A stretch of DNA of 63,953 nt, filler included, from Thelocarpon superellum (taxonomy: Eukaryota): the NCBI GenBank assembly GCA_026025795.1. It is 3 parts of 3 records of this genome, joined end to end, with 100 filler letters (N's around TTAATTAATTAA, not from the genome) between each part and the next. Parts side by side here need not be neighbours in the genome. Positions count along the whole stretch, not along the records: positions 24,964 to 49,521 come from JAPEUG010000272.1; 2 more parts are not named here. One strand, given 5' to 3'. Made by a program: the position numbers and the translations under genes. Shown piece after piece: positions 1 to 63,953 of this stretch. Each line of letters opens with the position of its first letter. The first letter of the stretch is position 1. The notes below the pieces were generated by a model, which was given only the letters and a program-made list of their open reading frames with translations, made no database searches and was not told the DNA's origin.

Positions 1-2011
1 GTACGTCATGAGATCATGGCGACATCTTGCGCGATCATTCAGATCAAGCCCGTGCCAGCGCACGAGCCCACTTTAGACTCGCCCGCTTGCTACCACTCGG
101 CCCAAACTGCCGAGGCCGAGGCGGCTCAGAGGGCGGCATTCTGAGGACAGCGTCGCGTGAAGACAGGCATACAGACCTGCAACCAGCACGCCATAAGCTC
201 CGTAGGATGATATCACAACTCCCCGTGTACGAGATGCAGTGAGAGGCCGTGATATTGGCTGCTGATCCTCCTGCGCTGGTGCGAAGCGACGCTCAGGCTA
301 AGGAGCTCGACGCATATCCGCGGTTGATCGACGGAGCTCCCAGTGGCACCCTATTCGCTAACGCGAGCTACGGGTAAGTATGTCGTGATCTGCTAGTGCC
401 CATCCGGATAGCAAGATAGCTCACGTGCCTTCAAGGGACTGGACTACGAGTACTGTCTGTTAATAATAATGAACAGCCTTTGTGTAAGCCTTTCTGCTCC
501 AGAGCCCAATAAATCTCATCATCACTCTCTTTTCTATGATACGTTATTGACGCTCCTTGAAGCTACTCTGACCTGTCCTCCTGAGAACGAAGAATGCGGG
601 GATCGTAGTCTTCGAGGTCCTTGGATCTGAGCGAAACTAACATTATTTATTTGACCATGAACAAGTTCATTCAAGTCCGCCCGGAAGTATCGCCAATTGC
701 CCACGGCTTGGAGGGCGCTGTACTCGCGACATTGAAGCAAACCGACGTCGAGCTTTTTGCTGTCTACGCTGTCAAATGAGGGCCGTCTTGTAGGCCGAGC
801 TTGTTCAGTACGGTAGACGCGCAAAGTGGAATGAGCTCTGACCGGAAGAGAGAAGCTCAGGGTAAGCCGGTACACCACAGCACCTGATTCGGCTTCGGCA
901 ATGAATGACCAGCGCCGTGTCGGAGCATATCTCGCTACTATTCAAAAGAGGTTGGTCCTTGTGTTAAATAAGCCCACATAATCTTTCACTTAGATCTTGT
1001 CCAGCGACGGAGCTAAGAATTTCGTCGGACGTCGCTATGGCCCCGGCCGGATCGATTAATTCCATTGCCATCGTCAGCCTGCACCTGAAGTCTAAAGTCT
1101 CCAATGTTTGTGCCTTCGGAGCGAGTCGCTCCGCATAGGAGCACTTCGAGTGCGGACTGGACCAGCCCACCAGCTAGAGAGCGGCCTTTCTGGAGACCAC
1201 CTCGCGACGGCTATTCGCCATCGATAAGAAAGCGGACGACGAGAAAGAATGGGTACTTGAAAAGATCATGGTCTCGTTCTTGCTAGGATAAAGTCTCCCC
1301 ACCAGCGGCGGTGGAGGGGTGGACCAAGCTTCCGGTCGTATGGTCGTACGGACAAATACGCAGTGTGGAGTACTACTCGTACTTAGACATTGGGCGGGGC
1401 ACAAGCGTGGCCGACCCACCCGTCGCTCAAGCCACGGAAGAGCGCTCGGATGAGGAGAGTACTCGCTCTGCCGCTCGGATGGGTCGAGCGAATCATGGGG
1501 TCGGATCACACTCTTAAGCTCTTGTCGAGGGTGCCGACAGGGCAAGCAGCAGGACCGGTTCACCGCAGGTGGGGCAGCCCCCGGCTCGCTCGGCCAATCG
1601 CGACGAGCTCCCCCCGGCGGCAAGGCGGGGGCGTCCCACTTGCGCGCATGCGTGGGCGGTTACGACGCACAGGGAACGTGCATCGTCCGTGGCCATTGGA
1701 CCACTGATGACGAGTAGCTCGAAGGGTCCGGCGTGATGGAGGGTGAGCGTCTCTGGGCGACGTGATGACCAAGGGCCGTGGTGCTCGTCCTTTTCGTGCG
1801 CACGCATCCCAACTTCCCATCCCATCCTCTGCGATCGAGATCCTGCGGCTCACGGATAGACATCAACGGCATCGGCAGCTGGTCTGTGACCGATTCCATT
1901 CCCTCGTCCGTCATCTCCTCGCTGTGCACGAGGCTTGTCGAGGGGCGTCCAGTCGACCACACCGATCGCATCCGGCAACGGTGAGCGTCCATCGGAGCCG
2001 ATTGATCCATC

Positions 2012-2929
2012 ATGCGTCTCTCAAAGGAGTGGAAGACACCCAAGCTGGTGTATGCGCTCTTCGTCGTCGAGTTCGGCGGTACGGTGGCGATGTTGGCTTT
2101 CTTCGGCATTGCCGCACCCAATCTATACCGGACAGCATTGTGGAAGGACGGGGCGCTGAATGGCTTCAACTCTGATCCGGACGAGATCCTCTATGCCTAT
2201 GCCAACTACCAACCCATCCCCACCGTCCCGCTGGTCTGGAGTCAATTGTAAGGCCACCACCTGTGGCACCCTATGTGCTTCCCCGGCCCGTGCGCTCTCT
2301 CGCTGACCGCGCGTCGTAGCCTGACCAACTGGAATTTGGTCATCTCGGTGCTCTCCATGTTCCTGCTCCTTGTGAAAGGAGTGATGCACGTCATGCACCT
2401 CTTCTACCCGTGGCTGAGCCTGCTGGTGCACCTTCTTCTTGTCGGCCTCTACGCCGTGAGCATCGCCGGTCAGGCCGGGTCGGATTACTCCGACCCTGCC
2501 CACCCCAGCCCACGACCGTGGTACTTGACCCAGTCGTGCTCGGTGGCGATGACGCCGCAGGATGAGCACTATTGCGAGCTCGCCAAGGGCACTTTCGCCG
2601 TGACCGTCATCATGCTGTACGTCTTGCCCACATCGAACGACCTTTGATCCTCGATGCTGATCGTACTCTACAGCTCCATCTTTGCCCTCCACGTTCCCCT
2701 CGCCCTCCTGTCGCTCCTCCCCAGCAAGCGAGCGAGACATGCGCGAACTTCCTCCGTCGAGTCGGACGTCCATATGACCAAATTCCAGGAGGACGCCATT
2801 TATTCGCCTAACCGAACGCCTGTGCTGCCCAAATTTCCCCCGCCACCCAAAGTGCCCATCACGCCGCGCACGCAGGCCTTCAATAAGCTGACCCAGTCGC
2901 TCCCATTCCGAAAGTATGAGGAAATGTGA
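2012..2929 (+). CDS. Conserved fungal multi-pass membrane protein (about 4 TM, uncharacterised), 3 exons
   Basis: ORFs 2012-2251, 2273-2647 and 2654-2929 join through introns (GTAAGG at 2248..CTGAC..TAG 2319; GTACGT at ~2616..CTGAT..CAG ~2673). The product has several hydrophobic helices, a luminal Cys pair (YLTQSC..HYC) and a C-terminal TPRTQAFNKL..LPFR tail. Confidence 0.75.
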
Positions 2930-4072
2930 CCGGCACAAAGGATATGGGACGAGAGATGCGAGGGGAAAAGTGGTGGGGATACAACGGAAGTGCAGTAGGT
3001 ATTATGGCAGCGTGACTGCCTCGGCTCACTGGGGTTCTCGGAGTTGGGTCTTACCACGAGATCGACAACCTTTCACATCTAATGTACGGATGGAACCAAT
3101 CTTAAAGCGACAAAGTTGCCCCATGAATGCTGCCCTTGCTGTGATCAACTTGCTACGTGGGGTTGGAGGTGTGTGAAGACCGCCAATGTCAGGTGGATGG
3201 TGCGCGATGGTAACCACCAGGGTACGCACGCTGGTGGTGAGTCAACCGGGTTTGATCGGGGCTGGGCTTGGATAAAGGAGCTACCGATTACAACCAACGA
3301 CTACTCCTGTCTGGGAAGAGATGGCTCTCCCTGAAAAGGAGACCCGTCTCCCAGCTGGAAGGACTGTTTGACCCTCTGCTATGTTCCCTCACAGATGTTC
3401 TCGTCGAGTTGTCCTTGCTCACTCCAAAGGCCGACTTCTGCGCCGTATATCTCGCCGCCCTTGCAGTCGGTATCCTGGTGCTCCGTGACAGTCCCGATCA
3501 TCTTCCGGTGAATATCCTCGCTTGTTCCAAGAACAATCGGCCATTGAACTGCTCAAAGAGCCATCAGCTACAACGAGAGGTAATTCACTAGATCCGTGTT
3601 GGGAAGTTTGTTCGCCCTCGACCGGCTCCACTAAGCCTCTGGCTATTGATCAGCTCCATTGACCTTCTCCCAGCCGCCGACTTATCCCACCTGTCAGGCT
3701 TGTTACTTCGAGGCAGCTTGCTCATCTCAGCCGCTCCACTTCCTCCATCCTTACGTCTTTCTCTACTTCGCGACTCCACACCACCTTCTTCCTCTCGACC
3801 TTTCTCCACTCACCCACGAGACCTCGCAACACCTTTGCCTCTCTTTACTTTCTGATTGCTGACGACTGGTCGTCGACTGATCGCCCCTTGGTTCCGCTTC
3901 AAATTACGTTACCTTTCCAAGTACGACTTTAGATCCGCCTTCCTCGGATTGCATCTTGCCTCGAGGCCCTCCTGATTTCATCCTCGTCCGGTTAACGCCA
4001 TTCTATCTCTCGCCGGCTGAGCTCCGCTTCGCTCTCCCGCGCACCACAGCTCACGCTTTCGCCCGTGTGATC

Positions 4073-6276
4073 ATGGCAAAGAATCGACGCGCCCGCGCTC
4101 GAGGCGCCGTCAAGGCTGAAGCCACCATTCCCACTACTCCCGTTTCCGTGCTTCCCGCTGGACCGACCGCGGTGACCTTGGGCTCGGACCAAATCGAGCT
4201 CCCTGGCGCAGACCGCGCTACGGCCATTCACTCTGTCACGGCTGCGGAAGTGTCCACTGTTGATAGCGCGGGCAAAAATAACTTCGCTCCCGACGGGCAG
4301 TGGGATTCCTCGTCCGTGCCTTTTCCGACCTGGCCCAACGTCCCAGCCAGCGCCTCTCAGCCTCGTGCCAACACAGACCCCCCCGCCCAGATCAAACAGC
4401 GTGTCACAGCTGGCAGTTCCGTCAAATTCAAGTCATGGGCCAAGACTCAGAGCGCAGCTAAGAGCGAGAGCCATGAGTCCTTCTCATCCTTGAGCATCTC
4501 GTCTACGGGCTCTCAAATGAAAGGCCACTGGCGGAACAACCGTCACACAAGCAATCGCTCATCCGGAACCGCAACGAGCAACGCCCTGATCACCCCGCCC
4601 TCGCTTTATACCGCGACACCTCCCTTCAAGCATGCCTGGGCGACCATTGCCGCAGGAGGACGCTCTGAGTGCACCGTGGCGCCTGGTCACGCCCAGCACG
4701 TGGCCTTTAACACGGTCGGCGTAGTTCCGGTCAAGAAGGTCGGAGACTTAGCATTTCCGCATGACCACTTCCCCCGTCTTGGCGCCGCTGCTATCGCTAC
4801 GCAGGCCTGGGCGCCGACTGATACGTCGGCCATCGACGAGGTTTATGCTCAGATCGTGAGAGACCAGCAGGCCGGGCTAAACTGCGCGAACCAACGCTTG
4901 GGCTGGGAAGCCGAGCGGAGGGAGATGGATGCCAAGCAGCGCAAGGCAGACAAGGACCAGCAAGCGCGGCACGAGAAGGCGTTGCGGGTGCAACAAAAGC
5001 TAGGGGCCGAGAACAAGCGCCAATTCGCCCTCCCAACGGAGATCATCATCGAGATCTTGGTGTCGCTTGACCGCCGCTCTCGAAATAGCCTCGTCATGTC
5101 GTGCAAGGACATTTGGACGGCGCTAGGACGCACGACCACGACGTGGAACATGTCCACCGGCGATTTTGGCGGCGCGGAGACGCTGGAGGTGACGCGCCTG
5201 CCGCAGGCCAGCGCGCGCGCCAGCACGGGGCCGATCACGCGCCATGCGAATACCATCGTCGTGGAGGCCACGATGGCCGAGACGAAGGGATATATGCACC
5301 ACGAGCTGCATACCCTGAAGATGATGACGCTCTCGTGCTATAATGTCGCCGATCAGATTCGGCACCTGGAATTCCACCGGGTGTCGCTTCTGACGGCTAG
5401 ACTGGTGGATCATCTGGTGCCGCAGATGCCGAACTTGGAATACCTCGGTAGGTGACGATCCTGTCCGGAATCGAGGTCAGGGACATGGGGCTAACGTGAC
5501 ACGCAGGCATCTTCAACTGCGACTTGCTCGATGCGGCCGACACCATCGACCTGTTGGCGACGATCCGCTGCGGCAAGCGTGCCCTGCCGGTGCAGCTGGA
5601 CTTTGCCCCGCAGACGAGCACGGGCATCAAGCAGGTGGAGATGTTTGTGGCGGTGCCGGCTCTCATGTATGAGATCCTGCCGCAGGCCAAGGCGCAGTCC
5701 GCGCGCCTCACCGCGCCCGGCACGGCGTTTCTCCAGTTCCTACGGACCTACGTGTCGGAGCCGATGCAGGCCAAGATCGAGGCCAATGTGCAAGACAGAG
5801 CGATCATCGACGAGATCGCGGCCCAGAAGCATCGTCGCCCAATATACGCCGTGGACCGCCACTCGAATGACGCGCGGACCTTCGAATGCCAGACCGGGGA
5901 CCACGAGATGGCCGGCTGCTTTTTCGCCAGCAACCAGCTGGCTCGTGGGGCCGAGGACGCCGAGTGCTGGGGCTGCCGCCTCAAGGCGGACCTTCGCGAG
6001 ATCAAGGAGGACGAGAAGTCTTGTCTTTCGGCCCCGGCCAATCTCGTCGGCCGGTGGCTGCAGTCGTGCAGCACCCTCGCGGACATCATGGACTCCGCCC
6101 GGGAGAGCAACGCCGTGCCTCTCTCGCACGACAAGACCTTTGCCGACGAGAATCGGCAGAAGCAGGAGGAGACGGAGCTCGCCCGTCATATTGCCAAGGG
6201 CCACCTCAAGCCAGGGCAGACGCTTAAGCAGCTCAAGGGCCGCCACTCGTGGGTCAAAGCCCCGCGTGGCTATTGA
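4073..6276 (+). CDS. F-box-like domain protein with a disordered N-terminus and a Cys/His-rich C-terminal motif, 2 exons
   Basis: ATG 4073 (MAKNRR); intron 5448-5506 (GTAGGT..CTAAC..CAG) gives LEYLG/IFNCDLL. F-box-like FALPTEIIIEILVSLDRRSRNSLVMSCKDIW, an LRR-like IRHLEFHRV..MPNLEYLGIFNCDLL, and FECQTGDHEMAGCFF..ECWGCRL. Confidence 0.6.
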
Positions 6277-7706
6277 GCCGTGGTAGGTTCCGGCGCGGAA
6301 GATTGGCGGAGAAGGGCGAGGTGGACGAGGTCAGATGACGAGGAAAGTGAAACTGAAGCGCGACTGGATGCGCAATCCCTACATGGTGAAATTGAGCAGA
6401 TCATGAGTAGGATCTAGACAGAACGAATTCGTCTCCCCTCCTGAGGGCACTCTGGACTCCCGAAGATTTGTCAAGAATGCTTTGCACACTTGACTTCGAT
6501 ATCCGCGTTAAGTATTCTGATTGCGTGTAGCCCCCCGTAAAGGCACCTCCCTGAGTATTGTGGAGCTCGCCGGCCGTGGGAGGGCGGAGAACGGGAGACG
6601 TCGCTAATGTCGTCATGTCGTCATGTTCGTCACTTCGTCAAATCCTTGGCGTGATCCTGGCTCACGGCTCTCGAGTAACGTAGTTATTGCACAAGCGACT
6701 CGTTCCAGTTAGCGTAGCGGGAGCCCCGGCAGTACGGCAATCAAGCAAAACCCCATCCCAGGAGCTAAGTTAGAGAGAAGGTACCAAACAACGGACCGGG
6801 GGGCCCCGTGGCGCTGGGCCCTCGCCGATCCGTAACGTACGTCGCCAGTCCTGGGAGCCACCCCCAAAGAAACGTTACAGCCATCTGCGGCCTAACGCCA
6901 CGGGGGGCCGCCACGGAGTGCCACACGACCAAATCCACCGTCATTCGGCGTCAGTCGTTCGTCATTCCGTGCTTTCTCCACCCTGGGACTGCAGCGGTCA
7001 GGAGCCCGTGGAAGCACGACCGTTCGACCATCACCGCGTCCGATCTTTTCACGATTCATCCCTCCCGCCACTGCGTCCGATTGCCAATTAGCCATCGTCA
7101 GGAAATTGGTACAACAGAGTTGGGTGACGCGTCATTCGACCCGTGCAGCGTCTGGTCTAGGGGACGCCATAGAGGGCGGAGATCGGACTTCAGGCCACTA
7201 CGAGGGCTCGCATCAACATCCTCCGCCATTGACGGTTCGCCCGTGCTCCACATCTCGCATCTCGCACCTCGCATCTCGCACTCGCATCTTGCCTCTGGGC
7301 GTTGGATGATCCGCGAACCGGCTGCGAGTCGGCTGCGAATTCCCACCTTCTTTGGTCGGTCTATCCAGCACGGCAGGCCGCTGCGTATCCTGGCCGTCGA
7401 CGTCCTCGGCTTGCGCAGTTCAGATCGGGCCATCCCGCTCATCCAACCCTTCGCACTCGAGCTGTCGGACCCATTCGGCGACGCAGTCGCAGCGCGCACT
7501 CGACTGTGGAGTCAATGTGTGACTGACGGTGACGATCGAACAAAGGGGCTGGCGCGGGAGCGCAGAGGCCGGATCCAGTTCCCTCGCGGGGCGGTATGGA
7601 GGCCGCAGACCAGCTGGATTCGCACGCTTGATACCGTCACCCTTGGCATTCTCGGGTCCTCCTGGTCTGGACGCCGCGGCAGACGGTGGAAGAGCCTCGA
7701 GAGTTG

Positions 7707-10700
7707 ATGCCTATGCCGACCGGCCTGGAATCTTCTCAACGGCCCGCCGCGGCCGCGCGGGCCATTGGTCCGCCCTCTTCTTTGACGGAGACTGAGGAGC
7801 TATCGTCGAGGATGCATGGTCTTTCCGTGTCGAGCGAACATGCGACGAATCAGCCCAAGACGGCCACGGGCCTACAGATGCTCAGTCAGGTGGGCGTGGT
7901 CGAATGGCTTGATCAAGACGACCGGCCCATCTTCGTCATTGACGTCAGCGATGCGGCCAATTTCCTACCGGGCGACCTGCAGATCATTTTCGAAAATGCT
8001 GCGCTCAAAGCCCTAGATGGCTTGTCGGATCGAGTCGCCGGGCGAGTGGACCATTCCGCGCTTGGACTGGCGGTCTTGAGGGACTTCACCGAGTTCAAGG
8101 CCTGGGCCACGAGCTTCGTTCAGGACCACGAGGCGCTAGACGTGAGCCTCCCCGACATTCACTACGAGGGTTGCATCTGGAGCAGCAAGCCGCTCGCCAA
8201 AAGATTCCGGGTGATCATTGGCGTCTACACGCCGAACGTGGCTGGTGCCCGGGCTGCCTCATCGCCCGCGGCCATGCCGATTCTGGCCGCCGATACTTTT
8301 GATCCAGCACGAGCATCAACCCGAATTGGCGTCGCGGAAGATCCCCACCGATTCTCTCCGGCCACGTCCGAGGCGACCGATTATTTCGGTCCGCTCCCGG
8401 CTGACTCCGTATCACGGGTCAGTTCGCCCCGCGCCACCCGACCCCCAACGGCGACAGCGCGGCCAGATGGGCCGACCTCGCCTGCCGAGACGAGCGCCTG
8501 GCGACCGTCCCAGGGGCAGTGGCATCAGGTCGACGCGCCGACCCCCTCTTCCGAGGCATCGCATCAGGGGTCGACTTCGACGGTGGGTAGTCGCCCCACC
8601 GCATCGAGCTGGGGGGCCGAGTCCAGTCACGGCTGCTTTGACTGGACGCGCGTTCCCAATACCCCCTCCCTCCCGCGCCACCTTCGCCTGTTGCGGAGCG
8701 TCGATTGGGCGGCGACTAGTCTCGGACCGATGGAGCAGTGGTCGCCAACTCTCCGTGCCATGTGCAACATGGTCATGGCCAATCCGCACGCGACCGCCAT
8801 GTTCTGGGGCCCAGACCTGGTGGTGATCTACAACGAGGCCTACGTGCCGATTGCGGGATCGAAACATCCGTCCATGCTGGGCCAAAATTATCGCCATGCC
8901 TGGGCCGAGCTCTGGCCCGACCTCGAGCCGATCTTTGAGGGCATGAAGAGGAGCGGCAAGCCGAGTAGCAAGGACGACGACTGCCTCTTCCTGAAGCGGT
9001 TAGGCTACTATGAGGAAACGTATTTCTCCTGGTCGCTCGTGCCCGTGGTCGGTGAAGACGGCACCTGGGCCGGCTGCCTCAATCCCGCCTTCGAGAAGAC
9101 GCGGCGGCGCATCGCTGAACGGCGGATGCATACCCTCCGGGAGGTAGGCGAACGCGTGGCGATGGCCCGCGAGGTGAAGAGCTTCTGGGCTCAGGTCCTC
9201 AAGGGGCTGGAATACAACGCCTTTGATATTCCGTTTGTCCTACTGTACTCGGTGTCGGAAGAGAGCGACAGTGACGTGTCGTCGATGCCGTCTAACAGCG
9301 TCGTCGGCGTGCAATACGCGACCCTGGAGGGCAGTCTTGGCGTGCCCGATGGTCATGCAGCTGCCCCTGCGCGAATCGATCTCGGAAGCTGTACCGAGGG
9401 CTTCGCTCGGCACTTCCGCGAGGCGGCCAAGCACGAGAAACCCATGCTCCTGCGAACCGACGACGGCACGCTGACCGGGCCTCTCGTCGAGGGTCTCGCG
9501 CGGCGGGGATACGCCGACCCGTGTCGAGCCGCGGTCATCTGCCCCATCCACCCCACCACGGGCGAAGCGGCCCTAGGCTTCTTCGTCATGGGCGTCAACC
9601 CGCGACGACCCTACGACGACGACTACGAACTGTTCGTACAGCTGCTTAGTCGACAGTTGGCCACGTCCCTGGCCTCGGCTGTACTCTTCGAGGAGGAGAT
9701 CCGGCGGGGCCAACGGGCGGCGCAGCTGGCGGCCAAGGACCGGATCGAGTTGTCACAGCAGCTGGCGGCCCGCACACAGGAGGCCGTCGAGAGCGACACC
9801 AAGTTCATTCGGATGGCCCAGTTGGCCCCCGTCGGCATCTTCATGGCCGACCGGCAAGGCCAGGTGACCTTCTTCAACGACGCCTGGTATAAGATCTCGC
9901 GCCAGTCGCGCGACGAGGATGCGGCCGAGCACTGGATGGAGTCGGTCATGGATGAGGATCGGGAGACGGTCATGGCCATGTGGCATGCCGTCGTGGTTGA
10001 CCGGCAGCAGACCACGGCGGAGTTCCGGTTCAAGGCGCCGGCCGAGGACCGGCACAGCGCGCCCGGTGACACGTGGGTACTGGCGTCGGTCTATCCGGAG
10101 ACGAGCGCGGATGGCTCGCTCAAGAGCGTGTTCGGCAGCTTGACGGACATCCGACAACAGAAATGGGCCGAGGATTTTCAGAAGCGACGGACGGAGGAGG
10201 CGGTCGAGCTGAAGCGACAGCAGGAGAACTTCATCGACATTACGAGCCATGAGATGCGAAATCCGCTCAGCGCCATCCTGCAGTGTGCCGATGAGATTTC
10301 GACCTCCCTGGCGGTCCATCGCGGGTCGGAGGAGCAGGCTATCGTCGACGTGCCGGCCGACGTGATCGAGAGCAATATCGACGCGGCCCAGACGATCGCG
10401 CTCTGCGCGCAGCACCAGAAGCGGATCGTCGACGACGTGCTCACATTGTCCAAGCTCGACTCGGCCCTGTTGATCGTGACGCCGGTGGATGTGCAGCCGG
10501 TGGCGGTGGCGCAGCGAGCCTTGAAGATGTTTGAGAGCGAGATGCAGAGCAATGATATCGAGCTGCGCTTCGAAGTCTTGGACAGCTACCGTACTTTGGG
10601 CATCAACTGGGTCCGGCTGGATCCATCGCGGCTGCTGCAGGTTCTGATCAACCTGACGACCAACGCCATCAAGTTTACGCACACGCAACGTAAGCGGACC

Positions 10701-11771
10701 ATCATCGTCAGTCTGGGCGCCTCGGTGTCGCGGCCGTCGGACCACGCGTCTCATGGGCCGTCGTCCTCGTCGCTCGCATATTTTCCGACCCGCTCCGAGC
10801 GAACAGACCCGACGACGGGGGCCGATTGGGGCCCGGGCGAAGGCGTCTATCTCACATTTGCCGTGCAGGACACGGGCCGCGGGCTTGACGACGCGGAAAA
10901 GAAGTTGCTCTTCCTCCGCTTCTCGCAAGTCAGCCCGCGCACCCACGTCCAATACGGCGGGTCGGGTCTGGGGCTCTTCATCTCACGCGAGCTAACGGAG
11001 CTTCTGGGCGGCGAGATTGGCGTCTCGTCGGAGAGCGGCAAGGGGAGCACGTTTGCCTTTTACGTCAAGGCCCGGCGCTCGCCGACGGCCGGAACGGAGC
11101 CGGACGGGTTGACGGTCCCAAGCACGCCGGCCCGGAAGAGCTCTGCGGCCCGATCGCCGACGATCGACGCGGGTTTCGCTGGACACGCCCGCGCCTCGGG
11201 TCCCCTCGCCTCCCCGACTCGGACGACGCGGGCACCGGTGAGCTACGACGTGCTCATCGTGGAAGACAATCTGGTGAACCAGCGCGTGCTGGAACGGCAG
11301 CTCCGCAACCTCGGCTGCACCGTGCGGCTGGCCAACCATGGTGGCGAAGCGCTCGCGGTGCTACGACAGAGTGGCTTCTGGCGCGGCCAGGCCAACGATG
11401 CGCCTTGCTTCATCGTGCTGATGGACCTCGAGATGCCGGTCATGGACGGCTTGACGTGTGCGCGTGAGATCCGACGGCTACAGCAGACCGGGGAGATTGT
11501 GCGACATGTGCCCATCGTTGCCGTCACGGCGAATGCGCGGATCGAGCAGATCTCCAATGCCATGGGCGCCGGCACGGTATGTTGTCTCGAGACGCCCTTT
11601 CGTCCCGACGTCCCCGATGAGCGAAGCTAATGCATTCATCTCCAGGACGATGTCATGTCCAAACCCTTCCGCATTCCCGAACTGATCCCGAAGCTCGAGG
11701 AGCTATCACACAAGTATCTTGGTGGCGATCCGTCCGGGTCGTCATCCGCGACGGCCACACCGACGGGGTAG
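7707..11771 (+). CDS. Hybrid sensor histidine kinase (PAS/GAF-like - PAS - HisKA - HATPase_c - REC), probably fungal group XI type, 2 exons
   Basis: H-box FIDITSHEMRNPLSAI, N-box QVLINLTTNAIKFT, G1 VQDTGRGL, G2 YGGSGLGLFIS, receiver VLIVEDNLVNQ..VLMDLEMPVMDG. Intron 11577-11645 supplies DDVMSKPF; stop TAG 11769-11771. Confidence 0.93.
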
Positions 11772-12801
11772 AGGATGACCAGAGGAACGGTCCGGGTCCG
11801 GGTCCGGGTTCGGCCCTTCATTGTACACTTGGTTTCGCATCTTCCTGCTTTCTGTACCTAGAAGCGTTGTGCATTGCTTGCGAGCCTGTGGGAGCATCCA
11901 CGCACGCGATGGATCGCGTGTATCCGTTTCCCCGCACCCTTGATCTCAACGGCGTTGGAGATTACATAGTCTAATCTGGAGATAGTCGTAGACGTTTGAC
12001 GTGTCCACGTTGACGATGGCTCGCAAGCCTGTGTGCAGGTGCCGGGAGTGGTGAATACGAGTGCCGTTCGTATTCACTAAATCAGGTTCACCGACTCGCT
12101 TTATGATTAACACGAAGTCCTCCCGTATTAGAGGATATCCAGCGGCCCCCGCCCCTCGCCCCTCGCCCCTCGCCCCTCGCGAGTTTGGTGCAACGGGGAG
12201 GCCTCTGTACTGTGGAGGCTCCATACGGGAGCTCGAGGCTTCTGAGTAAGCTGCCTCACATGACCCACAATAGCTGTATATTAGAACAACAGATAGCTTC
12301 CATAGAATGGAGCACCCATCTCCAGTGGAATTACCGGGGTGCGTCAGTACTCATACCCTGGAGGAGTGCTTCGTAGGTCGGCGAGGGCAGGCGGATTCGA
12401 TCGCCACTCACAAGGCTGCGTCATGGAGGGATTTGCCAGTTGGTCTAGGGGCGATCAGTGCTAGCCCGGCCGGCTTATGCACGTCCGCTGCCGGGCCCAT
12501 GCCCCAAGACTCGCACCGCCGCACGATAACGCCTTGTGGCCGGTGAGCACCCCAGGCAGCCATATCCTGCCCCTGTCCCTTCAAGCCAATCATCTCATCC
12601 CTCCCCCGGTTCGCCCAGCGATCGAGCCGCGCCCGACTCCGGCCCCCCCCACCACCCGGCGCAGCTCGCGCGGAGCCACGGCGACTGGTCCCACGGGTCG
12701 ACTCAACGCCCTCACCATGCCGTCCGCGTCAGACCTTCACCTCGTTGGGTCTGTCACGACCGCCCGGCCCGATGCGTCGGCGACACGATCCGACGGCCGA
12801 C

Positions 12802-15800
12802 ATGCCCGAGCGGCGTTCCTCCACGTCGCGCATCCGGGACTTCATCAAGTCCGGCAGCATCAGGAGGCGCCCCGGCAGCAAAGAAGAGAAGGATGGCTCA
12901 GACAAGAGAACATCTTGGGTACGTTGCACGCGACTCGTTCCTGCATGAGCACGAGCACGAGCACACGAGACTGATCCTCCATCCGCACCTGTCTACAGAC
13001 CCTTCCGCCGGATGGAACCCAGGCCGTCAATGGAGAATTCAAGGCCGAACTGGACGGTGGCCTAGACGCTCAGCGCGGCTTTGTCGTGGCCGGGGACAGC
13101 GTGAGCAATGTCTCGTCGAATCGCTCGGGCGGCGGCGAGGCGCACGGGGCCGAGGATATCCAAGGCTTGCTTTCGACCATTGATACCACGGTTGACATCA
13201 TTCGCGGCCTCCACGAACGTGCCATCGCAGACTTTGACGTCAGCAGCAATGACGCCACCTTCTCCGAGCTCCATTGGTACGGCGGCCGGACCTCGAAGCT
13301 GTTCACCCAGGTGGCCCATCAGATCACCAACCCGGTGCTGATGGCCAAGGTGACGACGGAGGTCACGGCCCAGGCCAAAGCCGCGCTCCGCATGTACCAG
13401 AACGTCCTGGCCGACTTTCTCGGGTCGGTCCGCCTCCAGATGGAGCAGAGGTATCGCATCCTTCGTCCCGAAGCCACAGATGCAGAGGTCGACTTGGCGC
13501 TGCGGGACGTGTCCAGCCGCAACTATTCCGTTTCGGTAGGTCCACCTCATGCGTCGTGGGTGGCGGATGACTGATTACCGTTAGATTCTGCGTGTGGACG
13601 AGCGAGAAGAGATTCAGCCACTCATTCGCGCCGTCGAGAAGCGGTCCCGCGCCGTCAATGTCACCGAGCAGACGCTGCGTGAGCTCGAACAGGTCCACGA
13701 CGACATTGTCAGCGCCGAAGCCGGCCTTACCCACTCCTTTGGCCTCGACGGCCTTATCCGCGAGTTCAACGCGTCCGAGTGCATCATCGCGCCGCTCGGC
13801 GACATGATCCTGGTGTTTGAGGGCAGCCCACGCGCCGTCTTCCAAGTATCGTCGCAAGCTCTAAGCGCCGTCTCGCCCTTGTTCAGCTACGCGTTGAATC
13901 CCTACCAGCAGGCCGATCGCTTCCACCGAGGACCGCCGCCGCCCGACCTCCTGCCCGAGCTTCCCACGGCCCCGCCCGAGAAGACCAACCAGCAGCTGCC
14001 GCCTTTCCTCCGCATGCCACAGGTTGAGATGAATGAGCACGGCGCGCTTGGCACCCTCTTCTACGCCGCCCACGCCCGCCACGACAAAGTGCCGCGGAGC
14101 GTCACTTTTCGGGAGTTTGTGGCGATCGCCGCCGTCTGCCATCGATATCGCTGCACGGCGCCGGTGGAGATCTTCGTGGAGTGCTTCTGGCTCCCGCAAT
14201 GGCAGGAACATCTGGGCCGGAAGGGGTATGAAGATTTTCTGTTCATCAGCTACGTCTTTGGCCTGGACAAGATCTTTGAGCTCACGTCCAAGAGCTTCAT
14301 CCTCCACTCGCGGGCCGAGAAGGGCCCGTTTGAGGAGCACAACCTTCCGTCGCACGTATGGCACCGGCTGAACCAAGCCAAGGCCTTGCAGTTTGGCAAG
14401 ATCTTGGAACGGTGTAACGCCACACTGAGCGCCTATCTTCCCGTCTACAATGGCAGTCCGGCCACGAAACGATACAGCGCGCAGAGCGAAACCGGCATGT
14501 CGGAGCGGCGAAAGTCCTTCCAGCTTGCGCGCGCCACCAAGTGCCCGATGGGCAACCACAGCTGCGACGCCATGAACCTCGGCTGGCTGATGTTGATGTT
14601 GAATGAGGTGGGAGTGCCGCACAAGTACTCGCATCTCTCGGTGCGACCCGAGGTGAATTGGATATACTGGCAGGGACACAACCTGGAGGAGATCTTTGCC
14701 AAGCTGTGCGGAGCTCCCAGCGCGCCCAGCGTCGTTCATGACGGGTGTGACTTTGCGGCGGAGTTCCGCAACGCCATGTGCGACATTTACAACGGAATTC
14801 GGCCGCTGAACGTCCGGGAGGTCAACGAGCGCTTCGCGAGCCGATATGCCTCGGCCTTGAACCACGTGGGCGGGCCGGCGGCCGATGAGCCAGCGCGTCA
14901 ACATCATGTGGAGCTTGCGCGGCTCAGCAACGGCACGCTGGGAGAGAGCTCCGCGTCGTCTGACACGGGTCTCGCCATGTCATCCAGCACCTACCAAGCC
15001 TACTCCCGACGCACGCTCCCCTCCACCCTCCCATCCGAGCAATCCTCCCCTCCACCCGTCTTGGCGTCCGTGCGCCAACCACTCGATATGGAGCGTCGGT
15101 CAATTGTCTCGGCCGAGGTGGACACGTGGACGGACCGATGCGCTAGTCCCGCACCCACCATGGCCAGCACGATCAATGTATCTGCAGGGCCCACGCTCGC
15201 CCAGCTCGCCATCCGCAACTCGGCCGCCCACCACGACGAGTCACGCACACCGGACGCATCCGCCCCGGCCCCGGCCCCGGATCCGGCGCCGACGCACGAT
15301 CTGCGCGAGGCGGACAAGATCTTCTGGAAGCAGCACGCGCACAAGGAACGCATCACCATTGCCGACAAGGAACTAATCATCTCGCGGAAACATATCCTCC
15401 GCATTGGCGAGGAACGCGGCCTTCCCCCCTTGAGACCAGAGGCGCCTAACCCTTCCCCTGCCACTTCACCTTCATCCGCCGTCGTGACTACTGCACCGCT
15501 GGACTCGGTGTATGTACCACGAGGACAAGCAGAGAGAGACGAAGAGGGGAGAGCAGGAGGAAGAATATCAGACGGGGCTGCAGGAGAGGCCACAGCGGAA
15601 GGGAGAGCAGAGGAGGGAAGAACAGGAGGGTCCTCAGCAGAGGTATCTCCCGACATAGCGCCCTGCGAGGCACCGGCCTTGACGTCGGCGTCGGTATCGG
15701 CTTCGGCATCGACCTCGGCATCACAGGCGCCGTCTCCGATACAATCCCCAGCGGCCGAACATACCCTCTCGAGCTCGAGCGAACCCACTCTACCGCGTCC

Positions 15801-15876
15801 ACCGCCGCTGATCCAGCTTGACGAACCCACCCTGACGGCCTTGGAAGGCGGCGCGGCGAGTGTGGATGCGGGATGA
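12802..15876 (+). CDS. Syntaxin-like N-terminal region fused to a fungal BTB/POZ-type domain with a long low-complexity tail, 3 exons
   Basis: ATG 12802; introns 12919-12998 and 13536-13584 keep the frame. MEQRYRILRPEATDAEVDLAL resembles Sso1/2 syntaxins; IIAPLGDMILVF..FQVSSQALSAVSPLF..ALGTLFYAAH..KVPRSVTFREFVAIAAVCHRYRC is a fungal BTB signature. Confidence 0.75.
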
Positions 15877-16345
15877 TGAGGGTTTGCTTGGTGCTGGCCT
15901 GACGTACTCCATCACCCGCCCGAGCAATCACTCGCTCGCTCGTCGTTGGAGATGATGCGCACACCATCTGTACATGCAGATCATGACGCGCCTACCCGCG
16001 CTCCTACGGCATACGCCCTACACCAGGGACCATCACAGCGCCCAGCTCCGTCGAGCCATGACGGAACGGTGTGTACATGGGAAAAGGAACAAGAGAAACA
16101 CGATAACCATCATATGCACGCTTCATATACACGCACACACATATATTGACACGCAGGCGTAGGGTTGGGGTAAAGATAGAATACAGGGAGCACATATATG
16201 TTCTGTAAATACATTCAAAGGATCTAATTTAACCCTTGATGTTGGTTCACTGCAACCCACCAATATCAGACTATTCCACGTCGCTCCCGTACCCCTTTGC
16301 AACCGGTAGACTGCAGCATGCGGTAGCGAATCCCAGGCAGTGAAG

Positions 16346-17800
16346 CTAGGAAGCAAAGCTGGGAAGCAAAGCCTGCGTAAACTGCCACAGCAGAGCAGAA
16401 TTGTGAGTGTGAAACGCGGCGCCGGTGTAGAAAGTGCTGCGGTGGCCCTGGAGTGCATACAGCTGCTTGTAGAAACCCCCTGCTATGGCGGCGGCTGGTA
16501 CCGTGAGCTCAAAGGGCGTGTGGGATTCGAAGACGGCCAGGGATGGGTTTGCCGCCGGGTAGTACGTGCTGTTCGAGCTGGAGCTGGAGGTGTGGGTGTG
16601 GGCGTGGGCGTGGGCGTGGGTGTGCAGGGCGCGGAAGCTGTCAAAGATGATGTCGCGTGCCCCTTGGATCCCGATCGCGGTCGCCGCTCCGACTTTCACG
16701 TTGAATAGACCCGGTACTCCACTCGGCGCGACCGAGTAGATCCCTGGTAGGACTGGGATGTTGTATTGCGTGTTGAGGTCGATGTTTTGAAGGGTCACTT
16801 GGTCAGGGAGGTTGGTGTTCGCGAGCACGCCGGTGTAGTACGCGCTGTTCCCGAATTGGGCGAACAGGGAGTGCTCGGAATGGTCGAGGTCGAAGCCGGC
16901 GAGGTTGCGCAGTTTCGGAGGGATGGAGAGCACCATCTTGCCCGCGAGGATGAGCTTCGGGCCGGCAGGAGTGGCGACGACGACTTTCACGCCGGAGTCG
17001 CCTCTCTCTGTCGCGAGCACTTTGCTGCTGAGAAGTGCGTCGGGGCCGAGTTCAGCGCGTGCTTTTTCGTAGAGCTCGCTGTTGTCGTGGTGCGCCGTTG
17101 TGAGGAATCCAGTCTGGAGGTCCTCCAGCAGGCTGAGCCCAAAGTTCTTCAAGACGTAGATGGTCGGCTGCGCGAGCAGGTCGCCCAGCCCTTGGGCAAA
17201 GGAGAAGATAAACTGCACTGCGCATTGCAGGTTGTATTTCTTGACAAAGTCGCCAAAGGCGAGGAGGAGGTCGTCGGGCACAGGATATGGCAGGTCGAAG
17301 CCGGCCTCGAGGTAGGGGTATTTGGCGGCTTGTGCCCCGTAGGCGGCCAGCGCGGCCGAGGGGTCAGTGGGTGTGAAGTTGCTCGCGACCTCGCCGGTGC
17401 GGAAGTTCACATACTCCGTCACGGCGCCGGGCGAGCTGAAGGACGCGGTGGTGAGAGGGATGTTGAAACGCGCAAAGTAGTTCTTGACGATGTCGAGGTT
17501 CTCAAACACAACGACCCCGATGTCGATCGGGTCCTGCGTTTTGGGATCGATGTATGTCTGTGTGGCGCCGCCTAGTCGATTCTCTTTTTCCACCACCACG
17601 ACGCTCTTGTTCAGGTCTCGGAGCCCAATGGCAGAGTAGGTCCCTGTAGACCCACCGCCGATGATGACCACGTCGCGTTGGATGATCTCGTGCGCCGCCC
17701 AGGACCGAGGGTCAAAGTTGGTAGACGGCACTGCTCGCACGATGGACACAATCGTCCACCCTGCCAGGATCCTCATCCACGAAGAATACGCCCACATCAT
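16346..17800 (-). CDS. Secreted FAD-dependent oxidoreductase (flavin amine-oxidase superfamily, CpaO-like)
   Basis: Intronless 484-aa ORF with a signal-peptide-like N-terminus, Rossmann motif DVVIIGGGSTGTYSA..VVVVEKENRLGG and C-terminal LYALQGHRSTFYTGAAFHTHNSALLW. Confidence 0.85.
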   Translation of the reverse strand: MMWAYSSWMRILAGWTIVSIVRAVPSTNFDPRSWAAHEIIQRDVVIIGGGSTGTYSAIGLRDLNKSVVVVEKENRLGGATQTYIDPKTQDPIDIGVVVFENLDIVKNYFARFNIPLTTASFSSPGAVTEYVNFRTGEVASNFTPTDPSAALAAYGAQAAKYPYLEAGFDLPYPVPDDLLLAFGDFVKKYNLQCAVQFIFSFAQGLGDLLAQPTIYVLKNFGLSLLEDLQTGFLTTAHHDNSELYEKARAELGPDALLSSKVLATERGDSGVKVVVATPAGPKLILAGKMVLSIPPKLRNLAGFDLDHSEHSLFAQFGNSAYYTGVLANTNLPDQVTLQNIDLNTQYNIPVLPGIYSVAPSGVPGLFNVKVGAATAIGIQGARDIIFDSFRALHTHAHAHAHTHTSSSSSNSTYYPAANPSLAVFESHTPFELTVPAAAIAGGFYKQLYALQGHRSTFYTGAAFHTHNSALLWQFTQALLPSFAS

Positions 17801-19216
17801 GATGCTCGGCTGTAGTGGTTGGCCGTTGAATGAAGCAGCTGCAGCAATGAGTCTTGAGCGTGTGCAAATGTCCCGCCTGCGTCAGCGTGCGTGATGAAGA
17901 AGATATGGGAAGATGAAAATGAAGCAGAGAAGCTGTAAGGACGGTAGTCGAGCAGGGAATCGTTATCTGACCATCGGGCCTACTTCCGCCCGTGTAGTAC
18001 AAAAGACAGACCAACGACGACGAGTGGGCTCGCAACGACGGTCTACTCGGACTCGTACATCGTAATGCAAGCATCGTGTCTATCCTGGGTAACGTCAAAG
18101 GGACGCAAGTCAGGCGTGTCTCAACGGGACCAGTCCAGATCATTTCCTCGTCGAGCTCATAGGTCAATGTGATTTCGTGGCTTGGACAACCTCTCGGTCC
18201 CGAAAGTGGGATTATTCGGATCCTCGATGCTCTCCAACCGTACGATTTCGGGCATTCGCAGAGAGAATGGTATCCAATGGGCGGGAATGGACGGAGCCAT
18301 CACGCCAGCCTTCAAAAGCCCCTGGGCAAGCCCGCGAGCCCGAAAGCGGGGATTCGTCGGCTTGGCACATCAGTCACGGTGGCGTCCCGCGGCGGTCAGC
18401 GGGATCATGGTAGATGAGGACAGACGGCAGGGCTCCTTTCCGATGTCCCCCTGCGCGTCGTTGCCAACGACCAAATCGCTCCGACACATGGCCGTTGTAC
18501 GAGTACGAGGCCTGTTGGGCTTGGGCAACGTGCAGATGGTGGCTCTCGACCAATCCTCGACGTGGCTGGCTGAGCCTCCGTTCTCCGAGGCCGCCTTCCC
18601 TTAGGCTCTCCCGCTTAGCTTGCGTGGGCTTACGGTTGTTTCGGGTAGTGGAACGCCACTACGAGGGCCTGTATCCCGCCCATATGCCCGTAACATATCC
18701 GAGAAAGCGCGCTGCCCGCTCTGTCAGACATATTACGGGCAGATGGCTCCTGACGAGATCCTCGCGAGATTCTCTCCCCCTACAAGTGTGTCCCTCGACC
18801 ACGAGGATCGTCAGCTAACGGTGGGGTCCAGGTGCGTGGATGACAGCATCGTGTAACCTCAGGTGCAGCATCCTTCCAAGAGGCGGTCTAAGATTTGGCC
18901 GTTCTCGGTCTTCTTCCTCCCCGGGCATGAAGTCCGAGTGCCTTCGATGCGAGGCCCGGAACATCCCGGTCTAGGTCGAACACCGGACCAAAGTCTGGCC
19001 AGCTTCAAGGTCATCTCATACATGGACATATTCACGACTGCCAGGCTTGCTAGGATAATGACTAAGAGGACGAAGTGTCTTCTCGTATTGTGTTCATCAC
19101 ATCACGAGACAGATTACCAGGACATGGGTCATCTCTTCTGCTATCATCGCTCCAAGCACTCTAGCTGATGATATACGGCACCATTCTCCTCCATCTCTCC
19201 TCCTCCCCATATCCAG

Positions 19217-20866
19217 TTATCGTTTGTCCGGAGGATAGTACTCTGCGATCCCAGATTTCGTCCGGGCCGGTGCCGCTCGTGACCCCTCAATGGATTCGCC
19301 CACACTTGGACCGGAATAGCTCGGTGGCGGGCCGCCATTGCCAAATCCGATCGGGCCCTGGTCCGACGTCGTTCCCGTTTGAGCTGGGAGTGGATCCTTT
19401 TCGTCCGACGAGTCGCCAAAGGTCTGTGGTACAACAACGCCACCATCGCCACCACCCACGATGAGATCCCCCCCGCCCTTCACCCGTCCCACCACCATCC
19501 CTCGGGCGACTGACTTGACGATGGCCTTCCGAGACACGCCCATGGCATCAATGTACACCAGTCCGACGTTCTTGACCCCGCCCGCCAGATGCCGCGTCAT
19601 CGTCCCGGCGTCGTCGCCGAACTTATGCGACACCACCGTCGTCGCCGCAGTGGAGCCCGAGTTCAGCAGGGCCCGACTGGCGTGGTCGATGCCATCGGTG
19701 ACGGTGGAAAAGGCAATCATGGATTTGTTCAGAATGCCAGGCTTGTTCGCCGAGGCTAATGGCTTTCCGTCGGGATCGACCCCGCTATAGAAGCCGCGCC
19801 GCGTCAGGCTCGCGCCAAAATTCTGCGCGTACCTGTTGACCTGCCCGACCGCCTTGGCGGAGAGGCCAGCCGCGCCTTGCGTCAGGCTGTTCAGCTTACG
19901 CACGCGCTCGTGCGTTGTCGGAGTGAAGGTGAGTGGCGTCTGCCGGGGCTTGACCTTCTGCGTGAAGGTGTCCGCGCCTGATTGTAGCATCGCCGAGATG
20001 TGGCTCGAGGTTGTCACGATCAGGCGAGAGGCCATGGCGGCATGGGCGACCAGCGCCGAGTCCTTGTACGCCGGATGCAGCGTGTCTTCTAGGTAATCTG
20101 GCGGCGCATTCGAGACGTCTATTTGATGTGACGTCTCGTCCTGCGGCAGCTGGATCTGGACCGGCTCTGCGGCGCGTCAGAATGACCAGGGTCTTGCGTG
20201 GGTATTATACGTACGCTTCGACCCCGCCTTGAGATCGGCATCTTCCACCACGCTGAACGCATCGCTCAGCTCGCCCACGACGCTGCCATTCTCCTCGTCT
20301 ACCAGCACAATGTGGCCGTGAACCGGCGGCGGCTCCTCACTCTTGATGTACCCTTCTCCGGGACCGTAGTCTTGCGGGTTGTAGGGCACGTGTCCCTTTC
20401 CGGACTTGTGCTTGGGGCCGGTGGAGGGCGCGGCGGCACGTTCAAGGAAGGAGGTGCATTGGGCCAAGATGGTCTCGAAGGTGTCGACGTCTTCTTGTCG
20501 CACCTTATCAGGGCCGCCGCCGATGCTGGGAAATTGGATGCGGGTGAAGGCGCCGCTGTCTGGCCCCAGGTCCCATCGTGGGATCAGATAGCTATGTGGC
20601 GGTTGGTGGTAGATCTGCGTCGTGGCGGGCAGCGGGAGGTCGAGTTCTGGGGGAAGGTGGAGATGGAGGTAGAAGTCGTCGTCCGATGAGTCGCGCTGCG
20701 GCTCCGACGTGGAGAGTCCGGCGAAGGGCGAGCTTGTCGGCACCATCAAGAGCGACATGGTTTGTGGGCCGCCGGGGGTCAAAGGACTTTCCCGCCCATT
20801 GTGGATGTGGAAGGCCCGGATGTTGGGGATGGAGTAGAGAAGCCGCGGATCATTCTGGCCCGCCAT
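19217..20866 (-). CDS. Senescence/spartin-associated domain protein, 2 exons
   Basis: MAGQNDPRLLY start (an upstream in-frame GTG/TTG start is possible). Intron 20214-20167 joins the 246-aa and 272-aa ORFs. Senescence-domain features: LNKSMIAFSTVTDGID..ATTVVSHKFGDDAG..KNVGLVYIDAMGVSRKAIVKSVARG. Confidence 0.82.
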
Positions 20867-21752
20867 ATTCGCAAGCACACCGCCGATGGACGTTGACAAT
20901 TGTACACTGGACGACAATACTTCCTCAACGGACGCTGGAGCTCAGGAGAAGAAGAAGGGAGATGGAGGAAGCTCCCCGGGTCGTCATGACGCTGGAAGCG
21001 CTATCGCGATCACCCGAAGCGCCGTCATCATCTTGGTATGCTGGGCCCGCTGCCTGTCGTGCCTTGGCTTGGCGGGGGCGCCACCGTCATTGGCCCTCTA
21101 ACAATAGTAAGATTTCCAGGGTTCATGGGCCGCTCTCTTGGCACCCAGGTTCTTCCATTGACCGGGCATGGACCGGAGGGAGGTGGGGAGGACATACCGT
21201 GTGTAGGGGTATGTCCATCTACGACCCGTGTTCCATCACTGCAGATATGAGTTTCGTGAGTTCGGATGGCCAACTCGCAAACGCCGCATCGGTGCCTTTT
21301 CCCATGCGACCGGGGCGGGCGCCTACGCGAAGCCTCTCGCTGGCGATGATGTCACCCCAGCAGACCGGGCTCTTCTCGGTCATTGCGCACGTGTGCATTA
21401 GACTATAGATGGTGCTTTACGACGAAGGAGACTAAGTTGATGGGGCTTGGGTTCTCGACTGTGTGCACCGTAGCACGCTTCGCCTTTCGTCCGGCGAGCA
21501 TGGCGGACAAAAGCCGAGGCTGAGATCTAGATCAATTTGGTGTGGTCATCGGCGGGGCGACGATGCTCCGGCAGTAGCCGGGATGGCAATGTTACAGTTG
21601 GGCCTAAGCCCGGAATCGTGCAAGAGCATCGGAGAATGTAGGCTGCATTATTCGCACTAAGCATCAGATCATCCCTCCTCATATCATTCGATCGGAGGCA
21701 GAGTACGTCTTGTCTGTCCTCCATTCTTTCACTCTTCTCATCGCATCTCACA

Positions 21753-23213
21753 ATGGCTTGCGTGATCAAGTCATTGAGACCTGCGCTCAGCCGCAGTCTT
21801 CGCCCCGCCCTTCGGACCCCTCGGCCCCTGTCGTATCGGATAGCGCAGCAGTAAGTCGAAGTGGCGAAACACGACCTCAGGCGCGGCTTACTCGTGCTTA
21901 GTGCCCGGCCATTGTCAAGTACGGCGCGGCGGCGAGAGGCGCTCGACATCTCCGACGTGCCTCCGACGCCCATCTCCCACCTCTCCGAGACGGAGTCGAT
22001 GATGGCCGAGTCCGTGTCGAAGTTTGCCCAGGAGAACGTGGCGCCCAAGGTGCGGGAGATGGACGAGTCGGAGAAGATGGACCCCGCCATCGTCGAGTCA
22101 GCTTTCGAGCAGGGCTTGATGGGCATCGAAATCCCTGAAGAATACGGTGGGGCGGGGATGAACTTTACCGCCGCCATCGTCGGCATCGAGGAGCTGGCGC
22201 GAGTGGATCCCAGCGTCAGCGTCATGGTGGACGTGCATAACACCCTAGTCAACACCGCCATTCTTCAATACGGGACGGCGGAGTCGAAGAAGAAATGGCT
22301 GCCCAGGTTGGCGACCAACACCGTCGGTAAGTGTCCACCTAGGTGGCATGTCGGCCTCGTCCTGACCCGCTAGGCTCCTTCTGCTTGTCCGAGCCAGCCT
22401 CAGGTTCGGATGCGTTTGCGCTGAAGACCAAGGTAGTCAAGTCTTCCTCGGGCTACAAGATCACCGGGTCCAAGATGTGGATCACCAACGCGATGGAGGC
22501 CAACTTCTTCATCGTCTTTGCCAACCTCGATCCAAGCAAGGGCTACAAGGGCATCACGGCGCTGATTGTCGAGAAAGGCACCAAGGGATTCTCGATCGCC
22601 AAGAAGGAGAAGAAGCTGGGCATCCGCGCGAGCAGCACCTGCGTGCTGAATTTTGACGACATGGAGGTGCCGCTGGATAACCTGCTGGGAGAAGAAGGGC
22701 ACGGATACAAATACGCCATCGGACTTCTCAACGAGGGGCGAATCGGCATCGCGGCGCAAATGACGGGATTGGCGCTGGGGGCGTGGGAGAACGCAGCCAA
22801 GTAGGGGTCCTCGATCGCATCCACACGCACGCACTGACTGCCGCAGGTACGTGTGGAATGACCGCAAGCAATTCGGGCAACTGGTCGGCGAGTTCCAAGG
22901 CATGCAGCACCAGATGGCGCAAGCATGGACGGAGATCTCGGCCGCGCGGGCGCTCGTCTACAACGCGGCGCGGAAGAAGGAAGCGGGCGAAGATTTTGTC
23001 AGGGATGCGGCTATGGCCAAGCTGTTCGCGTCGCAGGTGGCGAGCAAGGTCAGCGGTCAGGCCATCGAGTGGATGGGAGGCATGGGCTTTGTGCGAGAGG
23101 GCATCGCGGAGAAGATGTGGCGTGATTCCAAGATCGGGGCCATCTACGAGGGCACCAGCAACATCCAGTTGCAGACGATTGCGAAACTGTTGCAGAAGCA
23201 GTATACCACATAG
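21753..23213 (+). CDS. Mitochondrial short/branched-chain acyl-CoA dehydrogenase (ACADSB/ScdA-like), 4 exons
   Basis: Arg-rich presequence [21 protein letters not shown]; introns at ~21851-21901, 22327-22373 and 22801-22846; motifs [46 protein letters not shown]. Confidence 0.93.
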
Positions 23214-23594
23214 CTACTTAGCCAGATAACTATCCTCAACCACAGCGAGCCTCGCAGGCAGCTCAAGGCAGCTCGCAGCTGGTAAAGCTCCAGCGTTCGA
23301 CTCCAACACGACGACGGAGACAGGAAGAGGCCTCTGAACCTCCTGCATCACTGCCTCCTAGCCAATAGACTGCGTCTACTGTTTCCGCCTTGCTGTACGC
23401 TTCGTCGTCACCCTCGCACGATCACCTGCGTGCCACTCGTACAGCCTTGTGGTGCGAATTTGTAGCGCATCTCTTGCGCGACGCTCGGGCATGGAGCAGA
23501 CGGAAGAGGAGGGATCCTCCATGATGAAAACCACTCTTCTGCCAAGAGCGGCGAGTCGATCGGTGTCACTCTGGGTACTTTCCCATTGAGCACC

Positions 23595-24860
23595 TCACCG
23601 TACACCCTCTCCATGAACCTTGTCAATCTCCAAATCGAACTCAGGATGCGACTGCTCTGGCAACAGGTTCGCCAGTTGTGTCCACGTCACGAAACGAACC
23701 GTCCACGAAACGACACGGAAGATGGTGCGAAACAGCCAGACACCCCAACTAGTCTGCGGGTTGAAAAGGTATGGTGCATAGCCGCCAAGTGGTATGCTCT
23801 GGCCATCCTCCACGTATGAGCGCAGTCTCGTCTCGTACCTCTCAAAGGCCGTCGTGTTGCGATTCCGGGACAGTTCTTGAGCCAAGACCCAAGCCCCAAT
23901 GATCGCCAGCTGGTTGCCTTGGCCGGTGAATGGCGTTGGGGCCCAGGCGGCGTCACCAAGGAGCACCACTCGGTTCTGAGACCACTTCGGAAGTTTGACC
24001 TGCGTGAGCTCATCGGAGTAGAAATTCTCAGCTCTCATCATCTGCTCGATGACGCGGGGGGTTTCCCAACCCAGGCCGCTGTACAGCTCAGCGAAGGCTT
24101 CCTTTTGCTTCCTTCGGTCGCCCGCAGCGTTGGCTCGACGGAGGTTGGGAAGGTCGTCGTGAAGATGGATGAGATATACCGATGTCGTCTTCGACCCCAA
24201 TCCTACCGGCCGCATCCAGATCAGTCGCCGGCCGGTGAAATGGCAGAGTCGGGAATAGGGCAAGTCGTGCTCTTCTTCAGGGATGGAGAAGTATGCCACA
24301 TAGGCACCGAGGGGCTTGAGACAATTGAGCTCCTCGGGCGAGCCCAGGACAAGCTGTCTCGTGCGGGATCGTGCTCCGTCCGCACCGACTACCAGGTCAA
24401 ACTCCTCCGTCGTGATGCTTCGGTCGTTTCTGTGTTCTAGGTCGACGGTGACTTTGTCCTGGCTTTGTCGCAGGCTGTGGATTGTCGTCTCGAAGCGGTA
24501 GGTGACATTGGCGAATGCGTCGGCAGACTTGTAGAGGACTTCCGTCAGGTCACCCCGCATGAGCTCGAGCGCACCGGTCGGACTGACGCCACCGGCCTCC
24601 AGAATGCCACATGAACGACCTTGCGCGTCGACAAGGTTGAATCCCAATTCACCGGTCTTCTTCTCGGTGAGCTTGTCAAGGATGCCCATCGACTTCACCA
24701 CCTGCAACGCGGGTTCTTCAATTTCGAGGCCTTGTCCAGCTTTCTGTTCGGCTTTCGATCGCTCGACGACGACCACTTGGAAGTCATGCTTGGCGAGCCA
24801 GAAGGCTAGTACTGAACCTGCGATACCTGCGCCACATATGAGGATTCTTTCCGATGGCAT
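23595..24860 (-). CDS. FAD-dependent monooxygenase/oxidoreductase (FAD_binding_3 family)
   Basis: Intronless 421-aa ORF with ILICGAGIAG, DLVVGADGARSRTR and RVVLLGDAAWAPTPFTGQG fingerprints. Confidence 0.9.
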   Translation of the reverse strand: MPSERILICGAGIAGSVLAFWLAKHDFQVVVVERSKAEQKAGQGLEIEEPALQVVKSMGILDKLTEKKTGELGFNLVDAQGRSCGILEAGGVSPTGALELMRGDLTEVLYKSADAFANVTYRFETTIHSLRQSQDKVTVDLEHRNDRSITTEEFDLVVGADGARSRTRQLVLGSPEELNCLKPLGAYVAYFSIPEEEHDLPYSRLCHFTGRRLIWMRPVGLGSKTTSVYLIHLHDDLPNLRRANAAGDRRKQKEAFAELYSGLGWETPRVIEQMMRAENFYSDELTQVKLPKWSQNRVVLLGDAAWAPTPFTGQGNQLAIIGAWVLAQELSRNRNTTAFERYETRLRSYVEDGQSIPLGGYAPYLFNPQTSWGVWLFRTIFRVVSWTVRFVTWTQLANLLPEQSHPEFDLEIDKVHGEGVR

Positions 24861-24863
24861 CGT

Positions 24864-24963
24864 NNNNNNNNNNNNNNNNNNNNNNNNNNNNNNNNNNNNN
24901 NNNNNNNTTAATTAATTAANNNNNNNNNNNNNNNNNNNNNNNNNNNNNNNNNNNNNNNNNNNN
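24864..24963. other. Artificial contig-joining linker (assembly gap)
   Basis: 44 N + TTAATTAATTAA (stop codons in all six frames) + 44 N, exactly 100 bp, identical to the one at 49522. Confidence 0.97.
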
Positions 24964-26095
24964 CGCGGGTACGTGGATCGAGTCAGACGTCCTCTGCACT
25001 GCTGGACTTCGTAGGGCACCCTCTGACGCGGACAATTGCACTCCCGTGGGGTAGGAAGACCGTACCTAGGCAGCTTCAGCCACGCATAACGGTCAATGCT
25101 TTGCGGCTCACGATGTGGACTGTGATGCCGATCGTGATCCTCTACGCAGACGAGTCGCCTTGCATCTCGTGGAGAGCGGCGGTACCTATGTCCGGCAGTG
25201 GGGCCGTGTCGCGTGGTCGGGAGCGTAGCGCGGGTGGAGGCAAGGAGCTCCGACATGGTGAAGCAGGAAATGGATCACTAAAGGTTGGCCTAAGAGACGC
25301 TTAACTGTGTAAGCTTTCGCCGTGACGTGCTCGCTTCTTCGCCGACGTCCAGAAGCCGGAGACTTGATGAGGTTGCGCCAACCGTTATTGGCCAGTGCAC
25401 GTTGATCTGCTGATCTCGGCTTCACCCGCAGCCAGGGCCAGGATCGATGCGTGTCACACCATCGATCGACGTCCTCGACAACCTTGATAGCCTTGACGAC
25501 CACGTACGATTGAGTGGTCGGTAGTAGCAGTCTAGGTTGTCGCCACGTCTCATCAGATTCAAGCCGAGCGAACTTCGCGTACAATTCCTGGACAAGCTCA
25601 CCACCACGGCCAATCGCCGGGTCACAGACTTGGGGCGCTCCACGTGTCAAAAGCGGTGATATTCTCACCACCACGGTAGCTGGCCGTGGTCTCGTCCCCG
25701 CCTTCCATCCGCTTGGATAGATCGAGACCGTCGTCTGCATGAGCTGGGACGTCTGCGGCCCCGGTCTAGGTGGTGACACGATGACGGCGACGCCGAGCTG
25801 ATACAATCGGGTGCTCCATCGTCTTGCGGATCGTGATGCCGCCTCGTGCTGTCCGTGGCCTTTCTGACGCAACGCATCGTAGGCTCATGATCTGACTCGG
25901 CTGCGTTGTGCCACTTGAGTCTGTGCGTGAGGGCCGGCACATGTATATCAGGCTCGGCGTCCCGCATGAAGCTTGGCTCTTGGCTCTTGGCTCTCCCTCT
26001 CTCTCCCTCTTTAGCTGGCTCCTCAATTCCTGACTCCATCTACCGAATAATCTTTCTGCTCGTCGCTCGTCGCCCCCCTCTCATTCACCATCATC

Positions 26096-26560
26096 ATGGG
26101 TAACTCCATTCTCGCCCTGGCCATGGCCTTGAGCCTTCTGGTCTCAGCCTTTCCCCTCCAAGCCGCGGCGGTGCCGGTCGGCAACAGCACGACGAGCCCG
26201 AGCTTCACCGTGGGGCCTCCTGGCACGGCGAATTGTCCGGCGGGACAGTTCAAGGATCAGTTCAATCATTGTCTGACCCCCGACGAGGTCGCCTCCGCGG
26301 CTTCGGCCCCGGCCCCGGCGGTTGACGCTGTTGCTCCATCTAACAGCACGGCTGCGCCGGTGGTGGAAGCGCCGGCTGCGCCTGCGCCCGCTTCTGGGAC
26401 CGAAAGCACCAGCGACACGTCGGCGGCCCCCGAGGCGGCGGCTCCCGAGGCTGCGCCAGCGGCGGCTGCTGGAACGACGGAATCTACAGAGACGGAGTCG
26501 ACGGTAGGTTTTGTCCGCCTTAATACCTAGAGTCTTTGGCTAATGACCGTGCAGGCTTGA
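26096..26560 (+). CDS. Small secreted Ala/Pro/Ser/Thr-rich protein with one Cys pair, 2 exons
   Basis: Signal peptide MGNSILALAMALSLLVSAFP; NCPAGQFKDQFNHC; N-glycosylation sequons NST; probable terminal intron 26504-26554 (GTAGGT..CTAAT..CAG) followed by GCT TGA. Confidence 0.7.
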
Positions 26561-27591
26561 GCAGATGAATATGTGACTCTGGACGTCCACTGTGCGCCGT
26601 CACTTGCCGTCCTTCACCCGTTATGTCGCGCTGGGAGCAGACGAGGGTGGGACGGCCGGCGTCGGTCTGCGATGGTCTGGTGGAGATGGAAAGGGCGATG
26701 AAGGACGTGGCTGGGGGCGTTATGTTTCATCACCTCACGCTCCTTACCCTCTACCCTCTACCCTCTTCTTTCCCTGTCTATCCTTAATGCTCGCCCTTGC
26801 ATGCGATCAAGACTGTCCCGTCTTCTTGGCGCAGGAAAAGCAGTTCAATAATACCACACGGATATTGGAGCGTCACCGTGGCATCTCCGGGGCTTCTGGT
26901 TGAGGCGAGCGTAGTACTATCCGAGTCTCGTGCACGAGTACGGTATGGGGAGGGGTAAGAAGCGGTTCTTTGTGTCGTGCGGAGTGTAAGGAGACGTGGC
27001 ACTGGGAGCAGGACGGTGGGAACAGGGGGTTACCATTCGTGAAAGGGACTCCCTATCCGGCAATTCCGCGTGATCGGTTAAGTTATTGACCGGAGACCAC
27101 TGCAGGGCCCCGGCTCTTATTGACACCTGAGTCCGGCCGAGTTGCGCTTTAGCGAAGCTCCACTGGTTCCAGTGGCCACGTCGGCTAGCTACCACCAGGC
27201 AACTTTGACGGAGGTACACCGCGAGTGACCAGAGCGACGGGAGATACGGGGCAGCACGAGCGCCTGAGCCAACACATCGAATCGACGGCGGGTGGGTAGA
27301 TTGCAAGTAGACCTGGTAGTAAGCGCCGTCAAAAACCATCCAGCTGTGGGTCTCAATACGCTCAATCTATTGCATCTCGAACGGGGCAGCCCGGAAGGTA
27401 TAGTAGCTCGCCTGCCACAGTATCTCGGCCGGCGGCTGGCGGCTGGCGGCTGGCGGCTGGTTCCATGCTACAGTATACTCGTGCCACCTGCAGGCAGAGC
27501 CCTCCACGGCAACACCCCGCCCGCCCTTTTATATCCGCGGCCACCCGTCCAGCGCTTTCGACCATGATGTGATCGGTGAGACCTTGCACAC

Positions 27592-30416
27592 ATGGGGGAA
27601 GAGGAGACCCAGCTCCTTACGGAGGAGCCGCGGTTGTCCGGGCCGCGTGCTTCGCTCGACACCGTCACCTCCCTTTCGACCACGTCCCTGGTGCTCGAGG
27701 GTTTGAACGAGCCTGCCTCACACGGCGTCAACGGCTCGAACAAGCCACTCCTACAACGGGACAGTCCACAATCCGACGGCGCCTACCGCGATCACGATGG
27801 CGAGGCAAACACCGACTTGGAAGACGGGGAATATATCTCCCCAGGGGGAAAGCCAGTGGCGAAGAAGGTCCGCCGCATCTTGTGGGCTGTGGGAATAATC
27901 TTGTTGTCGGCGTGGATATTGGCCTTGGTCAGCTTTCTGGTCTCCAAATCATGGCAACCATCGGCCGCCATTCCCCACGACCCTGCAGCGACAGCATCGA
28001 GAGGCTCGGGCAAGAAGATCACCTTGGACCAAGTCCTCTCGGGGCAATGGCGCGGACAAACGCATGACATTTCGTGGATCAGTGGCCCGCGTGCGGAAGA
28101 TGGCCTGCTCTTGGAGAAGCGGGGCAAGGACGGATATTTGGTGGTGGAGGACGTGCGGAAGCGATCACAAGACGACAACGTCGACATCATGGAGAGTACG
28201 GTCTTGATGAAAGAGGAAGCCTTCACCGTCGGCTCCACGAACGTCTTTCCTAACGAGGTCTGGCCCAGTCGAACACAGAAGAAGGTGCTGGTCATGTCGG
28301 ATAAGCAAAAGGTGGGTCTCGCTCACGGCCCAGACGTGCTGGACGGCTAATCGCCGTAGAATTGGCGACACTCCTTTTCGGGTCTCTACTGGGTCTTTGA
28401 CGTCGATGATCAACGAGGTCAAGCGCTGGACCCTTCCAGTCCGGACCGTCGCATCCAGCTGGCATCGTGGTCGCCGCTATCGGATGCTGTCGTCTTCACG
28501 CGGGACATGAATCTGTTTCTCCGAAAGCTCTCCGATCTCACCGCGACCCAAATCACCAAGGACGGCGGGACCGAGGTCTTTTACGGCGTGCCAGACTGGG
28601 TGTACGAGGAAGAGGTCTTGTCGGGCAATAGCGCGACGTGGTGGGCGGAGGATGGTAAATACATTGCCTTCCTGCGAACCAACGAGTCATCTGTCCCGGA
28701 GTACCCCATCCAGTACTTCGTGTCGCGGCCGAGCGGGGCCACGCCTGAGGAAGGGCTAGAGAACTACCCGGAAGTGCGCAAGATCAAATATCCGAAAGCG
28801 GGGGCGCCAAATCCCGTTGTCGACCTCCAGTTTTACGACGTGGACCGAGACGAGGTTTTTACGGTCGAGGTGGACGGGGACTTTCCTGCGTCGGATCGAT
28901 TGATCACGGAGGTGGTTTGGGCCGGTGCGTCGGGCAAGGTGCTGGTGCGAGAGACAAATCGGGAGAGTGACATCCTCCGCGTGGTGCTCATCGACGTGAA
29001 GGCGAGAACGGGAAAGGTGGTGCGGGCAAGGGACCTCAACGCGCTGGATGAGGGCTGGTTCGAGGTGTCAGAGCAGACGCGATACATCCCGGCGGATCTG
29101 GCCAAGGGGCGACCGCATGATGGATACATCGACACGGTCATCCACGAGGGATTCGACCATCTCGCCTACTTTACGCCCTTGGACAACCCAAATCCCGTCC
29201 ACCTCACGTCGGGACCCTGGGAGGTGGAGAATGCGCCGTCGGCCGTGGACCTCGACAACAACCTGGTCTACTTAGTCGGGACCAAGGAGGCGCCGATTCA
29301 ACGCCATGTCTACTCGGTCAAGTTGGACGGGACGGACCTTCAGCCGATCACGGACGTCGGTAACGAGAGCTACTACGACGTCTCCTTTTCCAAGGGGGCG
29401 GGGTATGCTCTACTGTCTTATACTGGCCCGAACGTGCCGTGGCAGAAAGTCATCAGCACCCCCAGCAACCCGAATCAGTACGAATACGTGGTGGAGGAGA
29501 ATGCGGGGATTGCCAAGATGGCCGCGGCGCATGAGATGCCGATTGAGGTCTACCAGACGGTGACGATCGACGGATTCACCCTGCAGGTGGTGGAGCGACG
29601 ACCGCCGCACTTTGACGCACGGAAGAAATACCCGGTCTTGTTCTATCTATACGGCGGACCGGGATCCCAGATGGTGAGTAAGAAGTGGACGGTGGATTTT
29701 CAAGCATACATTGCATCGAGCCTGGATTACATCGTGGTGACGGTGGACGGACGAGGCACGGGCTTCATCGGCCGCGAAGCACGATGCATCGTGCGCGGCA
29801 ACTTGGGGTACTACGAAGCGCGGGACCAGATCGAGACGGCCAAGCTCTGGGCGGCGAAGCCGTACGTCGATGAAGAGAAGATTGCGATCTGGGGGTGGAG
29901 CTATGGGGGCTTCATGACGTTGAAGACCCTCGAGCAAGATGCCGGGCAGACGTTTAAATATGGCATGGCCGTTGCGCCGGTCACGGACTGGCGGTACTAC
30001 GGTAGGCTGCCTTTGGCGGATTCAGTATGCTCCTCTCGCCCAGCACATACTGATAGGTGACGTCGGCAGACTCCATTTACACCGAACGATACATGCACAC
30101 GCCGCAAAACAACCCGGAGGGATACAACAACGCCAGCATCCACGACATGGGAGCGCTGGGATCCAACGTGCGCTTCCTATTGATGCACGGCGTGGCAGAC
30201 GACAACGTGCACATGCAGAACTCGCTGACGCTCCTGGACAAGCTGGACCTGGCGGGGGTGGAGAACTACGACGTCCACGTCTTCCCGGACAGCGATCATT
30301 CCATCTACTTCCACAACGCGAATCGCATGGTCTATGATCGGCTCCGAGACTGGCTTGTCAATGCGTTCAATGGCGAATGGTTACGCATCAAGGATGTCAT
30401 TCCGGATCCGCTGTGA
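27592..30416 (+). CDS. dapB: Dipeptidyl aminopeptidase B (S9B/DPP IV family, type II membrane protein), 3 exons
   Basis: N-terminal TM ([22 protein letters not shown]), [11 protein letters not shown], nucleophile [15 protein letters not shown] and FPDSDHSI triad motifs; introns ~28312-28359 and 30002-30069. Confidence 0.93.
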
Positions 30417-30579
30417 TCCGTGATGCTCTGTCGAAGCCGTTCTTTTTGTTTTGATCGTCCTCGCATCGTGATGCGCTTTGTGCTGTTCTGCATGAGTGAC
30501 GGGGGATGACTCACTCCTTTGTTATGTGAATGTACAAGTATAAGCGCAGAGAATCGAGACGGAAATGGGTGGGACGTTT

Positions 30580-32114
30580 TTACAATTTCGCCCCTTTGTC
30601 TCTCTCGCCATCAAGGTCGAGCTCATGGACGAAAAGACTCTCAAAAGCCCGCGACACCATCTCTGTCAAATCACTAGCCTGCATTGAGCGGCCGAACTTG
30701 TCGAACGCCAGACGCGAACACTCGCGCGTGATGGAACTCCCGCCGTATGCGGCCAGAAGGAATGTTTCGTGCTCCGAGAGAGACTTGTCGTGTCTGTGTT
30801 TCACATTCGCTTGTCAGCACGTAGTCGGTGTATGTGCTGTGGTGTCCTGAGTAGGGGAGTGAAGAAAGGGCCGGGTTTCAATAGGAGATGGAGAAGAAAG
30901 AGAGGGAGAGGGGGGAGACACTCACTCCCATATCCCGTCCAAATACGCCTTACGCCAGGCCAAAAAGGTAGCAAGGCTTCCAGTGAGAGTATCACCCTGG
31001 CCACCACTTCGTTTGAACCCGCCTTCTAGGTCACTGACGAGTGTCTCGCTGCCATCGCTGATGTAGTCCAATGCGCCCTTTTGGATGATGGTGACGCCAC
31101 CAAAGGCCGACGCGAGACGGGCGCAGCGATGCTTGGCGTCGTTTTCTTCATCTGCGGCGGTGCTGCTGTTGTTCTGTTCGTCTTTCGCGCCAGGCCCACT
31201 CCCGCTGGTGGCACTGGTGATGCTGGCCATGTCAATCCCCTTACTTTTCGCCAACCGTCCAAACTCCACCACGTTGGGCGTGAGGATACAGAGCGGGTAC
31301 CCCTGGACGAGCTCAGGTCGGGTCTGCGCGAGGTAGAGTCCGTCCGCGTCCAGGATGAAAGGCAGGTTTCGCTCCCGCGCTGCTTCTATTACCCGGGCGC
31401 ACGTATCTTGCATCAGGCTGTCCCGGCCGAGTCCTGGTCCGATCACGAGCACGTGGAGACGCGAGAGCATGGCGATGACGGCCGACGAGACGCGGTGCAG
31501 CGTGTCGTCGCGAGCCTCGTCGCTGGGCGTGTGCTGCGTTGAGAGCATGTATGGGTGTACCATCAGGTTCGGCGAGTACGTCTTGATTACTTGTGCTGCC
31601 TGCGGCTCGCAGATGACGTGACTCTGGAGGGGGGGAGGACGGGAGAGGAGATTAGTAAGGGAGGGATGGATGGATGGATGGGTAAGGATGTGGTGGAGAT
31701 GGGATGTACCATGTCCGCCCCTACGTTCCGCGAGTCAGATCGGTCTTCGGTCCGCACGGACAGGTCACGGTCGTACCTAATCGTGCTGAAGCCATGGCCG
31801 AGAAATATGGCGCCCCGGTATAACTACGTGGAAAGTCTGATCAACGACCACTCCGCGATGGAGGCATTGGGGGAGAGGGTGGTCTCGCTCACTCTTCGCA
31901 TCCGCCGATGACGGCAACTCGGCCCATTTGACCTACGCCGGTTAGCTTCATACAGCCGTGTCAAAACAGCCGCACAAGCACGGTCTCATCGTTTCCACAC
32001 AGAACAGTCCCGCTGAAGAGAAATGGGAAACGACACACCTTTGTGAAATTTCTCCAACATGGGCGGGACCATTCGCCGGACCTTTAGGAGGAGCTCCCGT
32101 GTTGAATGTGACAT
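30580..32114 (-). CDS. nnr2: ATP-dependent (S)-NAD(P)H-hydrate dehydratase (Nnr2/CARKD), about 6 exons
   Basis: Spliced [106 protein letters not shown] further in-frame ATG lies at 32150. Confidence 0.92.
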
Positions 32115-32594
32115 TTTGGGCGCTGTCGTGGCTGACTCGTGATCCGTCATTACACGATACTAGAAGGAGGCTCGAGAGAAAAGATAAAGTATGGTCAATC
32201 AGTCACGAACATCGGCGCAATTGCCTTTGTACTGAGGGATTGATATACTCATATCAAGTTTGGTATCCCGCTTGCGCTCAATGTGTACACAACGTTGCCA
32301 TGTCGAGGTGATGTCATTGGTAGAAGCGAACGTCGGTCGACATCATCCATCGTCACGTGCTGACCACCTCCCTCTGCCTTGGGACCCCACCACCTGATGA
32401 CGGATACAATGTTTGGATTCTCTTCTTAGAATGAGTTCCAAGAGAGTGATACGTAACAGGGTATGCCTCCTTCCCAAGCCCTGGGCGAACATCCAGCAGT
32501 GTGCACGACGCGATCTATTTGCTCCTGAACCGCATCTCTCCGAATCCGTCCTATGGAGGGGAAGCAATGCTCGACGCCAGAAAGCACACCCAAG

Positions 32595-33634
32595 TCAATG
32601 CCTCTTACTCGCCAAAGCCTGAAGTTTCAACTTCCTCGCACGCTTCAACCGTTGGTGCTCCTCTTCCTCACGTATTGCCAGAGCATCTTCCCTCTTGGCC
32701 GTCAACAAGGCCCTCTCCTCCTCTTCGTCCACTTCGAACGCCCCGGCCTCCATGTCTGATGAAACGTCCGAGGCCACGTCCTCGTCTTCATCCTCTTCGT
32801 GCGAGTACCTGGTAGACTGGCCACCACGGCCTTGTGGGTGACCGACGGACAGGCTCCGGCTGCGGTCGCGATCATAGACACTCGAGCTATGGCCGGGCCG
32901 GGCTGGGCCGGACTGCGCTGTACCTTTGTAGCTGCTCTCGGTCTTGGTGGTCTTCGCAGTCCCTTTGTAGCCCGGCTCTTTCCCTTTTCCGGGGCTCCTC
33001 GTGTCCGCAGCGTCACGACCACAAGCCACTCGCACTCGTCCCTCACGACGGGTCGTTTCGTCCTTCCGACTAGCATGGCCCTGCTTGACGATGCCGTGAG
33101 ACATCGCTCGTTTCCCCCCCCGAGCCTTGGCCATCAACGCCTCGCGCTGGGCTCGCCGTTGACGCTCGCTGACCTTCTCCATCGGTTTGTGTTTGATGGC
33201 GCCAACCTGGGTCGGAGCGGCCTGGCCGGCCTTGGCTCGTGCCATGATCTCGGCAAACGTTCCTTTGCGCGGCGGAGGCTTGGACGCATCCACGGCAATT
33301 GCGGCAGGCGCAGCAGATGTGGACTTGATTGCGCTGCCCTTCGATGAGGCATGTGCGGCTGGGTTTGTGGAGGCGAGGGTAGATGTCTTCTCGGCCGGCT
33401 TGGATGCTTTCTCCGCTGTCCCTTGTACCTCTTCCTCCGCTTTCCGTTTTCGGGTAACATTCTCTCCCGTGGATCCATGTGTGGATGAGGGCGGGGTTCG
33501 CACGTTGGTCGCCAAGGCTGAAACGCTGCTCGATCTCGGCGCATCCCCTTTGATCTCAGCAATGACCGAGTTGATGAACTGTCGGTCTGGTCAGTCCACA
33601 TTCAAGAACCAGGTATCCTAACTCATACACTCAT
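32595..33634 (-). CDS. spt2: SPT2 chromatin protein, 2 exons
   Basis: Micro-exon ATG AGT then an intron (GTATGA..CTGAC..CAG); KGTFAEIMARAKA and C-terminal SSDMEAGAFEVDEEEERALLTAKREDALA typical of the SPT2 domain. Confidence 0.85.
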
Positions 33635-33950
33635 CTTCGTGACACGCGCTTTGAGGAAGATAGCGCGACGTGAGATTGGTAACTCCGGCTCGTGTGATGT
33701 GGTAAAGCTTTCATCGCGCTGATATCTCGCAACTCTTATGAAGGCGTATCCTGGACGAGACTGGTAAGAGGCTCGTTATAAGCTGGATGGCATTTTCTCC
33801 TCCATTCTCAAGGCAATGGATAGACGTGTGGAATGGCTCGTTCGTAAAGGAAAACCTACACCGGCGTCGCCTTGCTCGCCAAATGATGCGGGAGCACGCG
33901 ATGCCCTTCCTGCTCCGACGTACTTGGTACCTGGGGAGATGCCCGGGTCC

Positions 33951-33958
33951 TTAGGGCT
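33951..33958 (+). promoter_or_regulatory. Candidate Tbf1-type (TTAGGGCT) ribosomal-protein promoter element
   Basis: TTAGGGCT about 290 bp upstream of the rpp2 ATG; a related AACCCTAA lies upstream of rps15. Short motif, so it could be chance. Confidence 0.4.
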
Positions 33959-34239
33959 CGCGTCAACGTAATCCAGTTTGGTCCTAGTGGGGGCATTCGC
34001 TTCCACAAGCGCATGGTCTTCCAAATTTCCTCCACCCCTCCACCCTCATCAAGTCACAACGCACGGCGAACTTGACGGATCAGTCTCCGCTCAACTTGCG
34101 GTTAAAGTGATTGATTCTCTTGTTCAAAGGTGTCATCCCGTTGATCTAGACCAGTACGGATTCCCTCCTGCTCTGGGTTGGGACCGCGAGACTAACTGCT
34201 CAAGACAGTACACGAATCAATTTTGAGAGAACATTCACC

Positions 34240-34717
34240 ATGAAGCATCTCGCAGCTTATTTGCTCCTGGGCATCGGTGGCAACACCTCGCCGTCCGCGT
34301 CCGACATTAAGGAGGTTCTCGACTCCGTGGGAATTGAGGCGGACGATGAGCGACTAGACAAGCTTGTGTCGGAGCTCAAGGGCAAGAACATCAGCGAGGT
34401 AGGCGGGATGACTCGCAGCAGGTACAGCTGGAGAGAAAGATCAGCTAATCCGATGTCCAGTTGATTGCCGAAGGGTCCACCAAGTTGGCATCCGTTCCGT
34501 CGGGAGGCGGTGGAGGAGGCGCTGCTCCCTCCGGTGGCGCTGCCACCTCGGGTGGTGCCGCGGCAGAAGAGGAGAAGCCGGCTGCTAAGGAAGAAGAGAA
34601 AGAAGTTCGTATCCTACGTCTATCATCCGTCCGCGATGGTCCTCTTCGAACCAGGCTGATCAAATTCGTCCAATACAGGAGTCGGATGAGGACATGGGCT
34701 TCGGTCTGTTTGACTAG
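34240..34717 (+). CDS. rpp2: 60S acidic ribosomal protein P2, 3 coding exons
   Basis: [39 protein letters not shown]; Ala/Gly hinge; last exon [12 protein letters not shown]. Confidence 0.97.
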
Positions 34718-34996
34718 GTTTCTCTACCTCGCCCATCTACAATGTAAACCAACCGACGCATTGGGCGTGATAAGGCAACGCAGCAAGCAAAGTAGACAGA
34801 CAATGCATCCTCGTGTTTGATCAATCTTGAAAAGTAGAACCCAGTTGCCCTAGGACTAGGAGCGATACACCCACTCTAGATATCGACCAATTCTTACACG
34901 ATCCATAGAGATTTTGGTGGGTGAGGACGCGCAAGTGGAATTGCCCAAGGTTTCAAGTCGTCCACCGCCACGACCACCGCGACAGCCCACTACAGG

Positions 34997-35004
34997 AACC
35001 CTAA
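34997..35004 (-). promoter_or_regulatory. Candidate Tbf1/telobox-like element (TTAGGGTT) upstream of rps15
   Basis: AACCCTAA about 150 bp upstream of the rps15 ATG. Confidence 0.35.
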
Positions 35005-35149
35005 ATCCGGACTGCGATTTTCGCTTACTTAGCGCCATCGCGACCACCCCCAATTGCAGATGAACGACGACGACTCCCAACTCCGCAGTCAAGATAATTT
35101 GGGCCGTAACGTTGAAAGCGACAAATCTGCCACTTTCAAAGTTGCAAAC

Positions 35150-36030
35150 ATGGCTGACGCTGACTACGTGAGTGTACCCGTCGTCGTCCCATCCGTCGCT
35201 TTGCGTAATGAGCACCGGGCGAGCGTGAGAGTGGGCTCCATGCTGACGACCTTTACTACAGAACGCCGAGGAGGCAGCCGGTACGTGGATTCTTTTTCGA
35301 TCTCGAACCACCCTTGATCCCGACGAGATGGATGGGCTTACCTCGGCAACGATGTTTTTCTTCGAACGGAGAATCTGATACGTGTTCGCGGGGCGAAAAG
35401 GCTGACACGAGGACGTACCCACAGAGCTAAAGAAAAAGAGAACCTTCCGAAAGTTCTCATACCGCGGGATTGATCTCGAGCAGTACGTGACCGGCCCACG
35501 AGCCCCCGATCCTCCGGTTCCACCAACATGCATCCTTCTGAGACTAATGCATCGTCACCGTCACCATCAGACTCCTAGATCTCTCGTCGGAACAACTGCG
35601 CGATGTGGTTCACTCACGGGCACGACGCCGGTTCAACCGCGGCCTGAAGCGCAAGCCGATGGGTCTGATCAAGAAGCTGCGCAAGTCGAAGCAAGAGGCC
35701 AAGCCCAACGAGAAGCCGGACTTGGTCAAGACGCATCTGCGCGACATGATCGTCGTGCCGGAGATGATTGGCAGCGTGATTGGCATCTACTCCGGCAAGG
35801 AATTCAACCAGGTTGAAATCAAGCCCGAGATGGTCGGACATTACCTCGGCGAGTTCTCTATCTCATAGTACGTCTCCCTTCTGTCTGTTGTCTCTATCTG
35901 CCTTTCTCTCTCTTGCGGGAAGGCTTGCACACTGGTGCTCGTAAACTGACGCCATGATAGCAAACCGGTCAAACACGGCCGACCCGGTATTGGAGCAACC
36001 CACTCATCTCGATTCATTCCGCTAAAGTAG
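35150..36030 (+). CDS. rps15: 40S ribosomal protein S15 (uS19), 5 exons
   Basis: Spliced [108 protein letters not shown]. Confidence 0.97.
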
Positions 36031-36407
36031 GGGGAGAGGGAGAGGGAGAAGGAGACGGAATAGGAGAGGTAGAAGGACAGGGAGAGGCATACCTGACGTC
36101 TGGGTCGGGACTACAACGGATGGGGCCAGGATGGAAGGAACTAGTAAGGAGACCGAATGAAATCTGGCCGCTGAAGATGAGCGGAACGGTGCTGGCTGGC
36201 TACGTCGACTGGTCTTACATTCTAGTAATGCATGCAGACAGAACCTGGTAGAACTGGACTATTCAATGCCATTTTCCGTCCCGAACTGCTGAAGTAACAT
36301 GATAATACTACACTGGGTCCTGCCCTACTACTCCTATCGACCCCACCTACCATCGCAGCATGGGTGGTAATCACAAGTCCATCGTACAGACACACATAGA
36401 CAGAGGT

Positions 36408-38741
36408 CTAGGAACCTTCCACGGCTACATCCCCTTCCGCGTCCGGCTCGGGCTCATCTAACAGGCCATGTTCGGCCAGGTGACGAATAGCACGCACGAC
36501 GAGCGTGTCTTCTTTCTCGCGGTCGTTTTCCAGCATCTGCATGACGCGCTCGAATCAGTCCCTGCAACCAACAATCGCGCGGATGGGTGTGCGACTGCGA
36601 TACGTACGCGCTGGTAGAGGCTTTTCCGCTGCTGTTTCACTCTCGTCCCTTTCTTGCCTGCTTGTCTGGCCGTGCCGCTCTCGTCGCCGATGGTCGAGTC
36701 GCGCTGGCCTTGGCCCTTGCTGTGGTGTTTCGGCAACTCGTGCAGAAAGCGACATCCCCCTCGCTTTTCGCTGTAGCTGCAACGACCGGTCTGTAGGAAA
36801 CGGCGGCAGATTTGGCCCGATTTCTCGCCTTGCCGTACCGCTGCTTTGTCTGGGCCTGTCCGTCGTGTCGATGACTCGTCTGGTGCCTCGTCGTCTGAGG
36901 AGGACGAGGGGGAGGATGAGGAGGCGTCGCTTGATGAGGTTTCATCCTCGGAGTCCGTCAGTGAGGATATTGACACTCCCGATGACATTGACACGCTCTC
37001 GTCCATCTTCTCCACCGCTTGAGTTTCCACCTCGGGTTCCGGTGGCTTCGACGTCATTTCTGGCGGAGAGAGAATCAATGACGGAGTCGGATTGTCCTCC
37101 TCGCCAATTTTTTCTTCGTCTTCCTGCGTGGCACCGGACTGCTTCTTTCCTTCATCAACGCCGTTGATTTCTTCCTCGTGCTTTCGTTTCCTCCTACTCG
37201 CCTCCGGCTCCGCATCTTTGCTCTCATCGGTTTTGGCCAGTTCCGCGTCTAGTTTGGCGAGTTGGCGCTTTTGCTTCTTGAGCTTTTTCCGAAGCTTCTC
37301 CCTCTTTTCCCGTGCCGCATCCGCTCCCGCTGCCCCCTTGATCCTCTTCGTCTCTCCTGAAGCCTCCGCAACCGACGCACCAGCGCGCTCAGACTGCTTT
37401 GATTTGTTCTTCGCTCGGAGTGCCTCCGTTCTGATCCGCTGTGCCTCTTGGACGCGGCGCTCCCGCTCCGCTTTCTTCTCTTCAACGCGTTTCTTGGTGG
37501 GGAATCGCTTTTTCCGCTCTTCAATCCACGCACAAATCTCCGCGGCGCTTCCGAGGGTCGAGGTCTGGCCTTTGTATTCAAATTGAAGTCTTGTTGTTCG
37601 TCAGTATCCTCATTCGCTTCCAACAACTGACGTGATCTTACTGTTGCTCCATCGCTTTCGCATTGCTTGCAAAGCTTGCCTCCTCATCTACTTCTTCCTC
37701 CTCACTCCCTTCGTGGTCTTCACCTTTTGGAGTGAGACCAAGGAGGTTGTGTTTGCGCCTCTTCTTTTTCCTTGTCGGATCATGGCCTACGCCACCCGAC
37801 TCTACGGTGGGAGGCTTCGCAGGCAATGTAGAGGATAGGAAACTCGGCACTGCCGGGGCAGCCTTGGGTCGAGGGGTACCGTCCGAGGGCTTTCGGAACG
37901 GGCGTGACTGCCCCTGCTGGGATTGGCCATGTCGGCGAGACTTAGGGGGAGAGTCGAATCGACCGGGAAGATTAGGCGCCGAAGAATGTTGGTTGAAAGC
38001 GTGCGGTATGCTGTGGGTGTCAGTGGCCTGCACATGCTTCCGACTGAAAGACACGAACGGAGCGGATTGGGCAGAGGGTTGCAGGTGTTGGGACTGTTGT
38101 ATATTCAGCGGATGTTGCTGTTCAAAGCCCATGCGGATAGGCGGCCCCATCAAGGCTGGTTGCTGACGGATCTCGCCGACGGCCGGCTGATGCGAAGGTG
38201 GCTGCACTTCTGCGACCGGCCCATGCGCTTGAAAATAGGTTTCGGAATTGGGAACAGGGAAAGATGGGTTATAAGAAGGTGTTGCGGTATGATTGTGGGC
38301 ATTTGGGCCAGTCATGTGAGGCAATTGCCCTTGAGGGATGAATGAATGTGGAGGTGGAGCAGGTACGGGCTGGGGATAAAAGGCGTGACTCGACAGCGGT
38401 AGTCCGCTGGAAGGATGGGTTGGCCATAGGGCGGACTGAGTGCCGTGCGAATTCTTCCCAAACGTCGGAGCCCCGGCTCCACTGGCTGGGGAGGGATAGA
38501 TGTTAGGGCCGGGTCCGGCGTGGCCACGGCCTCGATATCCCTGGCTTCCGCGAGACCCTCGAAAGCCATCGCCGCGACCTCGTCCTCTCCCTCTTCCCCC
38601 AGGGGGTTGGTGCCCTTGGGGGGGAAACCCCGATGAGTGTGGATATGACTGGGACGGTCCGCCATAGCCTTGGGCCGGACCAGTAGCTCTCGGGGGTGGA
38701 GGGGGCGGCGGAGGAAAGACAAAGGATTGGTTAGGCGTCAT
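36408..38741 (-). CDS. NUFIP1/Rsa1-domain protein with a CCCH zinc finger (box C/D snoRNP assembly factor-like), 3 exons
   Basis: FVFPPPPPPPP and RGG N-terminus, KKKRRKHNLLGLTP, spliced LQFEYKGQTSTLGSAAEICAWIEERKKRFPT (NUFIP1 motif), CRRFLQTGRCSYSEKRGGCRFLH, KSLYQR/MLENDRE. Confidence 0.82.
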
Positions 38742-39241
38742 GGCGCTACAGTACGACTGTCGATTTAAAGGAACCCTCGCCCATGGCAAGGTCAAATTCA
38801 CTTACCAAGAAGCGCAAAGGGATAAGCGATATGAAAGATCTTGCTGCTCGACACGGTCTTGTGTCCTGGTTGAATGAACGTCAATCGCTGGAGCTGTTGA
38901 GAGCGCGGCAAGAAAGCTCCGCTTCGGCAGAGAGTTTTTCCGTTCCGTCTTGCTCCCCGTCCAACAGAATTGCTCCAGCAGGCACCACAACCATTGGTAG
39001 TCGTGACAAGGGCTTGGGACTTCCAAGAGCGGTGGGATCCGGACTATTCTGTCATGCTCTCAACCCGAGCACGTCTACCTGATCAATAGAGCTTGGCTTC
39101 CCAGCTCAGCAATATATCTGATGTGGCGAAATAATTCGCTTCACTCATCAGATCTCGCGCGGGAGCTCGAGCTGGGGCATTTTGGATGCAAGGTGACGGC
39201 CAGTCTCTGATTGGCTAGAAGAGTCCAGCTCATGAGTGGAA

Positions 39242-40132
39242 ATGTTCATCCTTGTGAGCCCACCCATTCGAAGACCAAGAGCTGCCCTCCTGACGGGCCT
39301 AGACGACCATTTCGGATCTGATCCAAATTCTTCCACAAGACTTCCAAAAGCCCAGCGAAGAAGCGCTGGAGGACAACATCAACGAAAAGTATGCCAACAA
39401 GGTAGAGACTATGCATGGCTTCACATGAACGAAGTTCTCACGACGCTTCTAGGTCATCCAGAAGATAGGGCTCTGTGTCTGCTTATACGATCTCCTCGAA
39501 GCGTCCGAGGGACTGATCGGTCATGGAACGGGGATTGTCAACGTCAACGGTGAGGGAAAGGTCCCGTGTCTCTGCGAACGTGTGGCTGACGCTGTCAAAC
39601 AAGTCACATTTCGTTTGGTCGTCTTTCGACCTTTCAAAGGAGAGGTACTTACCGGCCGGATCAGCAGCTCGTCAGAACTTGGCATCAGAGGTAGTTGTGG
39701 ATGCTTCGTTCCTGGCGTACGCAGCTGAAGAAGATGCAGTCCAGGTCGACTTCTTCGACGAGATCCACATCCCGGAACATCTCCTCTTCAATGGCATGAA
39801 ATTGTGGGCGCCGCCATCTCTATTAGGATCTCAACCACTCACCCGTGGACAGTGACCAAAACGAGCAGATCTGGATCTGGGAGAACGAAGGGGAGACATA
39901 TTACTTGGACAAGATGGAACAGATCCGCTTCCGAGTCGAGTCGGAAGAGTGGAACGATCAGTCGCCGGTTGCACCTTCGGAACGAGGAGCAGCGGCGGCA
40001 CTAGAGCGGAAAAGTCCCTACGTGATTCGTGTGGGTGACCCAATTCAGGTGCAGCACCTTCTCGTCGTCGCTCACGGCTCAAAACAGGCATCAATGGCTC
40101 AAAGCGGTCTTGGCATGATCGACTGGTGGTGA
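39242..40132 (+). CDS. rpc25: RNA polymerase III subunit Rpc25 (RPC8), multi-exon
   Basis: MFIL/TTISDLIQILPQDFQKPSEEALEDNINEKYANK/VIQKIGLCVCLYDLLEASEGLIGHGTG../VTFRLVVFRPFKGEVL..; ends ASMAQSGLGMIDWW*. Confidence 0.93.
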
Positions 40133-40271
40133 AGCACCTCGGAGTAGGCGGGAACGGTCGGGGCATCGGGCGTTGGACATGAGTTCTGAAGTCACCTATG
40201 ACTAGGTCTGCTCCGACAAGGCAAGCAATGTGAAACGATATAGTTCTACCAAAATGATCCATCGAAACCCC

Positions 40272-40924
40272 TCATTCTCTCTCTCCCTCTTCTTGCTGAG
40301 CCCTTACTTTCCGCTCCTCCTCGTCCCGGTTTTGCTTCTCGTAGTGCTCGATGAGGGTGGTCAAGTCGCCGCCGCTATGTCCCGCGATGTGGTTGTAGGG
40401 ACTGCCCGTGTTGAAGATCCTGTGATTGGAACGATGAGTCCAAGACGCACGGCACGTCGTCTGGGCCAAGACTTACTCGGGAAACCTCAATTCGACCGTG
40501 GCATTCTTCCTCGAACTCTGGAACAGATTTCGATCGAACGCGGCCTGCTCGACCATCTTCGAGTGTAATGAGTTCCGTTGCTCCCACAACTCCTGGTAGT
40601 CGCTCCAGCCATCGATGAGACGTGTGAAATACGGCTCGGACCCGTCCGCGGGCTGGGAGAGCTTGTAGAGGGCGAGCGCGATAGGAATGGAAGCGAGACT
40701 GATGTAGAAGCCTCTCTGAGCGGCGTGACCGATGTGAGATTAGTTTCGTCCTTTGAATGAGGGGGCGAACGGGGAATTCATACGCCGAAGCTCTCGTTCA
40801 CCGGTGCAGCGTGGTGTTGAGAGTGGGCGCCATGTTCGGAGCTGGCGTGACGCCGAGCGGTATGCCGCACGTAAACACGGTTCTTAAGTAAGGAGGTCCT
40901 TCCAATTCGCCCGACGGCGGGCAT
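40272..40924 (-). CDS. NADH:ubiquinone oxidoreductase 17.8-kDa accessory subunit (fungal nuo-17.8-like), 3 exons
   Basis: Mitochondrial presequence ..ARRHASSEHGAH, spliced VNESFG/RGFYISLASIPIALALYKLSQP (TM), WEQRNSLHSKMVEQAAFDRNLF..ELRFPE/IFNTGSPYNHIAGH..IEHY. Confidence 0.85.
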
Positions 40925-41234
40925 CTTGTTCTGGCCTCGATGGAGGAATGTTCCCAGCAGCCTCAGCTTCATTCGTTCGACCGTCTCATCACTGTCCCGA
41001 GACGACACGCCCTGGGGTTGCTGTGCAGCTCGCAGTCATGCTTAGTCATGAATACTTGCCGAACCTCGAATGCCGAACCTCAGCTTCGTGTCCGAGCTTC
41101 CTGGCATCAGAGAGCTATCCTCTCAAAGTTCATTGACGGAGAGAAGGTAGATCTAATTGTTCATGCGACCGAGCACATAATGATCCTGTCCACTTGACCG
41201 TCGACGTGTGTTGGGGGGCATTCGGCCGACCGAT

Positions 41235-41705
41235 ATGAAACCATTCGCCACGACCCTCGCGCTCCTCATACATCTTTCCCTCACCTACGCCACAACACAG
41301 TCTCCCTTGTCCGCAGAGGATGTCGTGCCCAGCGAGAGCGATCAAGTTTGCGACTTGTCGAACCCTCAGGATTGCTTTCCCGCTGTGTTCATTCCCACCC
41401 TGGCCTTCCAGCGAATCCGAGAAGGTCAATCCATCCCGCCGGGACTCCACATCCGGCTCAATGTGCAGACGGGCGAGAAAGAGGCAAGGTTGAACGTCCC
41501 GTTGGTGGGGGAGGACGACGGTGCAAGTGCCAAGCTTTCCGTGGGCAGTGTGCTGGCGGAAGTTTCTCAACCAGTACATGAGGTGGACCATGTCGCCATG
41601 GGAGCGGAGCATCAGGCCGAAGGCGTCGAAGACGGTGTGTCTGACGGCGACAGTGGATCGCAGACAGGGATCATGTTGTCAGATGCACTCAAAGACGAAT
41701 TATAG
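41235..41705 (+). CDS. Sil1 N-terminal-domain-only ER protein (156 aa, signal peptide, C-terminal KDEL)
   Basis: MKPFATTLALLIHLSLTYA signal peptide; VCDLSNPQDCFPAVFIPTLAFQRIREGQSIPPGLHIRLNVQTGEKEARLN matches the Sil1 N-terminal motif; ends DALKDEL* 67 bp from the convergent gene. Confidence 0.85.
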   Translation: MKPFATTLALLIHLSLTYATTQSPLSAEDVVPSESDQVCDLSNPQDCFPAVFIPTLAFQRIREGQSIPPGLHIRLNVQTGEKEARLNVPLVGEDDGASAKLSVGSVLAEVSQPVHEVDHVAMGAEHQAEGVEDGVSDGDSGSQTGIMLSDALKDEL

Positions 41706-41772
41706 CATGACCTATGTGTCGTTGCCCTGCATTGCCTCCGCCACGTCCTGCTCGAGCTAGCTCCGTCGAACC

Positions 41773-43600
41773 TCACGACAGCGTCCATTCGTCCGAGATC
41801 TCGCTGGCGATACGCCGAAGTTTAGCCCACTCTACCTCCATCGCTTCGGGGCTCAACAGCTGTCGCGTTCTGTATTCCTGGCTCGACTCCATGTCCACCT
41901 TGACCTGCTCCAGCTTCCTCTTCACTTGGAGGGCAAATAGGGTGTTAGTCCCATGACTCTTGTCGACATTCTCTTCGACCTCTTTCAGCAACGCCCACAC
42001 GACAAGCCCGTACTCGAGGCGATACTTTTCGAGGCCCTTGACTTCTTCGGGCTCCGCCTCAGAGGCCTGAGCCACGAAGATCATGAGCCTCGCGAGCGCC
42101 CACTTGTGTATCACTCGCATTGGATGCCACGGTAATGGGTACAGAAGAGGATCAGTGTAGAAATACACTTCCAATAGCCGGGCTAGACCTTGGATCCACT
42201 GGTGGGCAACCACGTGTGCGGTGCTCAATTCCAGACGGACTGTCGGCCATGGTTGTCGTGAGACAGGCCAATTTGGGCTGGCTTTCTTCATCTGCCTAGA
42301 GAGCTTCAGATATCGCTCCACCCGCGGCGGCTCCGGCGACAAAGCCTGGATATCCTCGTCGATCTCGGCTAAAATGCTTGCTTCCAGCTTTCGGATCGCT
42401 GGAGTGTTCATCGTGTCGTTGCCCACATCTGTAGGGGAAGATGGGCCCTGAAGGCATCGAGCGCAGGCACACTGGAAGAAATATCGTGCTTTCAGTTCCT
42501 GTTGACGATGGTGATATGGTTGAGTGCCGTCGATATAGCTGATGGTGATTTCTTCATCTTTCTTGATTGACTTAAGTGATCGTAGGACCAAGCGGGCTCT
42601 GTCGAAGGTGACAATTGCGTTGGGATCGCATGAATGGTTCGCCGATGAGACCAGGGTGTCCAGACAAGAGCCAAGCGGGTCGAAAGTGGCCGTCACAAGA
42701 GTCATGGTGTTGATTTGTATCTAGACAATGACACGAGACGTGAGGGAGAGCAATCTTTCCGACCAAATGCGCAGAAAAGAGGGACGTACCCGACAACAGA
42801 GGTCAACGACAAAATCTTCGCTGAAGGTGGTCTTTGAGAATCTATGTGCGCCTTTGCTCCCCCATGAGATGTGCTCCCATGGCTCTCCACCCGCCTTCTC
42901 TAGCTCTTGTCGATGGGAGCGCAGTCGTGAGATCGACTCCCACTGCTCATCCGATAAGGCATGGTTTTTGTGCATAAGAAGCAGCTGGGTGACCATCCGG
43001 ATCGAACACGGCAGGATGTTCGGCTTTAACGCAGAAAACATGTTGCATTCATATTTGTGGTGTCGTTTCCACGCTTCACTCTGGCATTTCTGCGAAGTCG
43101 ATGAATGTCAGCGCTCCGGTCACAGACCAGTCAGAGGGACGAAACAGAGGCAGCGGTGATCTCGATAGCGCCGTCATCGATAGCACAAGCAACCATGCCG
43201 CGGATCGATCCTTTGCAACACTTCGAATGGTAGACAAATGGTCATTCAGACTCAAGGAAGGACAGATATCGCACGGCAAGACCCCAGTAAAGGTCCCCGT
43301 CTGGCACTATATCGAAGACGAGCTCACCTTTGAACAATACCGAACCACGTTGCAACCCGCACATCTCTTGAGGCTTGGTGGATATTCTTCCAAAGAATCC
43401 CAACCTACACTGCCAGGGCCCTCTTTCAAGCAGTAGGAACACCATGCGTGGAGACGTACGGTGGACAAAAGGGTCAACAACGGTTGGCCTAGCGAAAGGA
43501 CCTGCTGTCCAGGGCCGAGATCAGTGGCCGCGAACAGCCCAACCTGGTCAGCGCCGACGGCTGAGGAGCCGGTGTAGACTGCGTCATAGGCATCTGCCAT
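41773..43600 (-). CDS. SET and MYND domain lysine methyltransferase (SMYD-like), 3 exons
   Basis: GLFAATDLGPGQQVL (SET-N), CSYC..KRCAGCNVVRYCSK/KCQSEAWKRHHKYEC (MYND), ANHSCDPNA, EEITISYID, post-SET YFFQCACARC. Confidence 0.92.
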
Positions 43601-45198
43601 TGTTGGTGCAGATGCTTGCTACTTTTGGGAGACCAGGATCTTCATCATCTGCCTCAGCGCACGAGTGATGTCGACTTGGATTTCGGCAACTTCCTCGGAA
43701 ACTTCCTCATGATGGCTGCGTCTGACACTGTCCAAGCATGGATTGCACAACCCACGCTCGAGCCAGGCATACACTCTGACTGTCGCACTTTCGCCGTGAC
43801 TAACCACAAGAATCTCTCTCTATTCCTGCCAGACAGATTGCCCTTTTTCAGAAAGGGAGATCGAGAAGACGAGAATGGTCCTTGAATTGTCCAAGTCGCG
43901 ATCTATGACCCCGCCAAGCGGAAACGGGCACTATCCCCACGAGCGCCTCTCTATCCATGCTGAGCCAAGGGCCTGCGCGTAAGTCACGATCAACCTACAG
44001 CGACACAAGTCCTCTCGGTGGTCTTTGAGTGTCTCTTCGTGCATCCGCCGCCTCACTGACGCCGGTCTTGGGTTATATCACCACAAATGCATCTCCAAGA
44101 GGCGTGGGCATCACGTCGCGTTAGTAGCTGAGCATGACAGGTCGGTTGTGGAGACAGTTGACCCCTCCCGGTTTCACCATCACCCTGACATTGTCGCACG
44201 GCCCTAACGCCTCATGCCTGCTAGACAGGCGTTGCTCAAGAAGGTCTGGTGCTTCGGCATGACAGGTCACTGACTCCTGAGACCGAAGATTCCAGTTCAC
44301 TATGCCACTGTGTTCTCTTTGGTAAAGACACGAGCCTGGCAGGACGCGAGGAGAAGGACGGCTAGGTATCACGGAACAGCCAAGAATTGCCACCCGTCGA
44401 AGCGAAACGCGTAGGGCCACGACAGAGACTCCAGATACGAAGGCCAACGTCTGATTAGAACAATCCTTGTAGGCGAGGTGGAGCATGACGCTTGCATAAT
44501 ACTTGACGCCATCCATATACCGCGCGCTGAAGACTGAGGCCGAGAAGGGGTCTGGAAGGGCGGTCTAAGGCGAAGAAGATTATTGGCTGCGATCGCGAAG
44601 CTCGTCGTGGGTCCTTGAGGTGAAGAAGTGGATCATGGCAGCTGTACGGTCCACGAGCCCCCACATTCTTGGATTCCATCTTCCATATGCTCTCCAGCAA
44701 TCCTCATAATCCATGACAACCGACTCAGTGTCAAGGGATGGCTTATGCATGACTTCTTCCGAGCTTTGGTGTGCAACGCTCCTTGCCTGGGCTAGCACTT
44801 CAGGGGTGGCCGGCTACTGTGACGTTGGTGTCTGGTCCAGGATCGTGCCGATCACGCCAGTGACTGTCTACTCATGCTTCGTACGGTACCCTGCTCCACG
44901 ACAATGCATAGCTACAGAATCTGTCAATCCGTCTCGCTCCTGGCCCCGCGCCCGAGGCCCAGGACTCGACCAGACACGTTTCAACGGAAGCAGAGCCTGC
45001 GGAGTCATGGCTTCATGCCCGTCAACCGCTCCGTACTTGGTGGTCATACAAGTATGGACGGCGGATAGCTTCTCGAGCTGTTTTCTTCCACCGCCTCCCA
45101 CCTCTAGTGTCCAATGCCGGTGGATCGTATGGTGAGGCGGGGAAGCTGTCGGAATTCGTCAACGTGTGCAGCCGGTCTGCCCATCTCTCACTCACACA

Positions 45199-46829
45199 AT
45201 GGCCTCTGCCATGTCAAAGTCCTTGCTTTTGGTGGCGGCAGTCCACTTGTTCCTTCCCGCCCTGTCCGCCGCCTGCAATCCCACCCAGACAAGTACGAGC
45301 CCCCGAGTATCCAGTGGCTGTGGGTCGTGGTATTGACAGAGATCCAGCATGTCCGCCCGACCCGGCGTTGGGCGGTTCCGCCTTCTTCGATTTCACTCTG
45401 GGATCCTCGAGCATGTGGACGCCCACGGGAGGCGCTCCGACGTACAACGAGACGGGAGCAAGCTTCACCGTGGCCAAGTCAGGCGATTCGCCGCAGATCA
45501 ACAGTAATTTCTACATCATGTTTGGGAAGGTGGACGTCGTGATGCAGACGACACATGGCGGCGGCTTGGTCAGCGCCGTCACGCTGCAGTCAGACGATTT
45601 GGACGAGATTGACTGGGAATGGACGGGTAACGGTCCCGACACGGTGCAATCGAACTACTTCAGCAAAGGAGGCGGGGCCTTGACGGACCGCGGCAGCACC
45701 AGTCCCAACCCGGGGCATGAGCAGGCCTTCCATAAATACAGCCTCACCTGGACCGGGACCCAGATGGAGTGGTCCATCGACGACGCCGTCATTCGCACAG
45801 TCACTGCACAACACTCCGGGGCGGAATATCCGCAGACGCCTATGCAGGTCAAGGTGGGCGCGTGGAGTGGTGGCGACTCACACAACCCTCCCGGCACGAT
45901 CCGTAAGTCCCCTCGGCGTCGCCTCCAAGCTCCTGGCCGTTGCTGATACGTCTGCAGAATGGGCTGGTGGTCCGACGAACTATGCCGCCGGTCCCTTTAC
46001 AATGATCGTCAAAAGCATTACGGTGGCGGATTTTTCCACCGGCACCAGTTACTCCTACGGCGATACAACTGGGACATTGCAATCCATCAAATCCCTTGGA
46101 GGCAGCATCAACCCGGGCGCGTCAGTGGCCAGCGGTCCGATGTCGACAGCGTCCATGGGAGCATCAGCCCCGTCGGCCGGATCGAGCGCAAGTGCGACTT
46201 CCCTGACGGGCATCGGAGCGGCCCCTACCACATCTTCCTCGACCGGAACCACGGCGGGCCGGGCCCCGTCGGCAGTAGCGACCGGGACGCCAACAGCCTT
46301 CATGACAAGCGATGCGCTAGGCTCGTCGGTGTTGACCACCGTGACCCCTGTCGTCCTCTCGACCACTGATGCACAGGGACCGACAGCTGTTACAGTCACC
46401 CCCATTGTGCTTAGTAGCACCTCGGTGGGAGGTGTCTTAGTGCCGGTCACCATCACCCCAGCGCTTATGCCATCGACGAATGAACAAGGCTCGCCGGTCT
46501 TACAGGCGTTGACGCCGCAGATCACCACCTCTGTGGATGCCCAGGGAGTACCCTACCCCGCCGTCGTCACCCCTCCCGTCAGCTTAGCCCTCAGCTCGCA
46601 AGGATTCTTGCTGCCCAGCAGCAATTTGACCACGATGGGCTTGATGGGCACGATGGGCATTATAGGCACCGTCACACAGCCTCCGGGATCGCCGGCAACC
46701 CAAACCCCGACCTCAACAGGAAAGCTGGCGCATAGCGCACCGATCGACAATGGGGCTTGCAAGCCATCCTCCACCAGCATGCTGGGTGTCGTTGCGTATG
46801 TCGTGCTTGGAATGCTATCTTTTCTGTGA
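45199..46829 (+). CDS. GH16 Crh-family chitin/glucan transglycosylase, Ser/Thr-rich, probably GPI-anchored, 3 exons
   Basis: Signal MASAMSKSLLLVAAVHLFLPALSA, CNPTQT/TCPPDPALG, catalytic SDDLDEIDWEW, YPQTPMQVKVGAWSGGD..GTI/QWAGG, hydrophobic C-terminus MLGVVAYVVLGMLSFL. Confidence 0.92.
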
Positions 46830-47161
46830 GCGCGCAGCAAAGTCTCGACTTATCATTGGGGTCGATCTATGATACGACACTGGCATCTGCTTTCTGGGTC
46901 ATCCGAGCGGCGCTGCATCTTCATGTCCGGGCTTTTTGACGTGGACGGGATTGATGGCAGACTTAGGTCACTTCACGTATGGTATATAGATCACGCAAGT
47001 ACATTTACTTATGTCATGGACTGCAGTGACTACGAATCCTGTTTACGGTCAAAAGGTAGACCCATAAAAGAAGGCCACCAACTCCTTTGTGTTGCAGGTA
47101 TCAATGTGCTGTCATCTCAAGACGACGACCTCGGCACGTCATTCGCAGCCTCTGAACCCCA

Positions 47162-48096
47162 CTATTCTCCATGTAACTCATGCGGCCTCCGCTGTCCCCT
47201 CAACTCGGACGTTGCGCTCTCATTCCCTCCCAGCTCATTGGGGCTGGCTGGCCCAGCCTGGGGCGCTTGCATAGCAATGGGCCTCTGCGCCGGAAGTGAG
47301 CCATCTGGCCGTGACGACGTCCTTCTCTGTCGCACGAAGAGCCCAGAAGGACCAGCGCTGCTATCACGGCGAGGCCCCCGATCGTAGCTCCGATACCTGT
47401 TCCCGCCTTTGCGCTGGCGCTGAGCTGGGATGAGCTGGGTGAGCTGGTGGAAAATGCGGTAGAGCTGCTTGAGATACCTGCACCTGAAGACGTAGATGTC
47501 GACGTTGTCGATGAGGAGCTGGACGGGGCAGAGGATAAGGTGGACGTTGACGTCGAAGAAAAGCCCGCCGAGACTGCCTTGAGACTTTGCGCCGCCGTGG
47601 CTTCAAACGTCTCGTTGGTCAACGGGTCCTGCCAGGAGGTGCCATCAGGCCCGACACCGCGACAAGTCCAGAGACCCGTATTGGGAATTTAGACGACGTC
47701 AGGCAGGGCCTGATCGCCTGTGAATTTACACTCCTGTCGGCTCGTACTCGGACAGGTTCTGCCAGCCTGAAATCCACGATCAACTCACCACAGATTTGAG
47801 TGCACGCGGGACTCGACATGGTTGGATCGGTAGAGGCAGCAAGACAGTATCCGCTGCCGCCATTCAGAGGATGGGTAAAGTGGCAGAAGGTCGGGCCTTG
47901 CGAGAGACAGGAGTCTGCACTTGCATAGCAGGGGAGAGCCCATAAGAGGACGCAGTGCTGCCGCTTGGATGTTGCCAGACTGGCCACCATCCACGGTTGA
48001 GCCATTCTCGATGCAATAGTAGTCTCCTGCGACCAGCGGATAATTCACGAGGAGTAGGAGACATGATGCTAGATGGAGAAGGACAGGAATGGTCAT
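47162..48096 (-). pseudogene. Disrupted single-pass cell-surface protein gene (Cys-rich ectodomain, Ser/Thr stalk, Mid2-like TM, ELxG tail)
   Basis: Signal peptide and Cys-rich domain lie in different frames (shift near 47950). In-frame TAA at 47689-47691. A second frameshift just after the TM LSASAKAGTGIGATIGGLAVIAALVLLG separates it from the LFVRQRR..NELGG..SELRG..HELHGE* tail. Confidence 0.72.
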
Positions 48097-48596
48097 GATG
48101 GATTGAGATGCAGCGGGGAGAAATGTTCCTCATACCGCACCGGGTCGATATCCTGCAGAGGTCGCATGCTCGATATGACCGTCGGAGATATCATAGGACA
48201 TGAGTTCTCCAATCCTAGATTACGCTCCAGAAAACTTTTGGCTCCCCAATTGCCGAGGGGCAGCGTCGCAGCGTTTTAACGTTGACAAGGCGAAGTCCTC
48301 CGTCATTGAAACCACTACGTCAAGGCTAAGTCCTCTATCACTAAGGACGCTAGATCGAAACCCAGCGGTACCCGTACTCTGTACTGCACAGCTTCCTTAC
48401 GGCCATTGCGTTCGCCCAGATTTGCAGGTCACGGCGGCCAGTGGTACATCACGGATCATCTGTACGCTTGAACATGAGATTGTATGAGTATTTTTGTTTG
48501 CTATATCGAGCTGCGTGGACCTTTTGTTGAAGTTTAGCAAGTATAACGCCGCGTGACTGAGGATTAGTCACACAATGTCTGTGATGTCGTCTATCG

Positions 48597-48649
48597 AGGT
48601 CGCCGTAATGGGTCAGGTCGCCGTAATGGTCAGGTCGCCGTAATGTCAG
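48597..48649 (+). repeat. Three-copy tandem repeat AGGTCGCCGTAAT(G)nTC
   Basis: Units of 18, 17 and 16 bp differing only in the G run (GGG, GG, G). Confidence 0.85.
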
Positions 48650-49521
48650 TGTGTGTCAGTAGTAAGTGTCGAGTTGGCTAGATTTCAACTCGGCGACCCT
48701 CGTCTATCTCACGTGATGTTGGCAGTATTTTGTTTGCTATCGGCTAGCCCCGCAAGCGGTAATGACGGTACGGCACGGCAAAAAAGGTGGTGCCAGTCCT
48801 TGAAATCAGCGAACGAGATGAAGGGTCACCCACGATTATGACAGAGGTAGCCTGTTGGCATGCACTCTTGGCTATGTGTTCCGATCGCGAGGATCTGAAG
48901 CCATGTCTGGGTGAAGAATGGTAGGGAGGAATGACGGCCATGATTTGTTCATCGACAAGCCCTCCGTGACTTCCACAACCTTACAGAGGTGCTTCGCTAC
49001 CCCTGGGCGTGTCCGCCACGGAACGCAGGCGCTCAGGGACCGTGCAGTCCGTGGTGGCGTCACTCCCTACGGTCCTCGACGGCACTAGCGGAGGCCCGTC
49101 AGCAGCGCGGGGCCACGACTCCCTAGTAACTTACCGGGGCTGCGAGCTCCGTACCTGGACGAGTACGAGTACAAATAATGAATGCTGTACGGGTGTGAGA
49201 AGTCACAGGGAGACCTGCGTCTGGGAGCTACGTTGCCACCGCCTCCCCTCCGACCTTCTGCTTCCACTCATTCCTTGGCTGCCCCGACGCGTCCACCCAG
49301 CGAAAAGCGAAATCAGCCAGCCTTCCTGTCGCTCGTCTCGAGTGGGCGACTGAGTCTAGACGGAACTTGAGAGGAACACGCATGAGCGTGTCCCCGCGCA
49401 TGACTCGCCCGTGGGGGAGCTGGGCTGTCTGGCGCTTCCTGCTCGGCTCCAGGACCGAGCACCTTCTCGTGGGTGGGCTCCCTGTCCGCCCATGGGCGGA
49501 GGCGAAGAGCAATTTCCGTTC

Positions 49522-49621
49522 NNNNNNNNNNNNNNNNNNNNNNNNNNNNNNNNNNNNNNNNNNNNTTAATTAATTAANNNNNNNNNNNNNNNNNNNNNNN
49601 NNNNNNNNNNNNNNNNNNNNN
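49522..49621. other. Artificial contig-joining linker (assembly gap)
   Basis: 44 N + TTAATTAATTAA + 44 N, 100 bp. Confidence 0.97.
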
Positions 49622-49717
49622 CCTTGCCTAGAGAAGATTTCATCTCCTACAAGGATGAAAGACTCTGCCTCCAAGTGACATCTTTTCCGACAAGTCGGCA
49701 CAGATGATTCTTCCCCT

Positions 49718-49762
49718 CTCCTCCCTTTCCCCCTCCTCCCTTTCCCCCTCCTCCCTTTCCCC
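49718..49762 (+). repeat. Polypyrimidine tandem repeat (CTCCTCCCTTTCCCC)x3
   Basis: Three perfect 15-bp units read directly. Confidence 0.85.
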
Positions 49763-50917
49763 CGCGCATACGTAAGATTGGCGAGGAGATCATGAAGATA
49801 GGCGACAGCACACCGATCACCGTTTCACTGCGCGTGCAAGACGGTGCACGGCGCCCCGGGATGAACTACATCAGCAGATCGTCATGTCTCGCGAGGTTTG
49901 TCTCCAGAGAGCTAGGATCTCGTTCTATCTCGCCTGCAGGTATTGGCGGGGGGACGGGGGTGGCGGGGCAAAGCAGGGACGCCTCGTTACCGTCTCTTAC
50001 TTGCTCGCGCCCCGACCTTTCCGTCTCCCCCGTGCTTGTTCATCGCTTGCTATTTGATTCTGCAAAAAGCGAACCTTTCGGTGGTGGATGGCGCATCTTT
50101 CTGGGGAAATGGTAGGAGTACCAGTCACTTCTCGAGTAAATGGGGGAACAAGATTTTCCGCCTGGCCCGATGAAGTCGCTTTGACAGAGGTAATCCCATT
50201 AGTCACATCAGGCCCGAGGACCCTGATCATTTCTCCGCATGCAAGGGAATCAACACTTGTCGGGATCCTGCGGATGCACAGGTCGGGGTCCCTGGTCTGG
50301 CATGGCATCTGTCATAGGTGGGATGGTCGGGTCGAATGCATTCACTCGTGCAGTAGGAAGACGGTCGACTAATCGCGTCACTGCCACCGCTGCGACTAGT
50401 GAGTGGCACGGTGATGAGAGCGGCTACGGTCTGAGCGGGCAGGTACTGGAGGATGAGCTGGGTATCGCCGCATCGGACCAGTCAAATATGCCATTGAGTC
50501 TGAGGCTAGACGGTCTTGTCTTCCATTGATAAACAGCTGCAGTGGCGCTAGCGAGCATTCTCGTAGTTTGCGACGGGTCGTTTTCTTCATCAGGTCATAT
50601 TTTGCGCACCACCAGGTGCATGTCATCCCTCATGTCATCCCTCACGTCATTCCGCCTGCCCCTCCCCACCTCACCCTTCCGCGCTGCTCTTTGGGTGGGG
50701 GCGCCCTGCGAGTTCGGCGGATCGTGACGGGGTGGTCGCTGTCGACCGGGCGGGCATCCGGCGCCACTACCGGTATTGTGCTGTCATCCGATATCCACTA
50801 ACCGAAAGCTATACCGCGCAAGGATCTAGAGATCGAAGCGGCCAAGCGGAGCCATCGATCGTGAAGACGACCGCCTAATGCCCGTGCGCTATGTTAGCCC
50901 CTCGGTGTGTACACCGC

Positions 50918-53209
50918 CTATGCCTCTGAATAAAACCACGGCCGTCGTGAGCCGTAGAGCTCAGCGGGAATTCGCAATGGCACGGGCACGCGACCCATGA
51001 AGACGTCCATTCCGATGACGCCTCCGGCTCCGGCCGCATCGTCAGGAAGATCAGGCGACGGGACAGACGCCGGGATTATGACACCGCATTCCCAGTTGCG
51101 GCAATTCAATCGCGGTTGCTTCGTCGTCTTGTCTTTCACCAGTCGGCCCCTGCAGAGGCAATTCCCGTCAGTTACCGCTGCTCCTTTGGACCCATGCACC
51201 GAAAGGGCAAAGACGCACCACGCGCTTTCGGAGATATTAGCGCTGCCGACATAGGCCCACGCTCTGCGCAGTCCCTCTCTGGGTTCCATTTTCTTCGGCC
51301 GGGCAAAGAGCATCTACCGGTGCTTTTAGTACGGATCTAATCGTGGATCCGCTGGTGCTACTGGACTGGCCCCTTACCTTGCTGTGCATGAGCAAGCCGG
51401 CGCGTCGGCTCTGAGCATCGCGGAAGAGTGTTCGTGGAAACGACGGGGCGTCATACCACTTGGGATGCAGACAGATCGTGCCGCCCACCTGCGACGTCAA
51501 GTTGAGAGACCGTGGGTCACCACGCTCGGGGCTAACGTGCACTTACCGCTGTACCACCGCGACTTCGTACCACCGTGTCTCGCGTTGGAAAGTAGATGCG
51601 GAAATCGGTCCTCATTCGCGTAAGGACCTCGGCTTCCCTGGGGGCATGGAGCTCTTCGCTGGGAGCCCCTTTTTGGCGTCGAGGCTGGGGTTGCACGGGA
51701 TTTCTCCAAGAGTACTCCGTTAGAGGGTCGTTTCCTGTGGCCTTGGATGAGAAGATGATATCATAATGAAGATATTTGACGTACCATGCGCCGCAAGAAA
51801 GATCGTCGAAAGGAACTGCTCATTCAACGATCCTATCGACGAGGCCTGCTTGCATTTAGTCTCGGCCGGTCAAGCGTGACTCATGAGCAGACGAACGACA
51901 AAGTCCACCATCACGTCGCCATTCTGGTGCAAACCCAAAGTACGAATTGCAGTACTCAGGCCGCAGTATCCCGTGCGCTTCCATTGCTCGCCTGGATGAA
52001 TGCCACCACTGTCTTGGGTCAATGCCGAGCTCTTGTGTTCAGGCGGCTCGGGGGTGCTCACATGGAATGCACAAAGGCGATTTCGGTTGTAGCAGAGAAA
52101 TCGAACCTCAGGACATTGTCGATGATGCTTTTGGAAAGACCCATGGCTTCCAGGAAGTAGATCAATTCCTTGCCAAAGAAGGTCAAATGTTCCTTGGAGA
52201 TGGGGGCGCCGTCGGGCCGGCGAGGTAGGTCCACGAGAAAGACCACCTGCACGCATTCAGCCTGCGAGGGCCAGAGTCGGTGGACAAGGGGACAACGGAC
52301 GTTTTCCATGACCCCTCCATTCTCGCCCCAGTCGTAAGTAATCAGATTGGCACTGGGTACGGCGATGCGAAGGTAGTCTTGGTGGAAGAGTAGCTGAAGC
52401 TTGGAGTGCATGCAATTGACATTGCCTGCCATGGACGGAAAGCAGAGACGCAGATTGGGCATGTTCATCGTCTCGGTACGATACTGAGCTTTCTTGACAA
52501 AAGTTGTCAGCTCGATAGCGTCTGATGCTCATCTACGCGGGAAATGTACCGTTACTTCGTCCTTGGCCTGCATCACAAAGACCATCTCCGTCCTGTTCAG
52601 GTCGAGTTTGCGAAGCAGCCATTCAACGTCCCACTGAAAGGAGCTGAGCACCGCGAGCTTGAGGTCGTCCTTCTGCAGCACTTCCTCGATTTTGATATCT
52701 TGATCTCTCGCGAATCCAAAGGCCCAGGTCTTCAGGACGACGCCTGTGGGGAATTGAATTCCAGGCCGGGAGCAGGGCACCAAAGTGGACCCGATCGTTG
52801 CTGAGGAGCATTGTGGCTTCACCCTCGCACCGTTTGCCGTTCGGGAAGACGACGCTTCAACGGGCTTCTCGAGGCGGCCTCGTCGTGAAGGCGGAGGAGA
52901 GATGGACGAGGACATGGAAGCCTTTCTCTTTAATCTCGTCAACCGCTCCTCTTCCATCTTCTTCCGGTCGAGGCCCCTTAAGATGCCATTGGATGAGTGT
53001 GTGGGGGGTTGTTCGTCTGTCATCATCGACGGCGTTACCGTGTTGCGGGCGGGTTTGGGATCCGCGGCCTCATCTTCGCTCTCCGTCGACTCGTCGATGA
53101 CAATCAGACTCTTCTTATCTTGAAGATATGGCGATGATTCGGGCTTCAGCGACAATGCAATGGCCTCTGCTAGCTGTTGCTGAAAGTCATCCTCGTTATC
53201 GGACGCCAT
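50918..53209 (-). CDS. Tyrosyl-DNA phosphodiesterase (Tdp1/PLD superfamily) with an N-terminal UIM-like motif, multi-exon
   Basis: EDDFQQQLAEAIALSL (UIM-like), LAVLSSFQWD, first catalytic motif CMHSKLQLL..RIAVPSANL, second LMHSK/MLF..WAYVGSANISESAW/GRL, CRNWECGV. Confidence 0.9.
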
Positions 53210-53929
53210 TAGACTCGCCTTTGAGCTCGAGTGATCACGCCAAACACTCATCGGCAAGACGGACGAGTAGGTTCAGATGTGCCGAGTGCCGAGAGTGTCC
53301 ATCTTTCTCCTACGAAGTACCGATCTGATCTCTTCATTACCGACTTCTCAACACCATCCATGCGTTGAGAAAGTGGCATGGACTGCTGGACTGGGCGTGG
53401 AATACGAAGACCAAACGCGAAACTCACGAGAACTGCGCTCTCACGTGATGGCGCGAGTCCCGGGGCACCCCGGCGAGCTCCCCGGTCGTGAGATCTGTGG
53501 AATCAGATCTCGCTAACTAATGGTTAGCTGCAGACGGGCAGATGTGAGGATGCTGGCACGAGTACTCGCCCCATCGATCTATTTGAGTTCGAGTCAGCTC
53601 CGGTCATTGGCGTGGCCAGTCCGGCGGGCTCAAAGTAAGACGTCACGACCTGCGTTCAGCTTCGGTGGCGCCAAGTAGTGTGGCTTACCTTGCTACTTCG
53701 GCCTAGGCCGGTGGTTTGCTTGGACTAAGGCAGGCAGACACCCAAGTGAAAGCGTCATCATTTTCGGCGTCGCTCGCGATGCATTGAACCACTATCCTGA
53801 TCATCACTACTCTTCCCACGCCTACAGTGCTTTCCCTCGCATCTGTTCAGCAGGAGTCGACATAGAGAGCTTGCTTATTCCTTAGGGAGGAATATCCGAT
53901 CGGGGACAGCCACAGAGCAGAGGGCAGTC

Positions 53930-55780
53930 ATGTCGTCGAACGGGCTGATCAAGGATGGCAGAAAGCATGTGGTGATTGTTGGAGCTGGGGCGGCAGGCAT
54001 GGTTGTGCCCCTTGTGGCGTGATCTCCAGCCTCACCAAGCTGATCTTGTGTAGTCCTGTGCCCACTCGCTGGCCCAACATCCCGACTCTTACAAAGTCAC
54101 GCTGATTGAGCGGAATGGCGTGACAGGCGGGCAAGCCACGTCGATCTCTCTCGACAAGGGGAAGTACGGCACGTCGTGGCTGAATGATGGCGTGCAAGGC
54201 GGGTCGCCTGCATTCAAACACACGCTCCATCTCTTCAAAAAGTACGGGCACGAAGCGCAGGAGGTTAAACTCCAGGTGTCGTTTGGAAAGGGCAAGGACG
54301 GGTTCTGGACCAACTGCTTTCCCAGCACGTTAGTGGAGCGTTTCTCCGGCGACATCAAGAAGTTCGGGCGCGTACTCAAGATCATCAAATGGACCTTGCC
54401 AGTGCTGGGGTTGATCCCAATTCGCATCATGTTGCGCATGTTCTTCTTCAGCAAAGAGTTCGGGGACAAGATGGTCTATCCTCTGATCGCCCTCTTTCTC
54501 GGGACAGGTGAACTGGTCTTCGACACATACCTAGGACGAAAGACTGACACGCCCTGACAGGCAACCAGACGGCAAACGTGTCCTGTGCCATCCTCGAGCG
54601 ACTCTTCGACGACCCCAACATGAAGCTGTGGGATTACGATCCCGACACGCTCCTTCCGAACCTCCCAAGGATGGTGACATTTCCGCAACTGGACAAGTTC
54701 TACGGGGATTGGGCCGCGGACCTACGGTCGAAGGGGGTCGACATTCGATTGAATACGGAGGTGAGCACGATTGTCAGTCGCGGCAAGGACGGCATCGTGC
54801 TGCAGACGCAAGCCTCGGAAGCAAATCCAGGCTCGACTCGCGCCCTTAGGACAGAAACCTACGACGACCTGGTCATGGCCGTGCTGGCAGACGACGCGCT
54901 GCGCCTTCTCGGAAAGACCGCTACGTGGCGCGAGCGCTTCGTGTTGGGCGGGGCACGGTTCTACGACGACGTGACCATCACGCACTCGGACAGCGAGTAC
55001 TTCAACAAGATCTACGAGACGGAATTCAAAGAGGAACTGTGCGCAGAGCCCACGTCGGCCGCGCAAGAAGCCCAGATCCGCTTCTCGACCAACCGGGAGC
55101 GTGGCCCGGACGGCGAACCGGGCGGGTACAGACCGATGTACTACACGCACACGTACGCGTCTGATCCCAAAAAGATCGAGATGTCATTCGACTGCACGAA
55201 CTACCAGCACCAGTTCCGGTCTCCTTTACCATCCTCATCTCCATCTTTATCTCCATCTCCAGCTCCAGCTCCATCGCCATCTACTTCATCTCCCGTCTCA
55301 ACAGGGAGAGAGGAAGGGAGAGGAAGAGGCAGAGGGGGAGGAGAGAAAGAGCACGTCTACCAGACGATATTCCTCGACAAGACCTCCTCCGCGCTGTGGA
55401 CGCAAGACGAGATCCGCCCGGACAAAATCATCCTCGAGAAATGGTGGCACCAGCTCGGCCACCGATGGCAACACTACGTCCGCGTCGTGCCGGGCATGAT
55501 GTTCGTCAACGGGCGATCTCACAAACGCACCTTGTTCGCTGGGAGCTGGACGGTCGTGAACATGCACGAACTGGCGTGTGTTAGTGGTATGGTGGCCGCG
55601 TATCGTCTGGGCGCCGACTATGAGCGGTTGGAGGAGGAGGGGGACGACGAGGGCGAGGGCGAGGGCGGGGGCTTTGCGGAAGACTTCTTTAAAAAGGTGC
55701 TCCTGCTTTCTCATGCGTCTAGGTATACCGGCCCGTCCCAGCTGAAGCGGCGGAAGGCAATGGGACTAGAGCGGAAGTAG
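53930..55780 (+). CDS. FAD/NAD(P)-binding oxidoreductase (flavin amine-oxidase-like), 3 exons
   Basis: KHVVIVGAGAAGM/SCAHSLAQHP..VTLIERNGVTGGQATS; introns ~54002-54053 and 54508-54560; C-terminal LFAGSWTVVNMHELACVSGMVAAYRLGADY. Confidence 0.88.
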
Positions 55781-55921
55781 AGACACCTCTTCTTCCCCAG
55801 GTAAGGACATATATATATACATATGTGAATGTGAACGTGAACGTGAACGTAAAAGGGGACGGTAAGAGAAGATACGATGAAGCTACCAGAGTCACTTAGA
55901 TCAACTCCCTTGTCCCAATTT

Positions 55922-56213
55922 TCACCCCAGCACCTCCTCCTGCGCCGTCCACTCCATGTCGAGAGCAAAGCCAGAATGATCGTGATCGGGATCATTTTCT
56001 ATTCCAAAGAGATCCGACGCCGGTCCCAAGTCTGCATCAATCTTCTCGTCGTCGTCATCCAAGCCGTTCCCTGAGCCCGATGCAGATGCAGATGCAGATG
56101 CAGATGCAGCGCCGAAGAGCGGACTGGGATCGTCGGCACCGTCGAGATCGACCAGGTCGTTGAAGTCGCGCGTCATGCTTTCTTCCTGCACTTGATGATA
56201 TAGTGACTGCTGC

Positions 56214-56248
<35 letters not shown>

Positions 56249-58942
56249 TTGGCGCAGCTGGTGCAGGTGCATCGACGAGAGTAACGAATCGGAGGCCGCG
56301 TCGTAGCTTGGTGCCGAGAAGGTCGTCCCTGTCGTCGTGGATCGCGTGTCGCTCTCGTAGAGATCCGAGGACGGTGGCGTATTGGCCAAGAAGCCCGTGA
56401 GCCGCTTGGCGAGGTCAAGCTCCAGGTGCGTCGACGTGTGGCTCGAGGCTTGGCTGGCCGCGTGGCTGATGTCGCCGATGCTGCCCGACAGGCTGGACGA
56501 GCCCGACGTCGGCGCGCTGGTGGTGTAGTCGGGCGGCGGCGTCAGCTGCGCATCCTGCGTCATGCTGGAAGCCATGCCAAAGCGCTGTCGACCAATCTTG
56601 AGCAGTTCCGCCAGACTCGCAACGCGGTGTTGCCGGCCGTTGGGCGCAATCGTGAAGTGAAGCTCGGCCTTGCGCACCGCCGCTTCCAGAAAGTGCATGG
56701 CAAAGTCAGCGGCGGGATAAACGTCCGACAGCTGCTGCATGATCTGCATGCACCGGCAGAATTGCTGCAGGCTCGCGTACCGCGACTCGTCCTCCGCGTA
56801 CTTGATGCTCATGAGGTGCGCCACGATCGCGGGCAGGATGACCGAGACGCCCGTGCTGGGCAGGTAGCGGATGAGATCCAGATCCTGCAGGTTGTATGCG
56901 ATCCGGGTGATCTCCGTCGCCGAGTGGATCACCTTTCGTCGCGCCGCATCCTCCACCGGCGTGTCTTGCCCCGCCCCGCGCCACATGTTCGGCCCACAGG
57001 GCAGGGCCTGAGGGCGGTGTAGTGCGCTGACGATGGTGTGGTAGAGTAAGTAGAGGAGCGATCGATGCACGTGGAGGATGCTTCGTTGCACCAGATCCGG
57101 CTTCAGCGGGCCCCGGGGCGAGGCCTCTTGTGGGAGGCTCTCATACCACCGCTGCAGCGCCGCGTCGCACCGTCGTACCTCGTCCGAGGCCGGGTTCAGC
57201 TTGTTCGGCGACAAGATCATCGTCGTCGTCGTATGCCCGTCGGCGGTGGCGAAGCCCTGGTTCTGCACCAGCACCGAGTACTGCGTCGAGAGAACTTGGC
57301 TGATGCAGACCGAGAGCTTGACCTTTTCGACGCACAGCACCGCCAAGTGCCGTTGCATGCCGAGGTCGCGAATGACGCCGCAGTCGGCAGACAGACAGGT
57401 GAGGCCCTCGGGCACGCCGTCAAACGTAAAGTCGTTGAGCGAGAGCATGGGCACATCATAGTCGTCCGCCTTGATCCGCGTCGGCCGCCTCATGCCAAGC
57501 GCCACGAGGCGATCCCGCATGAAGCAGCACCACCAGATCCGCTTCCAAAGACGCTTCGTCTTGACTTCAAGCTTGGAGCGCTCGGGATTCCGATGCAGGC
57601 CGATGGTAAAGGAAAGGGAGATGGCGATGCCGATCCAGTGCCACGTATCCTTCTGATTGTCCGGGCTTTCGTACCAGTACGTCATGAGCAGCAAGGCCTG
57701 GACGAGCGTGACGCGATCGACCTCGTATTCAAAGTCATAAAGCAGCTGGGTGACCATGAGCATCGCATCGCATCGCCTCGCATCCGCATGGGTCAGGAGC
57801 GCCTACCTTGGCCTTTCGGTAGAGGGCCTTCCGCGCCCCTTTTCGAGTCGTGTAGCCGGCCTCGCGAAGGTACTTCATGTCCACGAAGGCCGAGCCAGCG
57901 AACATGATGGCCTGAATCAACAGCAGACTGGTCCGTCCGCGCGCGCCATCGCCCTCGATGGTGGTGAGAAGATCGGCGAGGTCGAGCAAGGGCAGAAAGG
58001 GGTGAACGTATTCGACGTAGCTCCGCAACAAGGCGTTCCGCAGGGCCGGAGCGGGCACGTCCAGCGCACCCTTCCGTCGCAGGAAGAACTCGTCATCGGG
58101 CGTGATGCGCGATGGCAGCGCCCGGACGTAGGGTGGGACGCCGGTGTCGGAGTGGGGCCGGTGTAGGTCGTTCGGATTGAAGCACAGCGCGGAGCTTGGC
58201 GCGGGCGAAGGGTAGGTGATGTGTGGCGGCAACGATGGGTGCAGGAAGGGCCGGAAGGACGCCGGGCTGGCTTGCTGCTGGCTCATGCGACGACATTGAT
58301 TCTGGTCTGACCTCGGGTCAACGCGACCCCTTTGCGCAACGGAGAGGTACCTACAGATGAGATGTGGCACGTGCTGATCCGGGGTCTGATCCAGGATGCT
58401 CGCAAACGAGGCCTGCGACGGAGAGAGGGCGGCGTCTTCCTCGACCATGTCCGCCGTTGCGGCGACGGTGACGTGGGGACGGGATGGAACGTGCGCCGCT
58501 GCATGGCTGACAATGGCAGCGGCATTTGACGGTTGTGAGGCTCGTGAAGCATCCAGATCCTGACTCCAGCCCCGTCTGTCAAGCGTTGACATGTGAATTA
58601 GCCCCCGCACCGCCCATGATTGTAGTCGAGGCGACAGGCACAACACGAAGACTTGACGGATCAATGGGGAAGGCCGACTCACTTTCGACGTTTGCTCTCG
58701 CTCACGACGCAATTGACATCGTCCAGCCTGCAATTGGTGCACGGGGCACCATGCTCGACGACGTCGCAGCGGACCTTGCGCGAGCGACAACACTGACATG
58801 CCTTGGAGGCTCGGCGCTTCACCGTCCGCGCTGCCCCTGCTGAGCCATTGGCTCCCGTGCCGGGCCCTTGGGGTCGGCGTTGTTTCAAGGCCTCGTGCGA
58901 GTCGGACGACGAGCCGGCCCGGGCATGACTGGAGGCAACCAT
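55922..58942 (-). CDS. Zn(II)2Cys6 transcription factor, Ctf1-beta/FarB-like, about 4 exons (start codon uncertain)
   Basis: KRRASKACQCCRSRKVRCDVVEHGAPCTNCRLDDVNCVVSESKRRK; Fungal_trans region LLRSYVEYVHPFLPLL..LLYDFEYEVDRVTLVQALLLMTYWYESPDNQKDTWHWIGIAISL..LWKRIWWCCFMRDRLVALGMRRP. Confidence 0.9.
56207..56251 (-). repeat. CAG/CAA trinucleotide repeat encoding poly-Gln in the transcription factor C-terminus
   Basis: (CTG)n on the plus strand; translates QQQQQQQQQQQQRQQ. Confidence 0.9.
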
Positions 58943-60673
58943 GACGAGGATGGTGAGGGTGGGGGTGCAGGACAGACGCCACAAAGCTCACCAGTCATGG
59001 AAGAGGACGTGCGAGGGGGGGAGCCATGAGGAGCAGGCATGATTAAGTAGTAGCTCGACACCAGCAGCAACAGCAGCACTGGCCCTGGCGGATCAGGGAG
59101 GGCGGATCACGGACACGAGCCACAGTGTGGGGGAAGGAGGAGAAGGAGACGATGCAACAGCCCGTTATGTCATGCTAGTGTCAGGGAAGGACCAAGACTG
59201 CATGAAAACATGTGCGCCACCAAGCAGGGCCAGGGAGCTTCCCCACACAACCCGCTTTCCAATCATGCGCCGCTTTGGTGCCAAGGGTGTCTGGCTGGCT
59301 GGGCAGGAGGAATGTGGGGTGGGAGACGGACGCGTCCGTGCCAGGTCCTGGAACGTCGAGCACTTACCGCTACGGGCCATAGTCGAGCTCGGACGAGTGG
59401 CATCGGCCTTACGCCTGGCCGTGGCGATGCCGTTGCACCAATGGTGACGGCGGGATCAGGAGCCAGGTCGGGCTGGAGAATGCTCCGTTGGGCCTAGAGG
59501 GAGGCGCGACGACGCAAGAATCACGAGATGGCACCGGCTTTTCCTCGACCCCGACCGGAGCCGTGGGCGAGGAGGTCGGGTAGCGTGGTGGTGGGAGGGG
59601 TCCGTCCAGCGTCAGGCCCCCAAACCAAGTCCCTGTAGACTACCGATCGACTACGAGGGCGAGTACCTGGAGCACCACTGACGCGACGTATTTTAGGTAG
59701 CAGGAAAGGTGGAAACGGGATGTGCGTCCAGGTAACCTCCTCCCTAGAGCCTGGCTCCAGGCTTAGCGGGTCGCTGGAGGGGCTCCCTAGCGCCCCGCTT
59801 CGCTGGGTCCGCCAGAGAAAAGGTCTCGGTAGATGAAGGGCTCTCTGGTGCCTCGTTAGCCACCTCCCCAGATGAGGATGTCGAGGTCCTTGCACCATTC
59901 GGCAGTGGTCCATCCAGGCAGGAGCACAAGGAGCTGACTCGCCCCAGTACCTGTCGCTCGAGTCTCACGGCGCCCGTGTCCCCGCCCGACGTGACTTGCT
60001 CGTGTCGTCCAGCCGGCACAATGGTCTGTCTGGCATCGTGATTGACTACGACGGGTTACTGCCACACGCGCTGCTCGCATCCATATCTGAGCCCATCCCA
60101 CACACGTCGTGCAATGGCCACCCGGCGTCCCTCGTGTTAGATCTACCATCTGACATCCACGTCCTTCCCCTCTGGATGAGACGAGTCTACAGACGAGAAG
60201 GCTGTCGGGTCGTTGATCTTTGTCTTTCTCCTCCTCGGCCACGACCTGCCCGACGCCATGCTGCATGGGCCGGACCAGCGGGGCCCTCTCTGGAACGTGC
60301 CCCATCATGGGTGGTCGTCACGTCTCACGCCCTGGTCCGCCCACCCCATCGGCAAGGTTAGCTCGTGCATCATGGACCGGGTACTTCCCTGATCGGTTCC
60401 ACCACCACGATGCAGACCGCGATCGCATCTCGTGGCGCGGGCCCCTCTCGGATCCATATCACAAGCACGGACGCGCCTGGACTTGCTTCATCCAGTGGTG
60501 GGGGTGGCGTCGTGGATCGCCAATCGAGTCAGCAGGCTATCCCGTCCTCTTATCGTCGCCGCTTAAGACTCATCATGATGCATCATGATGAAGGTCGTGC
60601 GGGTGCGACATGTGAACCTGGCTCATCTCGTCCACCTCACCATGCTTATCGATGACCGTGGCACAGTCAAGCC

Positions 60674-62187
60674 CTAGAGATCTCTCGATCCTCTATGCTT
60701 CGACCGAGCACGGACTGCATTCCGGTGCCGGCGACTTTCCATGTGCTTGGCCCAGTCCTCCTCCATCACCGTTGCAGTGCCACAGAGGTCACACCGTCGT
60801 ATACTCCGCCTCTCTCCTTCTTCTGGGACGACAAGCATGCTTTGACCTTCCACGGAGACGGAGGGTAAGCTTGGCGGCGACCCGCCTTGCAAAAATGCTT
60901 CGACGAGATCGCTGGCGGGCTGCACCACGTGCTCCGTCCAGCGTTCAAGGTCGCTCCCATCCAGCAGACACAGCCGCCTCGCCATCCCCGCCTCTGACAA
61001 CGCCTTGCACAGCCGGATCCGGATCCATCGCACCTGCCGTCTGGCGTATTGTCTCGTGGCCGCCTTTGTCCGCTCAATGGCCTGCTCTCTCAATGAGTCC
61101 AGCCGATCCTGGCCAACGCCTCCCTCCCGCAACGCTGAGACGTAATCGTGAAATTCTTTGTACCCGATGGCGATCCAGATGCCCCGCGTAAGGTCCACCG
61201 ATCGGGCTGCACCGTGATGGGGCCGTCGATATTCCTCGAGCTGCTGGACCTCGGCGAGTAATCCGACCTGCACCATGTCATCCACGCGCCGGTCGAGTCG
61301 TGTCTTCAGCACTTCCGCGTCTGCGTGGACCCAGAGGATCATGGTGGGACAGCGGACGCTGCTAATCCGATCGTCCGTCGAGGATTCGTGCGCGGTCGCA
61401 TCATCTCCCCTCTGGATCTGCCGTCGCTGGCGCTGCTCCTCATAGATATCCGAGGCCCGCCGACCTGTGGAGAGGTAGATCTCCAGGGACCGCTGAACCT
61501 TCCGACGATCGTTGGGATGCCATCGATCTGCCATGACTGGGTCGACTTCTCGCAGTCGCGAGAGAATCTGCTCCGTTGGCGCATTCAAGATGCTCTCCGC
61601 GTCCCACTCTTGCGTCGCTTCGGCTCCATCTTTGGCCGGCCCGTTCGACAAGAGTGCATCCTCGAAGAGCAGCGATTGCGTATAGTAGTGAGTTCCGCCG
61701 ACCAAGATGGGCAGCTTTCCACGACGACGTATCTCGTCGATCTGTTCCGGCGCGACGCAGTGTCAGGATCGATCCTTTCATGTCATGATCTAGATGGATC
61801 TCACCACACCGATGGCCTTTTGCGTAAAGACGTCGACGCGCCAGGGGGGCTCCTCTAATCCGACACATCCCAGTAGATGATGCGGAATCTTCCGGCGGTC
61901 CTCGGCCGCCATCTTGTTGGTGATGATGGGCAAGCCATCGTACATCTGGAGGGCATCGCCGTTGATGATCTCGCCGTCAAAGCGCGATGCCAATTCCACC
62001 GCCAGCTGATCATTGCTCTCTCCATCAGCTCTCCATCCGTTGCGCTGGCCTAGCTGAGTCGTACCTGCGATTTACCCGTCCCGGTTGCGCCCACGATGGC
62101 AATCAATGGTTGAGGTGGCGCGGTGCGTGGCGACATGGCCGTTGTGGCGTCCGCTCGGAGGAGGCGGCGGCTTGTCTGGCGGATCAT
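60674..62187 (-). CDS. mod5: tRNA dimethylallyltransferase (Mod5/MiaA), 3 exons
   Basis: LIAIVGATGTGKSQ/LAVELASRFDGEIINGDALQMYDGLPIITNK..IPHHLLG; VGGTHYYTQSLL; WHPNDRRKVQRSLEI; AIGYKEF; TRQYARRQVRW; C-terminal zinc finger CDLC..HMESRRH. Confidence 0.95.
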
Positions 62188-62745
62188 TCATTTCACCCGG
62201 TGTCGGTCCAGAGCGAGATTTGTATGTAGCTAGCTCTCGTACGTCGTCACCCAAAAGAGCCAGGGGTGTTTAGGCAGACGTTCTTGTTCTCGCGGGTCAA
62301 CTCATCGGTCTCTGTAGCTGAGCTCGAAGTCGAGCTTTTATTCCGGTCGCATGGAGGGGAACTCCGCTAGCTACCGATTGAGTTCATGCGATTCTGGCCG
62401 ATCGACACTGTAGGGCTCAGCATGCTTCTGCATAATTACATGCTTGCCGATACTATTGCATCCTCAACTTATGACACGTGCTATGTCTTGTCTGTTGAAC
62501 ACGGTAGGTACCCAAGGATGATATGTTTCGGTGCCCATTTTGCGCATGGGATGCGGGAGGAGATGCTTGTACACTTAGACTATGAGAACGTGGGTGGTTG
62601 GACACAGGATTGTGACTGGCCAGACAGAGATCATGAACTCATCCTACCACCCACGTTTCTTTTCGCCCCATATATAGTGTACAAGGCGATCAACACGCAA
62701 GAATCTTCAACACTTCTCCCGACCAATGTTCTTGTGGTGGTGGTC

Positions 62746-63449
62746 TCATGCCACCACCTCCGACCGACGATCAATAATGTTGCAAGGGAAGTCGCTAGAC
62801 GGGTCGCAGATGTTTCCGTAGATGTCTTCCTTGTGGCCGTCGACATAGTGCGTGGGAAGGGTATCGCCGCCGCCGCCAATCTGCCATATGGAGCCATCCG
62901 GGTCTTGCCACTTATTCTGCCCAATCCAATGGCCCTGGTCACCGTCGTTCCCATCGTGATGGTCGTGGTCGTCGTGGCCCGGCGGGTTTCGTGCCACCAA
63001 GTCGGATCGGCGGGTGACGATGTTGCACGGGAGGTTGCTGACCGGGTCGCAGACGTTCCCGTAGATGTCCACCTTGTTGCCATCGACATAGTGCCAGGGA
63101 AGGCTTTCACCGTCGCCTCCGTTATGCCACCCGTCATCATCGGCCCCCTGGTTGTTATTGTTGTTGTTCTTGCTGTTGTCCGAACCTTGGTGATCGTCTT
63201 GGTGGCCACCAGGAGGACCGGGCGGACCCCAATGGCGTCGCACCACGACGGTAGTGCCTAAATGGTGCCGCCGTCAGCGGCTGCAGTCTGAAGGGCCAAG
63301 CATCTTGCAAGGCCCCAGAGGCGCAGTATGTCAACGGCAGGGGAAGGAATGAGTCCGTCGATCCACTCACCGGCAGCAGTGGGCAGCGCCGCGGACAGGG
63401 TCAACAGGAGAGCGCAGGCAGCGCCCGTGGACAGGGTGGAGAAGAGCAT
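62746..63449 (-). CDS. Secreted repeat-containing peptide precursor (Kex2-processed repeat protein-like), 2 exons
   Basis: Signal MLFSTLSTGAACALLLTLSAALP; intron GTGAGT (63370)..CTGAC..TAG (63259) keeps the frame into GTTVVVRRHWG; two about 38-aa repeats, each ending in RR. Confidence 0.75.
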
Positions 63450-63620
63450 GATACTAGCGAGGACGAAGGATAGGCTTAGATCCAAGAGAATTCGAAAGAG
63501 GGTGGCGCGTTGTCGATGGACCGAGTGGGATCACCTGCTCTTATGTAGTGACGATGCACAGCGAGACAGGAATTTGTGTGAGCACATTGACGCGCTGGGG
63601 TCCAATCTGGGACGAGCATG

Positions 63621-63667
63621 GGAGGGGAGACAAGGGAGGGGAGACAAGGGAGGGGAGACAAGGGAGG
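63621..63667 (+). repeat. Purine-rich tandem repeat (GGAGGGGAGACAAG)x3.3 upstream of the repeat-peptide gene
   Basis: Three perfect 14-bp units plus a partial unit. Confidence 0.85.
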
Positions 63668-63953
63668 ACCTCGAAATGAGGCCCACGTGGGGTCTCAGCA
63701 CGACGAGCCACTGGCATCAACGAGAGCATGCAGGATTCACGGGATCTGCTGCGCAACTACCGTTCATGAAGCACGACATGGACAACACATGACGAGACAT
63801 CAGATGGGCCAGGCGTCGGGGTCAATATCGCGATCGGGATATACGTTGAGGTAGCGGGACCGCCGAATCATGTGAGAGATGTTGGTCGCGCCCAGGTGGC
63901 CGTCTGGGGCCGCCTGGGTCACGCTCGCGGGGATGAGGCAGAAGAGGGCTTCC

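Follow-up and report, generated by a model that had tools for sequence, protein, structure and literature searches.

The reading frame at 41235-41705 in Thelocarpon superellum (assembly GCA_026025795.1) encodes a short protein, here called mini-SIL1, that resembles only the N-terminal part of the BiP exchange factor SIL1/BAP. It raises the question of whether the N-terminal two-cysteine module of this family can be kept as a protein of its own once the armadillo-repeat (ARM) exchange domain has gone, or whether the frame is a relic, one part of a split or duplicated system, or an artefact. What the SIL1 N-terminal region does is a matter of debate: work in yeast treats it as a BiP reductant, work in mammals as a partner of the BiP lid that couples the release of client and nucleotide. 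To our knowledge, this region has been studied so far only while attached to the exchange domain. A natural, conserved ARM-less SIL1, if true, would be a ready-made separation-of-function form, that is, a natural allele; should the module bind or modify BiP alone, it would be an autonomous regulator, and should it not, another partner would be indicated. All positions below refer to the window, the whole stretch of DNA that was analysed (63,953 nt, about 64 kb).

Translation of the plus strand from the ATG at 41235 to the TAG at 41703-41705 gave 156 codons with no interruption, and the parts of the product are listed in Table 1 together with the neighbouring features. The sequence-only reading of this locus had described an uninterrupted frame with a hydrophobic leader, a C-x7-C pair, a downstream motif, an acidic tail and a terminal KDEL followed by a stop, and all of these were borne out on 41235-41705 (+). 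The N-terminus of the protein is MKPFATTLALLIHLSLTYA, with Kyte-Doolittle means over 11 residues of 1.2-1.95 across residues 1-10, and the full-length SIL1 N-termini aligned with it are hydrophobic too. The two cysteines are C39 (41349-41351) and C47 (41373-41375), the motif downstream of them is FPAVFIPTLAFQRIREGQSIPPGLHIRLNVQTGEKEARLN, exactly as it had been quoted, and residues 91-156 (66 residues, KDEL counted in) contain 15 D+E versus 2 K+R. Mini-SIL1 has the ER-targeting feature of the SIL1/BAP family, a hydrophobic N-terminus plus a C-terminal KDEL, and on these two elements it would be expected to reside in the ER. Among 123 full-length relatives the C-terminus is of the -EL type in 66, of the -DEL type in 27 and [KHR]DEL in 13. 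The length of the frame is uninformative by itself, because an antisense ORF of 160 aa with an ATG start (41130-41612, minus strand) overlaps it; this second ORF had no support in the searches run and is best seen as a probable shadow ORF, of the kind that GC-rich coding DNA gives rise to.

Table 1. Features of the mini-SIL1 locus and its surroundings, with positions in the window
Feature	Position	Strand	Basis
Mini-SIL1 CDS (P0001), 156 aa, stop codon counted in	41235..41705	+	Profile of 123 full-length SIL1, E 7e-37
Putative signal peptide, residues 1-19	41235..41291	+	K2, core FATTLALLIHLSL, possible cleavage after TYA (inferred)
SIL1 N-terminal module, residues 37-89, including C39 and C47	41343..41501	+	54-column profile, AlphaFold2 (AF2)
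Acidic, probably disordered tail, residues 90-152	41502..41690	+	pLDDT ~47-59
C-terminal KDEL, tetrapeptide of the ER-retrieval type, followed by TAG at 41703-41705	41691..41702	+	Translation
Intergenic region, putative bidirectional promoter with divergent neighbour	40740..41234		ORF map, tblastn
Divergent upstream neighbour, two ORF pieces	40275..40739	-	Conserved beside full-length SIL1 elsewhere
Spacer between convergent stops, 67 bp	41706..41772		ORF map; bridged by contigs of 3 runs
Last large exon of convergent SET/MYND gene	41773..42705	-	Pfam SET, E 2.3e-9

A phmmer search with mini-SIL1 against 1.84 billion representative sequences returned 533 hits at E<=1e-3, 120 of which reached E<=1e-10. 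Among the 150 matches listed, almost all were 360-520 aa long and similar to mini-SIL1 via their N-termini only. Those looked up were either named 'Nucleotide exchange factor SIL1' (Coleophoma, Lepraria and Erysiphe in UniRef, as well as JGI entries) or were unnamed models from Bacidia, Phylliscum and Sclerophora. In the reverse direction, the profile of 123 full-length SIL1 proteins matched mini-SIL1 with an E value of 7e-37, over profile positions 14-101 of 436 only. Both results confirm the proposed homology to the SIL1 N-terminus. A word-indexed protein search with mini-SIL1 gave 2 of 37 candidates at near lengths and 0 of 704 at longer ones; the latter null is a failure of sensitivity, because the exhaustive phmmer search later found full-length matches.

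The exchange domain, as had been claimed, is missing from the ORF, and it is missing from the entire window as well. Pfam assigned 0 families to mini-SIL1 at E<=10, the SIL1 family PF16782 and the Fes1/HspBP1 family PF08609 included. PF16782 was found on a full-length Coleophoma protein (P0006, 402 aa; residues 158-334, E 5e-13) and weakly on a full-length Phylliscum protein (P0109, 438 aa), and PF08609 was met solely as a precomputed label on P0003, a 270-aa animal-type match. When the 123 full-length SIL1 proteins were compared with the window by tblastn, 127 HSPs fell inside the mini-SIL1 ORF and the best E value outside it was 0.016, and when the SIL1 profile was run with filters off against all six-frame ORFs of the window, the next match after mini-SIL1 had an E value of 3.2. 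A tblastn cluster at 3382-3471 on the minus strand (E 0.016-0.31, four queries) was put down to chance, as the profile did not recover it. Within the window, the 41 kb that precede mini-SIL1 and the 22 kb that follow it contain no ARM-domain sequence. A word-indexed search with the ARM region of P0109 matched only P0109 itself among 7996 candidates and is uninformative about Thelocarpon or the source organism. Because mini-SIL1 lacks the ARM exchange domain, which defines the family, it is not a SIL1 exchange factor and, judged by position and module, should be called a SIL1-derived, ARM-less protein; with this domain missing, nucleotide exchange on BiP is expected to be absent.

An apparent loss of this kind could be produced by a collapsed deletion, by a chimeric join, or by a first exon whose later exons were missed, and the first of these had been named in the sequence-only reading as an outcome that would undo it. 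Nothing was found in favour of any of them. An independent k-mer assembly of the probable source run yielded a contig of 1879 nt that spans 40386-42264 with 0 differences at a depth of ~160. Contigs from two runs of another study, labelled as moss metagenome, cover 41154-41305 and 41601-42144 or 41601-41992, and thereby connect the last 105 nt of mini-SIL1 through the spacer to the 3' end of the SET gene. As contigs of the source run and of the second study both bridge the 3' end of the gene, the junction is real and a collapsed or chimeric assembly at mini-SIL1 is very unlikely.

With regard to missed exons, it had been argued that a convergent SET/MYND gene leaves no room downstream, and this holds: the gene, with its ORF at 41773..42705 on the minus strand, ends 67 bp off, its zf-MYND domain lies further 5' (Pfam, 43307-43600 minus, E 1e-4, at the cut-off), and none of the reading frames of the window contains ARM-coding DNA. 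For comparison, 24 SIL1-type loci were obtained by scanning metagenome contigs; 14 of them (L001-L014) are full-length and ten (L015-L024) are pieces of the module. In L001-L010, full-length SIL1 is a single ORF covering profile positions ~7-415, with two exceptions: in L003 the contig stops at profile position 286, and in L009 the ORF was read as two pieces. Each of L011-L014 contains a single intron close to profile position 53. Full-length loci therefore do not as a rule carry an intron that separates module and ARM domain, and a stop at a short distance past the module is not explained by the usual ORF-caller artefact. Taken over all its forms, we give the artefact explanation only the slightest probability.

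The moss-metagenome contigs also give a view of a related sequence. Compared with 40300-43000 of the window they are 95-100% alike, with 11 substitutions and one 1-nt deletion at 41213; in the parts of the ORF that they cover, the single change is 41260 C>T, which gives A9V in the leader; the codons for KDEL and the stop codon are the same as in the window. Given this degree of likeness, a close strain of the source fungus seems to live in moss-associated communities. The source-run contigs break at 40347/40386 and at 42264/42294, where the loose ends are CTGTCTCTTATACACATCT and its complement. We take CTGTCTCTTATACACATCT to be a transposase library adapter, and the breaks look like a contig artefact rather than a feature of the genome.

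The surroundings of mini-SIL1 were then compared with those of the full-length loci. The result showed that 13 of 13 full-length loci with upstream DNA (L001-L009 and L011-L014; tblastn E 1e-18 to 3e-24) have the divergent neighbour immediately upstream of SIL1, and that in 7 of those 13 the uS19 ribosomal protein gene (35548-35865) and two more ORFs of the window are found in the same order. Since its upstream neighbours match those of full-length SIL1 loci, mini-SIL1 is, on the evidence of gene order, the positional orthologue of SIL1 and is located at the ancestral SIL1 locus. On the downstream side, the SET/MYND gene occurred in none of the full-length SIL1 loci, and the downstream genes of those loci are not in the window. 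A synteny break 3' of mini-SIL1 would fit loss of the ARM part through rearrangement or deletion, which is weak evidence on its own; downstream neighbours vary even between groups of full-length loci, and their absence at mini-SIL1 therefore says little.

The upstream block is common to L001-L003, L005, L006, L008 and L009, which belong to several distinct fungi, with its order kept; its members are uS19 (93-96% identity), the ORFs at 34150-34461 and 33590-32598, and the divergent neighbour at 40739-40275, to which Pfam assigned no family. In the putative promoter at 40740-41234, the motif CANRNTGKCCT, which we take to be a UPRE-like consensus, is absent; the whole window holds 4 sites versus 2.5 expected.

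Gene order also bears on whether mini-SIL1 stands alone. The genome might contain a full-length SIL1 paralogue or, after gene fission, an ARM-only gene, in which case mini-SIL1 would be an accessory or regulatory protein or one half of a split gene and exchange activity would have been kept. A gene-splitting rearrangement would leave a synteny break on the 3' side of the ORF such as the one seen, which is no direct support, and three observations speak against this explanation: mini-SIL1 occupies the ancestral SIL1 locus, the 41 kb upstream and 22 kb downstream are devoid of ARM sequence (with which a distant second locus would be compatible), and the corresponding model of Thelocarpon impressellum is annotated as a 140-aa protein. 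We consider this explanation unlikely.

If mini-SIL1 is instead a SIL1 gene from which the ARM domain has been lost, the state of the remaining module bears on retention or decay. The conserved N-terminal two-cysteine module of the SIL1/BAP family is present. In a 54-column profile of this module, mini-SIL1 scored 93.4 bits, compared to 78.6-111.2 bits (median 100.9) for the 123 full-length proteins that trained the profile, which corresponds to their 22nd percentile. Of the 19 columns conserved at >=85%, 18 are kept in mini-SIL1, and the remaining one shows a conservative change of Y48 to F. In maximum-likelihood (ML) trees of 152 rows, the terminal branch of mini-SIL1 was 0.56 versus a median of 0.51 on 91 columns, and 0.21 versus 0.22 on the 54 module columns alone. 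By these measures the module is not decayed and has an ordinary branch length, and mini-SIL1 is probably a retained domain-loss variant of SIL1.

In both trees, the rows nearest to mini-SIL1 were three further short proteins: P0002 (148 aa), P0004 (163 aa) and P0015 (140 aa). P0015 (KAI9824237.1) comes from the gene annotation of a Thelocarpon impressellum genome bin, where it lies on a contig of 284 kb; P0002 and P0004 were called as ORFs on contigs 1273 and 4207 nt long and may be incomplete. The four short proteins formed an exclusive clade with SH-aLRT values of 90 and 89 (82 and 80 for the inner three), which rests on 54-91 columns and stays below 95; its stem is long (0.73), and the full-length row nearest to it is the Phylliscum demangeonii protein. 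Short rows made up 16 of the 152 in the set, and the other short rows that were read (P0005, P0021, P0023, P0050 and P0094) are visibly fragments of the full-length type, P0021 sharing one 90% cluster with a 450-aa protein. All four members of the clade keep the hydrophobic leader and both cysteines, and their module scores lie at the 11th to 39th percentile, in the lower half of the full-length range. The module of mini-SIL1 is 76% identical to that of P0002 over 54 columns (~50% over the matched stretch), and divergence of the short relatives from mini-SIL1 in the module ranges from 24 to 50%. Retention of leader and module over such divergence speaks for purifying selection, if the ARM loss is ancestral to the clade. 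The earlier claim that the locus is not decaying thus receives support of an indirect kind, through a module score in the full-length range, an ordinary branch and the exclusive clade of four short proteins.

A look for equally short orthologues ending in KDEL or HDEL in related fungi had been suggested; three short relatives of 140-163 aa do exist, but none ends in a clean KDEL. Among the four, KDEL is the end of mini-SIL1 only, and the set P0002/P0004/P0015 ends in KDELR, REEI and LLTR, which speaks against 'purposeful ER retention' being something that the clade has in common. Ends in -EI instead of -EL were seen in P0004, P0008 and one other full-length SIL1 (REEI, KSEI and SREI); such ends could reflect either an alternative retrieval signal or noise in the gene models.

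The four short proteins have tails that cannot be aligned with one another, and that of mini-SIL1 has no significant similarity to full-length SIL1 beyond about residue 103-113. An internal deletion that kept the ancestral C-terminal tail was considered and was unsupported by profile or blastp (four tails against the 123 full-length proteins, best E 0.03-0.14, scattered). By eye, 'GWWQRIRHAW' in P0004 resembles a 'GCWEHRI' stretch of full-length proteins, and neither profile nor blastp backed this likeness. As the tails are without similarity to full-length SIL1, the view of KDEL as a kept ancestral C-terminus is unsupported. GC3 is 0.58 in the tail of mini-SIL1 versus 0.70 in its module, a difference that is not decisive.

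N-terminal modules without an ARM domain can also be dead. In L015-L024 (e.g., L016:5950-6110 and L022:5940-6110), ten lichen-type metagenome contigs of up to 450 kb, the SIL1 N-module only was detected, and both a frameshift and an in-frame TAG interrupt it: '...SPGLHVRLNIATG*KEARLNVPEEG' ('TG*KEARLN'). No ARM sequence was found within 6 kb of these modules, and the neighbours from the window are absent there. They look like pseudogene relics in AT-rich surroundings, for which RIP as the cause of decay is a guess. They resemble mini-SIL1 in that the N-terminal module alone is detectable, whereas the mini-SIL1 ORF is intact and the relics are frameshifted, carry the in-frame TAG and have other neighbours. 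The existence of such relics in other fungi means that a module without an ARM domain can be plain decay.

On this basis, mini-SIL1 itself might be a non-functional relic: the ARM domain would have been lost by rearrangement or deletion, the 5' remainder would be unexpressed or useless and not yet decayed, and KDEL would be a leftover or a coincidence. The dead modules of L015-L024, the confinement of synteny to the upstream side with the downstream genes of full-length loci absent from the window, the tail with its lack of detectable homology and its lower GC3, and the want of a clean KDEL in the short relatives are all in keeping with such a state. They are opposed by the intact frame, leader, cysteine pair and 18 of 19 conserved positions, by the ordinary terminal branch, and by the three short relatives, whose retention of leader and module at 24-50% divergence is hard to explain without selection if the loss is ancestral. 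In addition, a C-terminal KDEL is improbable as the product of random read-through (1e-4 to 1e-5 as a rough estimate, not computed), and the downstream synteny differs between full-length groups as well. We regard a relic as improbable. If mini-SIL1 were a relic or a spare copy, the locus would be a case of ordinary domain loss.

The explanation that we prefer, and hold to be somewhat probable, is that mini-SIL1 is the SIL1 positional orthologue without an ARM domain, kept by selection in a small ascomycete clade, which would include the Thelocarpon impressellum bin and have Phylliscum as its nearest full-length sequence. Such retention suggests, though it is no proof, that the module is able to function in the absence of the nucleotide-exchange domain. 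A wider claim, put forward tentatively and with rather less confidence, is that an ascomycete lineage made up of the source organism, the Thelocarpon bin and two uncultured relatives discarded the SIL1 exchange domain and kept the two-cysteine module as an independent protein of the secretory pathway over the long term. If this is true, the module would be able to act autonomously on BiP or some other ER partner, with no need of an ARM domain, and the lineage would run its ER with an exchange factor of the Lhs1/GRP170 type only.

Under selective retention, mini-SIL1 would enter the ER and be retrieved by the KDEL receptor, and its N-terminal module would act on BiP like the N-terminal domain of full-length SIL1/BAP. 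The module might contact the substrate-binding domain or lid of BiP and favour client release, or compete as a pseudo-substrate; thiol-disulfide exchange by C39/C47 is a possible, less likely activity. Nucleotide exchange on BiP would be supplied by an Lhs1/GRP170-type factor or by another gene outside the window.

Structure prediction with AlphaFold2, from an alignment of 110 sequences, gave a confident model for the module only, with pLDDT values of 94-96 for residues 41-80, 91 for residues 81-90 and 78 for residues 31-40. The model predicts four short strands (residues 37-39, 47-49, 71-75 and 82-86) and a leader helix at residues 7-14, and pLDDT is ~50 from residue 91 to the end. Mini-SIL1 had 0 matches in the PDB by sequence at E<=10, the module model had 0 Foldseek matches in the PDB at E<=0.001, and the ESM Atlas gave no usable match. 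A wide VIA-align search returned one row, a 37-residue spider toxin with a Z of 2.1, which was taken as meaningless.

Comparison with known systems shows how far mini-SIL1 follows them. With full-length fungal SIL1 it shares the leader, the C-x(7-8)-C pair, the pattern CYP..F.PT..FQ.I..GQ.IPPGLH.RLN..TG.KEA.LN (47-56% identity over the matched stretch), a C-terminus of the -EL type and the same upstream neighbours; unlike these proteins, it has lost the ~250 residues of armadillo repeats that bind the BiP ATPase domain and perform exchange. A search of the literature, which was thin, found no report of an ARM-less SIL1.

In yeast Sil1, C52 and C57 reduce oxidised BiP, according to Siegenthaler et al. 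(2017; PMC5358974), where the H163E variant, unable to dock on BiP via the ARM domain, is described as 'ineffective as a NEF and a reductant' and the lhs1 sil1 double deletion is said to be inviable owing to the missing exchange function. Mini-SIL1 is like the yeast reductant described there in having an N-terminal cysteine pair ahead of the ARM position, and differs from it in that the yeast pair is C-x4-C and that of mini-SIL1 C-x7-C, and in that the ARM docking surface (H163) is absent. Of the features of a thiol oxidoreductase, mini-SIL1 thus has the cysteine pair and lacks the docking domain needed in yeast; by analogy, this docking requirement would count against a redox reading of mini-SIL1.

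For mammalian BAP, the N-terminal and C-terminal domains are both described as contacting the BiP lid and promoting the release of nucleotide and substrate (Rosam et al. 2018, as cited in PMC12203945), and the 'release domains' of other Hsp70 exchange factors bind the substrate-binding domain weakly (~10 uM for Bag3; PMC9346034). As presented in these two sources, such regions resemble what is proposed here in that they lie outside the exchange domain, contact the Hsp70 substrate-binding domain or lid and promote client release; they differ in being tethered to an exchange domain that gives most of the affinity, whereas the mini-SIL1 module would act untethered. The BAP N-terminus is, moreover, unstructured according to the review among these sources, whereas the mini-SIL1 module is predicted by AlphaFold2 to be folded. 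The animal-type match P0003 has the motif FIPT..WQ..GQSIPPGLHIRL in common with mini-SIL1.
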